A DNA stretch of 64,000 nt from positions 4,898,001-4,962,000 of the forward strand of contig OX337229.1 in NCBI GenBank assembly GCA_946965045.2. The letters are read 5' to 3'. The notes beneath the pieces are model-generated. The model did not search any database, had not been told where the DNA came from, and saw only the letters and a list, made by a program, of their open reading frames with translations. Origin of the DNA: Epithemia pelagica (Eukaryota > Protista > Bacillariophyta). The position numbers were made by a program, and so were the translations under genes. Positions 1-64,000 of the stretch are shown one piece after another (position 1 is the first letter of the stretch; the number at the start of each line of letters is the position of its first letter).

Positions 1-42
1 CGAGGAGAGCAGGAAGGATGATACGGCGACGGAAAACTTCAT
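1..42 (-). CDS. 5' end of a gene running off the window; signal-peptide-like N-terminus
   Basis: ATG at 42-40 in gaaaATG context reads MKFSVAVSSFLLSS. Divergent from the 276 gene. Only 14 codons are visible. Confidence 0.4.
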   Translation of the reverse strand, partial: MKFSVAVSSFLLSS

Positions 43-275
43 TTTCAAATTGATTGGTTTGTGGTGTGCGTGTTGCGTGGTCCTCGTCAGTTTACATTTT
101 TGGATTTTTTGAATCGGATTCTATTTTGTCAAAAAGAGACGTTTTTCTCCTTCTTGCTGTTTTCATCTGTACATTTTTAGGCAAAGTCCTACTTTGGGGG
201 TAATATAAACACAGTGCGACTGACCTGGTCGGATCTTTCTTTTTTCTGTGCTCTATCGACAAACCACGTACGACA

Positions 276-977
276 ATGACAGATATCAACGATAACAAGA
301 TGATGAGATTCTGGGCTTTCTCCATGGTATTTTGTTTTCTGTTGGAGACGGCTCAATGTTCCTTCGTCAATCCTTATTTACATGACAGGCATCTCGAGCG
401 ACCAACCATTCTGCGCCTGGGCAAGGACGTTGCTGTCGACCGAAGATCTTTTGGCATCCGAGTGTGCGAATTCCTTGGTACCGTCCAAGCCGTATCAGTT
501 TTGTCCCCCTTTCCAGCATCCGCGTATCCACAAGAAAATGAAGATAAAGAGAAGATCAAGAAGGGCTACGAGCGACTGAATTACCTGCTTGACAACTGGG
601 TTGCCGAGACCACGGTTTGTGGAAAGGGCGACGACAATCCGTATACAGGCACAAAAGGATGTGAACGAACTCCTTTGATTGTCATGGACTATCTTGGTTA
701 CAAAAGTACCAACGATCCATTGTTTAAAGCTGACAAGACGTTGAAACGACTAGCCGTTCTCGTTCCTACCGAAGATGGACCCACCTATCTAGATGCTATG
801 GAAAAATGGGTAGAAGCAGCGGAGGAAGCATCAGGAATGGCATATGTAAGCAGCTGGGGAGAGGCAAATCCCGGTGGTGGGAAGGATCGCGTGGAGCTCT
901 TCATCGAACGTGCCAAGAAGAATGTGATTGATGCTCGCGACAGCCTCGATACCGCAATACGAATTTTGGCTATTTGA
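276..977 (+). CDS. Putative plastid thylakoid-lumen protein of unknown function
   Basis: Signal peptide ending AQC-SF, RRSF twin-Arg-like motif, hydrophobic stretch ending PASA, then a helical domain with SWGEANPGGG. The true start may be the ATG at about 300. Confidence 0.6.
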   Translation: MTDINDNKMMRFWAFSMVFCFLLETAQCSFVNPYLHDRHLERPTILRLGKDVAVDRRSFGIRVCEFLGTVQAVSVLSPFPASAYPQENEDKEKIKKGYERLNYLLDNWVAETTVCGKGDDNPYTGTKGCERTPLIVMDYLGYKSTNDPLFKADKTLKRLAVLVPTEDGPTYLDAMEKWVEAAEEASGMAYVSSWGEANPGGGKDRVELFIERAKKNVIDARDSLDTAIRILAI

Positions 978-1357
978 AGAAAGCACGATGTTTTTATACC
1001 AGCTTGATTCAATAGCGATACATGTCGATAGAAACCAAAGATATCGATGGGAATGAAAAGGAGTGCGTCGTGATCATGATGGTCTTACCCCTTAGGTAGG
1101 TCAAGCAGGTTACTCCACTATTATGGTTTATGGTCTTCTCCTAGAGTTGCTAGCATGGATTGGGAACTGGGACTCCAAGGACAAATGAAGAATTTTGAAG
1201 TTTGCAGGGTTTGTGACCCACCCGATAAACTTGGGGGACGAGAAACTCAATGGGCAAGAGACAGAGAGACTCGTGATCCATTTTGATTCACCGAATTCCG
1301 ATCCCGCTTCGCTATCACAATGGGCCGGGTCTCCTCTTTCAAGTCTCTTGGACCGCG

Positions 1358-3360
1358 ATGATCGAATACGACGCAAGTTCCTTTGGATTCAGGCTGTTAT
1401 TCCGACTTCATGGTAGGTTACTTTACCTTTGATCTGGGAACTACAAACGACTTTCTCATTATGGCGTGCTTTTGCAATTGCCTGCTCAACTAAACTTGCG
1501 CTTTGTCTCACTGTCCGAAAGGTTCGGCCTTGTTCAAGAGTTTGGTACCAGCAGCAATATCAAGTTCGATCTTTTTTGCTTTGCACTACACGACACACTT
1601 GGAGACAGATGAACACCAAATAATTCATCACCCATACACGGTAAGAACCATATTTATTCACTACTCCATCCCTACTGGTTCCAACGTTTTTTAATATGTT
1701 CTCTGTCGGATCTTTGGCACATTCCTCCCACACAATCCCAATATATCCATATTCACTATAGATGGGTGCCCTCATTGCAAGTCTCGCCTTTTTGTTGTCG
1801 TACAGGGCGAACTTTAGCTACAATCGATATTGGGAAGCCTTCACTGCCATACACCAGATGCATTCTAAATGGCTTGATGTTGGTATGCAGCTCTCCGCGT
1901 TTCACATGCAATCTACAAAATACGATCATGTTCGACCTCCGGCGTTTGGTGAATATGCCGACTTGACCTACGCAGAAAGAGAAAGACAGCGATTGAATCA
2001 ACCAACTATGAAGGATTTGGAGGAAACGATTGATGAAATAGTGACGCATCAACATACAGACGAGACGATTCACCACCGTTCTCTCCGTCATCGTGTTCGG
2101 TTCATGTTTCAGAATTGGAATATTGGGAAAAGTCAATCCACTCTTTCTGTAGAAGCAGAAGAAAGGCAGGAATCCCATTTGCATGATGAAAGGTCGTCCC
2201 TGTCTCATGTCGAAAGGCGAGCAAACAAGGTCAACCCAAAACGCAAAACTCGGTCGAAACAAGAACGACCAAAATCGAACACGGCTGGAAGCCAGGTCAG
2301 CGAAGGCCCTGATCGTCGTATATCTATTCCCAAGAAATCGAGGTTTGGTTTTTCTGACAATGTAGGGCCAGAGAAGCACCTTGTCCATATCCGAACGAGC
2401 ACAGGTGGTTCCATCAAAGCACATCAAGAAGATCACCATCCGTTGTTATTGCAGGAAGGGGCGCATCTGGTGTCCCTCCTGTCGGCAGTGGCACTAGCTA
2501 CTCTGCGGGTTGACTCAGGAGAAGCGTTCTCTCCTTTGACTTCCTTTACGCCCGGTGCACCGTGGCCTCGTGTCGACCCTGACACTTATAGTGCGGAAGT
2601 TCGGAAGAATTGGACCAACTCGAAACACAAAACGTGGACCGTTTTAACCTATCTTATGGATGCCTCTCGAACTCCATCTTCGCAAGCTCTCTACAATGCA
2701 GCACGGCCATTTCGTGTGATTGGTGGAGTATCGGATGCCGAAATTGAGATGTTGCAAGCAGCGCGAGGACCCTATGCAAAAGTCACACTCTGCACATTAT
2801 GGCTTCAGGAATTCTGTAGTCGTGAGCATTTAAATGGGGGTCTGGGAAATATTGGGGCCCCAATCATTAGCCGTCTCTTTCAAGTTACGAGCGACGGGAT
2901 GCTGGGCTACAATCAAGCAAGAAAGATTGCTTGTATTCCTTTTCCCTTTCCACATGCTCAAATTACTGTTCTATTTGTGGTGGTGGTGGTTTGTTTAATG
3001 CCGATTCTCATGTTGTCATATGTTTCAAACCTTGTCTTTGGCTTTGTTTTGAACCTGTTAACGGTGATGAGTTTTACTGGGGTACACGCTGTTGCTCGAG
3101 AATTGGAAAACCCATTCCTGAACGTACCAAACGATATGCCACTCAATAGCTTCCAAGCACAATTTAACGAGGCACTGATGCAAATGTTTGCTGGGTTTCA
3201 TCCGGATGCATTCTGGGAAATTTGCATGGAAGTTGAAGATGAAAGTGGGGATGCTTTTGACAGAACAAGTTATCCGCCCACAAGAGGTCGATTGGAAAGA
3301 ATGAACGACGAGCAAGACGAACACGAGAATCTATTTGAAGAAATTCCCGTGGATTCCTGA
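1358..3360 (+). CDS. Bestrophin-like (UPF0187/VCCN-type) anion channel, copy 1, 3 exons
   Basis: Exons 1358-1412, 1522-1640, 1762-3360 with GT..AG introns. Motifs FSYNRYWE, ARKIA.IPFPFPHAQ, ARELENPF, DMPLNSFQAQFNEAL. Confidence 0.85.
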
Positions 3361-3656
3361 ATCGAGTTGTTCTGAGTGGGAATACAGACCTTTGATGGAA
3401 CGCCATGTTCCACGTTTCTCGCTGGACAATGATGGTAGAGTCAAGAAGAATGAATTCGGTCCAATCTGCCAGGGAGGGAGCCCCATTCTGTCATTGACAG
3501 TCCCTTCTCCCTCCAACGTGTGTCAGGGAAACGCATGTTTCAATGGACACGTAATTGTGATGGCGCCACTGTCTCGTTGCTGTGGACTGTAGTTCATTGT
3601 TGATTTTGACAACATACAAGGGCAATTCTATCTAACAAGGGCTATTGAATTATTTC

Positions 3657-4478
3657 TTAGTTTTTTGGCTCTATTTTGGGAGGCTCCAGCCATGATGGTA
3701 ATTCGTTCTTTTGTTTTGGTATATCACCTCGAAGCGGCGGGTCTTTGCCATCCGCGGGGTAGAATATCAATGCCGCTCCATCAATGCAAAACCGTTGGCC
3801 CGTTTTGGCTGCTTTTGTCCCAACAAAGAGGAAACCATCTTGAAAGACATCTCCTAAATGACCTCCACAAGTCTTGCACCGTAGTTCGGCGCCGGCAAAA
3901 TTTGCCATGAGAGGATTGATCTTTTCAATTTCGACTCCGGGTAAACCACGGGCAAAACTGGGCCAGCCGGTCCCACTGTTAAACTTGTCCTTGGAGTCAA
4001 AGAGCTCGGTTCCACAGCCTGCACATTGAAAGATTCCCGGTCGTTTCTCCGATTCCAGGATACTAAAGCCAGGACGTTCAGTGCCGCCGTTTCGCAGGAT
4101 GTCAAATTGAATAGGACTGAGCTGCTCTCGCCATTCGGCTTCTGATTTTTGGACTGTATAGGATCCACCAGTACGAGGAGCAGAGGAAGCCCACACCGGC
4201 CGAGAAATCAATACGAGACCCGCCAGGCCCACGAATCCAGATGTCGCTTGAGCCACGTTTTTGGTCCATAGAATCCGTCTGTTTCGATCCTCGATATCAT
4301 TTTCCTGCATGGACTGGATGATTCCATGAGAGAATCGTCGATTTCCTCCCACCACTGGCCGCTCCACAACCACAAACCCAGACGTATATCCGACCAAGAA
4401 ACAGGTAGCCAGAACTATACCGATAGTATAAGCGGACGATCTTCTCGTCGTCAGCGATCCACAAGGAGGAGCAATCAT
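3657..4478 (-). CDS. msrB: Peptide-methionine (R)-S-oxide reductase MsrB, probably organelle-targeted
   Basis: EWREQLSP.QF.ILR.GGTERP, two CxxC (CAGC, CKTC), KFNSGTGWPSF, GGHLGDVF.DG, RFCIDG. Start placed at the ATG at 4478 because the longer ORF overlaps the rsmH gene. Confidence 0.9.
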   Translation of the reverse strand: MIAPPCGSLTTRRSSAYTIGIVLATCFLVGYTSGFVVVERPVVGGNRRFSHGIIQSMQENDIEDRNRRILWTKNVAQATSGFVGLAGLVLISRPVWASSAPRTGGSYTVQKSEAEWREQLSPIQFDILRNGGTERPGFSILESEKRPGIFQCAGCGTELFDSKDKFNSGTGWPSFARGLPGVEIEKINPLMANFAGAELRCKTCGGHLGDVFQDGFLFVGTKAAKTGQRFCIDGAALIFYPADGKDPPLRGDIPKQKNELPSWLEPPKIEPKN

Positions 4479-4647
4479 TGTCTTCTTTGTCCCTTTTTCG
4501 GATCTTTTCCCCAAAAGATACGTACGGACTGAGGACCCCACAAGGTCATCGCGAGCCGGACCTCGTCCAGCGCGTGATTTAGTCTTGATCCCGTTTGGAT
4601 CCTTGGTATCCAGAGTATCCTGACCAACGAACTTCTGATCAAACACC

Positions 4648-5943
4648 ATGGTGATTCTTGAACCGTCATCCACTGCTTTTGCGCTCGGTATGCTGTCGAG
4701 AAGAGCATCGGGGTCGTTTGCGTCTTTCATTCGGTCTAGTCATGCGATTGGTCGAAGAACAAGTTGCGTTTCACGATGGTTTAGTAGCTCACCAGAACTC
4801 GAAGCCGACAATCATGAAGCTATCACTGCCGCCTCAGTCTCTTCTGCTGCTGTACCCATTCCAGCAGAGAGACGAGACTACGAGACGACTTTTCATGCAC
4901 CGGTCATGTGGAAAGAGTGTATTACGGCGTTATTGGATAGCAATGGATTTAGTTCCAGACTGGCGTCGGATACAAACAACAAGTCCACAACAACAACGAA
5001 ACCTGTGGTGTTTGTGGATGGTACATTGGGTGGAGGAGGTCACACCATGGCGCTGTTAGAACATTTGACTGCGGGAGATATTGTCATTGGATGCGATCGA
5101 GATGCTTCTGCCATAGAAACGGCGTCGGAGCGTCTTTCGGATTATCTGGGTTCCCAATCAGAAAATTTGCCTCTCTTTGTTCCAGTGCAAGGCAATTTCT
5201 GTGACCTTTCCTCCTTGTTGCCAAACGTACTCAACCCCATTACCAAAACTCCCATTCTAGGATCCTCTGGTCATGTTGACGGCATCCTACTGGATCTCGG
5301 CGTTAGTTCACACCAGATTGATAATGCTGCAAGGGGATTTGCCTTTATGAGGGACGGACCGTTGGATATGAGAATGTCCAACTCGAGCAGCTCTTTCACA
5401 GCGGCCGATATATGCAACGAATTTGATGTAGACGAGCTTAGCAAAATCTTGAGGGATTATGGAGATGAAAAACGCGCTCGTGCCATTGCCAAATCCATTG
5501 TCAAGCACCGACCCATGAAAACGACCAACGACCTTGTCTCGGCCGTGGCAGACGTGACACCGGAATTTTCCAAACATTCTCGACGCATGGGGAGAAATCC
5601 GACGCTCGCGCGAATCTTTCAAAGTATTCGCATTGTGGTCAATGAAGAAGATAAGAGTCTGTCCAAGGCATTGATGGAAATGTGTCCCACCTTGATTCGA
5701 CCTGGTGGACGATTGGTCGTGTTGAGTTATCACAGTATGGAAGATCGAGCCACCAAACGAGTCATGCGGGATGGCAACGTGGAACTACAAGTCAAGGAAA
5801 AGGACATTTATGGGAACGTGATTGGAGATCCAATGCCGTTTAAACCAGTAGGGAAACCGACCAAGGCCTCGGAAGAGGAGGTTTTGCGGAATCCACGAGC
5901 AAGGAGTGCCACACTTCGCGTTGCGGAGCGGCTTAAAAGCTAG
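4648..5943 (+). CDS. rsmH: rRNA m4C methyltransferase RsmH/MraW (METTL15-like) with organellar presequence
   Basis: HAPVM, DGTLGGGGH, DLGVSSHQID, GF.F..DGPLDMRM, SYHSMEDR, NPRARSATLRV. Confidence 0.93.
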   Translation: MVILEPSSTAFALGMLSRRASGSFASFIRSSHAIGRRTSCVSRWFSSSPELEADNHEAITAASVSSAAVPIPAERRDYETTFHAPVMWKECITALLDSNGFSSRLASDTNNKSTTTTKPVVFVDGTLGGGGHTMALLEHLTAGDIVIGCDRDASAIETASERLSDYLGSQSENLPLFVPVQGNFCDLSSLLPNVLNPITKTPILGSSGHVDGILLDLGVSSHQIDNAARGFAFMRDGPLDMRMSNSSSSFTAADICNEFDVDELSKILRDYGDEKRARAIAKSIVKHRPMKTTNDLVSAVADVTPEFSKHSRRMGRNPTLARIFQSIRIVVNEEDKSLSKALMEMCPTLIRPGGRLVVLSYHSMEDRATKRVMRDGNVELQVKEKDIYGNVIGDPMPFKPVGKPTKASEEEVLRNPRARSATLRVAERLKS

Positions 5944-6282
5944 ATACATACAGGCATATTTTTGCGAGAATCCATTCGGCCATGCTCTGTCCTTATCACC
6001 ATGTCTACTACCAGAGAGATTGATCGAATCAGCAAACGAAGTAGACTCTGTTGCACGAAACTTGTCTGTAAATATTGATATTAACACGTTCTAGATGTGC
6101 AATCATAGATGCAGATGTGTCTTTCTATGGCATTCATACATAGTGATCGAAGGGGAAAAGTTGTCCGTCTCCAGCCTGTTACCACTCCTACTGCTCCTAT
6201 CGTTATGTTGTGGAGGAATGAACCATTGTCTCTACTTTACAATGTAAGCAATGTCTAATGAATCTTGGTGTTGGAGCAAACA

Positions 6283-8589
6283 TTAGGCCGGTTTCCGAAA
6301 GCCAATAATGAATCGTGAAGTTTTCTGAGCGTAGTTACTAGCCCCCGTTCTCCACAAACGGTCAAAGTAGCTGCTTCCTGCACAAGAAGAAGTTTGCTCC
6401 ACCACATGACCAATGATCTCGTTTGGCTGGCCTTCAAACATTTTGATATTGTTGCGGAACGACTCCACGACCTGGAATCCGTGTTTTGATAGGAGAGTTG
6501 TATCAAGTGGACGCATTGATTTGTCTTGCAGCGACAAGCGAACCAAAGTCACACATAAAAGTCGAGCGTACCACTTATTGTCTGTTACAATGATTGCCTG
6601 TCCTCCACGACGCAAGCGCGCAAACACAGTCTTCAAATTCGCAAAGCATAGCATGTGTGCAGGTTCATCCTCTCCTGACTCCACCTTGTCCAGATCAAAT
6701 CGATCATCGCCATAAGTTTGTGTTGGAGGTTCTGGGAAGTTAACAAAGAACGTAGAAACAGTCCCCTTTCTTAATCTTGATCGGAGAAAGCTTCCTGCTT
6801 CAGCGCCCACGACACACAGATTACCCAAAGGCTCTTTGCATTTCAGCGTCCCCTTGGCAAATATCTGGTGGACACGATCGGCCCTGAGCTCTACAGCAAT
6901 GTAATTTCGCTTGCGATGATGATCGGCTTGTCGGACAATCCAATCACCAAACCCCGCACCCAGTTCCACATCTAGAGGATTGGAGGCGTCATTTCCGAAA
7001 ATAATCGATGGCTTTAGCCTTTGAGAGGAGTCGAAACAATCTTTGAACGACTTTTCTACAGAACTTGGAGGTGTACCACGGTCAACGTTCTCCTTCAATC
7101 GCCGATGCACCTCGCACAAACCAAAGCTTATCCAATTCGGCAAAACAGAAGGTTGCCTTGGCGAAGAAGCTGATTTGTCTGACTCATTCGCAGAGAGATC
7201 CGTCGTGCCTCCACCACCAAAGTAGAACAGTTTCGTATTGATGCGGGAGTGCAGGTCATCCAAAGAGAAGGAGGATTGAGCAGTTCGATCTTTTCTAATT
7301 TTCAAGAGAGCTTTTGCTTCAAGCTCCATTTCTTTCAAGCGGTGCTCTCGGTACTTGAGATTTGAAACCATTCGACTTTCGGAATCTCCTTCGGTAGGAT
7401 CAAGATCCTTCTTCCCGCGCTTCCCGCCTGACCAAGTCCGTTTGCGATTCTTGCCTGTGCTTCCTTGAACGTCATCATGAGTGGTGTCTTTTCCTGTGAG
7501 CAGAGACCGTGATGCCTCTATCCCATGAAGCGATCTCTGGCACGCACTCCAAACACCATCCCAGTTTCCGAGTAAGGCATGCGCTCGAGACAGAGACAAG
7601 TAGATAGAAGCGAACGTCTCAAAAACGCTCTGGTCGGGATTTTCCACCTTTATGGATGCCTTTCCCTTGATTCGAATGGAGTTTTGCTGTTGGAATTCCT
7701 CAATACGTGCTTGAGCCTCTTCAACACGGAGGGACTGACAAAGAATCGAAACCGTGGCTTCATAGGACGATGAATCCGGAGGCGACTGTTCGCTGCAATG
7801 CTTTTGATACATCGTCCATGCCTCCTCGCTACTGACAATACCACCTGCAATGGTTGATTTCCGTGATTCGCCGCCTCCATCATCCAAAGAAGACATGGAT
7901 GCAGTCCAGAGCGCTCCCCGAAGAAGTGTATTGAGGGTACGAACATTGGGACGACCATTCAACAAAGGTCGATCTCGTCTTGGTGTCGTTGGAAACAGAG
8001 AGCGGTATCTCTGCATGGCTTTGCCCATGTCACCAGCGTGTGAAAAGCCTTTTATCAATGCAGTTTGTAGCTCTATGCTACTTGACATATCACTAGATAT
8101 GCCTCCCAGAATACTTTCTGCCTTCGATACATCCCCACATCTTGCACAGCAATCAACAACGATACAGGCATGATGTGCATCACGGATGTTTTTGTCTGTG
8201 TCCCAAAACAACTTAATAGCCTGGGACAGTTTCTTCCGCCTAGAGAGTTCTTTAAGGCGTTGTGAGAGTTCCAACGCTTCAGCAGATGGACCTGCCCTTT
8301 TCTGTGCTTTGGGGCTAGGGCGAGAAGCCTGGTCATTGCGTCGACGCTTGCGGCCCTCCCTCTTGGAGCTTTCAGGCTTGACTCTTTCTGTCGCCGTAGC
8401 TTTTCCAGATTTTGAAACGAAATCTGGCTTTGAATCTGAAACAGGAGGCTTGTCAGCACGGAAAGACCGGGCCTTCGTCTTCTTTGTGTTTGTAGTCTGT
8501 GAGGCCGAATCTCTGGAAGTAGCATTTATAGTTTCTTCACCAAGACTATGGCCCTCTGAAAGTTTCTCAAAATATTTCGAGAAGACCAT
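6283..8589 (-). CDS. PPR-repeat protein fused to a C-terminal TrmB-like (tRNA m7G46) SAM methyltransferase
   Basis: PPR-like repeats (ACIVVDCCARCGDVSKA, TALIKGFSHAGDMGKA, PNVRTLNTLLRG, PDSSSYEATVSILCQ). C-terminal LDVELGAGFGDW, YIAVELRADR, VNFPEP, TDNKWY. Confidence 0.75.
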   Translation of the reverse strand: MVFSKYFEKLSEGHSLGEETINATSRDSASQTTNTKKTKARSFRADKPPVSDSKPDFVSKSGKATATERVKPESSKREGRKRRRNDQASRPSPKAQKRAGPSAEALELSQRLKELSRRKKLSQAIKLFWDTDKNIRDAHHACIVVDCCARCGDVSKAESILGGISSDMSSSIELQTALIKGFSHAGDMGKAMQRYRSLFPTTPRRDRPLLNGRPNVRTLNTLLRGALWTASMSSLDDGGGESRKSTIAGGIVSSEEAWTMYQKHCSEQSPPDSSSYEATVSILCQSLRVEEAQARIEEFQQQNSIRIKGKASIKVENPDQSVFETFASIYLSLSRAHALLGNWDGVWSACQRSLHGIEASRSLLTGKDTTHDDVQGSTGKNRKRTWSGGKRGKKDLDPTEGDSESRMVSNLKYREHRLKEMELEAKALLKIRKDRTAQSSFSLDDLHSRINTKLFYFGGGGTTDLSANESDKSASSPRQPSVLPNWISFGLCEVHRRLKENVDRGTPPSSVEKSFKDCFDSSQRLKPSIIFGNDASNPLDVELGAGFGDWIVRQADHHRKRNYIAVELRADRVHQIFAKGTLKCKEPLGNLCVVGAEAGSFLRSRLRKGTVSTFFVNFPEPPTQTYGDDRFDLDKVESGEDEPAHMLCFANLKTVFARLRRGGQAIIVTDNKWYARLLCVTLVRLSLQDKSMRPLDTTLLSKHGFQVVESFRNNIKMFEGQPNEIIGHVVEQTSSCAGSSYFDRLWRTGASNYAQKTSRFIIGFRKPA

Positions 8590-9089
8590 CCTTTCTTATC
8601 CTTTTGAAGGAAGACAAAGACGTCTCATGCTTATTGCTACAAAAGAGATTTCTGTTGTGATGATACCTCCATTAGTTGTGATGGATGGATGTAAGGATAT
8701 GGCATCGCAGTTGGATGCCATGAGGGGAAACGGAAGCAAATTTGCTATGCCTACTATCACGATGGTCTGGAAGGAGACCCGCCCTTAGGTACATTAGGTA
8801 GGAGAAGTGCTACGCCTACCTAGATCCTACATATCTAGGTAGAGCAGTAGTGCTTACTCCTCGGACTTACCTTGGAAGATGCATGTCATCGTCATTTAAC
8901 AAGTGTCGTCTAAACGATTCGAGACGCACGCGGAGTTCAATAGCTCAGGGGTGGCTCGCAAGCGAAAATGGAAGAAGTGGAAAAGATTGAGTACTAGTTC
9001 TGCCATGAAGATAGAAGCTACGAGTACCAGTAATTAACAATCCCGTCAGTTTGCTTGTAGAAACATGACATTTCCAGAAAACACGCATC

Positions 9090-10763
9090 CTATTTGGACA
9101 CTTCATCGTCGTCATCACGAGCTGACACAATGGTCCAATGAGCATCAGGATGATATCCCGCGTACATGGTGACCAAGGCTTCGTTTATTTGTGCTTGGAA
9201 AGTCGTCAGTGGTAGATCATTGGGTATGTTGTGAAAAGGGTTTTCCAATTCTCTCGCTACTTCATGCAATCCCAAGAAACACAAGACCGTCAGGGTGTTC
9301 ATGAAACAGGCAAACCATAGTTCATTGACGTAGGATTGAAAGAGGATTGGGAAAATGAAGAGGATCGTAAAACTGAAAACAGCTGTCATTTGTCCATGTG
9401 GGAATGGGAAGGGAATATAGGCAATCTTACGAGCTTGATTGTACCCGACACATCCATCACTGGCGTACTGATACAGACGAGATAGGAGAGCATGGTGCAT
9501 TTTCCCCACACTCCCATGTAACATTTCTCGAGATATAAATTCTTGTAGCCAAAGAGTACACAAGGCAACCTTGGCATACGGTCCCCGGGCTCGATTCAAT
9601 TTCTGAACTTCCTCGTCTGAGATCCGCCCTAAAACGGTAAAGGGTCGCGCGGCATTGTACAAGGCTCGATGCCGTTCACTCCTCGTCAGCCCAAACATAA
9701 AATAAACGGCTTGCCAAAACTTTTGATCACCACCGTATTGTTGTTGCAAATCTTTCGAAAGCGCATCTGGGTCAACGGGTGGCCAAGGCTTACCAGGAAT
9801 GTATTCGACAATAGGGGCTTCAAAGCCTTCAATGTGATTCCGTAATGTGGACATGGCCACACCTGTCAAGAGTGACACTAAATGAGCCAACTCCTGAAAG
9901 AACAAGGATGGTGCTGGCATTTCGACATGTCGCGATTGCAAAACGCTTTTTCGTCGCTCCGATAGCGTCATGGTTGGCGGCGTAACAGGTATGGAGGGAG
10001 TTGTTGAAGACGTCGAGGAAGAGAGTGTGGTGTGGGTTTTGTTGCCTCCATTTTTGGCCTGTGCCATACTGGTGGCAGCAGATGCTTGCTGAAAACGCTC
10101 TTGAAATCGGAGGGGAATGGGAATACGGCTACTTTCGTCACCACTCTCATGACCGGAAGCTGAGCGATTAATGTATTTGGCCACCACTTTGGTATTGGTG
10201 TTAATGTCATAGCGAATATCATCCGTATGGTTTTGATTCAGATGATTTTTGTTTCGCCGACGCAATCCAAATATACCTCTTGTTTTTCGTTCTTGTTGCT
10301 CTTGTTCCTGCAAATTTTGTACATGATCGGCGGTTTGTTCCAAGGTTGGAATATTGTTTTGCACACGTTGTCGTTGCAAGTCAACGGCCACAGCAGCGGG
10401 ATGATTGCCAAATGATGGGGGTTGAACTTCCTTGAAGGAATCAGCTTGATAATGAAAGGCTGCCAAGAGCATGGCCAGATCCGTCCATTTCGACATCATT
10501 TGGTGGACTGCCGTGGCGCCTTCCCAATACCGAGAATAGGCAAAGTTCAATCGAAAGGTTAACAAAAAGGAGAAGAATCCGACAAAGGCCCCAATGGCGT
10601 AGGGGTGCTCGACGGTCCGTTCATCATCGTTCTCTCGTAAAAAATCCAACAAAACCAAAAACGCGGTACTCATCAATGTTGGGAATACAACCTTGTAGAC
10701 TGGAGATCCATGCACTCGTAGTAGATTGCGGAAGCCAAACGATGAATTTTCGTACTGAATCAT
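9090..10763 (-). CDS. Bestrophin-like (UPF0187) anion channel, copy 2, intronless
   Basis: MIQYENSSFGF start homologous to exon 1 of copies 1 and 3. Motifs FAYSRYWE, ARKIAYIPFPFPH, ARELENPF, DLPLTTFQAQINEAL. Confidence 0.88.
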   Translation of the reverse strand: MIQYENSSFGFRNLLRVHGSPVYKVVFPTLMSTAFLVLLDFLRENDDERTVEHPYAIGAFVGFFSFLLTFRLNFAYSRYWEGATAVHQMMSKWTDLAMLLAAFHYQADSFKEVQPPSFGNHPAAVAVDLQRQRVQNNIPTLEQTADHVQNLQEQEQQERKTRGIFGLRRRNKNHLNQNHTDDIRYDINTNTKVVAKYINRSASGHESGDESSRIPIPLRFQERFQQASAATSMAQAKNGGNKTHTTLSSSTSSTTPSIPVTPPTMTLSERRKSVLQSRHVEMPAPSLFFQELAHLVSLLTGVAMSTLRNHIEGFEAPIVEYIPGKPWPPVDPDALSKDLQQQYGGDQKFWQAVYFMFGLTRSERHRALYNAARPFTVLGRISDEEVQKLNRARGPYAKVALCTLWLQEFISREMLHGSVGKMHHALLSRLYQYASDGCVGYNQARKIAYIPFPFPHGQMTAVFSFTILFIFPILFQSYVNELWFACFMNTLTVLCFLGLHEVARELENPFHNIPNDLPLTTFQAQINEALVTMYAGYHPDAHWTIVSARDDDDEVSK

Positions 10764-11385
10764 GGTGCTGGAATCGAATACTCTTGTGGATTTCAATTCG
10801 TCTTTACGGTCTGTCTTTCTCGTTTCCTTGCTTCAACAGCGCAACAAGTCTGGCTTTCAATAGACTAAGTAGACCAATGGAACTGGGACTTCCCTGAACA
10901 AAGGTTACCAAAAAGAAGAAGGCGATGAAGGATGTCCAAGTCAACAGACTCAAAACCCAAGGGAGTGTCGCAATAGAAACTCTAGGGTGGCTATGGGGAC
11001 TATTATGGACTCCATTATGGTGTACACTGATTATAAACCTTGGGGGATATCGGCCGGCGTGCAAAAGTAGCTTACTTAAACGATTTACGCGTGACGACTC
11101 ACTCAAAGCGCGTACCGGATCTTGTGGAACGAATGTCAGTCCTTCCATTTCATTGACTGCTCCTCATACGGAATGACAATGGACGGGAACGACCACTCAT
11201 TCTTGTGAAAAGACGCATTTGTGGTGCTGCTGCAATATTCATGTCAAAGAATACGGGACTTGTCCCGGTATAAGTGTCTTTCGACATCTCTTTCTTACGT
11301 CTTTGCTCTTTTGTCCTGGTGCAACTTCCTTTCTTCCTGTCGAGAGTTTGACCAATTGACAAAGCTGGAAGAAAGGAGAAACACC

Positions 11386-13285
11386 ATGATTCGATACAAC
11401 TCTGGCTCGTTCGGCTTTGCCCTCTTGTTTCGACTTCATGGTACGTTCATGTGTTTGACGGAAGACCTTGTTGTTGTTGGAATTTTACTCATGTGTACAA
11501 TGCGTCGTTTGTTTCATTATAGGTTCGGCCGTGTTTCGAAGTATTTTCCCGGCCCTTGTATCGACTGCAATCTACGCAATCTTGCTAAATACAACCGATC
11601 TAGAGGAGGACAATCACCGAATCTACGACCATCCTTATCCGGTACGTGGGGTTGATATTTCTCGTGTTCCATGTCCAACCCCGTTTTCTTACCTCTTCTC
11701 GTCGTGTTCGTTTCTTTCTTGAACTACACCTCATCCACAATCACCGCAGATGGGGGCGCTTGTCGCTGCTCTCACATTTTTGCTCGCCTTTCGAGCCAAC
11801 TTTAGCTACAATCGATATTGGGAAGCGTTTACAGCGGTCCATCAGATGCATTCGAAATGGATGGATGTCGGAATGGATATAGCGGCCTTTCATTTACAAT
11901 CCAACAAGTACGAAAAATCGCGACCCCCAGCCTTTGGCGAACATCCGGACTTGACCTGTCTGGAACGAGAACGGGACCGTTTCAATGAACCCACAATGAG
12001 TCAGTGGGAAGAGCGCATTGATGACCTCATAACGCAACAAGATGCTCCTAGACTCTCGCTGCGCCAACAATGGCGAGGCTTTCTAAACTCCAAGAATACT
12101 CGGGCGTCTCGAGCTGGTCAAGATCTCAGCGCTTCACTGCAAAGAGAGGGTGAAGGACGAGAAGCAAATCAACAGAAGCAGCAGCATCAACAACAACGGC
12201 AGCTGCAGCGACAAGCACAAAACGATTCCTCCGTCAAAAGAAAAAAGGTACTCGGACTTCGAAAGAGTCCAGGCAATCCAGCGATACCCACCAGAACAAA
12301 ATCATTGGTTCATATCAAGACAAATAACAGCCCATCCAAACGAGCGTGGCAAGACAATCAACCCCCATTATTGCTTCAAGAAGGAGCACATTTGCTCTCT
12401 TTGCTTTCTGCCGTTGCCATGTCTACTCTACGAAATGACTTGGAAGAGGCTGATTCCCCGCTTATTTCCTTTACTCCAGGTGCCCCCTGGCCTCACGTCG
12501 ACCCGGATTCCTACGAGGCAGACGTTCGCAAAGATTGGGCCAACACAACTCACAAAAGCTGGACGGTCCTCTCCTACTTGTTTGGGACCACGAGAACACC
12601 GGCTGCGAGGACATTGTACAATGCCGCACGACCGTTTCGGGTCATTGGAGGTGTATCCGATGCCGAGATTGAAGTTTTGCAAGCGGCTCGAGGGCCCTAT
12701 GCCAAAGTTGCCCTTTGTACCATGTGGCTGGAAGAATTTTGTAGCCGTGAACATTTGAATGGTGGAATGGGGGCCTTGGGTGCTCCCATTATCAGTCGTT
12801 TGTACCAATTCACCAGCGATGGAATGCTGGGATACAATCAGGCGCGAAAAATTGCCTACATCCCATTCCCCTTTCCACATGCTCAAATTACAAGTTTGTT
12901 TGTTTTGGTTGTCGTCGGTTTGATGCCGGTTCTGATGCTCTCCTATTTGAACGAACCAAAATACGGCTATGTGGGCAATTTGTTGACGGTCATGTGTTTT
13001 ACAGGCTTGCATGAAGTTGCTCGTGAGCTGGAAAATCCATTCCAAAATGTACCCAACGACATTCCTCTCAACAACTTTCAAGCGCAATTCAATGAAGGTC
13101 TCATGCAAATGTTTTCTGGTTTCCATCCCGACGCCTACTGGGAAATCTATCAACAGATTGACGAAGACAACGAAGTCGCCAGTGACCAAGCGTCCTATCC
13201 ACCCACCAAGGAACGGGTCGATAGTCTCATGATAAACAAAACAGCTTCTAGCACTCCGTCCAGAGAAGAAAAAACTGAAGAATAA
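11386..13285 (+). CDS. Bestrophin-like (UPF0187) anion channel, copy 3, 3 exons
   Basis: Exons 11386-11440, 11523-11641, 11750-13285, with the same intron positions as copy 1. Motifs RYWE, IPFPFPH, ELENPF. Confidence 0.88.
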
Positions 13286-13611
13286 GAAGACGATCAGGAC
13301 ATAGGAACAAGTCTGATTAGTGAATTCAGAGATGACGACCTGTCCCACCACAAGGAATGTAAAATCGACGCTTAGAAAATAAAGAACCTTGCTCCTTGGA
13401 GCCATGGCGTCCCATTGTAACCTAATATTGTATTTAGATAGCAGTTATTGAAGCTCTTTTCCTCTCGACATGGAAAGCATAACATCATGCAATCCACATG
13501 TCAAATCCGATAGACCTCCATACCTAGTAGGTAGTTGTGCTGTAGAACAACAAATCAAAGAGGTCATGTATGAAGCATGTGAAGCTGTCTAGAATATTCA
13601 CTCTAATTTTG

Positions 13612-16098
13612 CTACGACTTGGTGTTGCTATCTGCTGTGCTTCTTGTCCGAGCCGCATCGTCTGTGGCCACGGTGTTGCTGCTGGTTTGGTTCCGTACGG
13701 TCTGTTCCAGTAAGGAGGGGTCGACGACCTTGACTCGTTCGTACAAATCTTTTTCATCTTGAGACAATTGTTTCTTTTTCTCGGACGATAGTTTGGCATG
13801 ACGTTCGGCCAACAACTCCTCGGTGGTGTGCACCATTCTTCGATATTCTTCCAACAAGAGCGGTAAATCTGTCACCTTGATATCTTCTGGTTGACGTGAC
13901 AAAAAGGTATAGGACCTTCGACTTGCCGTCGCAGCAGCAGCAGATTTGCTGGTAGGATTGGCGAGTTCGGTTGCATCCTCGTCCGGTTCTTCAGATTCTG
14001 GTGGCTTGGCCGACGTTGTGGAACCGGCGGTTTCGTCCATACCTTGTTGTTGTTGTTGTTGCTGCTGCAGTTGTGCTTCCTCTTGTTCCGTGAGAGCTTG
14101 TTCCTGCATGTCCCACACCATATCGGCCGGTTTGGATTGTTTGTAGTGTCGCAAGGCCCATTCTACGTTAATGGTTTCTCCCGCGGCTCGGGCCGACCGA
14201 ACATCCTGTGCGGTAATGACGGGGTCGGTGGAAAGGCGAGACAAGGACTCCAGTACTGAAAGGGCCGGTACGATTCCCAAGGACGTTGTGCCGTCCTTGG
14301 AATCGTCTGCTGCCGTTTGTTGTTTCGTTGCCAATCGTTCTTGGGCTGCCGCACGACACGTGGCCAACCCTTGTTGGAATTCCTCGGCGGAAATGGACAA
14401 ATTTTCGGGTGCCTTGGCATCCTTTGCTTCTTCTTCTTTGGTAGATACTTGGAGATTGAGATCGGACAAGAATTGAATGGCACCGTACAGATTGGTGTAG
14501 GCATATCCGGCTTCTCCTCTCAATTGTTCGGGCGGACAAAAGTCATCAATCAATTGCAAGTGGTATTGCAGTCGATCGGGTCGAGCCTGCAAGACGGTCA
14601 ATATAATGGTGGGTAAAATATCGTCGGCGCTGGGCAACTTCTTTTTCCGCTTGCGTTCGTCATTCGTTTCGTCCAAATCCGGATTTAATGTTTTGGTAAG
14701 CGCGGCATTAATGTTGCGATACATGGCCAAGATGCGTTGCAACTTTTCGTAGGGTGCATGATAGGATGGTAGAGACAATAAGGCCTGTACCGGTTCTTGT
14801 AAAATGGTTTGGACCCGTGGGGGATCGTAGTCTTGCAAACAGGCCACTTCCAAATGACGGGCCGTGACAAATTGCAAGGCATGCGTTCGATCCTTCCATT
14901 CTTCTTCGCGACGTTCCAGGTCGTCCGTCCAGAGAACAGAATCCATGACAGATCGGCAGTGACCATACAAAAAGGATTCAAACGCACGTCGGGTCATCAT
15001 CCTGGAATCGTTACTATTATTCGAGGAAGATATATCATCCTTCCATAGTGCATGGGAGCAAACGGCATCCATGGTCGACGCTGCATACGATTGAACCATG
15101 CGGACCAGTGTTTCCTTGGCTGCTTGTTGTTGTTCTAATGATTTGGGTGAAGATTGCTGCATTTCTTGAACTAAATTCCGACAAAAGGTTCTCATCCATT
15201 GAACCAGAACAGCAGCCGAAGGATGGGACAATTTTTGAACAAAGGAATGGTAGGCCGCCAAGAGGGACTGATGGTCTTGATCGTGTTGTTGCATGGCATT
15301 GTTGTCGTCCAGTACCATTTTCCTGGCTTGTTCCGGTGTTGGAATGGCATTGGGTGCATGGACTTGTGCCGCCAGGGCATCAATGGACTGCCGGACCGCC
15401 AACACATTGGTAGGATTGACAGTGGTGGATGAGGAGGAGGATAGTCCGTACAAATGTTCCAGCACTGAAAGAGCCTGAGGCATTTGTCGTCCGGCATGCG
15501 TTTCGCGCAAGGGGGCCAAGGGATCTTGTTCCATCATGGCAGTAGTAGTGGGTTGCGTGTCGTAGGGAAAGGGAACTTGTCGAATCCATTCCAATCGTGA
15601 CGCACGGGCTTGTTCCAACAATTGATCTTTGCGTGCCGGTGTCACTGATTTGGCTTTGGAAGCCAAGGCGACTTCGGAGGCCGACAAGATGCGACCTTCC
15701 AGGGGTTGTGGTTTCGGAGGAAACCGAGACGGTGGTGGACGATTGGGCGACGAGGCCGTCGTAGTAGTGTCGGTGGTGCTGGTAGGGGCAGGGTCCAGTG
15801 CGGAAGCATTTGTCACACCCGAGGAGGTCGATGCCAACAGAGGTGGTTTCGTGGTCCCAACGGTCATTGCCGCCTCACCACCCATGGAGGACGTGTTGGA
15901 GACTGTACTGGCTTGTGGTTTCAATTCGGATCCATTGGAGGAATCCCCATTGACGACATAGACAGCCCCTCCACTGCTGCTACCACGTGGACTGGTGGCT
16001 CCCGAAGAATGGGGATTATTATTCTTGGAGTAGTCAGCATCCGTTGAGGACGACGATCGCTGCGGAGATGCGGCAGCATTGCTGTTGCTTCCACTCAT
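13612..16098 (-). CDS. VPS9-domain Rab5 guanine-nucleotide exchange factor
   Basis: PYEKLQRIL, SADDILPTIILTVLQARP, GEAGYAYTNLYGAIQFL. Low-complexity S/T/Q flanks. Confidence 0.88.
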   Translation of the reverse strand: MSGSNSNAAASPQRSSSSTDADYSKNNNPHSSGATSPRGSSSGGAVYVVNGDSSNGSELKPQASTVSNTSSMGGEAAMTVGTTKPPLLASTSSGVTNASALDPAPTSTTDTTTTASSPNRPPPSRFPPKPQPLEGRILSASEVALASKAKSVTPARKDQLLEQARASRLEWIRQVPFPYDTQPTTTAMMEQDPLAPLRETHAGRQMPQALSVLEHLYGLSSSSSTTVNPTNVLAVRQSIDALAAQVHAPNAIPTPEQARKMVLDDNNAMQQHDQDHQSLLAAYHSFVQKLSHPSAAVLVQWMRTFCRNLVQEMQQSSPKSLEQQQAAKETLVRMVQSYAASTMDAVCSHALWKDDISSSNNSNDSRMMTRRAFESFLYGHCRSVMDSVLWTDDLERREEEWKDRTHALQFVTARHLEVACLQDYDPPRVQTILQEPVQALLSLPSYHAPYEKLQRILAMYRNINAALTKTLNPDLDETNDERKRKKKLPSADDILPTIILTVLQARPDRLQYHLQLIDDFCPPEQLRGEAGYAYTNLYGAIQFLSDLNLQVSTKEEEAKDAKAPENLSISAEEFQQGLATCRAAAQERLATKQQTAADDSKDGTTSLGIVPALSVLESLSRLSTDPVITAQDVRSARAAGETINVEWALRHYKQSKPADMVWDMQEQALTEQEEAQLQQQQQQQQGMDETAGSTTSAKPPESEEPDEDATELANPTSKSAAAATASRRSYTFLSRQPEDIKVTDLPLLLEEYRRMVHTTEELLAERHAKLSSEKKKQLSQDEKDLYERVKVVDPSLLEQTVRNQTSSNTVATDDAARTRSTADSNTKS

Positions 16099-16419
16099 TT
16101 TTCACACACTAAATGGCACTTTTTTCGGTTCCAGCAGACGCCAAAGGATTGCAACCTGTCCACGGCCGTTCGGAAAGGGTTTCAAATGCCAAGAAAGAAC
16201 ACAACGGCAACAACTCCTCCAAGAACATGGAGAAGGAGAAGGGGATTGAACATTGCATAGACCCAACAAAAGCTCCATCCCCGCTCCCCGCACGACAAAA
16301 ACCAATCCGCGCGAGTCTGCCCTGAGCGACCGCTCCACGATCCAAACGCGGTTGAAGGATCTTTGGAAGAGCAAATCTCGCATCCCAGGAAGATCAAGAA
16401 TCAGGACGACACAACGACC

Positions 16420-17928
16420 ATGGTGTCCACCATGCTTGTATGGTTGACCGACCATTCCTTTTGGTTTGGGTTGGGTATCCGTCTTGGTTTGGCATGGTTG
16501 TTGCCTTTATTGTTGGACGAAGGAACCTTGCTTCCCGGCGTCGCCTATACCGACATTGATTATCACGTATTCATGGATGGAGCGGCCTACATTCAACAGG
16601 GACAATCACCCTATCAACGCACCACGTATCGATATACACCCTTTTTGGCACAGGGACTGGCATGGTTGTCGGAGATATCGTCGCGAGAAGCACCCCGTCA
16701 TTTATTTTGTGTGGCCGATGCCCTCTGTGGACTCATGATTGCCCAGTATCGGAAACAACAACGACAAAGGCAACAACAAGAACAAGAACAAGAGTCCACA
16801 AACAGCAGCAACAAGAGGAAACCACCAATTCTTTCGGAATCCTTGCAGGATGCCTTATGGTGGATGTACAATCCCTTGGCGATTAATATTTGTACACGAG
16901 GGTCGGCCGAATCCTTAATGGTGCTGTTTCCAGTTCTTGTGACCATTTGGTTGATCCAGTGGCGGCACGACACTATCCGTAGCAGCAGCAACAGCAACAA
17001 CAACAACAAGTACATGCAGCAACTCTCATGCTTTGGACTGGCTCTCGTGGCCGGCGTGTGGCATGGAATTGCCGTTCATGCCAAACTCTATCCCATTATT
17101 TACAGTCTTTCCTATGTGATTTCGCTGGCGCAAACCACCAAGACGGCAAATCCGATTTCTCCGCCATCACCACAACAACAAGAACAGTCCATGATGACCC
17201 GGCGCTTGTCCCGATTTGTCCATCAATGGGTCAAGCCCTTGTTGGGTGTAGCACCCCTGACATTTGCCGTCGCTTCGGCCTCGACCTTTGTGGGAGTGAC
17301 AGCCTTGGGTGTGCATTGGTATGGGTGGCAAAGTTTGGACGATGGTTTGTTGTACCATTTTTCACGAGTCGATCATCGACACAACTATTCCATGCATTGG
17401 TATTGGATCTATCTGGCTCGAGCCGAAGCAAGAGGACTGACAACTGTGGAGTCGTCGACGGTTTGGATCCAATCGTTTCTTCCCTGGGTGGGACGTCTCT
17501 TGTTTGTTCCTCAAGTCATTTTGCTTCTCTACAGTAGTTTTGCATTGGCACCCATGGATTTGACAGTGGCGCTCTTTGTTCAAGCCTTTTTGTTTGTGGC
17601 TCACAACAAGGTGATTACAGGGCAATATTTTACGTGGTATCTCTGTCTCTTGCCATTGTGTTCCCATTGGTTTGTGTGGACACGAGGTGTCGTGAGAGGC
17701 GTCCTCCTGTTACTCGTGTCGATGGTGTGCTGGTTGGGTTCGGCCTACCTGTTGGAAATGCAAGGATGGGCCGTTCATCGCATGGTATGGAGTGCCTCGG
17801 TGGGATTCTTTGTCGCACAAATCCACTTGATTGTCCAACTTTTGCAGTCGGTCCAACTGCAACGACAAAGAAGAAGAAGAACGAATCGTAATAGCACGCC
17901 CCAGACGGCTATCAAGAAACGAGTATAA
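16420..17928 (+). CDS. PIGM: GPI mannosyltransferase 1 (PIG-M/GPI14)
   Basis: YTDIDY.VF.DGA, PYQRTTYRYTP, RGSAES, HAKLYPIIY, YHFSRVDHRHNYS, NKVITGQYF.WY. First ATG at 16420. Confidence 0.93.
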   Translation: MVSTMLVWLTDHSFWFGLGIRLGLAWLLPLLLDEGTLLPGVAYTDIDYHVFMDGAAYIQQGQSPYQRTTYRYTPFLAQGLAWLSEISSREAPRHLFCVADALCGLMIAQYRKQQRQRQQQEQEQESTNSSNKRKPPILSESLQDALWWMYNPLAINICTRGSAESLMVLFPVLVTIWLIQWRHDTIRSSSNSNNNNKYMQQLSCFGLALVAGVWHGIAVHAKLYPIIYSLSYVISLAQTTKTANPISPPSPQQQEQSMMTRRLSRFVHQWVKPLLGVAPLTFAVASASTFVGVTALGVHWYGWQSLDDGLLYHFSRVDHRHNYSMHWYWIYLARAEARGLTTVESSTVWIQSFLPWVGRLLFVPQVILLLYSSFALAPMDLTVALFVQAFLFVAHNKVITGQYFTWYLCLLPLCSHWFVWTRGVVRGVLLLLVSMVCWLGSAYLLEMQGWAVHRMVWSASVGFFVAQIHLIVQLLQSVQLQRQRRRRTNRNSTPQTAIKKRV

Positions 17929-18192
17929 GCCATGGAGAGACGCACTCCTGTTCACAGTCTTGCTATTGGTTTCCTACAAGAAGAAGAACAAAAGACCCGA
18001 CAGTGATTTCTAGCTTTTTTGTCTCCCCTTATGTGTCTCCCCGCAAATGTTTATATCTTTCATGAACGACAGTCTTTTTGTGTACAGCCCCAGACCTGTC
18101 GTGTTTGTGGTTTGTAGGTCTCACCAAGAGCATGACATGATTCGTTTAGTACAACCAAAATGTTCCATTCTCTCAGTCTTTTCCCCCATGAG

Positions 18193-19464
18193 CTACGACG
18201 AGAGCCCAATGGATCGGGGAACGTCCGTCATGGCTCGTGGACGATTGTCTTTGTTTCGCTGGCGACTCGCAGAACTTATGGTACTCTGTGGAGACAAATG
18301 TGCCGACGCCAAGGAAACTCGAGTGGGAGAGTTTGTCGTCGAATTGGTTCCCGCAGAAGAAGAATCGTCCATGGATCGTCGACCCGGTGAATCATAATCA
18401 TCATGACGTGACGCGAACGACACACGTCCGGGAGAATGTTTGGTGGACGACGATGCGTGAGACGAGAGGGATGGACGGTTCGCTTGCGGAGAATGTACTT
18501 GTCGAGAATTCGTACGCAACACCGACTGCGACGGTGAATAGGAGGGAGACGATGGAAAAAACTGGGACGACCAGGAGGAGGGTGTCCTGGGCGCGGCTGT
18601 ATTTCGGGGAATGGCAGTGGGAGGGGGAACCATTCCAGTCGGGGGAGGAGTCACCCACGGACGACACGGCTCGGGCGATGTATAGGGAGAGACAGCCGCC
18701 ACGGCGGGAGGGGAAAACGGCCCCGAGTAAAAGGCTCTGCCATGATGCGTACGGCCGCGTCGATGACTGTTGTCATCATCTTCGTCGTCCTCGGACGATT
18801 CCGATGCGGACGTGAAGGAATCGTTGTCATCCTCCTTGGCAACCTTGCCACCCAGTGGTGGTGGACCATGCCAGGGTGCAAAATTACCTCGTTCCAGTTG
18901 TTCTTGCAGCATCGACAACAATTTCCTGCGTGTGGTATTTCGGTACAATACTTTGTCGCTCATTTCCAACATTTCTTTCGAAAACGTTTTTCGTTGCTTA
19001 CACAACTTGGTACGACTTTGTTCCGTCTGTCGCATACAGGCTAGTAATCCTCGCATAATTTCCTCTGGATTCTTGTCCTTGTGGTGGTTCATGCGACGAG
19101 GCTGTGAACATGTCATTTTGTCCCTCAAAAAGCAAACACTTGCCACAGAGGACCACGATGGTGGTGGCGGTGGGCTCATTCCATCATTGGCTCTTCTTGC
19201 CATGGTGGAGGAAGAAGGGGTTGTGGTACATCGAGGGAGAATGGGAGGTGATGGAGGAGTGGGAGAAGGAGTCGATGGTCGAAGATATTTGCGTTTGCGC
19301 AGAAAGCGACGAGGTGGTACAAACGCTGCATACAGGTCCATATTGTGCGTCGAGGAGGCCGAGGTTTCTACCTCAAAGCCACTCTTGGTGGTGGTTGTTG
19401 GCTCTCGCACTCGCTTGCGACGAAGCAACAAGTCATTCGCAACCATGGTTCCTCCCACAACCAT
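18193..19464 (-). CDS. Hypothetical Ser/Pro-rich, largely disordered protein with a central coiled coil
   Basis: Long uninterrupted ORF with no recognised domain. First ATG at 19464. Confidence 0.55.
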   Translation of the reverse strand: MVVGGTMVANDLLLRRKRVREPTTTTKSGFEVETSASSTHNMDLYAAFVPPRRFLRKRKYLRPSTPSPTPPSPPILPRCTTTPSSSTMARRANDGMSPPPPPSWSSVASVCFLRDKMTCSQPRRMNHHKDKNPEEIMRGLLACMRQTEQSRTKLCKQRKTFSKEMLEMSDKVLYRNTTRRKLLSMLQEQLERGNFAPWHGPPPLGGKVAKEDDNDSFTSASESSEDDEDDDNSHRRGRTHHGRAFYSGPFSPPAVAAVSPYTSPEPCRPWVTPPPTGMVPPPTAIPRNTAAPRTPSSWSSQFFPSSPSYSPSQSVLRTNSRQVHSPQANRPSLSSHASSSTKHSPGRVSFASRHDDYDSPGRRSMDDSSSAGTNSTTNSPTRVSLASAHLSPQSTISSASRQRNKDNRPRAMTDVPRSIGLSS

Positions 19465-20253
19465 GGTCCAATTTCCAAAATCTTTGATCAATCAATTTGT
19501 GTAAGTCCCGAGGACAAAACAGAACACAATTGTGGGACCAATCATGTCTGTGACACTCGGTGTGCTCTCAAGACGTGGGGGATATATCCAATAGCATTCT
19601 GGATTGCACCTTTTGCACTGGCAATAGCATATCCCCACATTTCTCGCTCCATTGCCGCATAGCAAAATCATGGTTTTGTGAGAACGAATGGTTTCCCGTA
19701 TTGTGATTTTGAGAGGATAAATTTTTGGGCCGGCCCGTGTGTTTTTTGGTCCGTATCAGGACAAACTTGTCCACAAGTCGTGAAGAGCGAAAGTTTGGTG
19801 GCTCTTGTTAGACTTGGAAGCCTGGCGTGGTCGTATATATCATCGGACAATCCATTGGATTGTGCTTAACACTTTTGTAAGCATTGCCGTAACCCCTGAA
19901 AGCCAGCGGACGCTCTTTCTCCAAATCGCACGATTGCTACCCCTTTCCAACACGTGCAATGTGCGATCCTCAGCTGGAGACAGACGACCGTTGCTCGCAA
20001 GATAAATTGCCAGTCTTGTGAAGATTGTCCATCCATAAGGGACAAGCAAGAGCCGTCAAACGAGACAACCCCACCGCGGCCGCCATGGTCTCAAACTATT
20101 TGGTTGGAGGATGATGAAAAGCGTTCCAAAAGCTACACAAAAGCGACCCCAGTTTTGAGCACATCTTTTCACCACATCATAAACTGAAGGCCGAAGTCTG
20201 AAGCCATCAATCAATCATAGTAACTTACGGAGATAACCAGAGTGTCGACGACC

Positions 20254-20910
20254 ATGTGGGGTTCTTCAACGACTGCCGTTTTTGTTTCCATTACCTTATT
20301 GCTGTCGATAATTGGAGTAGCTTCGTTCGGCACCACCCCACTGAGGATCCGATCTATGGGTCCAACAACGACAGTACCACGAATGGCAGCACCAACCGAA
20401 GGCGAACCGGAGGATGGATCCAACAACTATGACTTGCAACGAATCACAATTGGCGATCGTGAATTTTGGGCGCAACAAAAGGGTCTCATCACCGAAATGA
20501 CCGATGCGGCCGACGAACGATCCAAAGCAGCCATGAGAGAAAAGTTTTCCGAACGACGGTTGGCCCTCGTGGGCGACACGGCCTACATTGGCATGTTTTT
20601 GTTTTGCCTCTTGTGGCTGATAAACGAAAACCCCTTTGTCCCCCTTTCCTATTCCATTGGTGCTCTCATGGGAGTGGCCTATGCCTATGGATTGGGCAAG
20701 TATGTGGAAACTGTGGGTGGTAGTATTGACGACACGGCCAGTACGCGGGGAGCCGGTGTGGGGGAAGCCAGATTTGCCTTTTTGATACTCCTATTTATCA
20801 TTGTGGGACGGTTCCGAGATACAGGGATACAAGAAGTACCGGCCATTTCGGGATTTTTCACGTATCAGCTTGCATCGTTGAGACAAGGACTAAAAGAAAT
20901 CAATGATTGA
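20254..20910 (+). CDS. Plastid CGL160/Atp1-like ATP synthase assembly membrane protein
   Basis: Signal peptide plus VAS-F (ASAF-like) cleavage. Four C-terminal TM segments ending ARFAFLILL...GFFTYQLA. Confidence 0.6.
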   Translation: MWGSSTTAVFVSITLLLSIIGVASFGTTPLRIRSMGPTTTVPRMAAPTEGEPEDGSNNYDLQRITIGDREFWAQQKGLITEMTDAADERSKAAMREKFSERRLALVGDTAYIGMFLFCLLWLINENPFVPLSYSIGALMGVAYAYGLGKYVETVGGSIDDTASTRGAGVGEARFAFLILLFIIVGRFRDTGIQEVPAISGFFTYQLASLRQGLKEIND

Positions 20911-21014
20911 GGCAACGTTTTGGTTTCGCTACTAGTCCATAGAAGATACAGGCGAGTGCACACTCATTGGCACCAGCATTTTCTCAAAGAAGGACTCAAG
21001 CCATGTGTTAACTA

Positions 21015-22189
21015 TTAGTTATGAGACCAGTGTTTTGTTTTGTAGCATTCGGGATATCCTGGAGGCCCCACCGGAACTGTTCCATTTCCAGTACGTCCAA
21101 AATACCCTTGTTTGCAGTGTTGCAAATACTCCGCATTTGCAACCGGTTCCATTCCCGGAAGCGCCATCATGTCTTGCATCCAGCGCCAAATGTTGCGATA
21201 TTCCCACAAGTGCTTGTGGTTCAACTTGAATCTAGAGTAGTAGACCGGGTCAAAACGGAAAATGGGCGGAAACAAACGAAGATCTGCTTCCGTGACTGTG
21301 TCTCCCACCAAAAACTTGTTCTCACTCAACGTCGAGTCTAGTTTGTCCATTGCCTGAAAAAAGGTTTTGTAGGCAGTTTCGTAGACGTCTTGATTGCTGG
21401 AAAAGCCTGCCTTGTACGATCCATTGGCAATCTCCTTGTAGATCCAGTCATTAATTTCGTCGATTGCTTCGCGGCTTTTGGGGGGATACAGATCCACTGA
21501 ACTAGCAGATGTCGATACTTTTTGAAAAACGGTCCCAAACATGCGCAAAATCTCGGCACTTTCATTGTTGACCACAGTCTTGCTCTGTTTATCGAACAAT
21601 ATGGGAACGGATTTTTGATCCAAAATACCAGACGCTTCATAGATTTCAATGGCGTACTTCTTCCCCAGCACGGTGTCTGTTGTGCAACTGGGAAAGCTCA
21701 CATGCTTTCCATTCTGTGTGGTTTGACCATTGGGTTCAAACTTCCAAAGATTTGCACCGCGTGGTTCCTCATCCGTACTTCGATTCGGGAACAAGACATT
21801 GACGGATATCGCATCTTCCAGCCCTTGAATGGCCCTACCCAACAATACACGATGACACCAAGGACAGTTATATGCGACATACAAATGGTATCGTCCCGCC
21901 TCGACCGGATACAACGCGTTGGGGGAATCTTCGACCCAATGTCGTGCCGTGGAAACTCCACGAACAAATTCACCGCCCGTCGTTCTGCAGCATTTGTTTG
22001 ATCGTCGGTGGTCACTCCTGCCGATCCGAAAACCAATGCTTGGTTGTCACCCGACGCACTCATGGTCATGGATCGTTTTGGGGTTTTGCGGAAGTACGTG
22101 TTACGTGTGGATCGAGTTGAGATTTGTGAGACGACACGCCGTGTTGGCACGAGGGAGTTCTTGGATGCTCTTCGTTGCTCCTTGACCAT
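21015..22189 (-). CDS. Glutathionyl-hydroquinone reductase / omega-like GST (YqjG/ECM4 family)
   Basis: GEFVR, GRYHLYVAYNCPWCHR, SVPILFDK, VNNESAEILRM, NG.YKAGF, TEADLRLFP..FRFDPVY. The 5' exon and one intron (GTAC..CTGCAG) are inferred, so the start is uncertain. Confidence 0.85.
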
Positions 22190-23327
22190 GTCCAAAAAAC
22201 GGCTTTCGTCCGAAAAAAGGTGCACTTCTCTGTGTGACGTACAGACGTCTACAAGAGTTCACATGAAAATTCTTTCCAGGGACATCGAGGCGGACGCGTT
22301 GTGGCAAGGAAAGAAAGGCGGCGGATGATGCACCAACTGTTCCATTCGACCATGACATGATAAGCAAGGAGAAAAGAAAAGCCAGAGAGTTGGTGTGATA
22401 CGAACTCGTTTTCGTGGTGACTGGGATTTGCTCAAAACCAAACGACGAAACCAAATAATTGAACATTATTTTTTTTGCGATGTTATGGAACGATGGAGAA
22501 CCATTTTTGTGACAAGCAAGTGACAAGTCGGAAGATCCCGAACGTCAGTCCACGAAACGCGATCTTGTATCTGGTAGTAGGAGTAGCCTATTCTATGTTC
22601 TCTACCTCTGTAGTAGATCTAGCTAGTGGGAGCAGGTAGATTTTTGATCGCACGTAGCACAGCGCCGAAAAGGTCGCGTCAGGCACGTGGCCAGCTTACA
22701 CTTCCGGTCTCAATTACTGACTATACATCAAATTGTACAAGATGCAGAACGGCCAGTGAATTTTGAGTACGCTCCAGTGATCACATCGTGCACGAGAATA
22801 GACTATAAAGTACTTTTGTGAGAAGGCCACCGATGGAGCATGGAAAAAGAAAGAACCGAGCAAAACTCTTTTGGACTTCACGGTATTCGTCGAGTGCTGT
22901 CTTCGTGAACCTGCATGCATCTTCAAAGCTGTCTTCGTAGTACATCTGCACCACACTGCACTGCAAATAAACAACGTATCCAACTCCAACACCTTTACTC
23001 TTTGTCTTGATTCTGTGAAGAGATATTCGTCGACTTGGATTTGCTTGGAGCTTCATCGCAATCCATCAAAGTGGGTATCATTGAAGGCCGGAAACGTACT
23101 GGTTGCTGTGGTGACTGGTGACAGGCGAAGGAGGGACCTTCTTCTTGAGCTATTGACGGAGTATCACATTATATTGGTCGACTTTGTTGCAGTTCCCTGG
23201 ATTTTGATGCCAGAGATATTGCTGTGAAAGAAATTCAAACTTCAACTCTTTTCCTCAACAACTTCGCTGCGTCAATCAAGCGGGGCGATCTCTGTCACTC
23301 CAACAACAGGCACAATAACGAAGCAAC

Positions 23328-25762
23328 ATGTCTCGCCGTCGCGGAGAGTTTGAGCATCGAACATCGATTTTTGAAGGGGCATTTCGTGCCTGGTCTCATT
23401 TGGGTGGCTTACCACCTGAGGATTTGGAATCCAAGCCAACAGCGGATTTGGACCCCTTGACCAGTCCCATTGAGGACGACCCTCGCATTGCGTCACAACG
23501 AAAATCGGGAGAAATCAAAGAAACCAAAAATCCAGATGGCACGACACGTCGTGAATATCCCTACGAACCTCTACCGCGGTCCGGTCTGGCGCATCCCTAT
23601 GTCCAGGCAATCCTCAGTCCGTACGTGTTTGTTGTGCTATCTTCTCAAAGAATTGTCGTTTACTCATATTTTCATGTCTTGTTCAATCACAGATGGTTGG
23701 GCCCTGATGCGGACAATGAAGCAATTCAGCTTGGCTTAACGACCCTTCGAACATGGTGGCAACATCGACGAAAAGGTGAATCTGGCTCTGCGATTGCTGC
23801 ACTGGGAACAGAAAAGATGAAGGGTGTGGTGGAAGGATATACTCGGCATTTCTTTACATTGGCTCACTGTCTTGTGGTGCAGGACAAAGAACAACCGCCT
23901 CGGACATTGCATGGTAGGATGAAGGAACTAGAAAAAGCACGCAACAAACGAGGTAAAAAGAAGACCACCAAAGACGATGACAACAAAGCTTCAATCAATA
24001 TGGCCTCAGCTCCCTCGGACTTGGTTAGCGATATAAAGGGAGACTTGATGGATTCCAACTTGTCGCCGCTGGAACGTTTGCATGCAGCTCAAAGACGGCA
24101 ATTGGCTAGTTCTGGAATGATCCATCCACAAATGCCAGCCACAACTCAGGTGGACATTTCGAATCCCGGTCCTGTTGTTAATCTCAAGGGAAAATGTATA
24201 CCAGGGAAGATAGATTTACCTGGAATGGTAGAACAAGTCAATCATGCCGCCAACCAACTTGCTCACAGAGGTGGCAACGTACCGGTAGTATCCTCCTCGA
24301 GTGCATCGACCCTTACACAAACGCAAGCACCTTCAAATCAATATGGCGATCCGAATACAACACCAGTTGTGTTTGTTTCGAGCAGAGGAGATATCATGAT
24401 TGCAATGGAAATTGATGGAATTACATGCGCTCACTGCGTCAAAATTGTGGAAACGGTGCTGAAAGGCTGCAGTGGCAATAAATCTCCAATCGATGGATTA
24501 CTGGATGCCGCTGCCGATCAGAAGTTGAACGCTGTGTTAATAAGGATTGACAAGGCTAGCAATGCGAAACGAGTTGCCTTTGAATCGGCGCGCAACCTGT
24601 CCATGGTGGGATACACGGCAAAAGTAAAAGAGATGAGTATCGTGGGAGCCACTGCGGACCAAAAGTCCACCATGGACCTCGGATTGCTCAGTACAGCGTT
24701 TGAAGTTGTTGCCAACACAGATCCAAAGGATTTTTTTGACTGGAGAGTTCCCTGCACCTGTCCGGACAATGGAGTCCTTCGGCAAGACTGTGCTCGGTAA
24801 GTATGAGGATGTATCGGGCAAAAAGGCTGGTTTGGGGAATTATATAACTCACAGACTAATCTTTTGATGTCAGTCACGGTCAAATGAACACTCGCATCTT
24901 TGAGGCGTTTGAATCTCGTGAGAAACAGGTTGTCGATTACATGGCTGGTTGTGGTATGAAATACGGCATGCCTTGCACATGCGGTCCTGAGTGCCGTTGT
25001 AAGAATTGTCCCATTCATGGGAACAATGGTAATGGTGGCAGCGATGGCCTAGATGTGAACGAGGAAGCACAAATCCGTGCTGCAGCTGCAATGATGCAAC
25101 AGCAAACTCAAGCACCTCTTGCACCAGCGCCACGCCAACAAGTTCAGCTACAGGTACAACTCCGCGGTACATCGGCGAGTCCATTTGGCATGGACGATGA
25201 TGAGCCAATTCACGTAGAACAAAAAATGGATTTCTTTGGTCTGGAGCCACCAAAAGGTTCCCAACTGGCCGGTCTCGATAGAATGCAACGTGCCCCGTCC
25301 ATGCGACGATCTATGGAAGCGAATAAAGGACAACTTGGTGGTATAGTAGGCTTGCAACAACAGGAACCTCCCGCACAACAGGAACCTCAACCCATTCAAC
25401 ATCTCCCACTCATGGACGAACCAGGAGAACTGGGTCTATCTTCCCCGCACCGCCGTTCATCACAACGAAATCCATCAATCATATCATATGGTGGTCTTCG
25501 TCATATGTCAATGAATTCAGAAACGACTTTTGGTCGGGCAATGTCCGGACTCTCCGCACTCTCAATTGACTGGGAAAATTTGGAGGATTTTGATTTGGAA
25601 GTGGATCATAGCGCTCACATCAACAATAGCCAGATTGGCAACAAAATGGGAGGTGGAGGTATGGATCCTTCCATGAACGGGGGTCGACGATCAAGCTTTC
25701 GGAGACCTCATCACCCAGGAGCACACAATCCCGACAAAGAGCATGTGTCATTTGAAGTCTAG
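23328..25762 (+). CDS. Heavy-metal-associated (HMA) domain protein with a Cys/His cluster and Q-rich tail, 3 exons
   Basis: Introns 23621-23692 and 24797-24873. Motifs MEIDGITCAHCVKIVETVL, CTCPDNGVLRQDCARH, CGMKYGMPCTCGPECRCKNCPIH. Confidence 0.8.
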
Positions 25763-26182
25763 AGAGATGATGATTTGGACGAGTCATCTGTTGAAGTGTT
25801 TACATGTCAGAAACAATGGCTTGGGGCTCACAAGACAAAACAACTCCTGCCAGATATATTTTGCAGCAACAATCACTGTCAGGCAATCAGTTGCATCTTC
25901 TCGAGTTGTCGAAGTAGTGCATATTCATTTATAACTTAGGGGATGTGATTGACTATTTCTGTGTTGTCCTTTCCTAGCATCTGAGGCTAGGACGACTACA
26001 ATATTGGATCCGCAATGGATTGGCTCCTTGTCCGACATTTTGACAAAAGCATTTGCGTTTGCCCTGCCAAGAATATGTTCGACAAATCTCCCTGGACAAA
26101 TAATGCATCTCAGTGATGAACACCGTCGGAGCGAGCATATCTCAAAAGTTAAAGAAGAAACGACCGAAGAGTACAAGAGGAT

Positions 26183-26836
26183 TTAGAGCCCTTCATGTGT
26201 GTTATCATCCCATGCCGCAGCTTCTCGATAGGATTTATCTAGTGAGGAATAACTATCCAGAAGATGTGATGTGGTCTCATTCGCCAATCTAGGGTAGCTC
26301 AAACTATCCACGAGATCACTGTCAAAGCCACACGTGTCTCGGAAAAACTCTTGTGGATTGACAACTCCCTTCTGCTTCCATCTTGTTACGACACCCTGAA
26401 CCACCACCTGAGCTCGCACACGGTTCCGACCTTCAATTGGGTAACGGAAATTCTGTACCATCCACAAATATCGTTCATCCATTGCCACAAGAGAGCTGTC
26501 TATCTGGAACTTTCGAAAGAGAGGACGAATCTCTCTTCGAAATCGAACAGCTGTGCTTGCCACCAAAAAGTTGGCTCCATCACGTGCCATGATCCCCAAA
26601 ATTCCATTCTGAGCCGTCATTTCCCATCGCGCCATTTCAGCATGGGCAAGGTATGCGGCATTGTTGAGATGTCCGAGATAGTCCACGTCAAACACACCAG
26701 CTCTGGCATAGTAGGAATGAATGTTCTCGCCAACTCCAACGATCGGATGAGCTTTGGTTCCGGAAAGCTTCCCAGGACCTGTAAGAAGCCCTTTGGCAAT
26801 GGTGAAAATCACTCGAGGAGTGTGGACCAATCCCAT
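26183..26836 (-). CDS. Hotdog-fold thioesterase (4HBT-like / THEM6-like)
   Basis: DVDYLGHLNNAAYLAHAEMARW and VRFRREIRP. Confidence 0.8.
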   Translation of the reverse strand: MGLVHTPRVIFTIAKGLLTGPGKLSGTKAHPIVGVGENIHSYYARAGVFDVDYLGHLNNAAYLAHAEMARWEMTAQNGILGIMARDGANFLVASTAVRFRREIRPLFRKFQIDSSLVAMDERYLWMVQNFRYPIEGRNRVRAQVVVQGVVTRWKQKGVVNPQEFFRDTCGFDSDLVDSLSYPRLANETTSHLLDSYSSLDKSYREAAAWDDNTHEGL

Positions 26837-27205
26837 GCCTGATAGCTGATAGAGATATCGGAAGAAGACGAAGTCAAACGTCACCAAAAAAAAGAAATCT
26901 TGGAAGGCTACAACCTACAACCTACAACACACGAAGATGTGTGGGTTGTGGGTTGTGGGTATCTTTTGCGTCCAGAATCCAGATCCAGCTGTTTTCGCGG
27001 AGAGTCTGGACGTCGCCCCTCCTGAATCGATCGTGACCCGACTGACTTTAGTGTCAGTGACGAACCGCACAGAAACAGACCGTCGAGAAAGGCGGAAAGC
27101 CAAACGTACAGCTTGTGTTTACTGTTTCACTGTTTACACAAAATTCGTTGGTTTCATCTGACGAAACAACCTTCTCTGTTCATACCAAACAAAAGAATCG
27201 AAACA

Positions 27206-27932
27206 ATGGGTGTAAGTCTGCCAAGGAGGCATGATAGGATCAATTTCTGCTTTCGGTTTCACGATGCCCATCATATTCTTTGTTTATCCGTATGCTGGCA
27301 ATGAGGGTTGGGAGAATCTTCACACGTGTCCGATGCGACATATCTTTCACAGCGGGTGAAGAGGATCGGCAGCACCATTCCGTATTTTGTTTTCGCGTTG
27401 CACATCATGTCAATTCTCACCGGTCTCCTGTCTTTCTGTTTTCTGTGTGATACAGCGTGCACGACGTGGAGGAGGCATGGGACGCCGCCCAGCACCGGCT
27501 CGTCCGGCACCATCGAAACCAGCCGCTCGTCCAGCTTCCACTCAAGCGGCCCCTACGCCGCAACAACCCCAGACCAGTGTTCCTGCTGTCCAACAACCCC
27601 AATCAGGAGGAATGTTGTCGTCAATCGGTAGCACCATTGCACAAGGAATGGCCTTTGGAACCGGAAGTGCCATTGCTCACCGTGCCGTCGGTGCCGCTTC
27701 GGACAGTTTGTTTGGAGGCAGCTCCGACAAGCAAGCTGCTCCTGAGTATGCTCAAGGTGCCATGGAGCAACAACCCGTGGCTGCTTCGAACATGATGGAC
27801 ACTGGTGCTTGCGCTGCCGATAAACAATTGTACTACGACTGCATCAAAGACAACCGTGACGACCAAGTTGTCTGCCAGTTCCTCTTGGACCAGCTCAAGT
27901 CGTGCCAGCAGAATCAAATGTACAGTGGATAA
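27206..27932 (+). CDS. CHCHD2/CHCHD10/Mix17-like mitochondrial twin CX9C protein, 2 exons
   Basis: ATGGGT, intron 27212-27455, then RARRGGG.., GGMLSSIGSTIAQGMAFGTGSAIAHRAV, and CX9C-X9-CX9C at the C-terminus. Confidence 0.88.
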
Positions 27933-28432
27933 AGCAATATCTCGAGATTGCACTTGTCATGCAACGCTCATTGTGATGTCCATTTAGGTTAGTTTAGGAG
28001 ACAATGTTAGGCACCATCAGAAATCAATTAGCCATGAATTAGGTACGAAGTCTGAAGTAGTAGCTAAGTTCGAGTAATCGTAAAAAATCGAGATGCAATT
28101 AGCAGCGGTTGTGGGAGAACAAATAACGGCGTTGCCAAGAAAATGTACGGCGAATTCATTCCCATTTCTGTTCATTAAGGAAGTGGATCGTTCTACAGCT
28201 CTCTGGGGTTCTGCCTCTGGTGAGAGCCTTTCTTTCTCAAGTTGATTCTGTCGTTGATAATCAATATAGACCGATAAATTGCTTCTTTCCAATTTCCAAA
28301 AGGAGACGGGTGGCATTGAGCGAGATTGTGGACCAACTATGCTCTATGCTTCGAATCAACAGGAGTACACCTAGCTATTGGTGAGGGGACCGTTTGAAGT
28401 TAGAACGCGCGACGCATATGAAATTGCCTTAA

Positions 28433-28444
28433 CGCCAATCGTAA
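28433..28444 (+). repeat. Left TIR of the piggyBac-like element
   Basis: CGCCAATCGTAA is the reverse complement of 37911-37922. Confidence 0.9.
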
Positions 28445-28452
28445 GCGAGCAG

Positions 28453-28665
28453 TGCCATACCCATACATAATGGTAGGACGTAAAAATTATGATCTTTAGG
28501 AATTAGGCTAGGAAAGTGAACGATGGCCAGAGAAGCCATCTGCACACGGGACAAGGACGGACTGAATTCTGAGAACGTCGGTGTCAAAGATGTCACAGAT
28601 TCAACTAGGGACCTATCGAGTCATGTTTACGTGGAGTCGTGGCGGGACAGAGTCCGGGTACCGCA
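28453..28665 (-). repeat. Gypsy 3' LTR
   Basis: Direct repeat of 33957-34169 with one substitution (GGACGG vs GGAAGG). Confidence 0.95.
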
Positions 28666-28752
28666 CTCTACCTCTCCCTGGTCGGACCTAGGAAGTTCGA
28701 GCGGGCCATGGGAAAGCTTGATGGCCAGAGGCCAACGGCAGTAAAACCCATG

Positions 28753-31700
28753 TCACACACGGTAAGGGATGAGACGCCTGATATTGATGCGCTCGGTAAC
28801 GTGGGGACCACGTTGAATGGTCACAGTGCCATTGGAATGGACACGCGTGATAGTGAAAGGATTGGGACTGGTACGAAGTGCCAATTTGTCCGGATTGGTA
28901 GCGCGGATAAGCACGCGATCTCCAATTTTGTAGTCATGAAAGACGCGAGAGCGATTTGCGAGTCGAGCTCGTTCGTCCACGATGATTTGGCGTTTTTGAC
29001 GAATCAATTCCATGTCCGCAAGGATGGGAATGTCGAACAGCATGTCGCGGTGGAACGCAAGACTGCCGGGAGAATGTTTGAGGCTGCCGTGGATGGCAGT
29101 GCGTGCAGAGTATGCAGCGGTTTGCAGAGCAGTGTCAACCATAAGAGCGGCCTGTTCAATGTTGTGCGGCGGCTCGTAGTTAACGATAGCGCGTAATGAA
29201 TTGCCAATCGTCAGATGAAGACGTTCACATAGGGCATTGGATTGTGGATTTTTGACCGTTAGGGGCACTGGCTTGATACCATGATTGCGAAGCACTTGCG
29301 TAAACGCATGGCCGATAAACTCGCCGCCTTGATCAAAAAGGCAACGAACAGGGCGAGGATAGCGTGAAAGCCATGAATTCTCGAGTTGGAGACCAACATG
29401 TCGAGCGGTTTTATCGTATATGCGGATAATCTCGCAGAAATTGGTGACAGTGTCAATGACCGTCAGAGCTTGAAAGGTCAGGGCCATGCCATGGACTTTG
29501 ACTGTCCAGGGGCCGATAAGATCGACGGCAATGTCGGACCAGGGATTACCACGGACCTCACGAGGAGGCAATTCTCCGTAATGTCGATGAACGACCTTCG
29601 ACCGTTGACAGGTCGGACAGCTGGAAACAGCTTGATCGCAGTAGAGTCCCAATTGGGGATGCGTCATGTGCATGGCGATAGTATCGCGGAGTCGCGTGGA
29701 ACCAGCGTGGTTAAGCACGAGATGATACCAGTTGACTGTATGCGCGAGAAGCGAGTCAGGAATGCGAATGCGCCAGAGGGCATTAACCGATTGTCGATAA
29801 CAGACAAGGTTGTATTGTGGATTTTCCGTAGGAAAGGGTTGCAAATGATAATAGTCAGGTTTGGATTGGACCAACGCCATTAAGGCGGCATCGTTTTGTT
29901 GATGCTGAAATATCGTAGCATAGTCAACCGGTAGGGGTTGGTTGGCCGTAATGGCGGGATGATTAAGATACACATCGATCAACTCTTCGTCCATGAAAAT
30001 AGGGGATTCATGAGAATCCGCGTCACGAGACGCTAAGCGGGGGTCATCATTAGGCGCACGAGGAACCTGAAACACGGAGTGTTTGCCGCTACGATCGAAA
30101 AGGGATCGTGGTCCAGACGAGGGACCGTCGGAAGGGACCTTGGAAGGGACACTCTTCTCCTCCTCTTTTGAAAGAGGGAGACGCGACAACGCGTCGGCGA
30201 TGACGTTATCCTGGCCAGGAATATAATGAAAGATGGGATTGTATTCTTCGAGAAAGAGACGCCAACGAAGGACTCGTTGGGAGTTGAGAGTGGAATAAGT
30301 GAGATTTTTGTGATCGGTATGAATGTGCAAGGCGGCACAGCCAAGCAACATGGAGCGGAACTCCTTGAGGGTTTTGACGATGGAGAGTAACTCCTTTTCC
30401 ATAGTGGTGTAATTCCGCTGAGCGGGGTTGAGCTTGCGTGAGAAATACGCGACAGGGATGTTTTCCTGCATGATAACAGCGCCGAGCTGATAGTCAGACG
30501 CGTCCACAAAGACGTGGAAAGGAATGTTGTGATCTGGATAGCGGATAAACGCATCATGCGCAAGCATGGCTTTAACGTTTTCAAAGGCTTTCTGACATTG
30601 CGGGGACCATTCAAAGGTCTTCTTGCCGGTCAAGGCTGTTAGCGGAGCTAAGTGATGGGATCGCTGAGGATACATGTGACGATAGAAATTAACCATGCCA
30701 ATGAAGGAACGTAGTTCTTTCATGGTGCGAGGAGGCGATAGAGCCAGAATCGCGGAAATCTTTTTCTTCCATGGTCGTAGACCTGTAGGCGTGAGCCAAT
30801 GGCCAAGGAAGTCGGTTTCCTTCACGGCCCATTCACATTTGTGAGGAGTGATAGAAAAGTTCTTGTCTTGAAGACGTTGAAGGACTTTGTTGAGAATCTC
30901 GACATGTTCTTCCCAACTGTCGGAAAAGACGCCGATATCGTCGATGTAGACCTCGACGTGATCGCGAAAGTCAGCGAGGACTTCTTCCATGAGCTCTTGA
31001 CAGAAGTCTGGGGATTGCTTAACTCCCATAGGGAGACGACGATAGCGAAATTTGCCAAAAGGCGTAGTGATAACGCAAAGATTGCTGGAAAACTCGTCGA
31101 GTTTGAAAGTGTGAAAACACATAGAGATGTCAAGTTTTGTAAAATACTTGTAGCCTTTGCGTCGTCGAAGGATATCTTCGATCCGTGGAAAGGGATAGAC
31201 GCGGCGATACATTTGCGCATTAAGCGAACGAAAGTCCGAGATCATTCGGATTCGTCCATCCTTTTTAGGAATGGCGAAATGAGGAGCGGCCCACTCAGTG
31301 GAGCCAACTCGTTCGAGAATGCCGATATCGACAAACCGAAACAATTCCTTTTTAAAGGTGTCATGGATATTGCGAGGGACCGCATAATGACGATGATGAG
31401 CCGGTTTGGCATTGGGCATGAGATCGAGATGCAACTCTTTGTCCGGATAGGCACGCAAGACGCCATCAAAGATGCGCCCGCATTTCAGCCACACACCAAG
31501 AAGATCTTGTTGTTGTGAGGGCGTCAGATGAGTCTGTTGAGCAAGAAGCTCATCGAGATCTGCCTGTTTGTAATTTGAATCGAGCAGGTAATCGTCACCG
31601 AGGACGTCATCATCTGCGAAGAGATCGATGAAATGCGAGACGAACTCATGTTCAGTCGCGAATGAATCGCGGTCGCGCATAGCGACTTCAATGGAGTCCC

Positions 31701-33822
31701 ACGAGGTGATCCCACGATCGAAATCAAGAAGGACGCCCAGACGGCGAAGCAAATCGCGACCGATGATGATATCATAGCGACTGTTGGGAGCATCATAGAT
31801 GTCGACCCATAGGGGATAGGTTACGTGTTTGGTTCGTGAGAACTCTGGGAGAACAATGTCTTCCAGGAGGATTTCGGACACACCGGAACGAGTTCCCATG
31901 GTCGTGTTCACGGAACGGTCGGTAGACCGCGGTATCATGCCTGGTTGAAGGCAACGTGAATGAAGAATCGTCTTGTCGGCGCCTGAGTCGAGCAGGGCAC
32001 GCAAGGGAAGCGTATTTTCAACACCGCCAATATGGCGAGCCATGACGATGGTGAGTGGAACGCATTCAGGCCGAGAAGGCGAATCGAACGAAGGAACATC
32101 ACTAGATGAAGAAAATTGGGAGTAGAACTCATCATAAGACTCTAGGTTATCCAAGTAACCGTTATTGGGATCAATCACCTCGCTTATAAAAGCGTCATCA
32201 CGACATAGAGACGCGGGCGTAAGCAGCGAGACCTCCTTCAGTGGACAGGTCGTAGATGTGGGAAATGTCAATTCCGCGCCCATAGATTTTATTGAGCTGG
32301 TCGATGACCTCGTTGATGGGTGCATCGGGATGGATTGCGCTGCCGGCATAGCCGTTGGCGGGCCAGTTTGGATCTGACATTGCTGCGAGAACAAAATGCC
32401 CAGGTGATGAGTCGGATCGTCAGGAGACGATGAAAAGGAAGATGAAAGGTGAGACGTACCGGGGACCGTCTTTTCAGGATTGCGAAGATCGCTCCACTGC
32501 TGGATTCCCTCGGCATCGACAGGAATGGTAGGAACGCATCCTGGAGGAGGAGCTACGGCAGGAGGATTGGCAGGAACGGCATTCCATCCATTGCCGGCAC
32601 CAGCAGAGTCAGAGGCGTGTTGATCATTGCCACGACCTGGGGCAGAAGGACGAGAGCCCCAAGTGGCACGCAGAGGAACGGAAGAGCCACCACGCGGGTT
32701 GTTATTGCCATTGGAGGAACCACCACTTTGAGGAGGATTGGTTCCGGCGTTGCCGCCACTGGTAGAACGGGTAGAACGTTGAACCATGACGTCAAAAAGG
32801 CTTTGATTGAAATTGCGACCCGTAGGATTATAAATGCAATCAGCCCAAGAATGGTTGCGATGAGATTCCATCGTGGTCCGATACGGACAGGGATCGGAGT
32901 TGCCATCGGAGGCGCCACGATTGTCTCCGGAGGAGGCATTACGGTCGGAGGAGCCAAGGCGATTTCCGCCACGTGAGGAGTCACGATTGCCACCGCGGAG
33001 TCCACCACGAGAGTGGCGAGAGCGCACGCGACGATCGCGATTGCCGCTGTTGTTGGAGTCGCGAGGACGAGAGCGGTCTTGGCGAGACTGCGAACGATTT
33101 TGTTGTTGCTCACGTAGGAGGGCCTTTTGCTTGGAGGCGCGCTGGTATCCACGAATGGCTTGCAAGAGAGCATCCGTGTCAAAGTGATTGACAATGTCCG
33201 GCACCAAAGGATTGGCTTGTTGAAATTCCGTGCGCCATGTAGTCGGCGAGCCTTGGTAAAAGGCTTGTTTGATTTCGTCTTCCGTGAGGGGGACGATTGC
33301 AGCGTCAGAGCTGAGGTACTTGAGACCATTAGAGAACTTGCGTAGAGACTGCAAATGCGAATCCACAGTCATGTCCGAGGGCTTTCGAGGCCCGGAAAGA
33401 AGGAAGGTGCGGAAAGCACTAACTTCACTGACAAGGACAAGGGGGGCGAAGACCGCAGCAATCAAACCTTGGAAACAGGCTTTATCGAGATTGGTGCCTG
33501 GAGGCAAACCGTTGTAGGCTTCGAGGAAAGGATCAGCGATAGCGCTGGTGACCGAGCGAGGGAAATACTCGCAACAAGCGGCGAAGGGGTCCGGATGACC
33601 GGAGATGCGGATCTTGTCCACGAAGTGGAGGACCCAAAGAAAGAGATCGCGAGGATCTTCATCCGTCGACTCCCGAAATGGGAGGAGGTTGGCGTAATAC
33701 TTGTCGTCTTCATCTTTGAGCTTGAGCAAGGAGAAGGAATCGGAGGACAGAGCCTCATCAACGCGACGTTGGAAGCGGAGTGCATCGACAAGGGTAATGA
33801 ACCCATTAGTGTTGTCTGCCAT
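28753..33822 (-). CDS. Gypsy single-ORF Gag-Pol (Gag, PR, RT, RNase H, IN)
   Basis: LLDSGA (PR), YIDD (RT), DASD...TDHKNL (RNase H), H..NH..CPTC plus VDLIG/FDQGGEF/NALCERLH (IN). Domain order is RT-RH-IN; no chromodomain. Confidence 0.96.
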   Translation of the reverse strand: MADNTNGFITLVDALRFQRRVDEALSSDSFSLLKLKDEDDKYYANLLPFRESTDEDPRDLFLWVLHFVDKIRISGHPDPFAACCEYFPRSVTSAIADPFLEAYNGLPPGTNLDKACFQGLIAAVFAPLVLVSEVSAFRTFLLSGPRKPSDMTVDSHLQSLRKFSNGLKYLSSDAAIVPLTEDEIKQAFYQGSPTTWRTEFQQANPLVPDIVNHFDTDALLQAIRGYQRASKQKALLREQQQNRSQSRQDRSRPRDSNNSGNRDRRVRSRHSRGGLRGGNRDSSRGGNRLGSSDRNASSGDNRGASDGNSDPCPYRTTMESHRNHSWADCIYNPTGRNFNQSLFDVMVQRSTRSTSGGNAGTNPPQSGGSSNGNNNPRGGSSVPLRATWGSRPSAPGRGNDQHASDSAGAGNGWNAVPANPPAVAPPPGCVPTIPVDAEGIQQWSDLRNPEKTVPGTSHLSSSFSSSPDDPTHHLGILFSQQCQIQTGPPTAMPAAQSIPMHPSTRSSTSSIKSMGAELTFPTSTTCPLKEVSLLTPASLCRDDAFISEVIDPNNGYLDNLESYDEFYSQFSSSSDVPSFDSPSRPECVPLTIVMARHIGGVENTLPLRALLDSGADKTILHSRCLQPGMIPRSTDRSVNTTMGTRSGVSEILLEDIVLPEFSRTKHVTYPLWVDIYDAPNSRYDIIIGRDLLRRLGVLLDFDRGITSWDSIEVAMRDRDSFATEHEFVSHFIDLFADDDVLGDDYLLDSNYKQADLDELLAQQTHLTPSQQQDLLGVWLKCGRIFDGVLRAYPDKELHLDLMPNAKPAHHRHYAVPRNIHDTFKKELFRFVDIGILERVGSTEWAAPHFAIPKKDGRIRMISDFRSLNAQMYRRVYPFPRIEDILRRRKGYKYFTKLDISMCFHTFKLDEFSSNLCVITTPFGKFRYRRLPMGVKQSPDFCQELMEEVLADFRDHVEVYIDDIGVFSDSWEEHVEILNKVLQRLQDKNFSITPHKCEWAVKETDFLGHWLTPTGLRPWKKKISAILALSPPRTMKELRSFIGMVNFYRHMYPQRSHHLAPLTALTGKKTFEWSPQCQKAFENVKAMLAHDAFIRYPDHNIPFHVFVDASDYQLGAVIMQENIPVAYFSRKLNPAQRNYTTMEKELLSIVKTLKEFRSMLLGCAALHIHTDHKNLTYSTLNSQRVLRWRLFLEEYNPIFHYIPGQDNVIADALSRLPLSKEEEKSVPSKVPSDGPSSGPRSLFDRSGKHSVFQVPRAPNDDPRLASRDADSHESPIFMDEELIDVYLNHPAITANQPLPVDYATIFQHQQNDAALMALVQSKPDYYHLQPFPTENPQYNLVCYRQSVNALWRIRIPDSLLAHTVNWYHLVLNHAGSTRLRDTIAMHMTHPQLGLYCDQAVSSCPTCQRSKVVHRHYGELPPREVRGNPWSDIAVDLIGPWTVKVHGMALTFQALTVIDTVTNFCEIIRIYDKTARHVGLQLENSWLSRYPRPVRCLFDQGGEFIGHAFTQVLRNHGIKPVPLTVKNPQSNALCERLHLTIGNSLRAIVNYEPPHNIEQAALMVDTALQTAAYSARTAIHGSLKHSPGSLAFHRDMLFDIPILADMELIRQKRQIIVDERARLANRSRVFHDYKIGDRVLIRATNPDKLALRTSPNPFTITRVHSNGTVTIQRGPHVTERINIRRLIPYRV

Positions 33823-33956
33823 GATGGAGAGATGCAATGGTGAGAAAATGAAAGGAAAGGAATCAAAGGACGGGCAAAAGGAATTGCACAAACGTCGGCC
33901 GCCGGAGGCGTGTTATGGTGAAGAAGGAAAAAGGGCGTTGAGGAATCTGATCAGAG

Positions 33957-34169
33957 TGCCATACCCATACATAATGGTAGGACGTAAAAATTATGATCTT
34001 TAGGAATTAGGCTAGGAAAGTGAACGATGGCCAGAGAAGCCATCTGCACACGGGACAAGGAAGGACTGAATTCTGAGAACGTCGGTGTCAAAGATGTCAC
34101 AGATTCAACTAGGGACCTATCGAGTCATGTTTACGTGGAGTCGTGGCGGGACAGAGTCCGGGTACCGCA
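33957..34169 (-). repeat. Gypsy 5' LTR
   Basis: Direct repeat of 28453-28665. Confidence 0.95.
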
Positions 34170-34220
34170 AGCAGCGTATACGCTACTCCCATATATGGGA
34201 GCAGCGTATACGCTACTCCC
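34170..34220. repeat. Subterminal 21-bp direct repeat with palindromic cores at the piggyBac left end
   Basis: AGCAGCGTATACGCTACTCCC occurs twice (34170-34190, 34200-34220). Palindromes AGCGTATACGCT and CCCATATATGGG. Confidence 0.85.
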
Positions 34221-34519
34221 TTAACCTTCACTTCGTATAACTTCCTGAAACTTCAATTTCATGCAGATCTGACTTCATCGTTCGAAAGATCTTGGAATTC
34301 CGAACAACTTCATATATGATAGTCTACAGTAAATACACAGTCAATAGCGTGATATTTCGCTTTGAAAAATTGGCAATTTTCCTCATTTCTGTTCATTTCG
34401 ATCATCCTGCGCCTAGGGCCCAACTTTGTATGATTCTATATTCCTATCATCTGGGCCGATCGTTGCAGGATTCTCCATTTTGACGGTCAATATAGTGAAG
34501 AAGACGTCCACCAAAGGCA

Positions 34520-35365
34520 ATGTCGTCTGCAGCTGTACCTGCGGAGAACGAGGACCAAGAGTCAGGACAACCGAATTTGTCGCAACCGCTCATCGAACCA
34601 GATATTGACCATGCCACCAAAGATACCGCCCAACTTCCCGAACAATCTGTTGGCAATGCCTTAGCAACAGAGGCAGCCTTTGGTGTTCCCCCCCCCCCCC
34701 CCCCCCAACCACCACCACCGTTTGAAGCAATCGCCAACAATACTGTCGCACCTCCATCCCGCAATTCAGAAGCAATGGATTCATCCACCAACGTTGCACC
34801 TACAACTACTACAACAACAGCAACACGCGAACATGCAACAGAATCGGGTTCCAACGTTGCCCGTCCAGGAGTCGTCGCTACCGAAACAACACAGACACAA
34901 GAACTTCCACCCGAATCTCAACGTCCACCTGGCAACAACCACCAGCGATCGCGGTTTTCGTATGCCAAGCGCTTTCTTGTTGCTCCAGACGAATTTTGGA
35001 TCCATGATAACTTCTACCAAGATTTTCTACGGCGCTTTCGTCCAAATGAAACTGACAATCCTGTTCGTGTAGTCGGAAAAATCATGGAGTGCCCGTCAAA
35101 GAAAAATGGCAATGCTTATTCCATTATCTGGGACAACGGTACGATTAGTACTATGCAAGTCCCCCAGAACTGGATCAAGTCTCAGTTCATATCAACGAAA
35201 ACAGTGAAAGAGAGGCTTCGTGAGTACATTGAAGCATACAGGCCAAATGGTGAACCATCTGTAACACAACAGCAACAACAACAAAGTCAAGTTAGCCTCT
35301 TATTTTCAGACCTCAAACCGTATGTACAGTCTGGGAACTGCTCTTCCCTCTGTAGAGATTCTTGA
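34520..35365 (+). CDS. piggyBac N-terminal ORF (probably the 5' part of the transposase gene)
   Basis: 281-aa ORF with a disordered P/T-rich start and a globular segment (DFLRRFRP..VVGKIMECP..YSIIWD). Different frame from the DDD ORF. Confidence 0.5.
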   Translation: MSSAAVPAENEDQESGQPNLSQPLIEPDIDHATKDTAQLPEQSVGNALATEAAFGVPPPPPPQPPPPFEAIANNTVAPPSRNSEAMDSSTNVAPTTTTTTATREHATESGSNVARPGVVATETTQTQELPPESQRPPGNNHQRSRFSYAKRFLVAPDEFWIHDNFYQDFLRRFRPNETDNPVRVVGKIMECPSKKNGNAYSIIWDNGTISTMQVPQNWIKSQFISTKTVKERLREYIEAYRPNGEPSVTQQQQQQSQVSLLFSDLKPYVQSGNCSSLCRDS

Positions 35366-36926
35366 TAGTGAAGGATGGGCTTCGAGATACATGCGGTTGG
35401 CCAGATTCCGTCAGATAAGAGGAGCCTTTCACTTTGAGAACAAAGGTGCTGCAAGGGGCGGTGACAAGTGCTACCAGCTTCGGAAACTCATTCAAGCTGT
35501 TAACGCTGCTTCCAAGAGATCATTTTGGATTCCTCAAGATTTGGCATTTGATGAAGGTGGAATTGGCTGTCGCTCCCGGTACTGCCCTGTTAGGCAGTAC
35601 AACAAGGACAAGCCGCAAAAATTTCGTGTAGACTTCTTCATTCTCGCTTCTTCCAGGTCCTACGCAATTCTCCATCTGGACGTATATCAAGGAAAAAATG
35701 CTACCAACTCTTATATACGAGAGGAGGCCAAGAAACTTCCTACAACGATGAAGGCTGTGGTAAACGCATGTTATGCGTTGGAGTTGCATAAGGAAACCAA
35801 CGGATTCCGTCATTTGGCAATGGACAATAGATATGCAGCGCCCCAATTACTGGTTATTCTTCGTGATCGTCTGAAAATCCTCGCGACAGGCACAGTACGT
35901 TCAAACAGAGTCGGGTGGAACAAGAGACTGATGCAACTAAAGAAGACAAAAACTAACCGCAGAACAATCCACCTGGCACACGACGAAGTGAATGGAATCG
36001 TCATTGGGCAATGGGTGGACTCGAAAGTGGTAAATTTTGCATCGAGTTACGAAAATAATGGCAAAGGACAGGTACAAGGACAAGTTGGACCCAACAAAGA
36101 GATATTCAATTGCCCTATAGTTCTCATTCGGTATCAAGAGACAATGGGGGGGATAGATGAAGGGGACCAGATGCGACAACATTTTGGCGGTTTTGCCACC
36201 CATGGGCATTTCAAAAAGTGGTACAAGAAGACTGGTTTAGGCATAATGGATGTTATGCTTCTAAATGCCTACATCGGATGGAACATGTCCGCTGGAGACC
36301 GTGTCCGAGCTCGACGCACTAAGCTCACGCGGCATGCATTCTACACCTGTGTCGCACAAGCAATGTGCAGCTACGTCCACACAGAGGAAGTAGACGCTTT
36401 GGCAAGGAGGATTACTGCAGCAAGGGAACGAACGTGTGAAGATGGGCACTATCCCATCCCATTGGAGGGTAACAGACGAGTTGCATGCGCCGTATGTTTG
36501 TTGGAATATCGTTGGAAACGCAAAGAGCTCGGTATGAAAGGCATTTTTACCAACGTGGGTCAATGTGCCAAGTGTGGGATTGTTGCCCATTTGGTATCAT
36601 GCAAGGACGAAAGAGAAGATGGATGGAAGATCCATCAACTCCCTCAATTCACCGATCTCACATGCTTCGAGATTCTCCATTCGACCAATGGAAGAGAAAT
36701 GTTCATGTGTCGACCAGCGTCATCTCCGGGAGCTCGATACAAATACACAACAAAGAAGAATCATCCAATCATAATGGATCTACGCGAGAAACACGGTTTG
36801 CCTCCAGAGTGGACGAGGAAAAGAAAGCGCAGGAACCACGGACGGAATGATACAGAAGAAGACGATGACAACAATGATGGTGACAATGAAAGTACTGACG
36901 AAAGTAGAGAAATGCATGAACTGTAG
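35322..36926 (+). CDS. piggyBac (PGBD/DDE_Tnp_1_7) transposase catalytic region plus Cys-rich C-terminus
   Basis: RF.QI...FHF, LAFDEGG, YNKDKPQKF, MDNRY, GTVRSNR, WVDSKVV, YQETMGGIDEGDQ, KKWYKK, C-terminal CAVC..CAKC..H. Confidence 0.9.
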   Translation: MYSLGTALPSVEILDSEGWASRYMRLARFRQIRGAFHFENKGAARGGDKCYQLRKLIQAVNAASKRSFWIPQDLAFDEGGIGCRSRYCPVRQYNKDKPQKFRVDFFILASSRSYAILHLDVYQGKNATNSYIREEAKKLPTTMKAVVNACYALELHKETNGFRHLAMDNRYAAPQLLVILRDRLKILATGTVRSNRVGWNKRLMQLKKTKTNRRTIHLAHDEVNGIVIGQWVDSKVVNFASSYENNGKGQVQGQVGPNKEIFNCPIVLIRYQETMGGIDEGDQMRQHFGGFATHGHFKKWYKKTGLGIMDVMLLNAYIGWNMSAGDRVRARRTKLTRHAFYTCVAQAMCSYVHTEEVDALARRITAARERTCEDGHYPIPLEGNRRVACAVCLLEYRWKRKELGMKGIFTNVGQCAKCGIVAHLVSCKDEREDGWKIHQLPQFTDLTCFEILHSTNGREMFMCRPASSPGARYKYTTKKNHPIIMDLREKHGLPPEWTRKRKRRNHGRNDTEEDDDNNDGDNESTDESREMHEL

Positions 36927-36991
36927 AAGAGAATTGAATAATCTAAATAAGAGAATATTACCCACTTTGACGCTAGTCTCTTAGTGCTTGA

Positions 36992-37519
36992 TTACTCGTC
37001 GTGATTGATAGGACCTTCGCGAAAGCCAACGTACTGTTCATCTGGGTTCTCGTTGGGGAAGTTTTCGCGAACAAAATCAACCAAACAATCAGGAAGTTGT
37101 ACACGGTGGCCGCGTCCAAGGGGGCCGTGAAGCTTGTTCGACAAGCGGCGATACAATTGATATCGAATACTGCGATTCGATTCACCTTTTTTCTTCATAT
37201 GCATTGCTATTTCATGAAGGTAAGGAAGATTGTCGACAATAACGCAGGGATTTTGTTGACAGACTCTGCAAACACTCTCCCAATGCATGTATCCGTGAGT
37301 TTGGGAGGGAGGCGTATTGTGGTTGAGTTCGTGGAGAATCGTACTGATGCTTTCAGGACAAGCGTATTGTTTGGGCAGATATCTAGTCTCAGTAGCTTCA
37401 GCGGTCTCGTCAATGACACTGCCCTTTTCTCCAGTAACTAGCACTCGGGGTTTCTGGAGAGTGAAGGGGACCATCACAACAGTGTTTGCTTGATTGTTGT
37501 CTTCAGGTTCAAGATGCAT
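36992..37519 (-). CDS. Small cargo protein with a P2X7 cytoplasmic-ballast-like (P2RX7_C-like) domain
   Basis: CRVCQQNPC, SNRSIRYQLYRR, HGPLGRGHRVQLPDCLVDFVRENFP...QYVGFR. Lies between the transposase stop and the right TIR. Confidence 0.65.
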   Translation of the reverse strand: MHLEPEDNNQANTVVMVPFTLQKPRVLVTGEKGSVIDETAEATETRYLPKQYACPESISTILHELNHNTPPSQTHGYMHWESVCRVCQQNPCVIVDNLPYLHEIAMHMKKKGESNRSIRYQLYRRLSNKLHGPLGRGHRVQLPDCLVDFVRENFPNENPDEQYVGFREGPINHDE

Positions 37520-37860
37520 CTCTGCAACTTCGATCGACTCGATGAGACCTGCATTTTTGCACAGAAAAGATTAGAGGGGTGAATGGAAACAAGAAACACT
37601 TGATGGGTTGGATTCCTGTATGAAATAATCCGCGCACTTACCATTCATGATCTTCGGTTGGGAGGCGGTGTTGATGGAAGGCCAGTAGACGAGTAATGAA
37701 TAGAAGTAACAATAGATTGCTTTGGTATCATTCATGAATGAGTGACCTTGGACGCGATGAATGAGGGAAAAAATGACACAGGTGTCATTGCTTAACACAG
37801 CTTGCTTTACTGTTTTAATAAGGGAGACAGCAATTTGAGCAGCACGTTGACTCCGATAAA

Positions 37861-37922
37861 ATTTATGGGAGACACCTATATGCTGCTCGCATAAGCTTAA
37901 AACCTGTTCTTTACGATTGGCG
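37861..37922 (-). repeat. Right end of piggyBac: internal repeat (37861-37890), 20-bp spacer, TIR (37911-37922)
   Basis: Reverse complement reads CGCCAATCGTAA-N20-GCGAGCAGCATATAGGTGTCTCCCATAAAT. Confidence 0.88.
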
Positions 37923-38192
37923 TTAAAAGCTTGTTCCGTCTCGGATTGCACTACAGATAGATTATCAACAAGCTAGCCTTTCTCGTCCTAGAGAGGTCGC
38001 GTCAATGTCCCAAAAGGCGAGGTTGTTCGTCCAAACATCATCCAAGATTTCGGGGAGGCAACGTGTTCTCGTAGGACAGAATTCAGGTCTCAGCGTATAT
38101 CGACAACCGATTAGGCGTAAGAAAGTGCGCCGGTCAGTTGGATGGCACGTGTCATTAATTAATTTTGGTCCTGATGTCGGAAATCTGGTCCC

Positions 38193-38397
38193 GATCTCGG
38201 AATTCGGGTCGATCTCGGAATTCGGGCCAGATCTCGGAATTCGGGTCGATCTCGGAATTCGGGCCAGATCTCGGAATTCTGGTTTTGTACTCTAAAAATA
38301 AAGAATACTTTTGTCGGAATTCGGGCCAGATCTCGGAATTCGGGCCAGATCTCGGAATTCGGGCCAGATCTCGGAATTCGGGCCAGATCTCGGAATT
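38193..38397. repeat. Two short arrays of an 18/19-bp tandem repeat (GATCTCGGAATTCGGGYC[A])
   Basis: About 4.5 units at 38193-38279 and about 4.5 at 38315-38397, separated by an AT-rich 35-bp spacer. Confidence 0.92.
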
Positions 38398-38800
38398 TGG
38401 TCTTTCCGTTGAATGGTTTTCAGGTTGCCATGCCTGCTTGCAATATCCCGTTTGACAGGTGACAGGTCAACTCGGCTCTCTAATGACTAGATAGCTAGGA
38501 GTACTATTAGCCATTATCGAAATTCGGGGTTTTAGCTATGGAATGGGAACACTATCTACTTCAAGGAATGATTAACTAGGATAGGTTGTGCTATGGCTTT
38601 TGTCTGACTTCTTGTCCGGACTCGACAGGTCATTGGCAAATCTCTTGGCAGCCTCTCGTCCGAGACGGAACCAGCTTTTAAGGCAATTTCTATGCGCGAC
38701 CTTTCGCCTCTTGAGAATCTTTTGTCCATGAGAACAATTGTCAGACTCAGATACCGTTGCCCAAAGTTACGCAACGATCATTATATTCGAAACCGCGAAC

Positions 38801-39484
38801 ATGAGTGTCGTTCCAGCCGCGTACTTTTCCCTAACGGCAAGCTGGTTTCATTGGGCCGTGGCAATTCCCATGGTCGGATGTGTTGGAACCGTGTTGAAGG
38901 CTCAACAGTCCCCAAAGTCAGAAAAGGGCAAATGGATGTTCCGGCACAAATCACTAGGCCTTTTGTCCGCAATGATTGTTGCCCCCCGTTTGTGCTACCG
39001 TCTGCTGTCACGACCAGCATACAATGTCCGCGACATTCAAGGAAACTCGGCATTTGAGAATATGGCCGGAAAATTTACGCACTACCTTATGTACGGTTGG
39101 ATGGTCGTAATGCCCGGAACAGGTATTGCTATGGGATACTACGGCGGCAAGGGTCTTCCTTTCTTCTACACAACATTTTCCGGAATCACAAAGACAGAGG
39201 ACAACAAAAAATCCACTGGAGAAATTGCCAAGAACGCGTTCAAAGTTCACAAGCAACTTGGCACGTATGGAAAATATTGTGAGTATCTTTGAGACGATCC
39301 TTTTATCGTCCATTTTTTGTGAAGAAAAGGATCTTTTGGGACATCTAATGTTCTTTTTGTTGTTGCGTTGTTTCCCATTTCATCTTTAGTGGTCCCTGTT
39401 CATGCTGGTGCGGCCTTTGCTCATTATTTCCGAGGTCAAACGATATTTTCTCGCATCAATCCATTCCGCACCCCCAGAGCCTAG
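38801..39484 (+). CDS. Bacterial-type di-heme cytochrome b561 (CybB/YceJ family), 2 exons
   Basis: FHW.VA, HKSLGLL, HYLMY...MPGTG, GKGLPFF, HKQLG, then intron 39279-39389, then LVPVHAGAAFAH. The N-terminus may extend upstream. Confidence 0.82.
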
Positions 39485-39764
39485 TTTCCCTTTCTTTTCT
39501 CTGATCGATAAGGACTACAGGTAGTATCAGTCAAAATTGTAATAGCTGAATAATTTGTCCTCCGCATGACTATAATCAAAGCATGTTTTACGTCTGACTC
39601 GTTGTCTTCATCCGTTTGTGCCCATGATTTTTGTCCCGCGCGGCGAAGTTTCAATGAACTCAGTTTTGCTTTCGTCGTCGAAACACACCACCAGAGGGTA
39701 CTGATAATGACTCTCAAATACAGTGTGACCGTCAAAAGTTGTTACTATGTTTGATTAGAATAGA

Positions 39765-41513
<1,749 letters not shown>

Positions 41514-41857
41514 GGTTGAATGTCGAATCTCTCGTTCAAACCGCCGATGATGTGTGTGGTACCGCTGTAACACACAGATCCGATCTCGTAGGAAAAGTAG
41601 TCTACCATCGTGTACTTGCGTGGTAAAGCACGACAACAACGTCATCTACCGTCTGTGCGAGGTCCGTCTCGCTCCTCAGGAGCGGTCAGATATCATATAG
41701 GGTCTAAATAATTTCGAATAATTCATCATCAATAACGCTGGAGCTTTGGGTAGAAAGTCGGCCATTGCGTTTGTGTCGCGTCGAGCAAAGTGCAATCGAT
41801 CTATCGATCGGTCGGCAATCGAGCTCTTGACGCGTTGTGCGCAAACACAAAGTCACC

Positions 41858-42510
41858 ATGTTGTCTCGGACATCCTTTCAATTGGGATGCCGCGTTGCGG
41901 CCCGTACCATGAGCACAGAAGCTGCTCCTGCAATGGCCACTACCGTCAAACTCAATTTCTCGCTTCCTCATGAAACTATTTATAAGGCTGCTTCAGTGTA
42001 CAGAGTTATCATTCCAGGCGTGTACGTGTTCATTTTGTTTCGTGGCATATGAAACTTTCATTGCATTTTCTAACGATAGTAGTTTGTCTGGCTTTCAGGG
42101 AGGGAGAGTACGGTGTTGGTCCCGGTCATGTTCCTTCTGTTGCTCAATTGAAACCAGGCGTTTTGCAGATCATTCACGATGAAGCCTCTGTAAATGAGCC
42201 GGAAAAGTACTTTGTCGCTGGAGGGTACGCGATGACGCATGCTGATTCCACCACGGTAAGATGATACAGTCTGGAGTTACTCGTTTCAGTTGTCGACATC
42301 ACACTAATATTTGCTTTCCTTCAGGATGTTGCGTGCCCTGAGGCTGTCAAATTGGACGATTTGGATAGTGCCTCTGTCTCAAGCCAGTACGAGGCTGCGA
42401 AATCTGCATATGCATCAGCTTCTGCTGGTTCTGTTGAACAAGCAGAGGCACAAATTGATATGGAAGTGAATAAGGCTATGGGCGCGGCACTCGGGCTTAA
42501 CCTTAATTAG
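41858..42510 (+). CDS. ATP16: Mitochondrial F1-ATP synthase delta subunit, 3 exons
   Basis: Exons 41858-42021, 42099-42255, 42325-42510 give LNFSLPHETIY..VIIPGVEGEYGVGPGHVPSVAQLKPGV..KYFVAGGYA..DVACPEAVKLDD. Confidence 0.92.
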
Positions 42511-42649
42511 ACTGTTTTACTTTTTGTTCAAGACTTGGGTTCTGTTATCCCCTTTGTAGTCCTATTCAACAACATTGTAACAGGGTCTGGCCTACGTAGT
42601 GGGATCCAATCCATGCCTACGCTACTGGCAACCGAGCCCCAAAGTTCTA

Positions 42650-44645
42650 TTAGGCCCACAGAATCATGGCACCCCGACGGTCGATCGTGGCAACCTTTTG
42701 CTCACCGCTTCCCCAGTGGACTGCGCAAACTCCGGCCTCATGTCCTGCTAGTTTGCCTTTGAAGGATCCGTGCACAGCGTCCCAAATAAAAATGGAGCCA
42801 TTCGATCCAGATCCAGCAGCGGCGTACCGTCCATCTGGACTCAGGACGGACATGAAATAGGATTGGGATGTGCTGAATTCAGCATGACGAAACGTGTGGA
42901 TACTTTTCCCAGTTCGAATGTCAACAAGTTTGAGACTAGAATCCAGACCGTTCGTCAAAGCCTGAGTGCTGCTAACTGGAGAGAAACAAACAGATGAAAC
43001 ACCTCCTTCGTGGAGAGCTGAACGCGCGCGAGTTCAATCAACTGTCTGGGTTAGAAACCATACATGTCCAAGCATTTGAGCCATGTCCCACGTACCAGCA
43101 ATCTCACTTGTGCATACGCCTGCGCGCAAGTCCCAAAATCTTACACCTCCGTCCAAATGACCAGATGCAGCAGAACACGAATCTGATCCAACATCGACAC
43201 AGTTTGCTGTCGATCCATGAGTGAGTGTCGTGGTTTGTTTGTATGTTTGCCGGCTTATATCCCATACTTTCAGGGACCGATCCGCCGATGCAGTCAACAC
43301 CGCTTCACCATTGGAGCATAGTCGCACCGAGGTTATCTTGTGCTGGTGACCAACTAGATGGTGTAGCTGAAGCACCACGTGAGGGAAAAAACGCAAGAAC
43401 GTTAGGGACTGACAATCTTGATTTTGCACATTTCTGTGCAGCTTCCACTTCATTACGTACCATTCGTTGTGTTTGAAAGTTCCACACGCGGCATGTCTTA
43501 TCGCTACCGGCACCAATTACCAAACTTCCGTACATATCGCAGCCAGTCATGGCGTGTCCATGTGACCCGTGCAAGGTCGCGCGTAGACTACCAGTACTTG
43601 TGTCCCAAACCTTCACCGATGCATCGCCACTTGCCGTTGCAACAAAATTGTTCCCAGAACCATCAAAACGAATACAAGTACCCTCCGCTGTATGAGCGGC
43701 GATCCTTCGTCTGACCATGGATGGCATCGCGACACTCAAACTCCCAGGTTTGGGGGCATTTGGGTTTGCTGTATCCCTCGGAGGTGGTGATGCTGGTTCC
43801 TTGCTCTCTTTGTTCCCACCACCCCCAGTAAATGATGTCCCGAACCAGCCAGTACTGCGCTTAGGTTCCACAGGTTTGGGTGGACTGCTCGACTTGAGAC
43901 GTTCATTTTCGCGCCGCAAAGATTCCACCATATCGGTCAAGGCATTCATTTCCTCGACCATCTTTTCCTTGTCTCCGACTAATCGCTTCTCCAAGACTCT
44001 GTTTTCCTTCTTCATTTGATCATTCTCTTCTTGCAAACTTCGTATTGTAAGTTTTAGTCCGCCGTACTGCTTTTCTGCCAACTCTGTTCTCGATTTGGAG
44101 TCCTCTACTTCGGTCTGTAAATGTGCAGTGGCGTGATCCCGTCTCTCAAGTTGTTGTTTCAAGTCCGATATTAGACTTTCATTTTTGGTATTAAGATCCT
44201 GCAACTCTGTGACACGCTTCGCACTTTTCAATGCATCGGCCTTATCCACTGCGTCTTGCTTCATTTTGGAGTTGTATTCATCTTGCAATTTCTCTAGTTT
44301 GTCACGTAATCTGGCTTCATTCTTCAGTGCCGCAGCAGTAGCGCCCATCTTCCCACTACCACTAGAAGCACCGATTACCGCCGAGGAACCTTCCAGTTCA
44401 AGCTGCATTCTGGCAATTTCTTTTTCGGACTGGTCTAGCTTTCTTTGTAGCGCCTCCACTTGTTTCGATAGCTGATAATTGGATTCGTGGATGGACTGGA
44501 ACGGATACGTCTCTTTCGCATTGCGCTCCAGGATCAACCTGTGAAGTAATTCTTGCATCCTCATTGTGGTGGAATTGTTGTCATGAGACGCCATGGTGGG
44601 CTTCTTGGTGGAGTCGTTCGACCACCCGTCGTCCTTTTTTTCCAT
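42650..44645 (-). CDS. ATG16: Autophagy protein ATG16-like (coiled coil plus WD40), 3 exons
   Basis: N-terminal L.ERNAKET.PF, long coiled coil, WD40 repeats ending LWA. Introns 43460-43367 and 43095-43018. Confidence 0.88.
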
Positions 44646-44784
44646 GGCGGTGGTCTCTTGGATTTTTGGGAGAACAAAGGCGACTCATTTGGTAAGAGCG
44701 ACCCATATGTCAGTCGCTCTTATGAACCACCGGCCATGATGACGATCCCAAACGGCGTCAACAGAGCAACATCGACGATAGACA

Positions 44785-46416
44785 ATGAGTAGCAGTCTCC
44801 ACGAGATATTGAAATCCGCACACGAGCAAATCCGTCGAATTGACGATTTAGAGCGCCGGATAAATGAACGATGCATTCGGCTACGTCGTCGCACCTGCAA
44901 TATTATTGAATCTGAAAAATCGGCCTACAGATCCAGCCATTTGAGGTGCTTTGTGACTCACTCACACCGACGCAAAAAGGAAGAAACCTCCTCCGCAACA
45001 ACAGGCACTAGTGAGAATCAGTTGGTGGATACAACATCCTTACACCAGGTTTGGACCTTGAGATTGGAAGGGAAGCTACTTATTGGTAATTTGGATCATG
45101 TGAGTGCCGAAGCGCATGACCAGAGAGTTGGATATGTTGCTCCCAACGATGATTTGGATCGGTCGAAAGGCGAGAAGGAAGAAGAAGAAGTCGTACCAGT
45201 GAGGTTCACAAATTTTTTTGAAAAGGTGGAAGTGGAATTTCAAACACTGTACAGTCCCCGACCACACCCCATGGCCAAGAAGAAAGCTACTCCCTCCAAA
45301 AAACGACGGTCCGCCGGCACGAAGCAACAATCCTCGTCTTTCTCTGATGAAACTACTGTCGATCCAAGGCTTACTGTGACTTCTCCTACGGTTTCTCTCA
45401 CACGGACCAAGGCTGTTGGAGATGCGCACGTGTTCGATTTTCACTATGAATCGCCTCCTCCAATCGAGTCTCGGTATCAGATTGACTCTGTTGTGGCAAA
45501 AGTAAAGCTGTATTCGGACCAATCGGCCGCATCGAAAGATCCCTTTTATGAACTATCCGCTGAATTAGCGAGGAGCCTGTTCCCCAACCACGTTGCCGCC
45601 GAAAAAGCAGAATCCGAATTGGCAGACAGCATGGATTCAACAAAGAAGCGTAAAGTGGAGGATGGCAACTCCGCTGCAACCAGTAGCCCCACTATTCCGA
45701 TCGATAATGAAGTTCACATGCCCGATGGTCTGACCATGGAACAAATATGCACGGTGTTTTTCATGTATATCCAGGATCACAACTTGTGCGATGAATCGGA
45801 CCGGGCCATCATTGTCTGTGACGAAAAGCTACAAAGCCTGTTTGGCATGGAAAAATTCCACTTCTCTGGTCTCCAGCAGATCTTACTGGCCAAGAATTTG
45901 ATAACGCCTCTTCGCCAAAGTCCTGTCAAGCTGGTATACATCATGAAAGAGGAAACGTCCACTTCGTACGTGCCTCCTCCTGGCAAGAGCGACAATGAGT
46001 ATGAAATATTTCCTTCGTTATTTCAGTTTGACATGGACGTTGTTGTGCCTGCCTTGTTTCCGTTTCGATGCCGTGAGATTCTTCGAAGGCTGAAACGTCG
46101 AGAACTAGAATATACGAGCTCGCGAACCAAGGCACGTTATTTACTCATGGCGAGACGTGCCAAAGATGAAGAGGACGTCAAGGCAATGATTGATCAGGTT
46201 GTATCGGGCCATCTCCTGAGCAAGGAGTATATTCCCGTTTGCACGGCCCTGGCGAAAGCGGCCCCACCGCATACCGAGGCCCGAATGGCGGCCAACTACG
46301 ATGCCAGACTCTGCTACTTGATGAGTATGGTGCAAGAACACACTTCCGCGGCTCTCCGTGCATGGAATAAGGTCTCGGCGGTCCTTCCATCGTCTCCGAT
46401 GGCCACTGACTCGTAA
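44785..46416 (+). CDS. SWIB-domain protein (SMARCD/BAF60/Swp73-like)
   Basis: LRCFVTH, WTLRLEGKLL, FTNFFEKVEVEF, FMYIQDHNLCDESDRAIIVCDEKLQSLFG. Confidence 0.82.
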   Translation: MSSSLHEILKSAHEQIRRIDDLERRINERCIRLRRRTCNIIESEKSAYRSSHLRCFVTHSHRRKKEETSSATTGTSENQLVDTTSLHQVWTLRLEGKLLIGNLDHVSAEAHDQRVGYVAPNDDLDRSKGEKEEEEVVPVRFTNFFEKVEVEFQTLYSPRPHPMAKKKATPSKKRRSAGTKQQSSSFSDETTVDPRLTVTSPTVSLTRTKAVGDAHVFDFHYESPPPIESRYQIDSVVAKVKLYSDQSAASKDPFYELSAELARSLFPNHVAAEKAESELADSMDSTKKRKVEDGNSAATSSPTIPIDNEVHMPDGLTMEQICTVFFMYIQDHNLCDESDRAIIVCDEKLQSLFGMEKFHFSGLQQILLAKNLITPLRQSPVKLVYIMKEETSTSYVPPPGKSDNEYEIFPSLFQFDMDVVVPALFPFRCREILRRLKRRELEYTSSRTKARYLLMARRAKDEEDVKAMIDQVVSGHLLSKEYIPVCTALAKAAPPHTEARMAANYDARLCYLMSMVQEHTSAALRAWNKVSAVLPSSPMATDS

Positions 46417-46523
46417 TCTAGCATGGGACTGTTGATCCTAGGAGTACTTAGACTCCTTCTCCTAGTAGTAGGTCCGTTAGAGGTAAGGTTAGGAGTACCC
46501 CGTAGCAAGAGTTACGATGCTTT

Positions 46524-46634
46524 CAAAGATCGGTCATGTTAAAGACTCGTTATCATAAAGAGTGACTATTAGGATCCTCTAACCTAGAGGTCTATGTCTC
46601 GCTAAATCCTCGCTCACAAACGCGACCATTTCTC
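46524..46634 (-). repeat. Element A 3' LTR (boundary +/-1 nt)
   Basis: Direct repeat of 62291-62401. Confidence 0.85.
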
Positions 46635-46787
46635 GGTCCCCTCGCGAATCCATAGTCCGCTTACTAGGGTATTCGTGCTTCATCTCTTATTCTCGTTCAG
46701 CTAGCTCCAAAACCTGCTTATAGCTCGTCGTCAATCGAGTGCAGGACGTACCCGATCCCAGACAATCCATTCTGGTGGGAAACGCAC

Positions 46788-49700
46788 TTAATAAAGGATC
46801 ATTGATGCAAGTCTCGTTTGTTCTGTACCTGTCTGCATCTTAGTCAAAAGATCAGCAAGGTTAGTCTTAGACGGCTCAAAGGCGATACGGCAACTTCCAT
46901 TCGCAACATTCTCTCTGACAAAGTGGTAAGCAATAGCATTCGACTTCTTACGCAACACCGATTCGGGTTTTGAACTGTTGAGGACCACTGACATGTTGTC
47001 AACACGAATGTGTGCATGTCCCTCAAGTCGTACTCCCATCATCCGCAACTTATACCGTAGGCCCTTTATCATCTCGATGCCCACCTTCAATGCCATGAAT
47101 TCCGAACCAAACGTCAAAGTCTCAACACTGGTTTGCTTCTTGCTATACCAGTTTACTGGAGCCCGATTCAAAAAGATGAGAACTCCTGTCCTTGAACGAC
47201 GAGTTGCAAGGTCACCGGCATGATCGGCGTCAACAAACGCGGTCATTTGCACAGAACGGCCAAGAGGTTCTGGAGCATCCGGTGGTAAATCTTCCTTGGC
47301 ATCCGGATAGTGTGCACTCCAATCGGCAGTCGGCTCCTCGCCATGAATGATGTAAGAGGGGTCAAGTACTAAGCGAGAACGGTCATGCGTATTGATGTAT
47401 GCGAAAATGTGAAGCATCGCATGGACATGGCCTTCCCTTGGCCCTGCAAGAAAGGCTGCCAACATTGACACTTCTGCTGTGATGTCTATCCGTCCAAGCT
47501 TGACTAGCCATCGAAGCACACCCATTTGCTGCTGGAAGAAATTCATCCAGTCACCATCACAATACGGACTAGTATCCAGTTCTGGCCTATACCCTGAAGG
47601 TAAGACTCCAGCTGTTCTCGTCTTGAATTTCATGCCGTGCTTTTCCATCCACGTGCTTACATTGCGTATGGCTTCGCTTGCATATCTTTTTGAACTCAAG
47701 GCCCAACACCTCTTTGCACTATCACCATCGATGTCGAACGTTTCAACTTGGTTTCCAAGATATAGTTTGGGAGGGCCGATCGAATTTGGTTTCAATAAAT
47801 AATGTTGATCTAACATTGTCAAGATGTCTTGTCCCCTGTGTGAGAGCACAAGGACGTCATCGATATAAATGAAAACATACTCGTAGTATTGTGTTCCATC
47901 TGGTTTTGTTGCACGGCATAGGTAGACGTCTGGGTCTGCTCTACACGGAGAAAACCTCAAGGATTCTTGTAGGGTGGTAGAGAGATGCTCACGCCATGCA
48001 AAGGCGCTTGTCTTTAATCCGTAGAGTGCCTTGGTGATGATTGCGTATTGCCCTTCAAATTCTTTGCCGAATTCCAGACCACAGCGGGTGCAAATCTTTT
48101 CATGACAGGGCGCGTTCAGGTACGCTCCTGCAATATCGGCAGCAATGATGTCTATGTCATTGAGGGCAGCCAGAAGGAAGCCGATCCTCACACTCTCTCG
48201 ACTGACGACACTCGCGTAGGTCGGGGTTTCTGGTTCCCCTGTTTTGTGTCCGCCAGCAACATACCGAGCCTTCCGAGTGAAATCCATCTTCACATCGAAA
48301 ACAATGTGGCAAGGTATAATCTGGTGGCCAACCGGCTGTGGTGAGCCTTCATCCAAAATCTTCATGGCCGGAAAAATCTTCGACATTTCAAGTTGAAGGG
48401 CCTTAGCCCAGAAGTCGGTGCCCGTTTCCTTATCGATTTCAAGTGCACGTTCGACAGTCTTTGGTATCTCGATACCATATTTCTGAAACTTCCGCATGTA
48501 CCGTGTCGAAGTCGCTGCCTTGATCAATCGGTCACGTCTCTTTAAGGTGAAATGAACCCACCAATCAAATGCCGGTTCTTTATCTATCTGGTTGGCTATC
48601 GCATATTCTGCGACCTCTAAAGGATTTGACTCCTTGAGATCTTTTAGATGCTCCCAGCTGGAAGAGCCATCTTTCCACTGAACGCACAATGACCATCCAC
48701 GTGTCGTCCTTTTCTTGTGTTCTCGCCCATTGAGCATGATCGTCCCGTTGGATGAGGTGATGGCACTCCCATCTTTCTTGTGATCTATGATCTGATCGAT
48801 ATTGCGGTACCGATTTCCTTCATCATCGAGTTGCTCATAAATATTCTCCGCGATCAAATTCGCAGCATATGATTCCACATGCCCGTCCTGGAATTCTACT
48901 TCATACATGGAAGTGTCCAGTATCGGGTTGGTTGATGCTCTCCCAATGAGCTTCCCATCCGCGTCTCTCTTTCTTCTCACGACTTGTCCAGGGCGTAATG
49001 AATCGCCTAAAGGCAGCATGACTTTGGCTGAAATCAGCTTATCGTATGAGTCGGTAGTGTACTCATCCATCTCAGGTTTTGTCATGTCCTCTTGTTCGTC
49101 ATCTTCATAGGGTTGATAATGTGGGGTTTCGGTTGCATATTCGTCGTCAACGTCGTCCCCTGGAGCGAGACCCTCCATCCTCTGGCCTAGGACTTGTCTG
49201 AGATTGTCGTCGAATTGTTCCTTTTGTGCTTGGAAACTGGGATCATGGGACTTCTCAACTGACAAGGGCCACACTGACGTTCTGTGGATTACTTTGCCTT
49301 TGTCCGTCAATATTTTGGAACTCATGGCTTGTCCTACGCTGATACTTGGACCGAGCCAGCGCCCCAATTTTCTTCCTTCAAAGCCAGGGTTCGAATACCA
49401 GACCGGGTCATACCACCGATGCTCTATCAAGTGGGAGATATCAGGGGTGTCCCCTGTTAGAGTCTTCATTGGAGGCCCCGTCCAGATGTGGACTAGAAGA
49501 TAAGACGGTGTGTGAAAGTCGTCTTGCCACCAATTCCAAACAATGGTCCCACAGGACTGCCGGAGAATTCGCTCGCCTCATCTCTCTTTGGTACATTCTT
49601 TTAAGTTCCCGGATGTTAGCCTCAGCTAAATTTTGGTTAGGCGTCCACGCCTCTATCGGATGGATTTTGCACCCGTATTTGTATGCCGTCTTCCGAAATT

Positions 49701-50768
49701 GCCTGTTGTGAGTTCTGGCGCATTGTCTGGGATCACGCTATTAAAGATGCCAAATTCATCGAAGACACGCTCCAATGTCGTATAAGCCTCTTTCTTCTTC
49801 TGCATAGCGTAAAATTGGACCCAGCCAAAATCCGTGGCATATACTTGGCCACAAGTATTCTGTCCCAAAGACTTGACATCCGAGAAGAGAGTGTCAGTGT
49901 AGACATCTGCTCTTAGTCTGCGGTGCTTGAGTTGGTAAGCGGTGTGTTTGAGCCGCTTGCTCCCGATAGATTCCGAGAAATCTCGAACTCCCAACTGAGT
50001 AGTTTGTTGGTACGTTTTCTCGGCCATGGGAATCCCAATTCCCCATCGTTTTGAAAGCGTGATGGGATCAACAGTCCCCTTTCGCCTATGCCGCATGTCG
50101 GCAATGACTCTTGAGTTGACCCGGACTGTAGCTGCCATTCTCTTATGCAACTCTCTTGGTCCTTTATTTCTTATCTGGTCGGACTCAACATAGGTTCTGA
50201 GTTTCCTTTCATTGACGTCTTCCGTCAAGTCATTCGGATTCCACTTAGGATCAGAGTTGGTCATGTCGATCCGGTTTGAGGGATCAATTTCTTTGATCTC
50301 GTCCCAGCTTGGCTTACGAACCGTGAAGCCACTTATTACTCCTGTCAACTGAAAAGGGATCTTCATTTTCCCGTTTCCATCATTCAGTGGTGCGATTAGG
50401 GAATGTGACGTTCCTGTCCTGTTTTCTTCCTTGATGTATTTCAAGGGAACGTCATTTATTTCTATCCCTGCCTCCCGCATTTGATTCGGGTTTAGAAGGC
50501 ACTTCTGCATCATTGGCAGATGCAAAGCTTGATGAAAGTAAAGCAAGTATGTTTCTCCTGATTCCGGGTCATCATATGCCACGACACCGGTCACAATTGG
50601 AGTCTCCTTGATACTTCCCAGCGTATTTGTGAAACCACTAACTTCAGCATTGCCCGTTTCACGGAGTACAAGGCAAATGCTTCCGAGACAGCATGTATCT
50701 GCGTGGCTGTCAAGCTCGCATTGAGCTGTAGTGGCCACAATGTCGCTCGAGACTCCTTGGATGGAGTG
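46788..50768 (-). pseudogene. Element A pol (PR-IN-RT-RNase H) with two compensating 1-nt frameshifts
   Basis: ELDSHADTCC (PR), VYTDTLF/IPDNAPE/NLAEANIRE (IN), YIDD (RT), FVDADHAG..TFGSEF..VDN (RH). Shifts near 49695 and 49477. Confidence 0.9.
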
Positions 50769-51798
50769 TCAGATTCGTTCTTTGCCTCTATTTTTGCGTT
50801 GACTCATGATGGCTCCAATTCCGGCATCTCTCGCTTCATTCTGGTCATCTTTACTAGATGAGTAACTTTCATCGGTCGTCGAGGTCGACGAACCATCGTT
50901 ATTCTTCTTCTTCTTGCTCCCTGACGAGACTGCTGATGCAGTACGCTTCTTTGTGCTGCTATTCTTGGCATCACGAGTTTCCCGGACAAGCTGTTGCTGT
51001 TCCTTGGACAGTTTTATCCATTCTTTATAAGGGAAGTACCGATTCGGGTTGAAGGATTTGTTACCATTCTTTCCATTCCCATTCCCGTTGTTCTTATTTC
51101 CTTTATTGTTCACGTGCACGGCTGAGATACGTGCTTTCCTGGTAGTGGCGCCATAGGAGACCTTGTTGTCAAGGACCTCGGCCATATAATTTGATGCCAA
51201 TTCAAAAGATGTACGTAGATTTGGCGTTGCCAGAATTTGATTCTTGGCACTCTCCAAACGAGGGTCGTGAATTCCTGTAAGAAGCACTCGAATCTTCCTT
51301 TCAGTACTGACCAATTCTCCAGTTGATTCTAAATCAGTGAAGGCTCGCTGGAGCTGTTCGGTGTACCTTTCGTAGGTAAAGTTACGTCTGGTTCCGTCGT
51401 AATAACTTGTTTCAAGGGTCTGGTCCGCTTTAGCACGCAACCTTGTCTGGTATGCATCACCCAAATAGTGGCTTTTCAATGCTAAATATGCAGCACGTCC
51501 ACTTCTTGCTCGACTGTAGGATTGCACCCATCCCCATCCAGGTCCTCCATGCGTAATATGGCGGACAACATCCCATACGGCTTCATTATCTGTGAGGGCG
51601 GTCGGCCCAGAATGGGGAGCACGACGGATTAATTCATGGAGGTGAGAAGGCGTTGCATAACCTGGGTCAAGGTCGTCAGTTGGAATGGTTTGAATCATTC
51701 TGGTATAAGCGGCAAGAGGAATGCCTGTCACGCCTCTCTTCCGTTCCAAGTAGTCATCTAGATTTTCAAGGACACTTCGAATGTTCTCGACAGCTGTG

Positions 51799-52581
51799 TG
51801 TTACAATTCTTTCTGAATCGTAGGGACATTGATGCTCGGTAGAGCAGACAATCAGGTAGGTCACCAACCGATACAAGCTTCTCAGGGTCAGAGAAGCAAG
51901 CAAGTCGAAGTCTATCAGAAGGATAGTCGGGACACAAAAGAGGATGTGATAAATGGTGATATTGTTAGATTGTGTGTTGATTACTACGATAGGTCTACGT
52001 GAAATGTTCGGTCCTGCCAAGGGTCATGTATCATAGGTTCTTGGCGGCAACAGGTTTGGAATAGTTGGAGTTGATTCATGTGATGTATATGACATGTATA
52101 TGTGGGCGGATAACATATACAGGGTCAACAGCTCTTGCTTTGGGTTGGCATAGTTGTTTTCATGGCGCGCAGCTTGTTGACAATTTGGAGATTGTGGGAA
52201 TGGAAATATGGTCTCGCGTGATCGTGTGTCGTGCTTGGGATACTTAGACCGTTGGATCGGATAGATGCCGATAGCGCTCGGATGTCGCTTGGGCGCGCTC
52301 GATGATTTCGGGCGCGTACGCTTAGGGCGTTAGTACAGTGTCCGAGCAACGGCCAAATTTACGTCCGTTGTAATACCGCACGACCCAATTTAGTCTTGAG
52401 AGTGAGTTCGTCAATCTATTCTCACTTTTCATGATTTGCGAAGAAATATAGGTCGATATAGCGCGAAGCTAGGAAACATAGCTCGAAGCTAGAGGGCATG
52501 ATGCGATAGCACGAGGCTATGTGACATGGGGAATCGATGAGATGTAGAATCTAACCACCATAGACGGTGAGAATTCTAACA
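51799..52581 (-). repeat. Element B 3' LTR
   Basis: Apparently identical to 59400-60182. Confidence 0.96.
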
Positions 52582-55500
52582 CTCCCCACAACTCGTCGTT
52601 TCAGCCTTGTCATCATTGGATTTGTTGAGGTCTTGAACTTCTCCTTTCCAAAACAACAATGGCTTGAGCATGGGCCAGATAGATACGAAATCCCAATGTT
52701 TGCTAAGGATATCGGCGGGGTTGGTCTTTCCATCTTTCCAGTAGAATGCAACATACTTTGCTGCGATGGCTTCACGAACTCGGTGGTATGACAGAAGATG
52801 GTGTCTCTTGGATAGTATGGAATGAGGAACGGTTGCATTGAGCACAACAGATCTGTTATCTCCGTACATGTAACTTTGCTCTCGGATAGGTACTCCAAGG
52901 TAGCGGAGAGAATGTCGTAATTCTGTAATCTGATCTATTGCTGTCCTTGCAGCCACAAATTCGGATCCATAGGTAGCAGTTTCCACTGTGCTCTGTCTCT
53001 TGCTGTACCAGTCAATAGGTGTTCCGTTCAACAAATGTAGAACAGCAGTGACGGATTTACCAGTGACTATGTCATGCATGAGATTGGCATCAACATAATG
53101 AGTTGTAGTAACATAGCGGCCAAGAGGTGTTGGACAGTCTTCAGGAATACGTTCACTTGCATTCGAATAGACAGTGCGAGTCCAATCAAATTCTTGGGTA
53201 GGAAGACTTGAATAATCAGGCTCTCCAATCCTAAATCTGATTGCGCCTTCTGGGAGATGTGCAAGGTATCCATAGATACGCTTGGCTCTATCAAGATGTC
53301 CTTTCCTCGGAGCAGCACGAAAGCGTGATAGCGTCATTGTAGCGGTGAAGACGTCGAAACGACCAATAGTGATCACCCATTGGAGTTGTCCAATCAGAGT
53401 TTGGAAATGGTTAGTACCTTCTTCATCAAGGAGCTCAGAATCGTCCAATTCAGGATGATCTCCACCAATAAGAGGTGTTTTGGCTTTCTTGGGTTTCTCC
53501 TTGAAGATTCGTTCGAAAGTGTCCATCATCTTACCAATGTAGCGTCTTGGATCTGCTACTAATGTTCCATCAGAATCCTTGGTGTAACAACATCCCAAGT
53601 GGAAATCAATAGGTCCATCTCCTTTGAGTTTGAAGTTGTATTTCTCCTTCAGGATCTTGCAGATATTCCCAGGATCAGTAGAAATAATGGCTAAGTCATC
53701 AACGTATACGGCAATGTATTCGTAACAGTCTTCTCCAGGTGCCTTCCTCATCCAGATATCCGGATCTGCTTTGCTTGGTGAAAATCCCATGTCTGTCAAA
53801 ACATCGAATAAGACATCATGCCAGCGTGCGCCTGATGACTTCAATCCATAAAGTGCCTTGTATATAATCAGGATGTGACCTTCTAATTCCTTGAATTCAG
53901 GTCCTGCGACAATGAAAAGTTTCTCCCCTGTCAAGGCTTCCAGATATGCGTTTCCAATATCTGCTCCCCATATTTCCAAGTCATTCAAAGTACCCAGGAA
54001 TAAGGCAATGCGGAGGTTGCGAATGGAAACAACACCTGAATAGATTGTCTCAACAGGTTCTTTTGTGAGATGTCCATCTGCGACAAGTCTTGCTTTATGT
54101 CGTCCATCATGTTTTACGTCAAAGACAAGATGTACACGTATCTTATGATATCCTTCAGGTGCATTGGATACTTTCCCTTTAATGAAGATGGCTTTCCCAA
54201 AATCCTTGAATGTCTTGTAGGATTGGATCTGTGACAATTCTAATTCTGTTGCATCTTGCCACTTTGTGTTGCCATGTTGTTTATCAAGAGTGACAGCTTC
54301 CTCATAATTGCGTGGTACTTGGAATCCAAACTTATACTTGACGGAATGGTGAACTTGTTTAATCCTTGACTGTTTGGCTGCTCGAATGAGACGTTTGCTT
54401 GTTTTGACATAACGTTTCAAATGCTTCCATCCAGGTTCGTTGAGTAAATCATGTTTCTTTCCATAAATTGCTACAGTGATCGGATCATCATTGGCGATGA
54501 GTGATAAAGGTTCATAGGTAGTCTCCCCAGTTTCCCAATCAACAAGCAAATTATATTTGCTCCCCTTGTAATCTGGATCAGTTGTGTTCAGTGGGCCTTG
54601 ATGGGCAATGACGTCCCTGAACCTGAAAAGATTATCTCCAGAGGTTTGAGCTTGGTTATCTCGTTCGATATACTCCATGAGTTGATTATAGGATATCATC
54701 TCATCAACATCAGAATTTGTCTTTCGGTAGATATACTTGACACGTTCTTCCTGTTTCGTTGCTTCTTCATTAAGATCAATGACTCGTTTGATGACACGTG
54801 CACGGTGTCGCTCCCCATTTTCTTCTGTGTCGCATAGGAATGTGCGTCCTATCATGTCGTCAAAATCGATCGTGGGCATTGGTTTGGATGGATCTTCACT
54901 ATCACTGCGAATGAAGACAGTGTCAGCTTGCTTATCATTGTCATCCTTGTCAGACGAATCCTCCCCTGAAGGTCGATCCACACGTAGGTTAGGTGTAGTG
55001 GATTCAACACGGCGAACGGCAGAACGGTAGATGATCTGGTTATCCTGGGTGAGAATCTTCCAAGTAAAAGAATCACCAACGTTGTGAGCAAAACCAACCC
55101 AGTGGCCAAGTTTCTCATCAGAAGAAGATGGATATGAACCGGAATTGGGTTCAGCGGGGTCGACACGATAGTAAACCTCATCCCAGAAAGGAAAGAACAA
55201 GAGATGAGTAATGTCGGGTGGGCGTCCGGAGAGAGCCTCAAGAGGAGTGCGACCGGAGTGGGTGGGTGATGACGTATGGTTCAATAAGTCACAGACATAC
55301 TCAAGGCAAAGAAGCCAGGTGTTGGCAGGGCAACCAGTGGCATTCATGAGAGCGTTGGTCATACGTTTAACGGTCTGGTAACGGTTTTCAGCCTTATTCT
55401 GGTGTTGATGATAAGGTTCGGATCGATACTCCCCAATAAGCAAAGTGCGAAGAATGTCTTTAACCTTTTGAGAGATGAGAGATGAACCACCATCACTGAT

Positions 55501-58263
55501 AAGAGTCTCCATGGCACCACGAAACCGGATGTTGTCCTGAAGAGTATTGACAAACTGTTTGGTTGACTTGATCCCATAGATATCAGTAACCAGAGTATCT
55601 CGACCAACAAAGATTTGTGCGACTTTACCGCCATGGTCAACAGCAGGGGTGTCGGAGAAAACCGAGTCAGTAGCAACGGGTTCATGGCGTCGAGGTATAT
55701 TAAGGACCGGATTGCGAGCCTTGAAATGTTTCTTGAGGGTGTCGTGGTCAAAAGTAATGCTACCATTACGTGTAGTGTGCTTGAACGTATCGGCAATAAC
55801 ATCTTCAGATTGCCAACCAAAGAATGGACGGAACTTCTTCCAGTCATACGCTTCCTGGTAACGACGGTGGACAGAGGCATGAAGTGTAGGATCATTACCT
55901 TCTGCGTCAGCATAGATAGAAAAGAAGGGTGCGTCGTCAGGTCCATGATCGTATGGGAGATCCAAAAGGAGATTGAGGTTACAAACAACACGATCAGTGT
56001 ACTCCCCATAGTTGTCATATGGATGGTTCGACATACTACCATCAGTCTTGACGTGTTTCCAATCAGGATCATTGTCAGAGGGTGTGGGAGAATACGAATG
56101 GTCCAGAACACCAGGATCCCATGTGTCGGGTGACGTGAAGATGATCTGAGGTAAGGTATCCATGTCATCGTCGCTGGGGATACCCAAGGAGTGGATGTAG
56201 GCTAACCCATCCTTGATGTGAAGGGGTATGGCACGACCATCAAGTGTAGTGATGCGTTGTTTACCATCAACTTTAACAGATCGTTCATCAACAGCAAGTC
56301 CGAAATGCTCGAATTGACCAGGAGCATGGATAGATAAGCCCTTCCCATAATAAGCATATTCATTGAAGATGCCGACAATAGGTCCATCATTGGTCTCAAA
56401 CTTTGCGGCACATGTGACGACAGGAAGTCCAGTAAGTTCATGGTTATCAATACCCACAATAGTGATATGGCGGCCAGTCTTAGAAAGGATGCGCATGTCA
56501 GAACCAGCAAGTCCTCCATTAGCACCACGGTCAATCAATTGATTCCCTGGTAAAGTAGATTTCCTGGAAAACAGATAGCGTGGAACATGTCCTGCTTGTT
56601 TATGCATGTTGGCTTTGAAAGTAACCTTCTTGCTCGTCTTGGACTTGGCGTTAGAAAGAACACTAGTCAGGTCAGTTGCCGGGTGATTGATATCAGTCGT
56701 CATGGCTTGGTTGATAAATTGTGTAACCGGATCTGAATCATCTGAATGCTCAGTGACTACGCCAGGTGAGTCGTCATCAGATACAACTTGGTTGGGATCA
56801 GGATCAGGTTCCGGATCAATGTCGAGGGCATGTGTTTGCACTGTCCTCGGTGTTGTTGATGAAGGTGCTTGAATCATCTTGTTATATTCAATGATCAACT
56901 TGCGATCTTCTTCAGAAAGTTTGAACCATAGGTCACGCGGTAGACTAACCTTGGACGAAGAGGATGGAGATTCAGATGTCGCTTTGGTGTTGTGGACATG
57001 ATACTCCATATCATCTTGTGAGGTTATGTCAGCATCTGTATCTTGGCCATATAGTGATTCATGTTGTTTGACATGTCGACGGCGACTATGAACAGATGAC
57101 TGGGTTGCTTGATCATGGTCATAAGCTGCGTCTAGAAGGAGACGGAAGTATGATTGATAGCAAAGGGATTTTGCACCGGATTTGGTGTTCACCACATTAT
57201 CCAAGATCTTGACTCGGCGGAGATCAGGTACCTTTTCTACAGCTTGCATGAGGAAGGTCATCCTGGTATGATCAGGGATGCGATCAGACAATGTCACTAA
57301 ATTGTCTAGCAAACGTAGCTGCTCTTGAAAGTGTAGAAGAAATTGACGTGTTGTTCCGCGCCATGTGTCGTCAAGACGTAGATTGGAAATGTAATTGGTT
57401 AAGCGGAGGACTTCTCGCTTTGCTAGGTCGGATTCGGTATGCAAAGAGTGTAACTTCTGCAATACGGCACGCGCATCTTCATCATGTTCATGTTCACGTA
57501 CATAGGCTCGACCTTGGTCAGTCTGAATGATACGGACAAGAACGGAGTAAAGAAATACTTGTTGCTCTTGAAAAAGTTCTTCGGCATACTCATCATCATG
57601 GGGTGGTGTGTATTTGAAATTCAGAACGTTGGATAGGCCTTGAGCCTTAGCTGTAGTCTTGAATACACGCCAGAATGAATCGTAGTATCGTTCATCCTTG
57701 AATACCTCATATGCAGTTGCGTCGCGCTTAGTTCCCTTTCTGAATGCTGTAAGGTCTTGTTGAGATTGGGATGCGGCAGTAACTGTGCTGACAGATTTCA
57801 CAGATGACGGTGACTTCATTGGCGAGACTGGGACTTGGCTAGGTGGTCCCTTAGAGAAATCTGTGTTGATCCTCCAAGTGTTGAACTCTTTCCTCGTTAG
57901 GTTCATCCAGTCGCTATTGGATAGCTCGTCTTGAATTTCATTGGTCTTGTATGTGGCCCAATAAGCCAAGAGCTTGATCTGCTGTCTTGTGGGGCCTTGT
58001 AGATCATGTGTCTGTTTGTTGACCTTGTATTGTGTCAGTTCCTTCATGGATTCCTCGGTATTAGTTTGCATATACGAGATAACATGGGTAATGTTCTCAA
58101 AACCATGGTATTTCATCCACTTCATTAAGTAGTCAGCCCTTTCTTTGGTAAAAAATTGGCAGACAGTAAATATGATGTGGTCGAATAGGTCTGTGTCCGA
58201 GACATTGTCTTGGTTATCTTCTCCCTTAGGAGTCGTAGGTGTCTTGGGTGATTGAGGATCCAT
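52576..58263 (-). CDS. Element B Gag-Pol, 1895 aa (Gag, PR, IN, RT, RNase H)
   Basis: LIDRGANGG (PR), VATDSVF/LISDGG/NKAENRY (IN), YVDD (RT), YVDANL..ETATYGSEF..GDN (RH). The stop codon lies in the first 6 nt of the 3' LTR. Confidence 0.96.
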   Translation of the reverse strand: MDPQSPKTPTTPKGEDNQDNVSDTDLFDHIIFTVCQFFTKERADYLMKWMKYHGFENITHVISYMQTNTEESMKELTQYKVNKQTHDLQGPTRQQIKLLAYWATYKTNEIQDELSNSDWMNLTRKEFNTWRINTDFSKGPPSQVPVSPMKSPSSVKSVSTVTAASQSQQDLTAFRKGTKRDATAYEVFKDERYYDSFWRVFKTTAKAQGLSNVLNFKYTPPHDDEYAEELFQEQQVFLYSVLVRIIQTDQGRAYVREHEHDEDARAVLQKLHSLHTESDLAKREVLRLTNYISNLRLDDTWRGTTRQFLLHFQEQLRLLDNLVTLSDRIPDHTRMTFLMQAVEKVPDLRRVKILDNVVNTKSGAKSLCYQSYFRLLLDAAYDHDQATQSSVHSRRRHVKQHESLYGQDTDADITSQDDMEYHVHNTKATSESPSSSSKVSLPRDLWFKLSEEDRKLIIEYNKMIQAPSSTTPRTVQTHALDIDPEPDPDPNQVVSDDDSPGVVTEHSDDSDPVTQFINQAMTTDINHPATDLTSVLSNAKSKTSKKVTFKANMHKQAGHVPRYLFSRKSTLPGNQLIDRGANGGLAGSDMRILSKTGRHITIVGIDNHELTGLPVVTCAAKFETNDGPIVGIFNEYAYYGKGLSIHAPGQFEHFGLAVDERSVKVDGKQRITTLDGRAIPLHIKDGLAYIHSLGIPSDDDMDTLPQIIFTSPDTWDPGVLDHSYSPTPSDNDPDWKHVKTDGSMSNHPYDNYGEYTDRVVCNLNLLLDLPYDHGPDDAPFFSIYADAEGNDPTLHASVHRRYQEAYDWKKFRPFFGWQSEDVIADTFKHTTRNGSITFDHDTLKKHFKARNPVLNIPRRHEPVATDSVFSDTPAVDHGGKVAQIFVGRDTLVTDIYGIKSTKQFVNTLQDNIRFRGAMETLISDGGSSLISQKVKDILRTLLIGEYRSEPYHQHQNKAENRYQTVKRMTNALMNATGCPANTWLLCLEYVCDLLNHTSSPTHSGRTPLEALSGRPPDITHLLFFPFWDEVYYRVDPAEPNSGSYPSSSDEKLGHWVGFAHNVGDSFTWKILTQDNQIIYRSAVRRVESTTPNLRVDRPSGEDSSDKDDNDKQADTVFIRSDSEDPSKPMPTIDFDDMIGRTFLCDTEENGERHRARVIKRVIDLNEEATKQEERVKYIYRKTNSDVDEMISYNQLMEYIERDNQAQTSGDNLFRFRDVIAHQGPLNTTDPDYKGSKYNLLVDWETGETTYEPLSLIANDDPITVAIYGKKHDLLNEPGWKHLKRYVKTSKRLIRAAKQSRIKQVHHSVKYKFGFQVPRNYEEAVTLDKQHGNTKWQDATELELSQIQSYKTFKDFGKAIFIKGKVSNAPEGYHKIRVHLVFDVKHDGRHKARLVADGHLTKEPVETIYSGVVSIRNLRIALFLGTLNDLEIWGADIGNAYLEALTGEKLFIVAGPEFKELEGHILIIYKALYGLKSSGARWHDVLFDVLTDMGFSPSKADPDIWMRKAPGEDCYEYIAVYVDDLAIISTDPGNICKILKEKYNFKLKGDGPIDFHLGCCYTKDSDGTLVADPRRYIGKMMDTFERIFKEKPKKAKTPLIGGDHPELDDSELLDEEGTNHFQTLIGQLQWVITIGRFDVFTATMTLSRFRAAPRKGHLDRAKRIYGYLAHLPEGAIRFRIGEPDYSSLPTQEFDWTRTVYSNASERIPEDCPTPLGRYVTTTHYVDANLMHDIVTGKSVTAVLHLLNGTPIDWYSKRQSTVETATYGSEFVAARTAIDQITELRHSLRYLGVPIREQSYMYGDNRSVVLNATVPHSILSKRHHLLSYHRVREAIAAKYVAFYWKDGKTNPADILSKHWDFVSIWPMLKPLLFWKGEVQDLNKSNDDKAETTSCGEC

Positions 58264-58583
58264 GGTGTTATTTGGTTGGTTCGATGTTTATTTAATGTGC
58301 GGTGTGATGTGGTTTATTTAATGTGTGATGTGATGTGAACCCGGATGTACCACGTGTGCCACGTATGTACCACGTATGTAATACCCGGATGTGTGTTGTG
58401 ATGTGCGACTCCTGGAAATTTCCGTTGATTTCGACAAATTTTCGCCGAGTTTCAACAAATTTTCGCCGAATTTTCGCGATTTGACGGGAATGTGTGGCGT
58501 GTTGTGCGACCAAGGGTACCCGGATGTGCGTTGAGTTTAAGTCTTGGAAAGGTTTTGAGAGGACGGGAGCTAACTATGAGTAA
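58264..58583. repeat. Repeat-rich spacer between ORF0 and gag in element B
   Basis: TATTTAATGTG..TGTGATGTG x2, ACCCGGATGT x3, GT[A/G]CCACGT x3, CAAATTTTCGCCGA x2. Confidence 0.75.
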
Positions 58584-59363
58584 TTAAGCTTCGGTCTCTG
58601 AATCCTCACCCTCTTCCGAATGATCAGAGTCGCTTCCAGGCTCAGATGGGGCAGCACAAGCAACAGAAGAAGGGGTATCACCTTCAGCCAGGTGGTTCTC
58701 GACCTCGGTACGCAAAGGGTAGATAGTTGCACGATGGTCCTCGATGGTATGGACCTCGTGGATGTAGGCAACGTAGTTATCTAGGCGTACAACGTTAGGA
58801 GGCAGAGGGCAAGTCGTCGCGTTCACGACGTAGATGGTATTGTAGTATCCAGTTGGGCGCTCGAAGGTTAGGAAGCGGAGGTGGACAGTACGGATGGGGT
58901 TGCCCGAGAGGGCGGCAAAGATGAGGCGACGCCTCGGAGAGCGGTGAAGTTGGTCGTTCAGACGGTCAATGTCTTCTTGGTCGACGATGTGGGTCACCGA
59001 TTGGAACTGGCGTTCGATCTGGGTCTCCCCACGGATGATCTCGGGATCGAAGGTCGAACAAGTTGGTTGGCGGAAGTACTTGATATGATCAGCAATCAAC
59101 CGGGTGGTACGACGGGATCGAGAAGGGACGAGCCGACGAGGCGGACTCGGGGGCCGAAGCAACGGCGCAGGGATCGGAGCGTGAGGCTGGGTTGGAGTCT
59201 CGAATGGGTTGCTGTTGGAACTGTCGACGGAGATGTTGACCGATGTGTTGGCTGCCTTCGGCGTCGGCACCAGTTCCTGCTGCACCAGGGTATCGGGCTG
59301 CCCGGGATGCAGGTTGGCTCGATAGATCTGTCGTACAGGAGTGATAATCTCGTTAGTATCCAT
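58584..59363 (-). CDS. Element B extra upstream ORF (ORF0), 259 aa, unknown function
   Basis: ATG 36 nt after the 5' LTR, same strand as gag-pol. Disordered N-terminus, globular core, acidic tail. Confidence 0.65.
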   Translation of the reverse strand: MDTNEIITPVRQIYRANLHPGQPDTLVQQELVPTPKAANTSVNISVDSSNSNPFETPTQPHAPIPAPLLRPPSPPRRLVPSRSRRTTRLIADHIKYFRQPTCSTFDPEIIRGETQIERQFQSVTHIVDQEDIDRLNDQLHRSPRRRLIFAALSGNPIRTVHLRFLTFERPTGYYNTIYVVNATTCPLPPNVVRLDNYVAYIHEVHTIEDHRATIYPLRTEVENHLAEGDTPSSVACAAPSEPGSDSDHSEEGEDSETEA

Positions 59364-59378
59364 GAAACCACAAGGAAA

Positions 59379-59399
59379 TAAGCTTTGAGACTGTTAATC
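59379..59399 (-). promoter_or_regulatory. Element B primer-binding site, complementary to a tRNA-Asn(GUU)-like anticodon arm
   Basis: The plus strand reads TAAGCTTTGAGA-CT-GTT-AA-TC directly against the LTR. There is no TGG. Confidence 0.7.
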
Positions 59400-60182
59400 T
59401 GTTACAATTCTTTCTGAATCGTAGGGACATTGATGCTCGGTAGAGCAGACAATCAGGTAGGTCACCAACCGATACAAGCTTCTCAGGGTCAGAGAAGCAA
59501 GCAAGTCGAAGTCTATCAGAAGGATAGTCGGGACACAAAAGAGGATGTGATAAATGGTGATATTGTTAGATTGTGTGTTGATTACTACGATAGGTCTACG
59601 TGAAATGTTCGGTCCTGCCAAGGGTCATGTATCATAGGTTCTTGGCGGCAACAGGTTTGGAATAGTTGGAGTTGATTCATGTGATGTATATGACATGTAT
59701 ATGTGGGCGGATAACATATACAGGGTCAACAGCTCTTGCTTTGGGTTGGCATAGTTGTTTTCATGGCGCGCAGCTTGTTGACAATTTGGAGATTGTGGGA
59801 ATGGAAATATGGTCTCGCGTGATCGTGTGTCGTGCTTGGGATACTTAGACCGTTGGATCGGATAGATGCCGATAGCGCTCGGATGTCGCTTGGGCGCGCT
59901 CGATGATTTCGGGCGCGTACGCTTAGGGCGTTAGTACAGTGTCCGAGCAACGGCCAAATTTACGTCCGTTGTAATACCGCACGACCCAATTTAGTCTTGA
60001 GAGTGAGTTCGTCAATCTATTCTCACTTTTCATGATTTGCGAAGAAATATAGGTCGATATAGCGCGAAGCTAGGAAACATAGCTCGAAGCTAGAGGGCAT
60101 GATGCGATAGCACGAGGCTATGTGACATGGGGAATCGATGAGATGTAGAATCTAACCACCATAGACGGTGAGAATTCTAACA
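59400..60182 (-). repeat. Element B 5' LTR
   Basis: Apparently identical to 51799-52581. Confidence 0.96.
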
Positions 60183-60998
60183 CTGTGAGGCGCTCAGGAA
60201 GTTCAATGTCGTTGTCATATTCCTCCTCACTTTCTTTGAATCGATAGAGGGCTTGGAGATTCTCCAGACTAGCAGAGTTGGCTGCTGGGTCAAAGGTACG
60301 TGAGATCTTGGTGAGATGCTGGATGTAATATCGCAGCATTTTGAGACGCTTCTCAATGACATGTCCAACGAGAACTCCAGGGTTTTGAATCGTCGTTGGG
60401 ATGCCTGCAACTGGGTTAGCCGCATCGTAAGCAGGGTTTGGGATCGTACCCCCTGGCTTACGGGCATTGGTACAAATTTCGGCGATATCATTTTCCGACA
60501 GGCCTTGGAAATCGCTGATGGAAGTTAGTCCTTGTCCATTCAAGGCATCCCGGACGCTCTGGTTGTTGATAAGGAGAATGTTCTGCAAGTAATCGTTGAG
60601 GATTTCAAGCGGAGTTGGAGGAGCTGGAGGTGCGGCGTCCATGGTTAGCTTTCAATTTGCAATACTTGTTGGTATTCTTTCAGACTTTCACGTATTCGGA
60701 AGAGTGAACGATCCTCATCTTTTGGGATTGTCATGTGAGCGATTGAAAGGTAGAAAGCATGCACAGCTGCATTATCGTCCCGCGTCACATAAGTGATATT
60801 TGTTATCGCTGGGTCGCATGGCAGGCTTCTCTTTTCAACGGCAAAGATTGGCGCGTCCGCCATTGCCCAGGAGTGTGCGCATCGCAGACCACACTCCTTC
60901 ACTAGTCCGGTCTGGCTCCGTTGCAAGTCAGATATTCTACGAGACTAGTGGAACAACCTCAAGGTTGACCATATGGGCGGATCATAGGGACATACTTA

Positions 60999-61801
60999 GG
61001 CTATCTCCACCCGAGCGCCGCTATGCTGACGTATTGGGGCTTTCTGATTGGCCTCGCTATCCGGATAGCGGATTAGCGGAGCCAAAGGGAAATAAACTCC
61101 ACGATCTCCGTTAAAAGAACGCCGCTATCTCGCGTTGCGCGTACGCATTGCGCATATGCCCTCTCTTGTTTCGGTTAAAAAGGGGTGCGACCGCGGAAGT
61201 TGCGGAATTCAAACAAGACAATCAACGAGAGCACAAAGCATAAACCAAAGATGGAGGACTCGTTGTTCTCCCTCTTCATTGTTGACTGTTATGGTGAATC
61301 ATGTTGTTGTTCATGGCCAATGTAGATGTAGGTTGTAGGTTGCAGTCCAATCGTCCTATTCCCTGTCCGATTTCCGATTGATTGTCTGATAATTGATAAT
61401 CGAACTCATCAATAGTTTGAATGATGCATTTGTTTGATTGTTGCATTCCTTCCGATCCGTGATCCTCGAATCATCTTGCTGTGCATGTGCATGGTTCTTG
61501 TCCCATTGTAGGAAGTAGGGAACACAACAATGGAAAAAGAGATGGTAAGCGATCGTCACAATCAATACGTGCCATTGCCATGTTTTCGACACGAGAGATT
61601 CAAAGTTTCACTGTTGGCAGCAGACGTTAATTTATTTATGCCGACGGTTATATTTTGCTCCGCTATCCGCTATTTTCCCCGCTATTCGGGGCCCCCAATA
61701 GCGGCAAAAATAGCGGATAGTGGAGCTGGTTAGCGGTTAGAGGAGATGGTGGAGTTCGATAGCGGTTTTGGGGCCTTTAGCGGGCCCGGGTGGAGATAGC
61801 C
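60999..61801. mobile_element. Non-autonomous PIF/Harbinger (Tourist-like) MITE, 803 bp, in the 5' UTR of element A
   Basis: TIR GGCTATCTCCACCCG (15 bp perfect, about 24 imperfect). TTA duplication at 60996-60998 and 61802-61804. Many subterminal CCGCTAT/ATAGCGG motifs; 68-bp hairpin at 61658-61725. Confidence 0.88.
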
Positions 61802-62043
61802 TTAGTCCGATCCAGATATTTTCACTAACTATATACCTAGCTATGCAGGTAGTTCGTCTCACATTTTTATTTTACAGTAGAATTTTATTGTAGAGCCGGG
61901 AAGTAGTGATCGTGCGAATCGCGCGACATCATGGGTGAACCGCGAAAGGAACATTATGTCCCTGCGACATCCCATCTCATAATAAAACCGGGCGGTAGTC
62001 ACTACCTACATATCTAGATATAAAGTAAGCAGATTACTCCCCT

Positions 62044-62199
62044 GTGATTTCTCATTCCTTCCTCGTCGGGCGCCCGGCTTGTCGGGAGAATGACTCGACG
62101 GGCATATGTCTTGTCGGGCATGCGCCCTCCTCGAACATATGCCCTTCTCCTCATTCTACCCTACGCGCCGGGCGACCCTCTTCTAAAGGAATGAATCAC
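62044..62199. other. Long nested inverted-repeat (hairpin) in the leader of element A
   Basis: Stems: GTGATT/AATCAC, TCATTCCTT/AAGGAATGA, CGCCCGGC/GCCGGGCG, AGAATGA/TCATTCT, GGGCATATGT/ACATATGCCC. Confidence 0.7.
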
Positions 62200-62269
62200 C
62201 GTGAAGTAGTCTTACTACCTTCCCAGGCCATTGTACAAGCTTAGCTTTCTCATCCTTTCGTCATGGCTC

Positions 62270-62290
62270 AGAGTCTTGGGTCTGATAAAC
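62270..62290 (-). promoter_or_regulatory. Element A putative primer-binding site, complementary to a tRNA-Ile(GAU)-like anticodon arm
   Basis: The plus strand reads AGAGTCTTGGGT-CT-GAT-AA-AC against the LTR, in the same register as element B. Confidence 0.5.
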
Positions 62291-62401
62291 CAAAGATCGG
62301 TCATGTAAAAGACTCGTAATCATAAAGAGTGACTATTAGGATCCTCTAACCTAGAGGTCTATGTCTCGCTAAATCCTCGCTCACAAACGCGACCATTTCT
62401 C
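62291..62401 (-). repeat. Element A 5' LTR (boundary +/-1 nt)
   Basis: Direct repeat of 46524-46634. Confidence 0.85.
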
Positions 62402-62788
62402 GCTTTCGTGACTGAGAGCGCACATAGAGGGTCGCCCCGAAAATTTGTTTCCAACGCCAACACAACGATCTCAATTCCCAGTCTCGCGGCATTTTCATTC
62501 GCGTAGGGGCTACTCACAAATCTTTTGATCCAACGGCAACATCGAGATTTCATAGACACACATAGACGCATTAGACACGTGTATGATTTTGTGGGTGGAG
62601 AATTGCTCCGACACAACACGAAGTGAGAAGTGAGATTCCGCCATAGGATCATTGCCAAGAAGGAGAAAAGCTGAGGAGAATTGAAGCTCAAATCGAAGAC
62701 TGACTGGTGAATCCTTTCAGCTGCAGTGAATCTTGTCGATCGTTTCATTGGCTTTCGTCGTCATTTTCGGGTCTATTTCGCATTCATC

Positions 62789-64000
62789 ATGTTTCGCAGT
62801 TCACGGAAAAACAGTGAAAAGAGCTACTCACGCTCGGAAAGCGGCATGAGTGTCTCCTCGGCGGAGCTAGAAGAACAGAATCAACGCATCGCTTCTAAAG
62901 CCAAGTCGATTCTTGATCTGTGCGAGTCTGTGAACCAAGCCCAAGCTACGTCATCGAACATCACGGCCTTGAAGAATGCCGGTGGAACGGCAGGAATTGC
63001 CAAGGCACTCATTTCGGATATTTCTCGGGGTATTGAATTGGGATCCTTGGAGATGCGTAGGGAACATCTTGGAGAAAATAGTTTGCCCTCATCGCCGCGA
63101 AAGTCCTTCTTTGAACTTTTTGTCGACACCTTTGACGATGCCACCTTGCAGATTTTGATTGTTTCGGCATTCGTCAGTCTCGCGATTGGCATGTACGACG
63201 ATCCAACCGCAGGTTATGTCGAAGGGTGTGCCATTTTGGCAGCTTGCTTTGTGGTCAGTCTCGTTACCGCAGCCAATGACTATCAGAAGGAATCACAATT
63301 TCGTGAGCTATCTGCCGCCCATGACGAGTCCGTCGATGTCGTCGTCCGACGTGGGGGTGCCTATTGGCAGATTCCGGTCACTGAAATTGTGGTGGGTGAC
63401 ATTGTCTGTGTGGAAACGGGTGATGCGATTCCCTGCGACGGTATTGTGGTAGCATCGGATAGCCTTCAAGTCGACGAATCAGCCTTGACAGGAGAACCTG
63501 TCGATATGGATAAAGACCCTGAGAACGACCCCTTTATGCTGAGTGGGTGCACTGTTGTTGCTGGTACTTGCCAGTTCTTGGCTATTGCTGTCGGCAAACA
63601 TTCTCAGTGGGGAATCATCAAATCCAAATTGGAAAAGGAACAAGCTCAAACACCCCTTCAAGAGAAGCTCGACGATATGGCCGCCATGATTGGATATGTC
63701 GGTATGGCTGCTGCTGGAGCTACCTTTATTGCCTTGATGAGTATTAAGATCTTCTTGAACCCTGCCGAGTTTGCCGATACAACGCTTTTCAACTTTACGC
63801 TTGAGGCCTTTATCATTGGTGTCACCATTGTCGTGGTTGCAGTTCCTGAAGGCTTGCCGTTGGCTGTAACCATTTCGCTCGCATTCTCAACCAAGAAAAT
63901 GTTGGCAGATCAGAACTTGATTCGACATTTGGCCGCTTGTGAAACAATGGGAAATGCCACGAATATTTGTTCCGACAAAACGGGTACACTCACGGAGAAT
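62789..64000 (+). CDS. P-type Ca2+-ATPase (P2B/PMCA-like), 5' part, runs off the window
   Basis: NDYQKE.QF, VDESALTGE, VVVAVPEGLPLAVTISLA, ACETMGNATNICSDKTGTLTEN. Confidence 0.95.
   Translation, partial: MFRSSRKNSEKSYSRSESGMSVSSAELEEQNQRIASKAKSILDLCESVNQAQATSSNITALKNAGGTAGIAKALISDISRGIELGSLEMRREHLGENSLPSSPRKSFFELFVDTFDDATLQILIVSAFVSLAIGMYDDPTAGYVEGCAILAACFVVSLVTAANDYQKESQFRELSAAHDESVDVVVRRGGAYWQIPVTEIVVGDIVCVETGDAIPCDGIVVASDSLQVDESALTGEPVDMDKDPENDPFMLSGCTVVAGTCQFLAIAVGKHSQWGIIKSKLEKEQAQTPLQEKLDDMAAMIGYVGMAAAGATFIALMSIKIFLNPAEFADTTLFNFTLEAFIIGVTIVVVAVPEGLPLAVTISLAFSTKKMLADQNLIRHLAACETMGNATNICSDKTGTLTEN

Follow-up and report, generated by a model that had tools for sequence, protein, structure and literature searches.

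Gene structure and transcript

We analysed a window of 64,000 nt from the diatom Epithemia pelagica (contig OX337229.1, positions 4,898,001 to 4,962,000 of the forward strand); coordinates below are those of the window. Two long ORFs in compatible frames, with a canonical GTAAGT..CAG intron between them, lie on the forward strand at 23328-25762. With three exons joined, the spliced coding sequence is 2286 nt and encodes a protein of 761 amino acid residues. The elements of the gene are listed here.

23012..25955, + strand: mRNA, approximate extent from the spliced contig of run X7; 5′ UTR ∼316 nt, 3′ UTR ∼190 nt
23328..23620, + strand: coding exon 1, residues 1-98, first part of the N-terminal domain
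23621..23692, + strand: intron 1, 72 nt, GT..AG, in frame and stop-free; skipped in the X7 and X1 contigs
23693..24796, + strand: coding exon 2, present in the X7 contig; the protein-search match P0004 is the window's own exon 2 product
24797..24873, + strand: intron 2, 77 nt, GTAAGT..CAG; skipped in the X7 contig
24874..25762, + strand: coding exon 3, stop codon included

One 2795-nt contig from run X7 matched the locus with zero mismatches and skipped exactly 23621-23692 and 24797-24873, the two introns that an earlier note had modelled from the sequence alone. X7 belongs to the same organism and study as X4 and X5, runs in which the locus occurs as near-identical genomic DNA. The contig includes 188 nt upstream of 23200 and 55 nt beyond 25900, and its ends are contig ends rather than mapped transcript ends. 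Intron 1 was also skipped in an unrelated metatranscriptome contig (X1). The RNA evidence consists of Logan contigs, which establish that the spliced form exists and are silent on transcript ends and expression level.

Transcript-derived orthologues (MMETSP) were continuous over both junctions (...AILSP|WLGPD... and ...DCAR|H.QMN...), and the DCAR|H junction of intron 2 was kept in them. Intron 1 was missing from the transcript orthologues; most genomic orthologues had no such intron either, their ORFs running on uninterrupted there. A related assembly showed the same three-ORF layout with shared synteny (CGL160-like, GST, the gene, thioesterase); nucleotide similarity to this relative's locus was 75.6%, from the ATG to near the stop codon. 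The gene is real and is expressed as a spliced transcript. Its neighbours are VPS9, PIG-M, CGL160-like and GST genes on one side and a thioesterase gene, a CHCH gene and a gypsy element on the other, and no functional link was seen in the gene neighbourhood on either side.

A protein family of diatoms

A word-indexed search with the 490-aa read-through ORF as query returned 460 homologues (candidate lengths 270-857 aa). The best 120 of the 460 all had E values below 1e-179, with 58-88% identity over the aligned part. When the profile of the N-terminal domain alone was run with HMMER against 1.84 billion representatives, 144 proteins were found, 104 of them below 1e-30, and nearly all of the 144 start with MSRRRGEFEHRT.

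Every member with a taxon name is a diatom. The named members come from Entomoneis, Seminavis, two species of Nitzschia, Cylindrotheca, Detonula, Attheya, Eucampia, Triceratium, Thalassiosira profunda, T. exigua, Cyclotella cryptica and the early-branching Leptocylindrus danicus. Taxon names cover a minority of the members, and the unnamed metagenomic sequences may include non-diatoms. No orthologue carrying the name of P. tricornutum, T. pseudonana or T. oceanica stood in two listings of the best 120 matches, which is not to be taken as absence. The annotations were 'hypothetical', 'expressed unknown protein', 'HMA domain-containing protein' or the automatic 'copper chaperone CopZ'.

The accessions or locus identifiers of named orthologues, six in all, gave no match in a literature search, which also found no description of a diatom copper regulator or of a member of this HMA/Cys3His family. 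This agrees with the earlier note, whose author knew of no characterised copper-responsive regulator in diatoms. Judged from the sequences collected, the family is uncharacterised and its named members, all diatoms, range from Leptocylindrus to raphid pennates.

Conserved core and domain architecture

In 36 close full-length orthologues the following segments were invariant or nearly so: residues 1-28 and 77-175 of the N-terminal domain, the basic patch, a short helix LSPLERLHAAQRRQLA, the HMA core GITCAHCVKIVETVLKGC.GNKSPI.GL.DAAAD, the Cys3His motif FDW...CxCPDNGxxRxDCxRHxQM, and the C-terminal block GRAMSGLSALSIDWEN.EDFD..VDHSAHI. In the alignments the nearly invariant core of the family comprises the N-terminal domain, HMA site, Cys3His motif and acidic tail. 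The features of the E. pelagica protein are given below.

23328..23924, + strand (intron 1 inside the span): N-terminal domain, predicted all-helical, residues 1-175; AlphaFold2 on orthologue P0001
23925..23963, + strand: basic patch, residues 176-188, consensus K.R.KRNKKR; putative nuclear localisation signal (NLS)
24375..24635, + strand: HMA domain, residues 326-412, predicted ferredoxin-like beta-alpha-beta-beta-alpha-beta fold; AlphaFold2, Foldseek and VIA-align
24417..24437, + strand: HMA metal site GITCAHC, residues 340-346, invariant in alignment A2
24753..24877, + strand, split by intron 2: CxCx9Cx2H (Cys3His) motif, residues 452-467
24950..25018, + strand: REP-like module C-x7-CxCx3CxCx2Cx2H, residues 492-514, with Cuf1-type spacing
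25022..25456, + strand: Q-rich linker, residues 516-660, 21 Q, poorly conserved
25466..25624, + strand: C-terminal block, residues 664-716, with the acidic-hydrophobic motif SALSIDWENLEDFD..VDHSAHIN

N-terminal domain and basic patch

The earlier note had described a helical N-terminal domain of no assigned family, and modelling bore this out. AlphaFold2 on orthologue P0001 with 65 sequences gave an all-helical model with a pLDDT of 86.7 and a pTM of 0.85. Foldseek against the PDB found no match below E 3 (best E 3.5). The best VIA-align score against 48,161 chains was Z 3.9, far under the level that is meaningful for helical models with this tool. The ESM Atlas shape search reached TM values of at most 0.29, the ESM feature search gave no credible match, and a PDB profile search with the domain alignment gave no match. 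The rows for Rap1, the capicua HMG domain and TetR (VIA-align Z of 3.0 or less) were rejected as noise. The domain is a confidently predicted fold with no structural relative in the searches made. A comparison with DNA-binding folds had been suggested as a check, and the domain resembled no known fold of this kind in Foldseek, VIA-align or ESM Atlas.

The domain is near neutral (pI 7.9) and has one Cys in 175 residues. Residues 1-28 were invariant in 65 orthologues. That the domain hardly varies among all the named diatom lineages implies a macromolecular partner that is conserved as well. In one paralogue, P0186, known from a single transcript-sized contig, the N-terminal domain is joined to four HA domains (PF03457, E 2.6e-65), for which Pfam gives nucleic acid binding as possible. 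This fusion is a weak hint of a nucleic-acid role.

The basic patch follows directly. KRGKKK, which the earlier note had picked out, is at residues 183-188, and K175, K179, R181, K183 and K186 are each at least 90% conserved.

HMA domain

In Pfam searches with each exon product the sole match was a sub-threshold one to HMA (PF00403; E 8.8e-4, 20.1 bits against a gathering cut-off of 24.8), which covered profile positions 3-28 only. The PDB profile search likewise matched only the strand-1/loop/helix-1 part of CopA, CopZ and ATP7B. The complete beta-alpha-beta-beta-alpha-beta unit around the CxxC appeared in the AlphaFold2 model of P0001:211-534 (77-sequence alignment, pLDDT 74.5). With this model Foldseek returned almost exclusively HMA domains, among them those of PacS, CopA, CopZ, ATP7B, CCS domain I, MerP and ZntA (TM by target 0.7-0.8, rmsd 2.3-2.8 Å), and VIA-align gave Z scores of 5.4-7.3 with rmsd 1.6-2.5 Å over 64-75 residues. 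The fold and both structural comparisons agree with the HMA domain and GITCAHC site proposed in the earlier note, and the models indicate that a true, divergent HMA domain is present. Matches of LAMTOR5 profiles to the linker before the domain (E ∼0.05) were insignificant and were discarded.

HMA domains may also bind Zn, Cd or Hg, or be pure protein-interaction modules. Domains specific for Zn, Cd or Hg (ZntA, ZiaA, HMA4, CadA and MerP/NmerA) matched with similar scores in Foldseek and VIA-align, as did metal-free plant HMA domains bound by effectors. GITCAHC aligns to the GMTCxxC of CopA and CopZ, and its CxxC lies in the loop that joins strand 1 to helix 1. The site G-I-T-C-A-H-C-V-K-I-V-E was invariant in the orthologue group of this gene (77-sequence alignment A2). 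An Asp beside the first Cys is the signature of ZntA-type Zn sites, and no Asp adjoins the first Cys here. Some divergent paralogues have no CxxC at this place (e.g. GITSAYG, GMVDGHC, GLSCPHS), which indicates that the HMA fold can serve without the site.

Cys3His motif

The Cys3His motif of this protein is CTCPDNGVLRQDCARH at residues 452-467. Its final His is encoded in exon 3, and the CTC...C..H element seen earlier is therefore completed as CxCx9Cx2H only once intron 2 has been removed. The motif was kept even in the paralogues that have no HMA CxxC. A Cys3His ligand set is typical of structural Zn, and this knuckle is probably a structural Zn site.

Cuf1-type REP motif

The core of the REP-like module, CxCx3CxCx2Cx2H, is CTCGPECRCKNCPIH at residues 500-514. 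From typical frequencies of Cys and His we estimate that a protein of this length would contain five Cys and one His at this fixed spacing by chance ∼1e-8 times. This value, together with recurrence in many orthologues, indicates that the motif is more than chance. The earlier note had likened the spacing to that of Schizosaccharomyces pombe Cuf1, with x4 in Mac1, and the published motifs agree exactly: Cuf1 has CXCX3CXCX2CX2H and both REPs of Saccharomyces cerevisiae Mac1 have CXCX4CXCX2CX2H (PMC4992176). The residues mutated in Aspergillus nidulans Mac1 (C339, C341, C345, C347, C350 and H353; C470...H484) show x3 spacing (PMC6354809).

The motif was missing in 12 of the 36 close full-length orthologues. 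In the 67 family members with enough sequence downstream of the Cys3His motif, no REP was found in 39, one in 25 and two in 3. There are two positions: REP-A, after the Cys3His motif, as in this gene, and REP-B, after the acidic block. Each is preceded by G-C-x-M-x-Y/G-G. Both were present in Attheya, Leptocylindrus and some pennates, the Leptocylindrus copies having the Mac1-type x4. Neither was found in Eucampia, Cylindrotheca or any of the Thalassiosirales examined.

A maximum-likelihood tree was computed from the sequence up to just past the Cys3His motif, with the REP regions excluded. Ten REP-less sequences, including both Nitzschia, formed one clade with 100/100 support. The well-supported branches force at least four changes of REP state; three very long branches are unreliable. 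The simplest reading of this pattern is that two REPs were ancestral and that several losses followed. The REP is therefore under selection where it is present and not essential to the core function of the family.

The Cuf1-like motif that the earlier note had picked out does not form the conserved heart of the protein: it is gone from whole lineages (Thalassiosirales, the Nitzschia/Cylindrotheca clade, Eucampia), whereas the rest is nearly invariant. The earlier note had named lack of conservation of the Cys residues as a ground for refuting its reading, and this ground applies in part. The HMA CxxC and the CxCx9Cx2H motif are invariant in close orthologues, while the REP Cys residues proved variable. 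The REP, missing from the Thalassiosirales, the Nitzschia/Cylindrotheca clade and others, is not the general mechanism of the family.

Q-rich linker and acidic tail

The Q-rich region and the conserved acidic tail noticed earlier are both present. SGLSALSIDWENLEDFDL sits within the conserved block at residues 664-716, and divergent paralogues have analogous acidic, Trp-containing motifs at the C-terminus. On inspection, neither a signal peptide or other targeting signal nor a transmembrane segment was seen in the protein.

Comparison with known copper proteins

The copper fist is an N-terminal Zn module, Cys-X2-Cys-X8-Cys-X-His, with a (R/K)GRP motif. No Copper-fist match was found by Pfam in the three exon products at E up to 1, in agreement with the earlier note. 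Since it has no copper fist, the diatom protein is not a member of the Mac1/Cuf1 family. The two have several features in common. The REP spacing is identical to that of S. pombe Cuf1 and of REP-I/II of A. nidulans Mac1; some diatom orthologues resemble Mac1 in having two REPs, those of Leptocylindrus with the x4 of S. cerevisiae Mac1; and in both an NLS-like basic patch lies N-terminal to the REP, and an activation-domain-like region is present. Where the fungal factors have the copper fist and (R/K)GRP motif, the diatom protein carries a helical domain of 175 residues that is unrelated to these. It contains an HMA domain and a Cys3His knuckle, neither of which the fungal factors have, and the REP is optional within its family. 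Because the likeness is limited to 15 residues, convergence is a more economical explanation than homology.

The HMA domain shares with CopZ, Atx1/Atox1, the metal-binding domains (MBDs) of CopA/ATP7B and CCS domain I the ferredoxin-like fold and a CxxC loop in the canonical place, and its site GITCAHCVKIVE is close to the chaperone sites. Unlike the chaperones and the MBDs of P1B-ATPases, it is embedded in a 761-aa multi-domain protein, scores under the Pfam gathering threshold, carries a conserved 10-residue insertion (GC-NGNKSPI) after helix 1 and is followed by the family-specific Cys3His motif. CCS consists of an HMA domain, a SOD1-like domain II and a CxC domain III, and it loads SOD1 with its HMA domain and CxC motif. 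Identity with CCS was rejected: no Sod_Cu or other Pfam domain was found, and the region after the HMA domain is helical with Cys motifs in the AlphaFold2 model.

Metallothioneins are small proteins that are Cys-rich throughout. Identity with these was rejected as well, the protein having 761 residues, 14 Cys and no metallothionein Pfam match. Short CxC-rich stretches can form polynuclear Cu(I)-thiolate clusters. The REP is a stretch of this kind, like the C-terminal Cys domain of plant type 1/2 metallothioneins and the cluster of Drosophila MTF-1, but its spacing differs from theirs. MTF-1 binds DNA via zinc fingers, which the diatom protein does not have. The Cys cluster of Drosophila MTF-1 is that transcription factor's copper sensor, an example of Cys-cluster copper sensing that arose independently in transcription factors (PMC2396432). 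The combination of an N-terminal domain that matched no known fold, an HMA domain, a Cys3His motif and optional Cuf1/Mac1-type REPs is absent from the searchable literature.

A putative copper-responsive regulator

We tentatively read this soluble multi-domain metal-binding protein as a nuclear transcriptional regulator or co-regulator that responds to a soft metal, most likely Cu(I), with a probability of roughly 0.4. Four features argue for this reading. Cu(I) is bound by the closest characterised counterparts of two independent modules of the protein. The REP spacing has so far been documented only in copper-sensing transcription factors. The build of the protein, with a Q-rich linker that is long and disordered, an NLS-like patch and an acidic-hydrophobic tail that is conserved, resembles that of a regulator. 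The extreme conservation of the N-terminal domain implies a conserved macromolecular partner. From these features we infer the metal, the nuclear location, the regulatory role and the mechanism. Against this reading stands the near-neutral N-terminal domain, which matches no DNA-binding fold. The REP should also not be over-read, since it was lost in major lineages and the CxxC was lost in paralogues, since the HMA domain is equally like those for Zn, Cd and Hg, and since the REP motifs of Mac1 are dispensable for the low-copper response in Aspergillus (PMC6354809).

Under the proposed regulator, the helical N-terminal domain would be the effector or partner-binding part, possibly a nucleic-acid-binding one, and the basic helix would act as an NLS-like element. 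The CxxC of the CopZ/Atx1-type HMA domain would be the Cu(I)-loading site. The single Cuf1-type REP of E. pelagica could hold a Cu(I)-thiolate cluster. The disordered Q-rich linker would lead to an acidic-hydrophobic motif of a kind common in activation domains or in peptides that dock partners. On the model of Cuf1 and Mac1, Cu(I) at the HMA domain, reinforced by one or two REP clusters where these are present, may change intramolecular contacts and thereby how accessible the basic patch is or how active the acidic tail is. In Cuf1, Cu binding to the REP masks the N-terminal NLS (PMC4992176).

A bolder form of the proposal sees in this protein the first member of a class of metalloregulators specific to diatoms. 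Cu(I) at the HMA domain would control the binding of the N-terminal domain to DNA or to the transcription machinery, and the REPs would be convergent tuning elements that were lost in some lineages. Diatoms would then have in this protein their missing trans-acting copper sensor, with copper-transporter promoters as possible targets. We regard this stronger form as doubtful.

It is somewhat unlikely that the protein is instead a nuclear or cytosolic factor with structural Zn sites, or one that responds to another signal (Zn, Cd, Co or thiol redox), in which the HMA domain is mainly a protein-interaction module and the REP a dispensable, metallothionein-like appendage. The invariant CxCx9Cx2H motif with its structural-Zn-type ligands, the repeated loss of the REP, the paralogues that keep Cys3His and have no HMA CxxC, and the similar scores of Zn/Cd/Hg and effector-bound, metal-free plant HMA domains would all fit such a factor. 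The HMA site speaks against it, since it is invariant in the orthologue group, aligns with the Cu(I) sites of chaperones and ATPases and has no Asp adjoining its first Cys. The exact REP spacing, documented so far in copper sensors only (PMC4992176), does so too.

A non-regulatory role in copper handling appears distinctly unlikely. Here the protein would be a large metallochaperone, buffer or scaffold that, like CCS, passes Cu(I) to a diatom-specific client held by the N-terminal domain. The HMA domain does match CCS domain I and chaperones in its fold, the metallothionein-like REP could serve as a Cu(I) store, and the strict conservation of the N-terminal domain could reflect docking of a conserved client. 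The label 'copper chaperone CopZ' given to many members by JGI pipelines points the same way, but it is assigned automatically from nothing more than the HMA motif. Atx1 and CopZ are one tenth as large as this protein, which has no SOD-like or other client-mimicking domain and contains long disordered Q-rich and acidic segments and an NLS-like patch. Given the Q-rich disorder and the lack of a signal peptide or transmembrane segment on inspection, a nuclear regulator fits better than a chaperone. The last alternative, a gene-model artefact or a chance cluster of Cys residues, has no point in its favour and is refuted by the mismatch-free spliced transcript contig, by the homologues, which number over 450 (the matches listed share 60-80% identity with the query), and by the relative's syntenic orthologue with the same three-ORF layout.

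Much of the primary production in the ocean is the work of diatoms, for which copper is limiting as well as toxic. Their copper is tied to iron uptake and, in some species, to plastocyanin. In the literature searched, no paper was found on how diatoms sense copper. The HMA/Cys3His family occurs in every named diatom lineage sampled and joins two independent copper-type modules to regulator-like features, and on this analysis the proposed regulator is a good candidate for the copper sensor of diatoms. Among lineages the REP is naturally present, absent or duplicated, which provides ready-made comparisons for the role of this motif.

Intron 1 and the 5′ UTR

Two features lie in the 5′ part of the HMA-protein gene (window positions):

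23207-23227, uORF of 6 codons (MPEILL), starting at the sole upstream ATG in the 5′ UTR
23621-23692, intron 1, 72 nt, in frame and stop-free

Most orthologous genomic sequences carry an uninterrupted ORF at the position of intron 1, so this intron looks like a recent gain, common to the E. pelagica gene and the two locus copies (L002 and L003) of its closest relative. Because the intron is in frame and contains no stops, its retention would add 24 residues inside the conserved N-terminal domain without truncating the protein. The 5′ UTR is about 316 nt long, with a single upstream ATG, and no alignment was found between it and the relative's locus.

Variants and copies of the locus

The transcript contig in X7, from the same organism and study, matched the window sequence exactly. 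Compared with the window, the genomic runs X4 and X5 of the same organism share two substitutions (C>T at 23561 and G>A at 25303) and lack 2 nt at 23672, within intron 1. A further change, T>C at 25855, was present in X5 only. These differences are likely allelic or strain variants. In the closest relative's assembly (ena:ERZ25042306), L002 and L003 were found on contigs ctg3302l and ctg3350l, both of which are megabase-sized and show the same genes around the locus. Possible explanations for the two copies are separate haplotypes and a duplication of a large region.

Divergent family members

The early-branching orthologue from Leptocylindrus danicus (P0269/P0195) contains two Cuf1/Mac1-type Cys-His motifs (REP) with the Mac1-type x4 spacing, but its HMA site reads GLSCPHS and has lost the second Cys, which suggests that the REP and HMA metal modules can replace each other over evolution. 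The paralogue P0186 (Logan contig, 3407 nt) combines the family N-terminal domain with four HA (PF03457) domains, standing where the HMA and C-terminal parts would be.

Neighbouring elements

27387-27932 (+), ORF with a sub-threshold match to the CHCH (twin Cx9C) domain, E 1.1e-5
28753-33891 (−), Ty3/gypsy-type retrotransposon with protease, reverse transcriptase, RNase H and integrase domains

The CHCH ORF is located 1.6 kb downstream of the HMA-protein gene. Mitochondrial copper-relay factors are found among CHCH proteins; the closeness of the two genes is probably a coincidence. The retrotransposon is encoded by one uninterrupted ORF of 1712 aa and appears intact.
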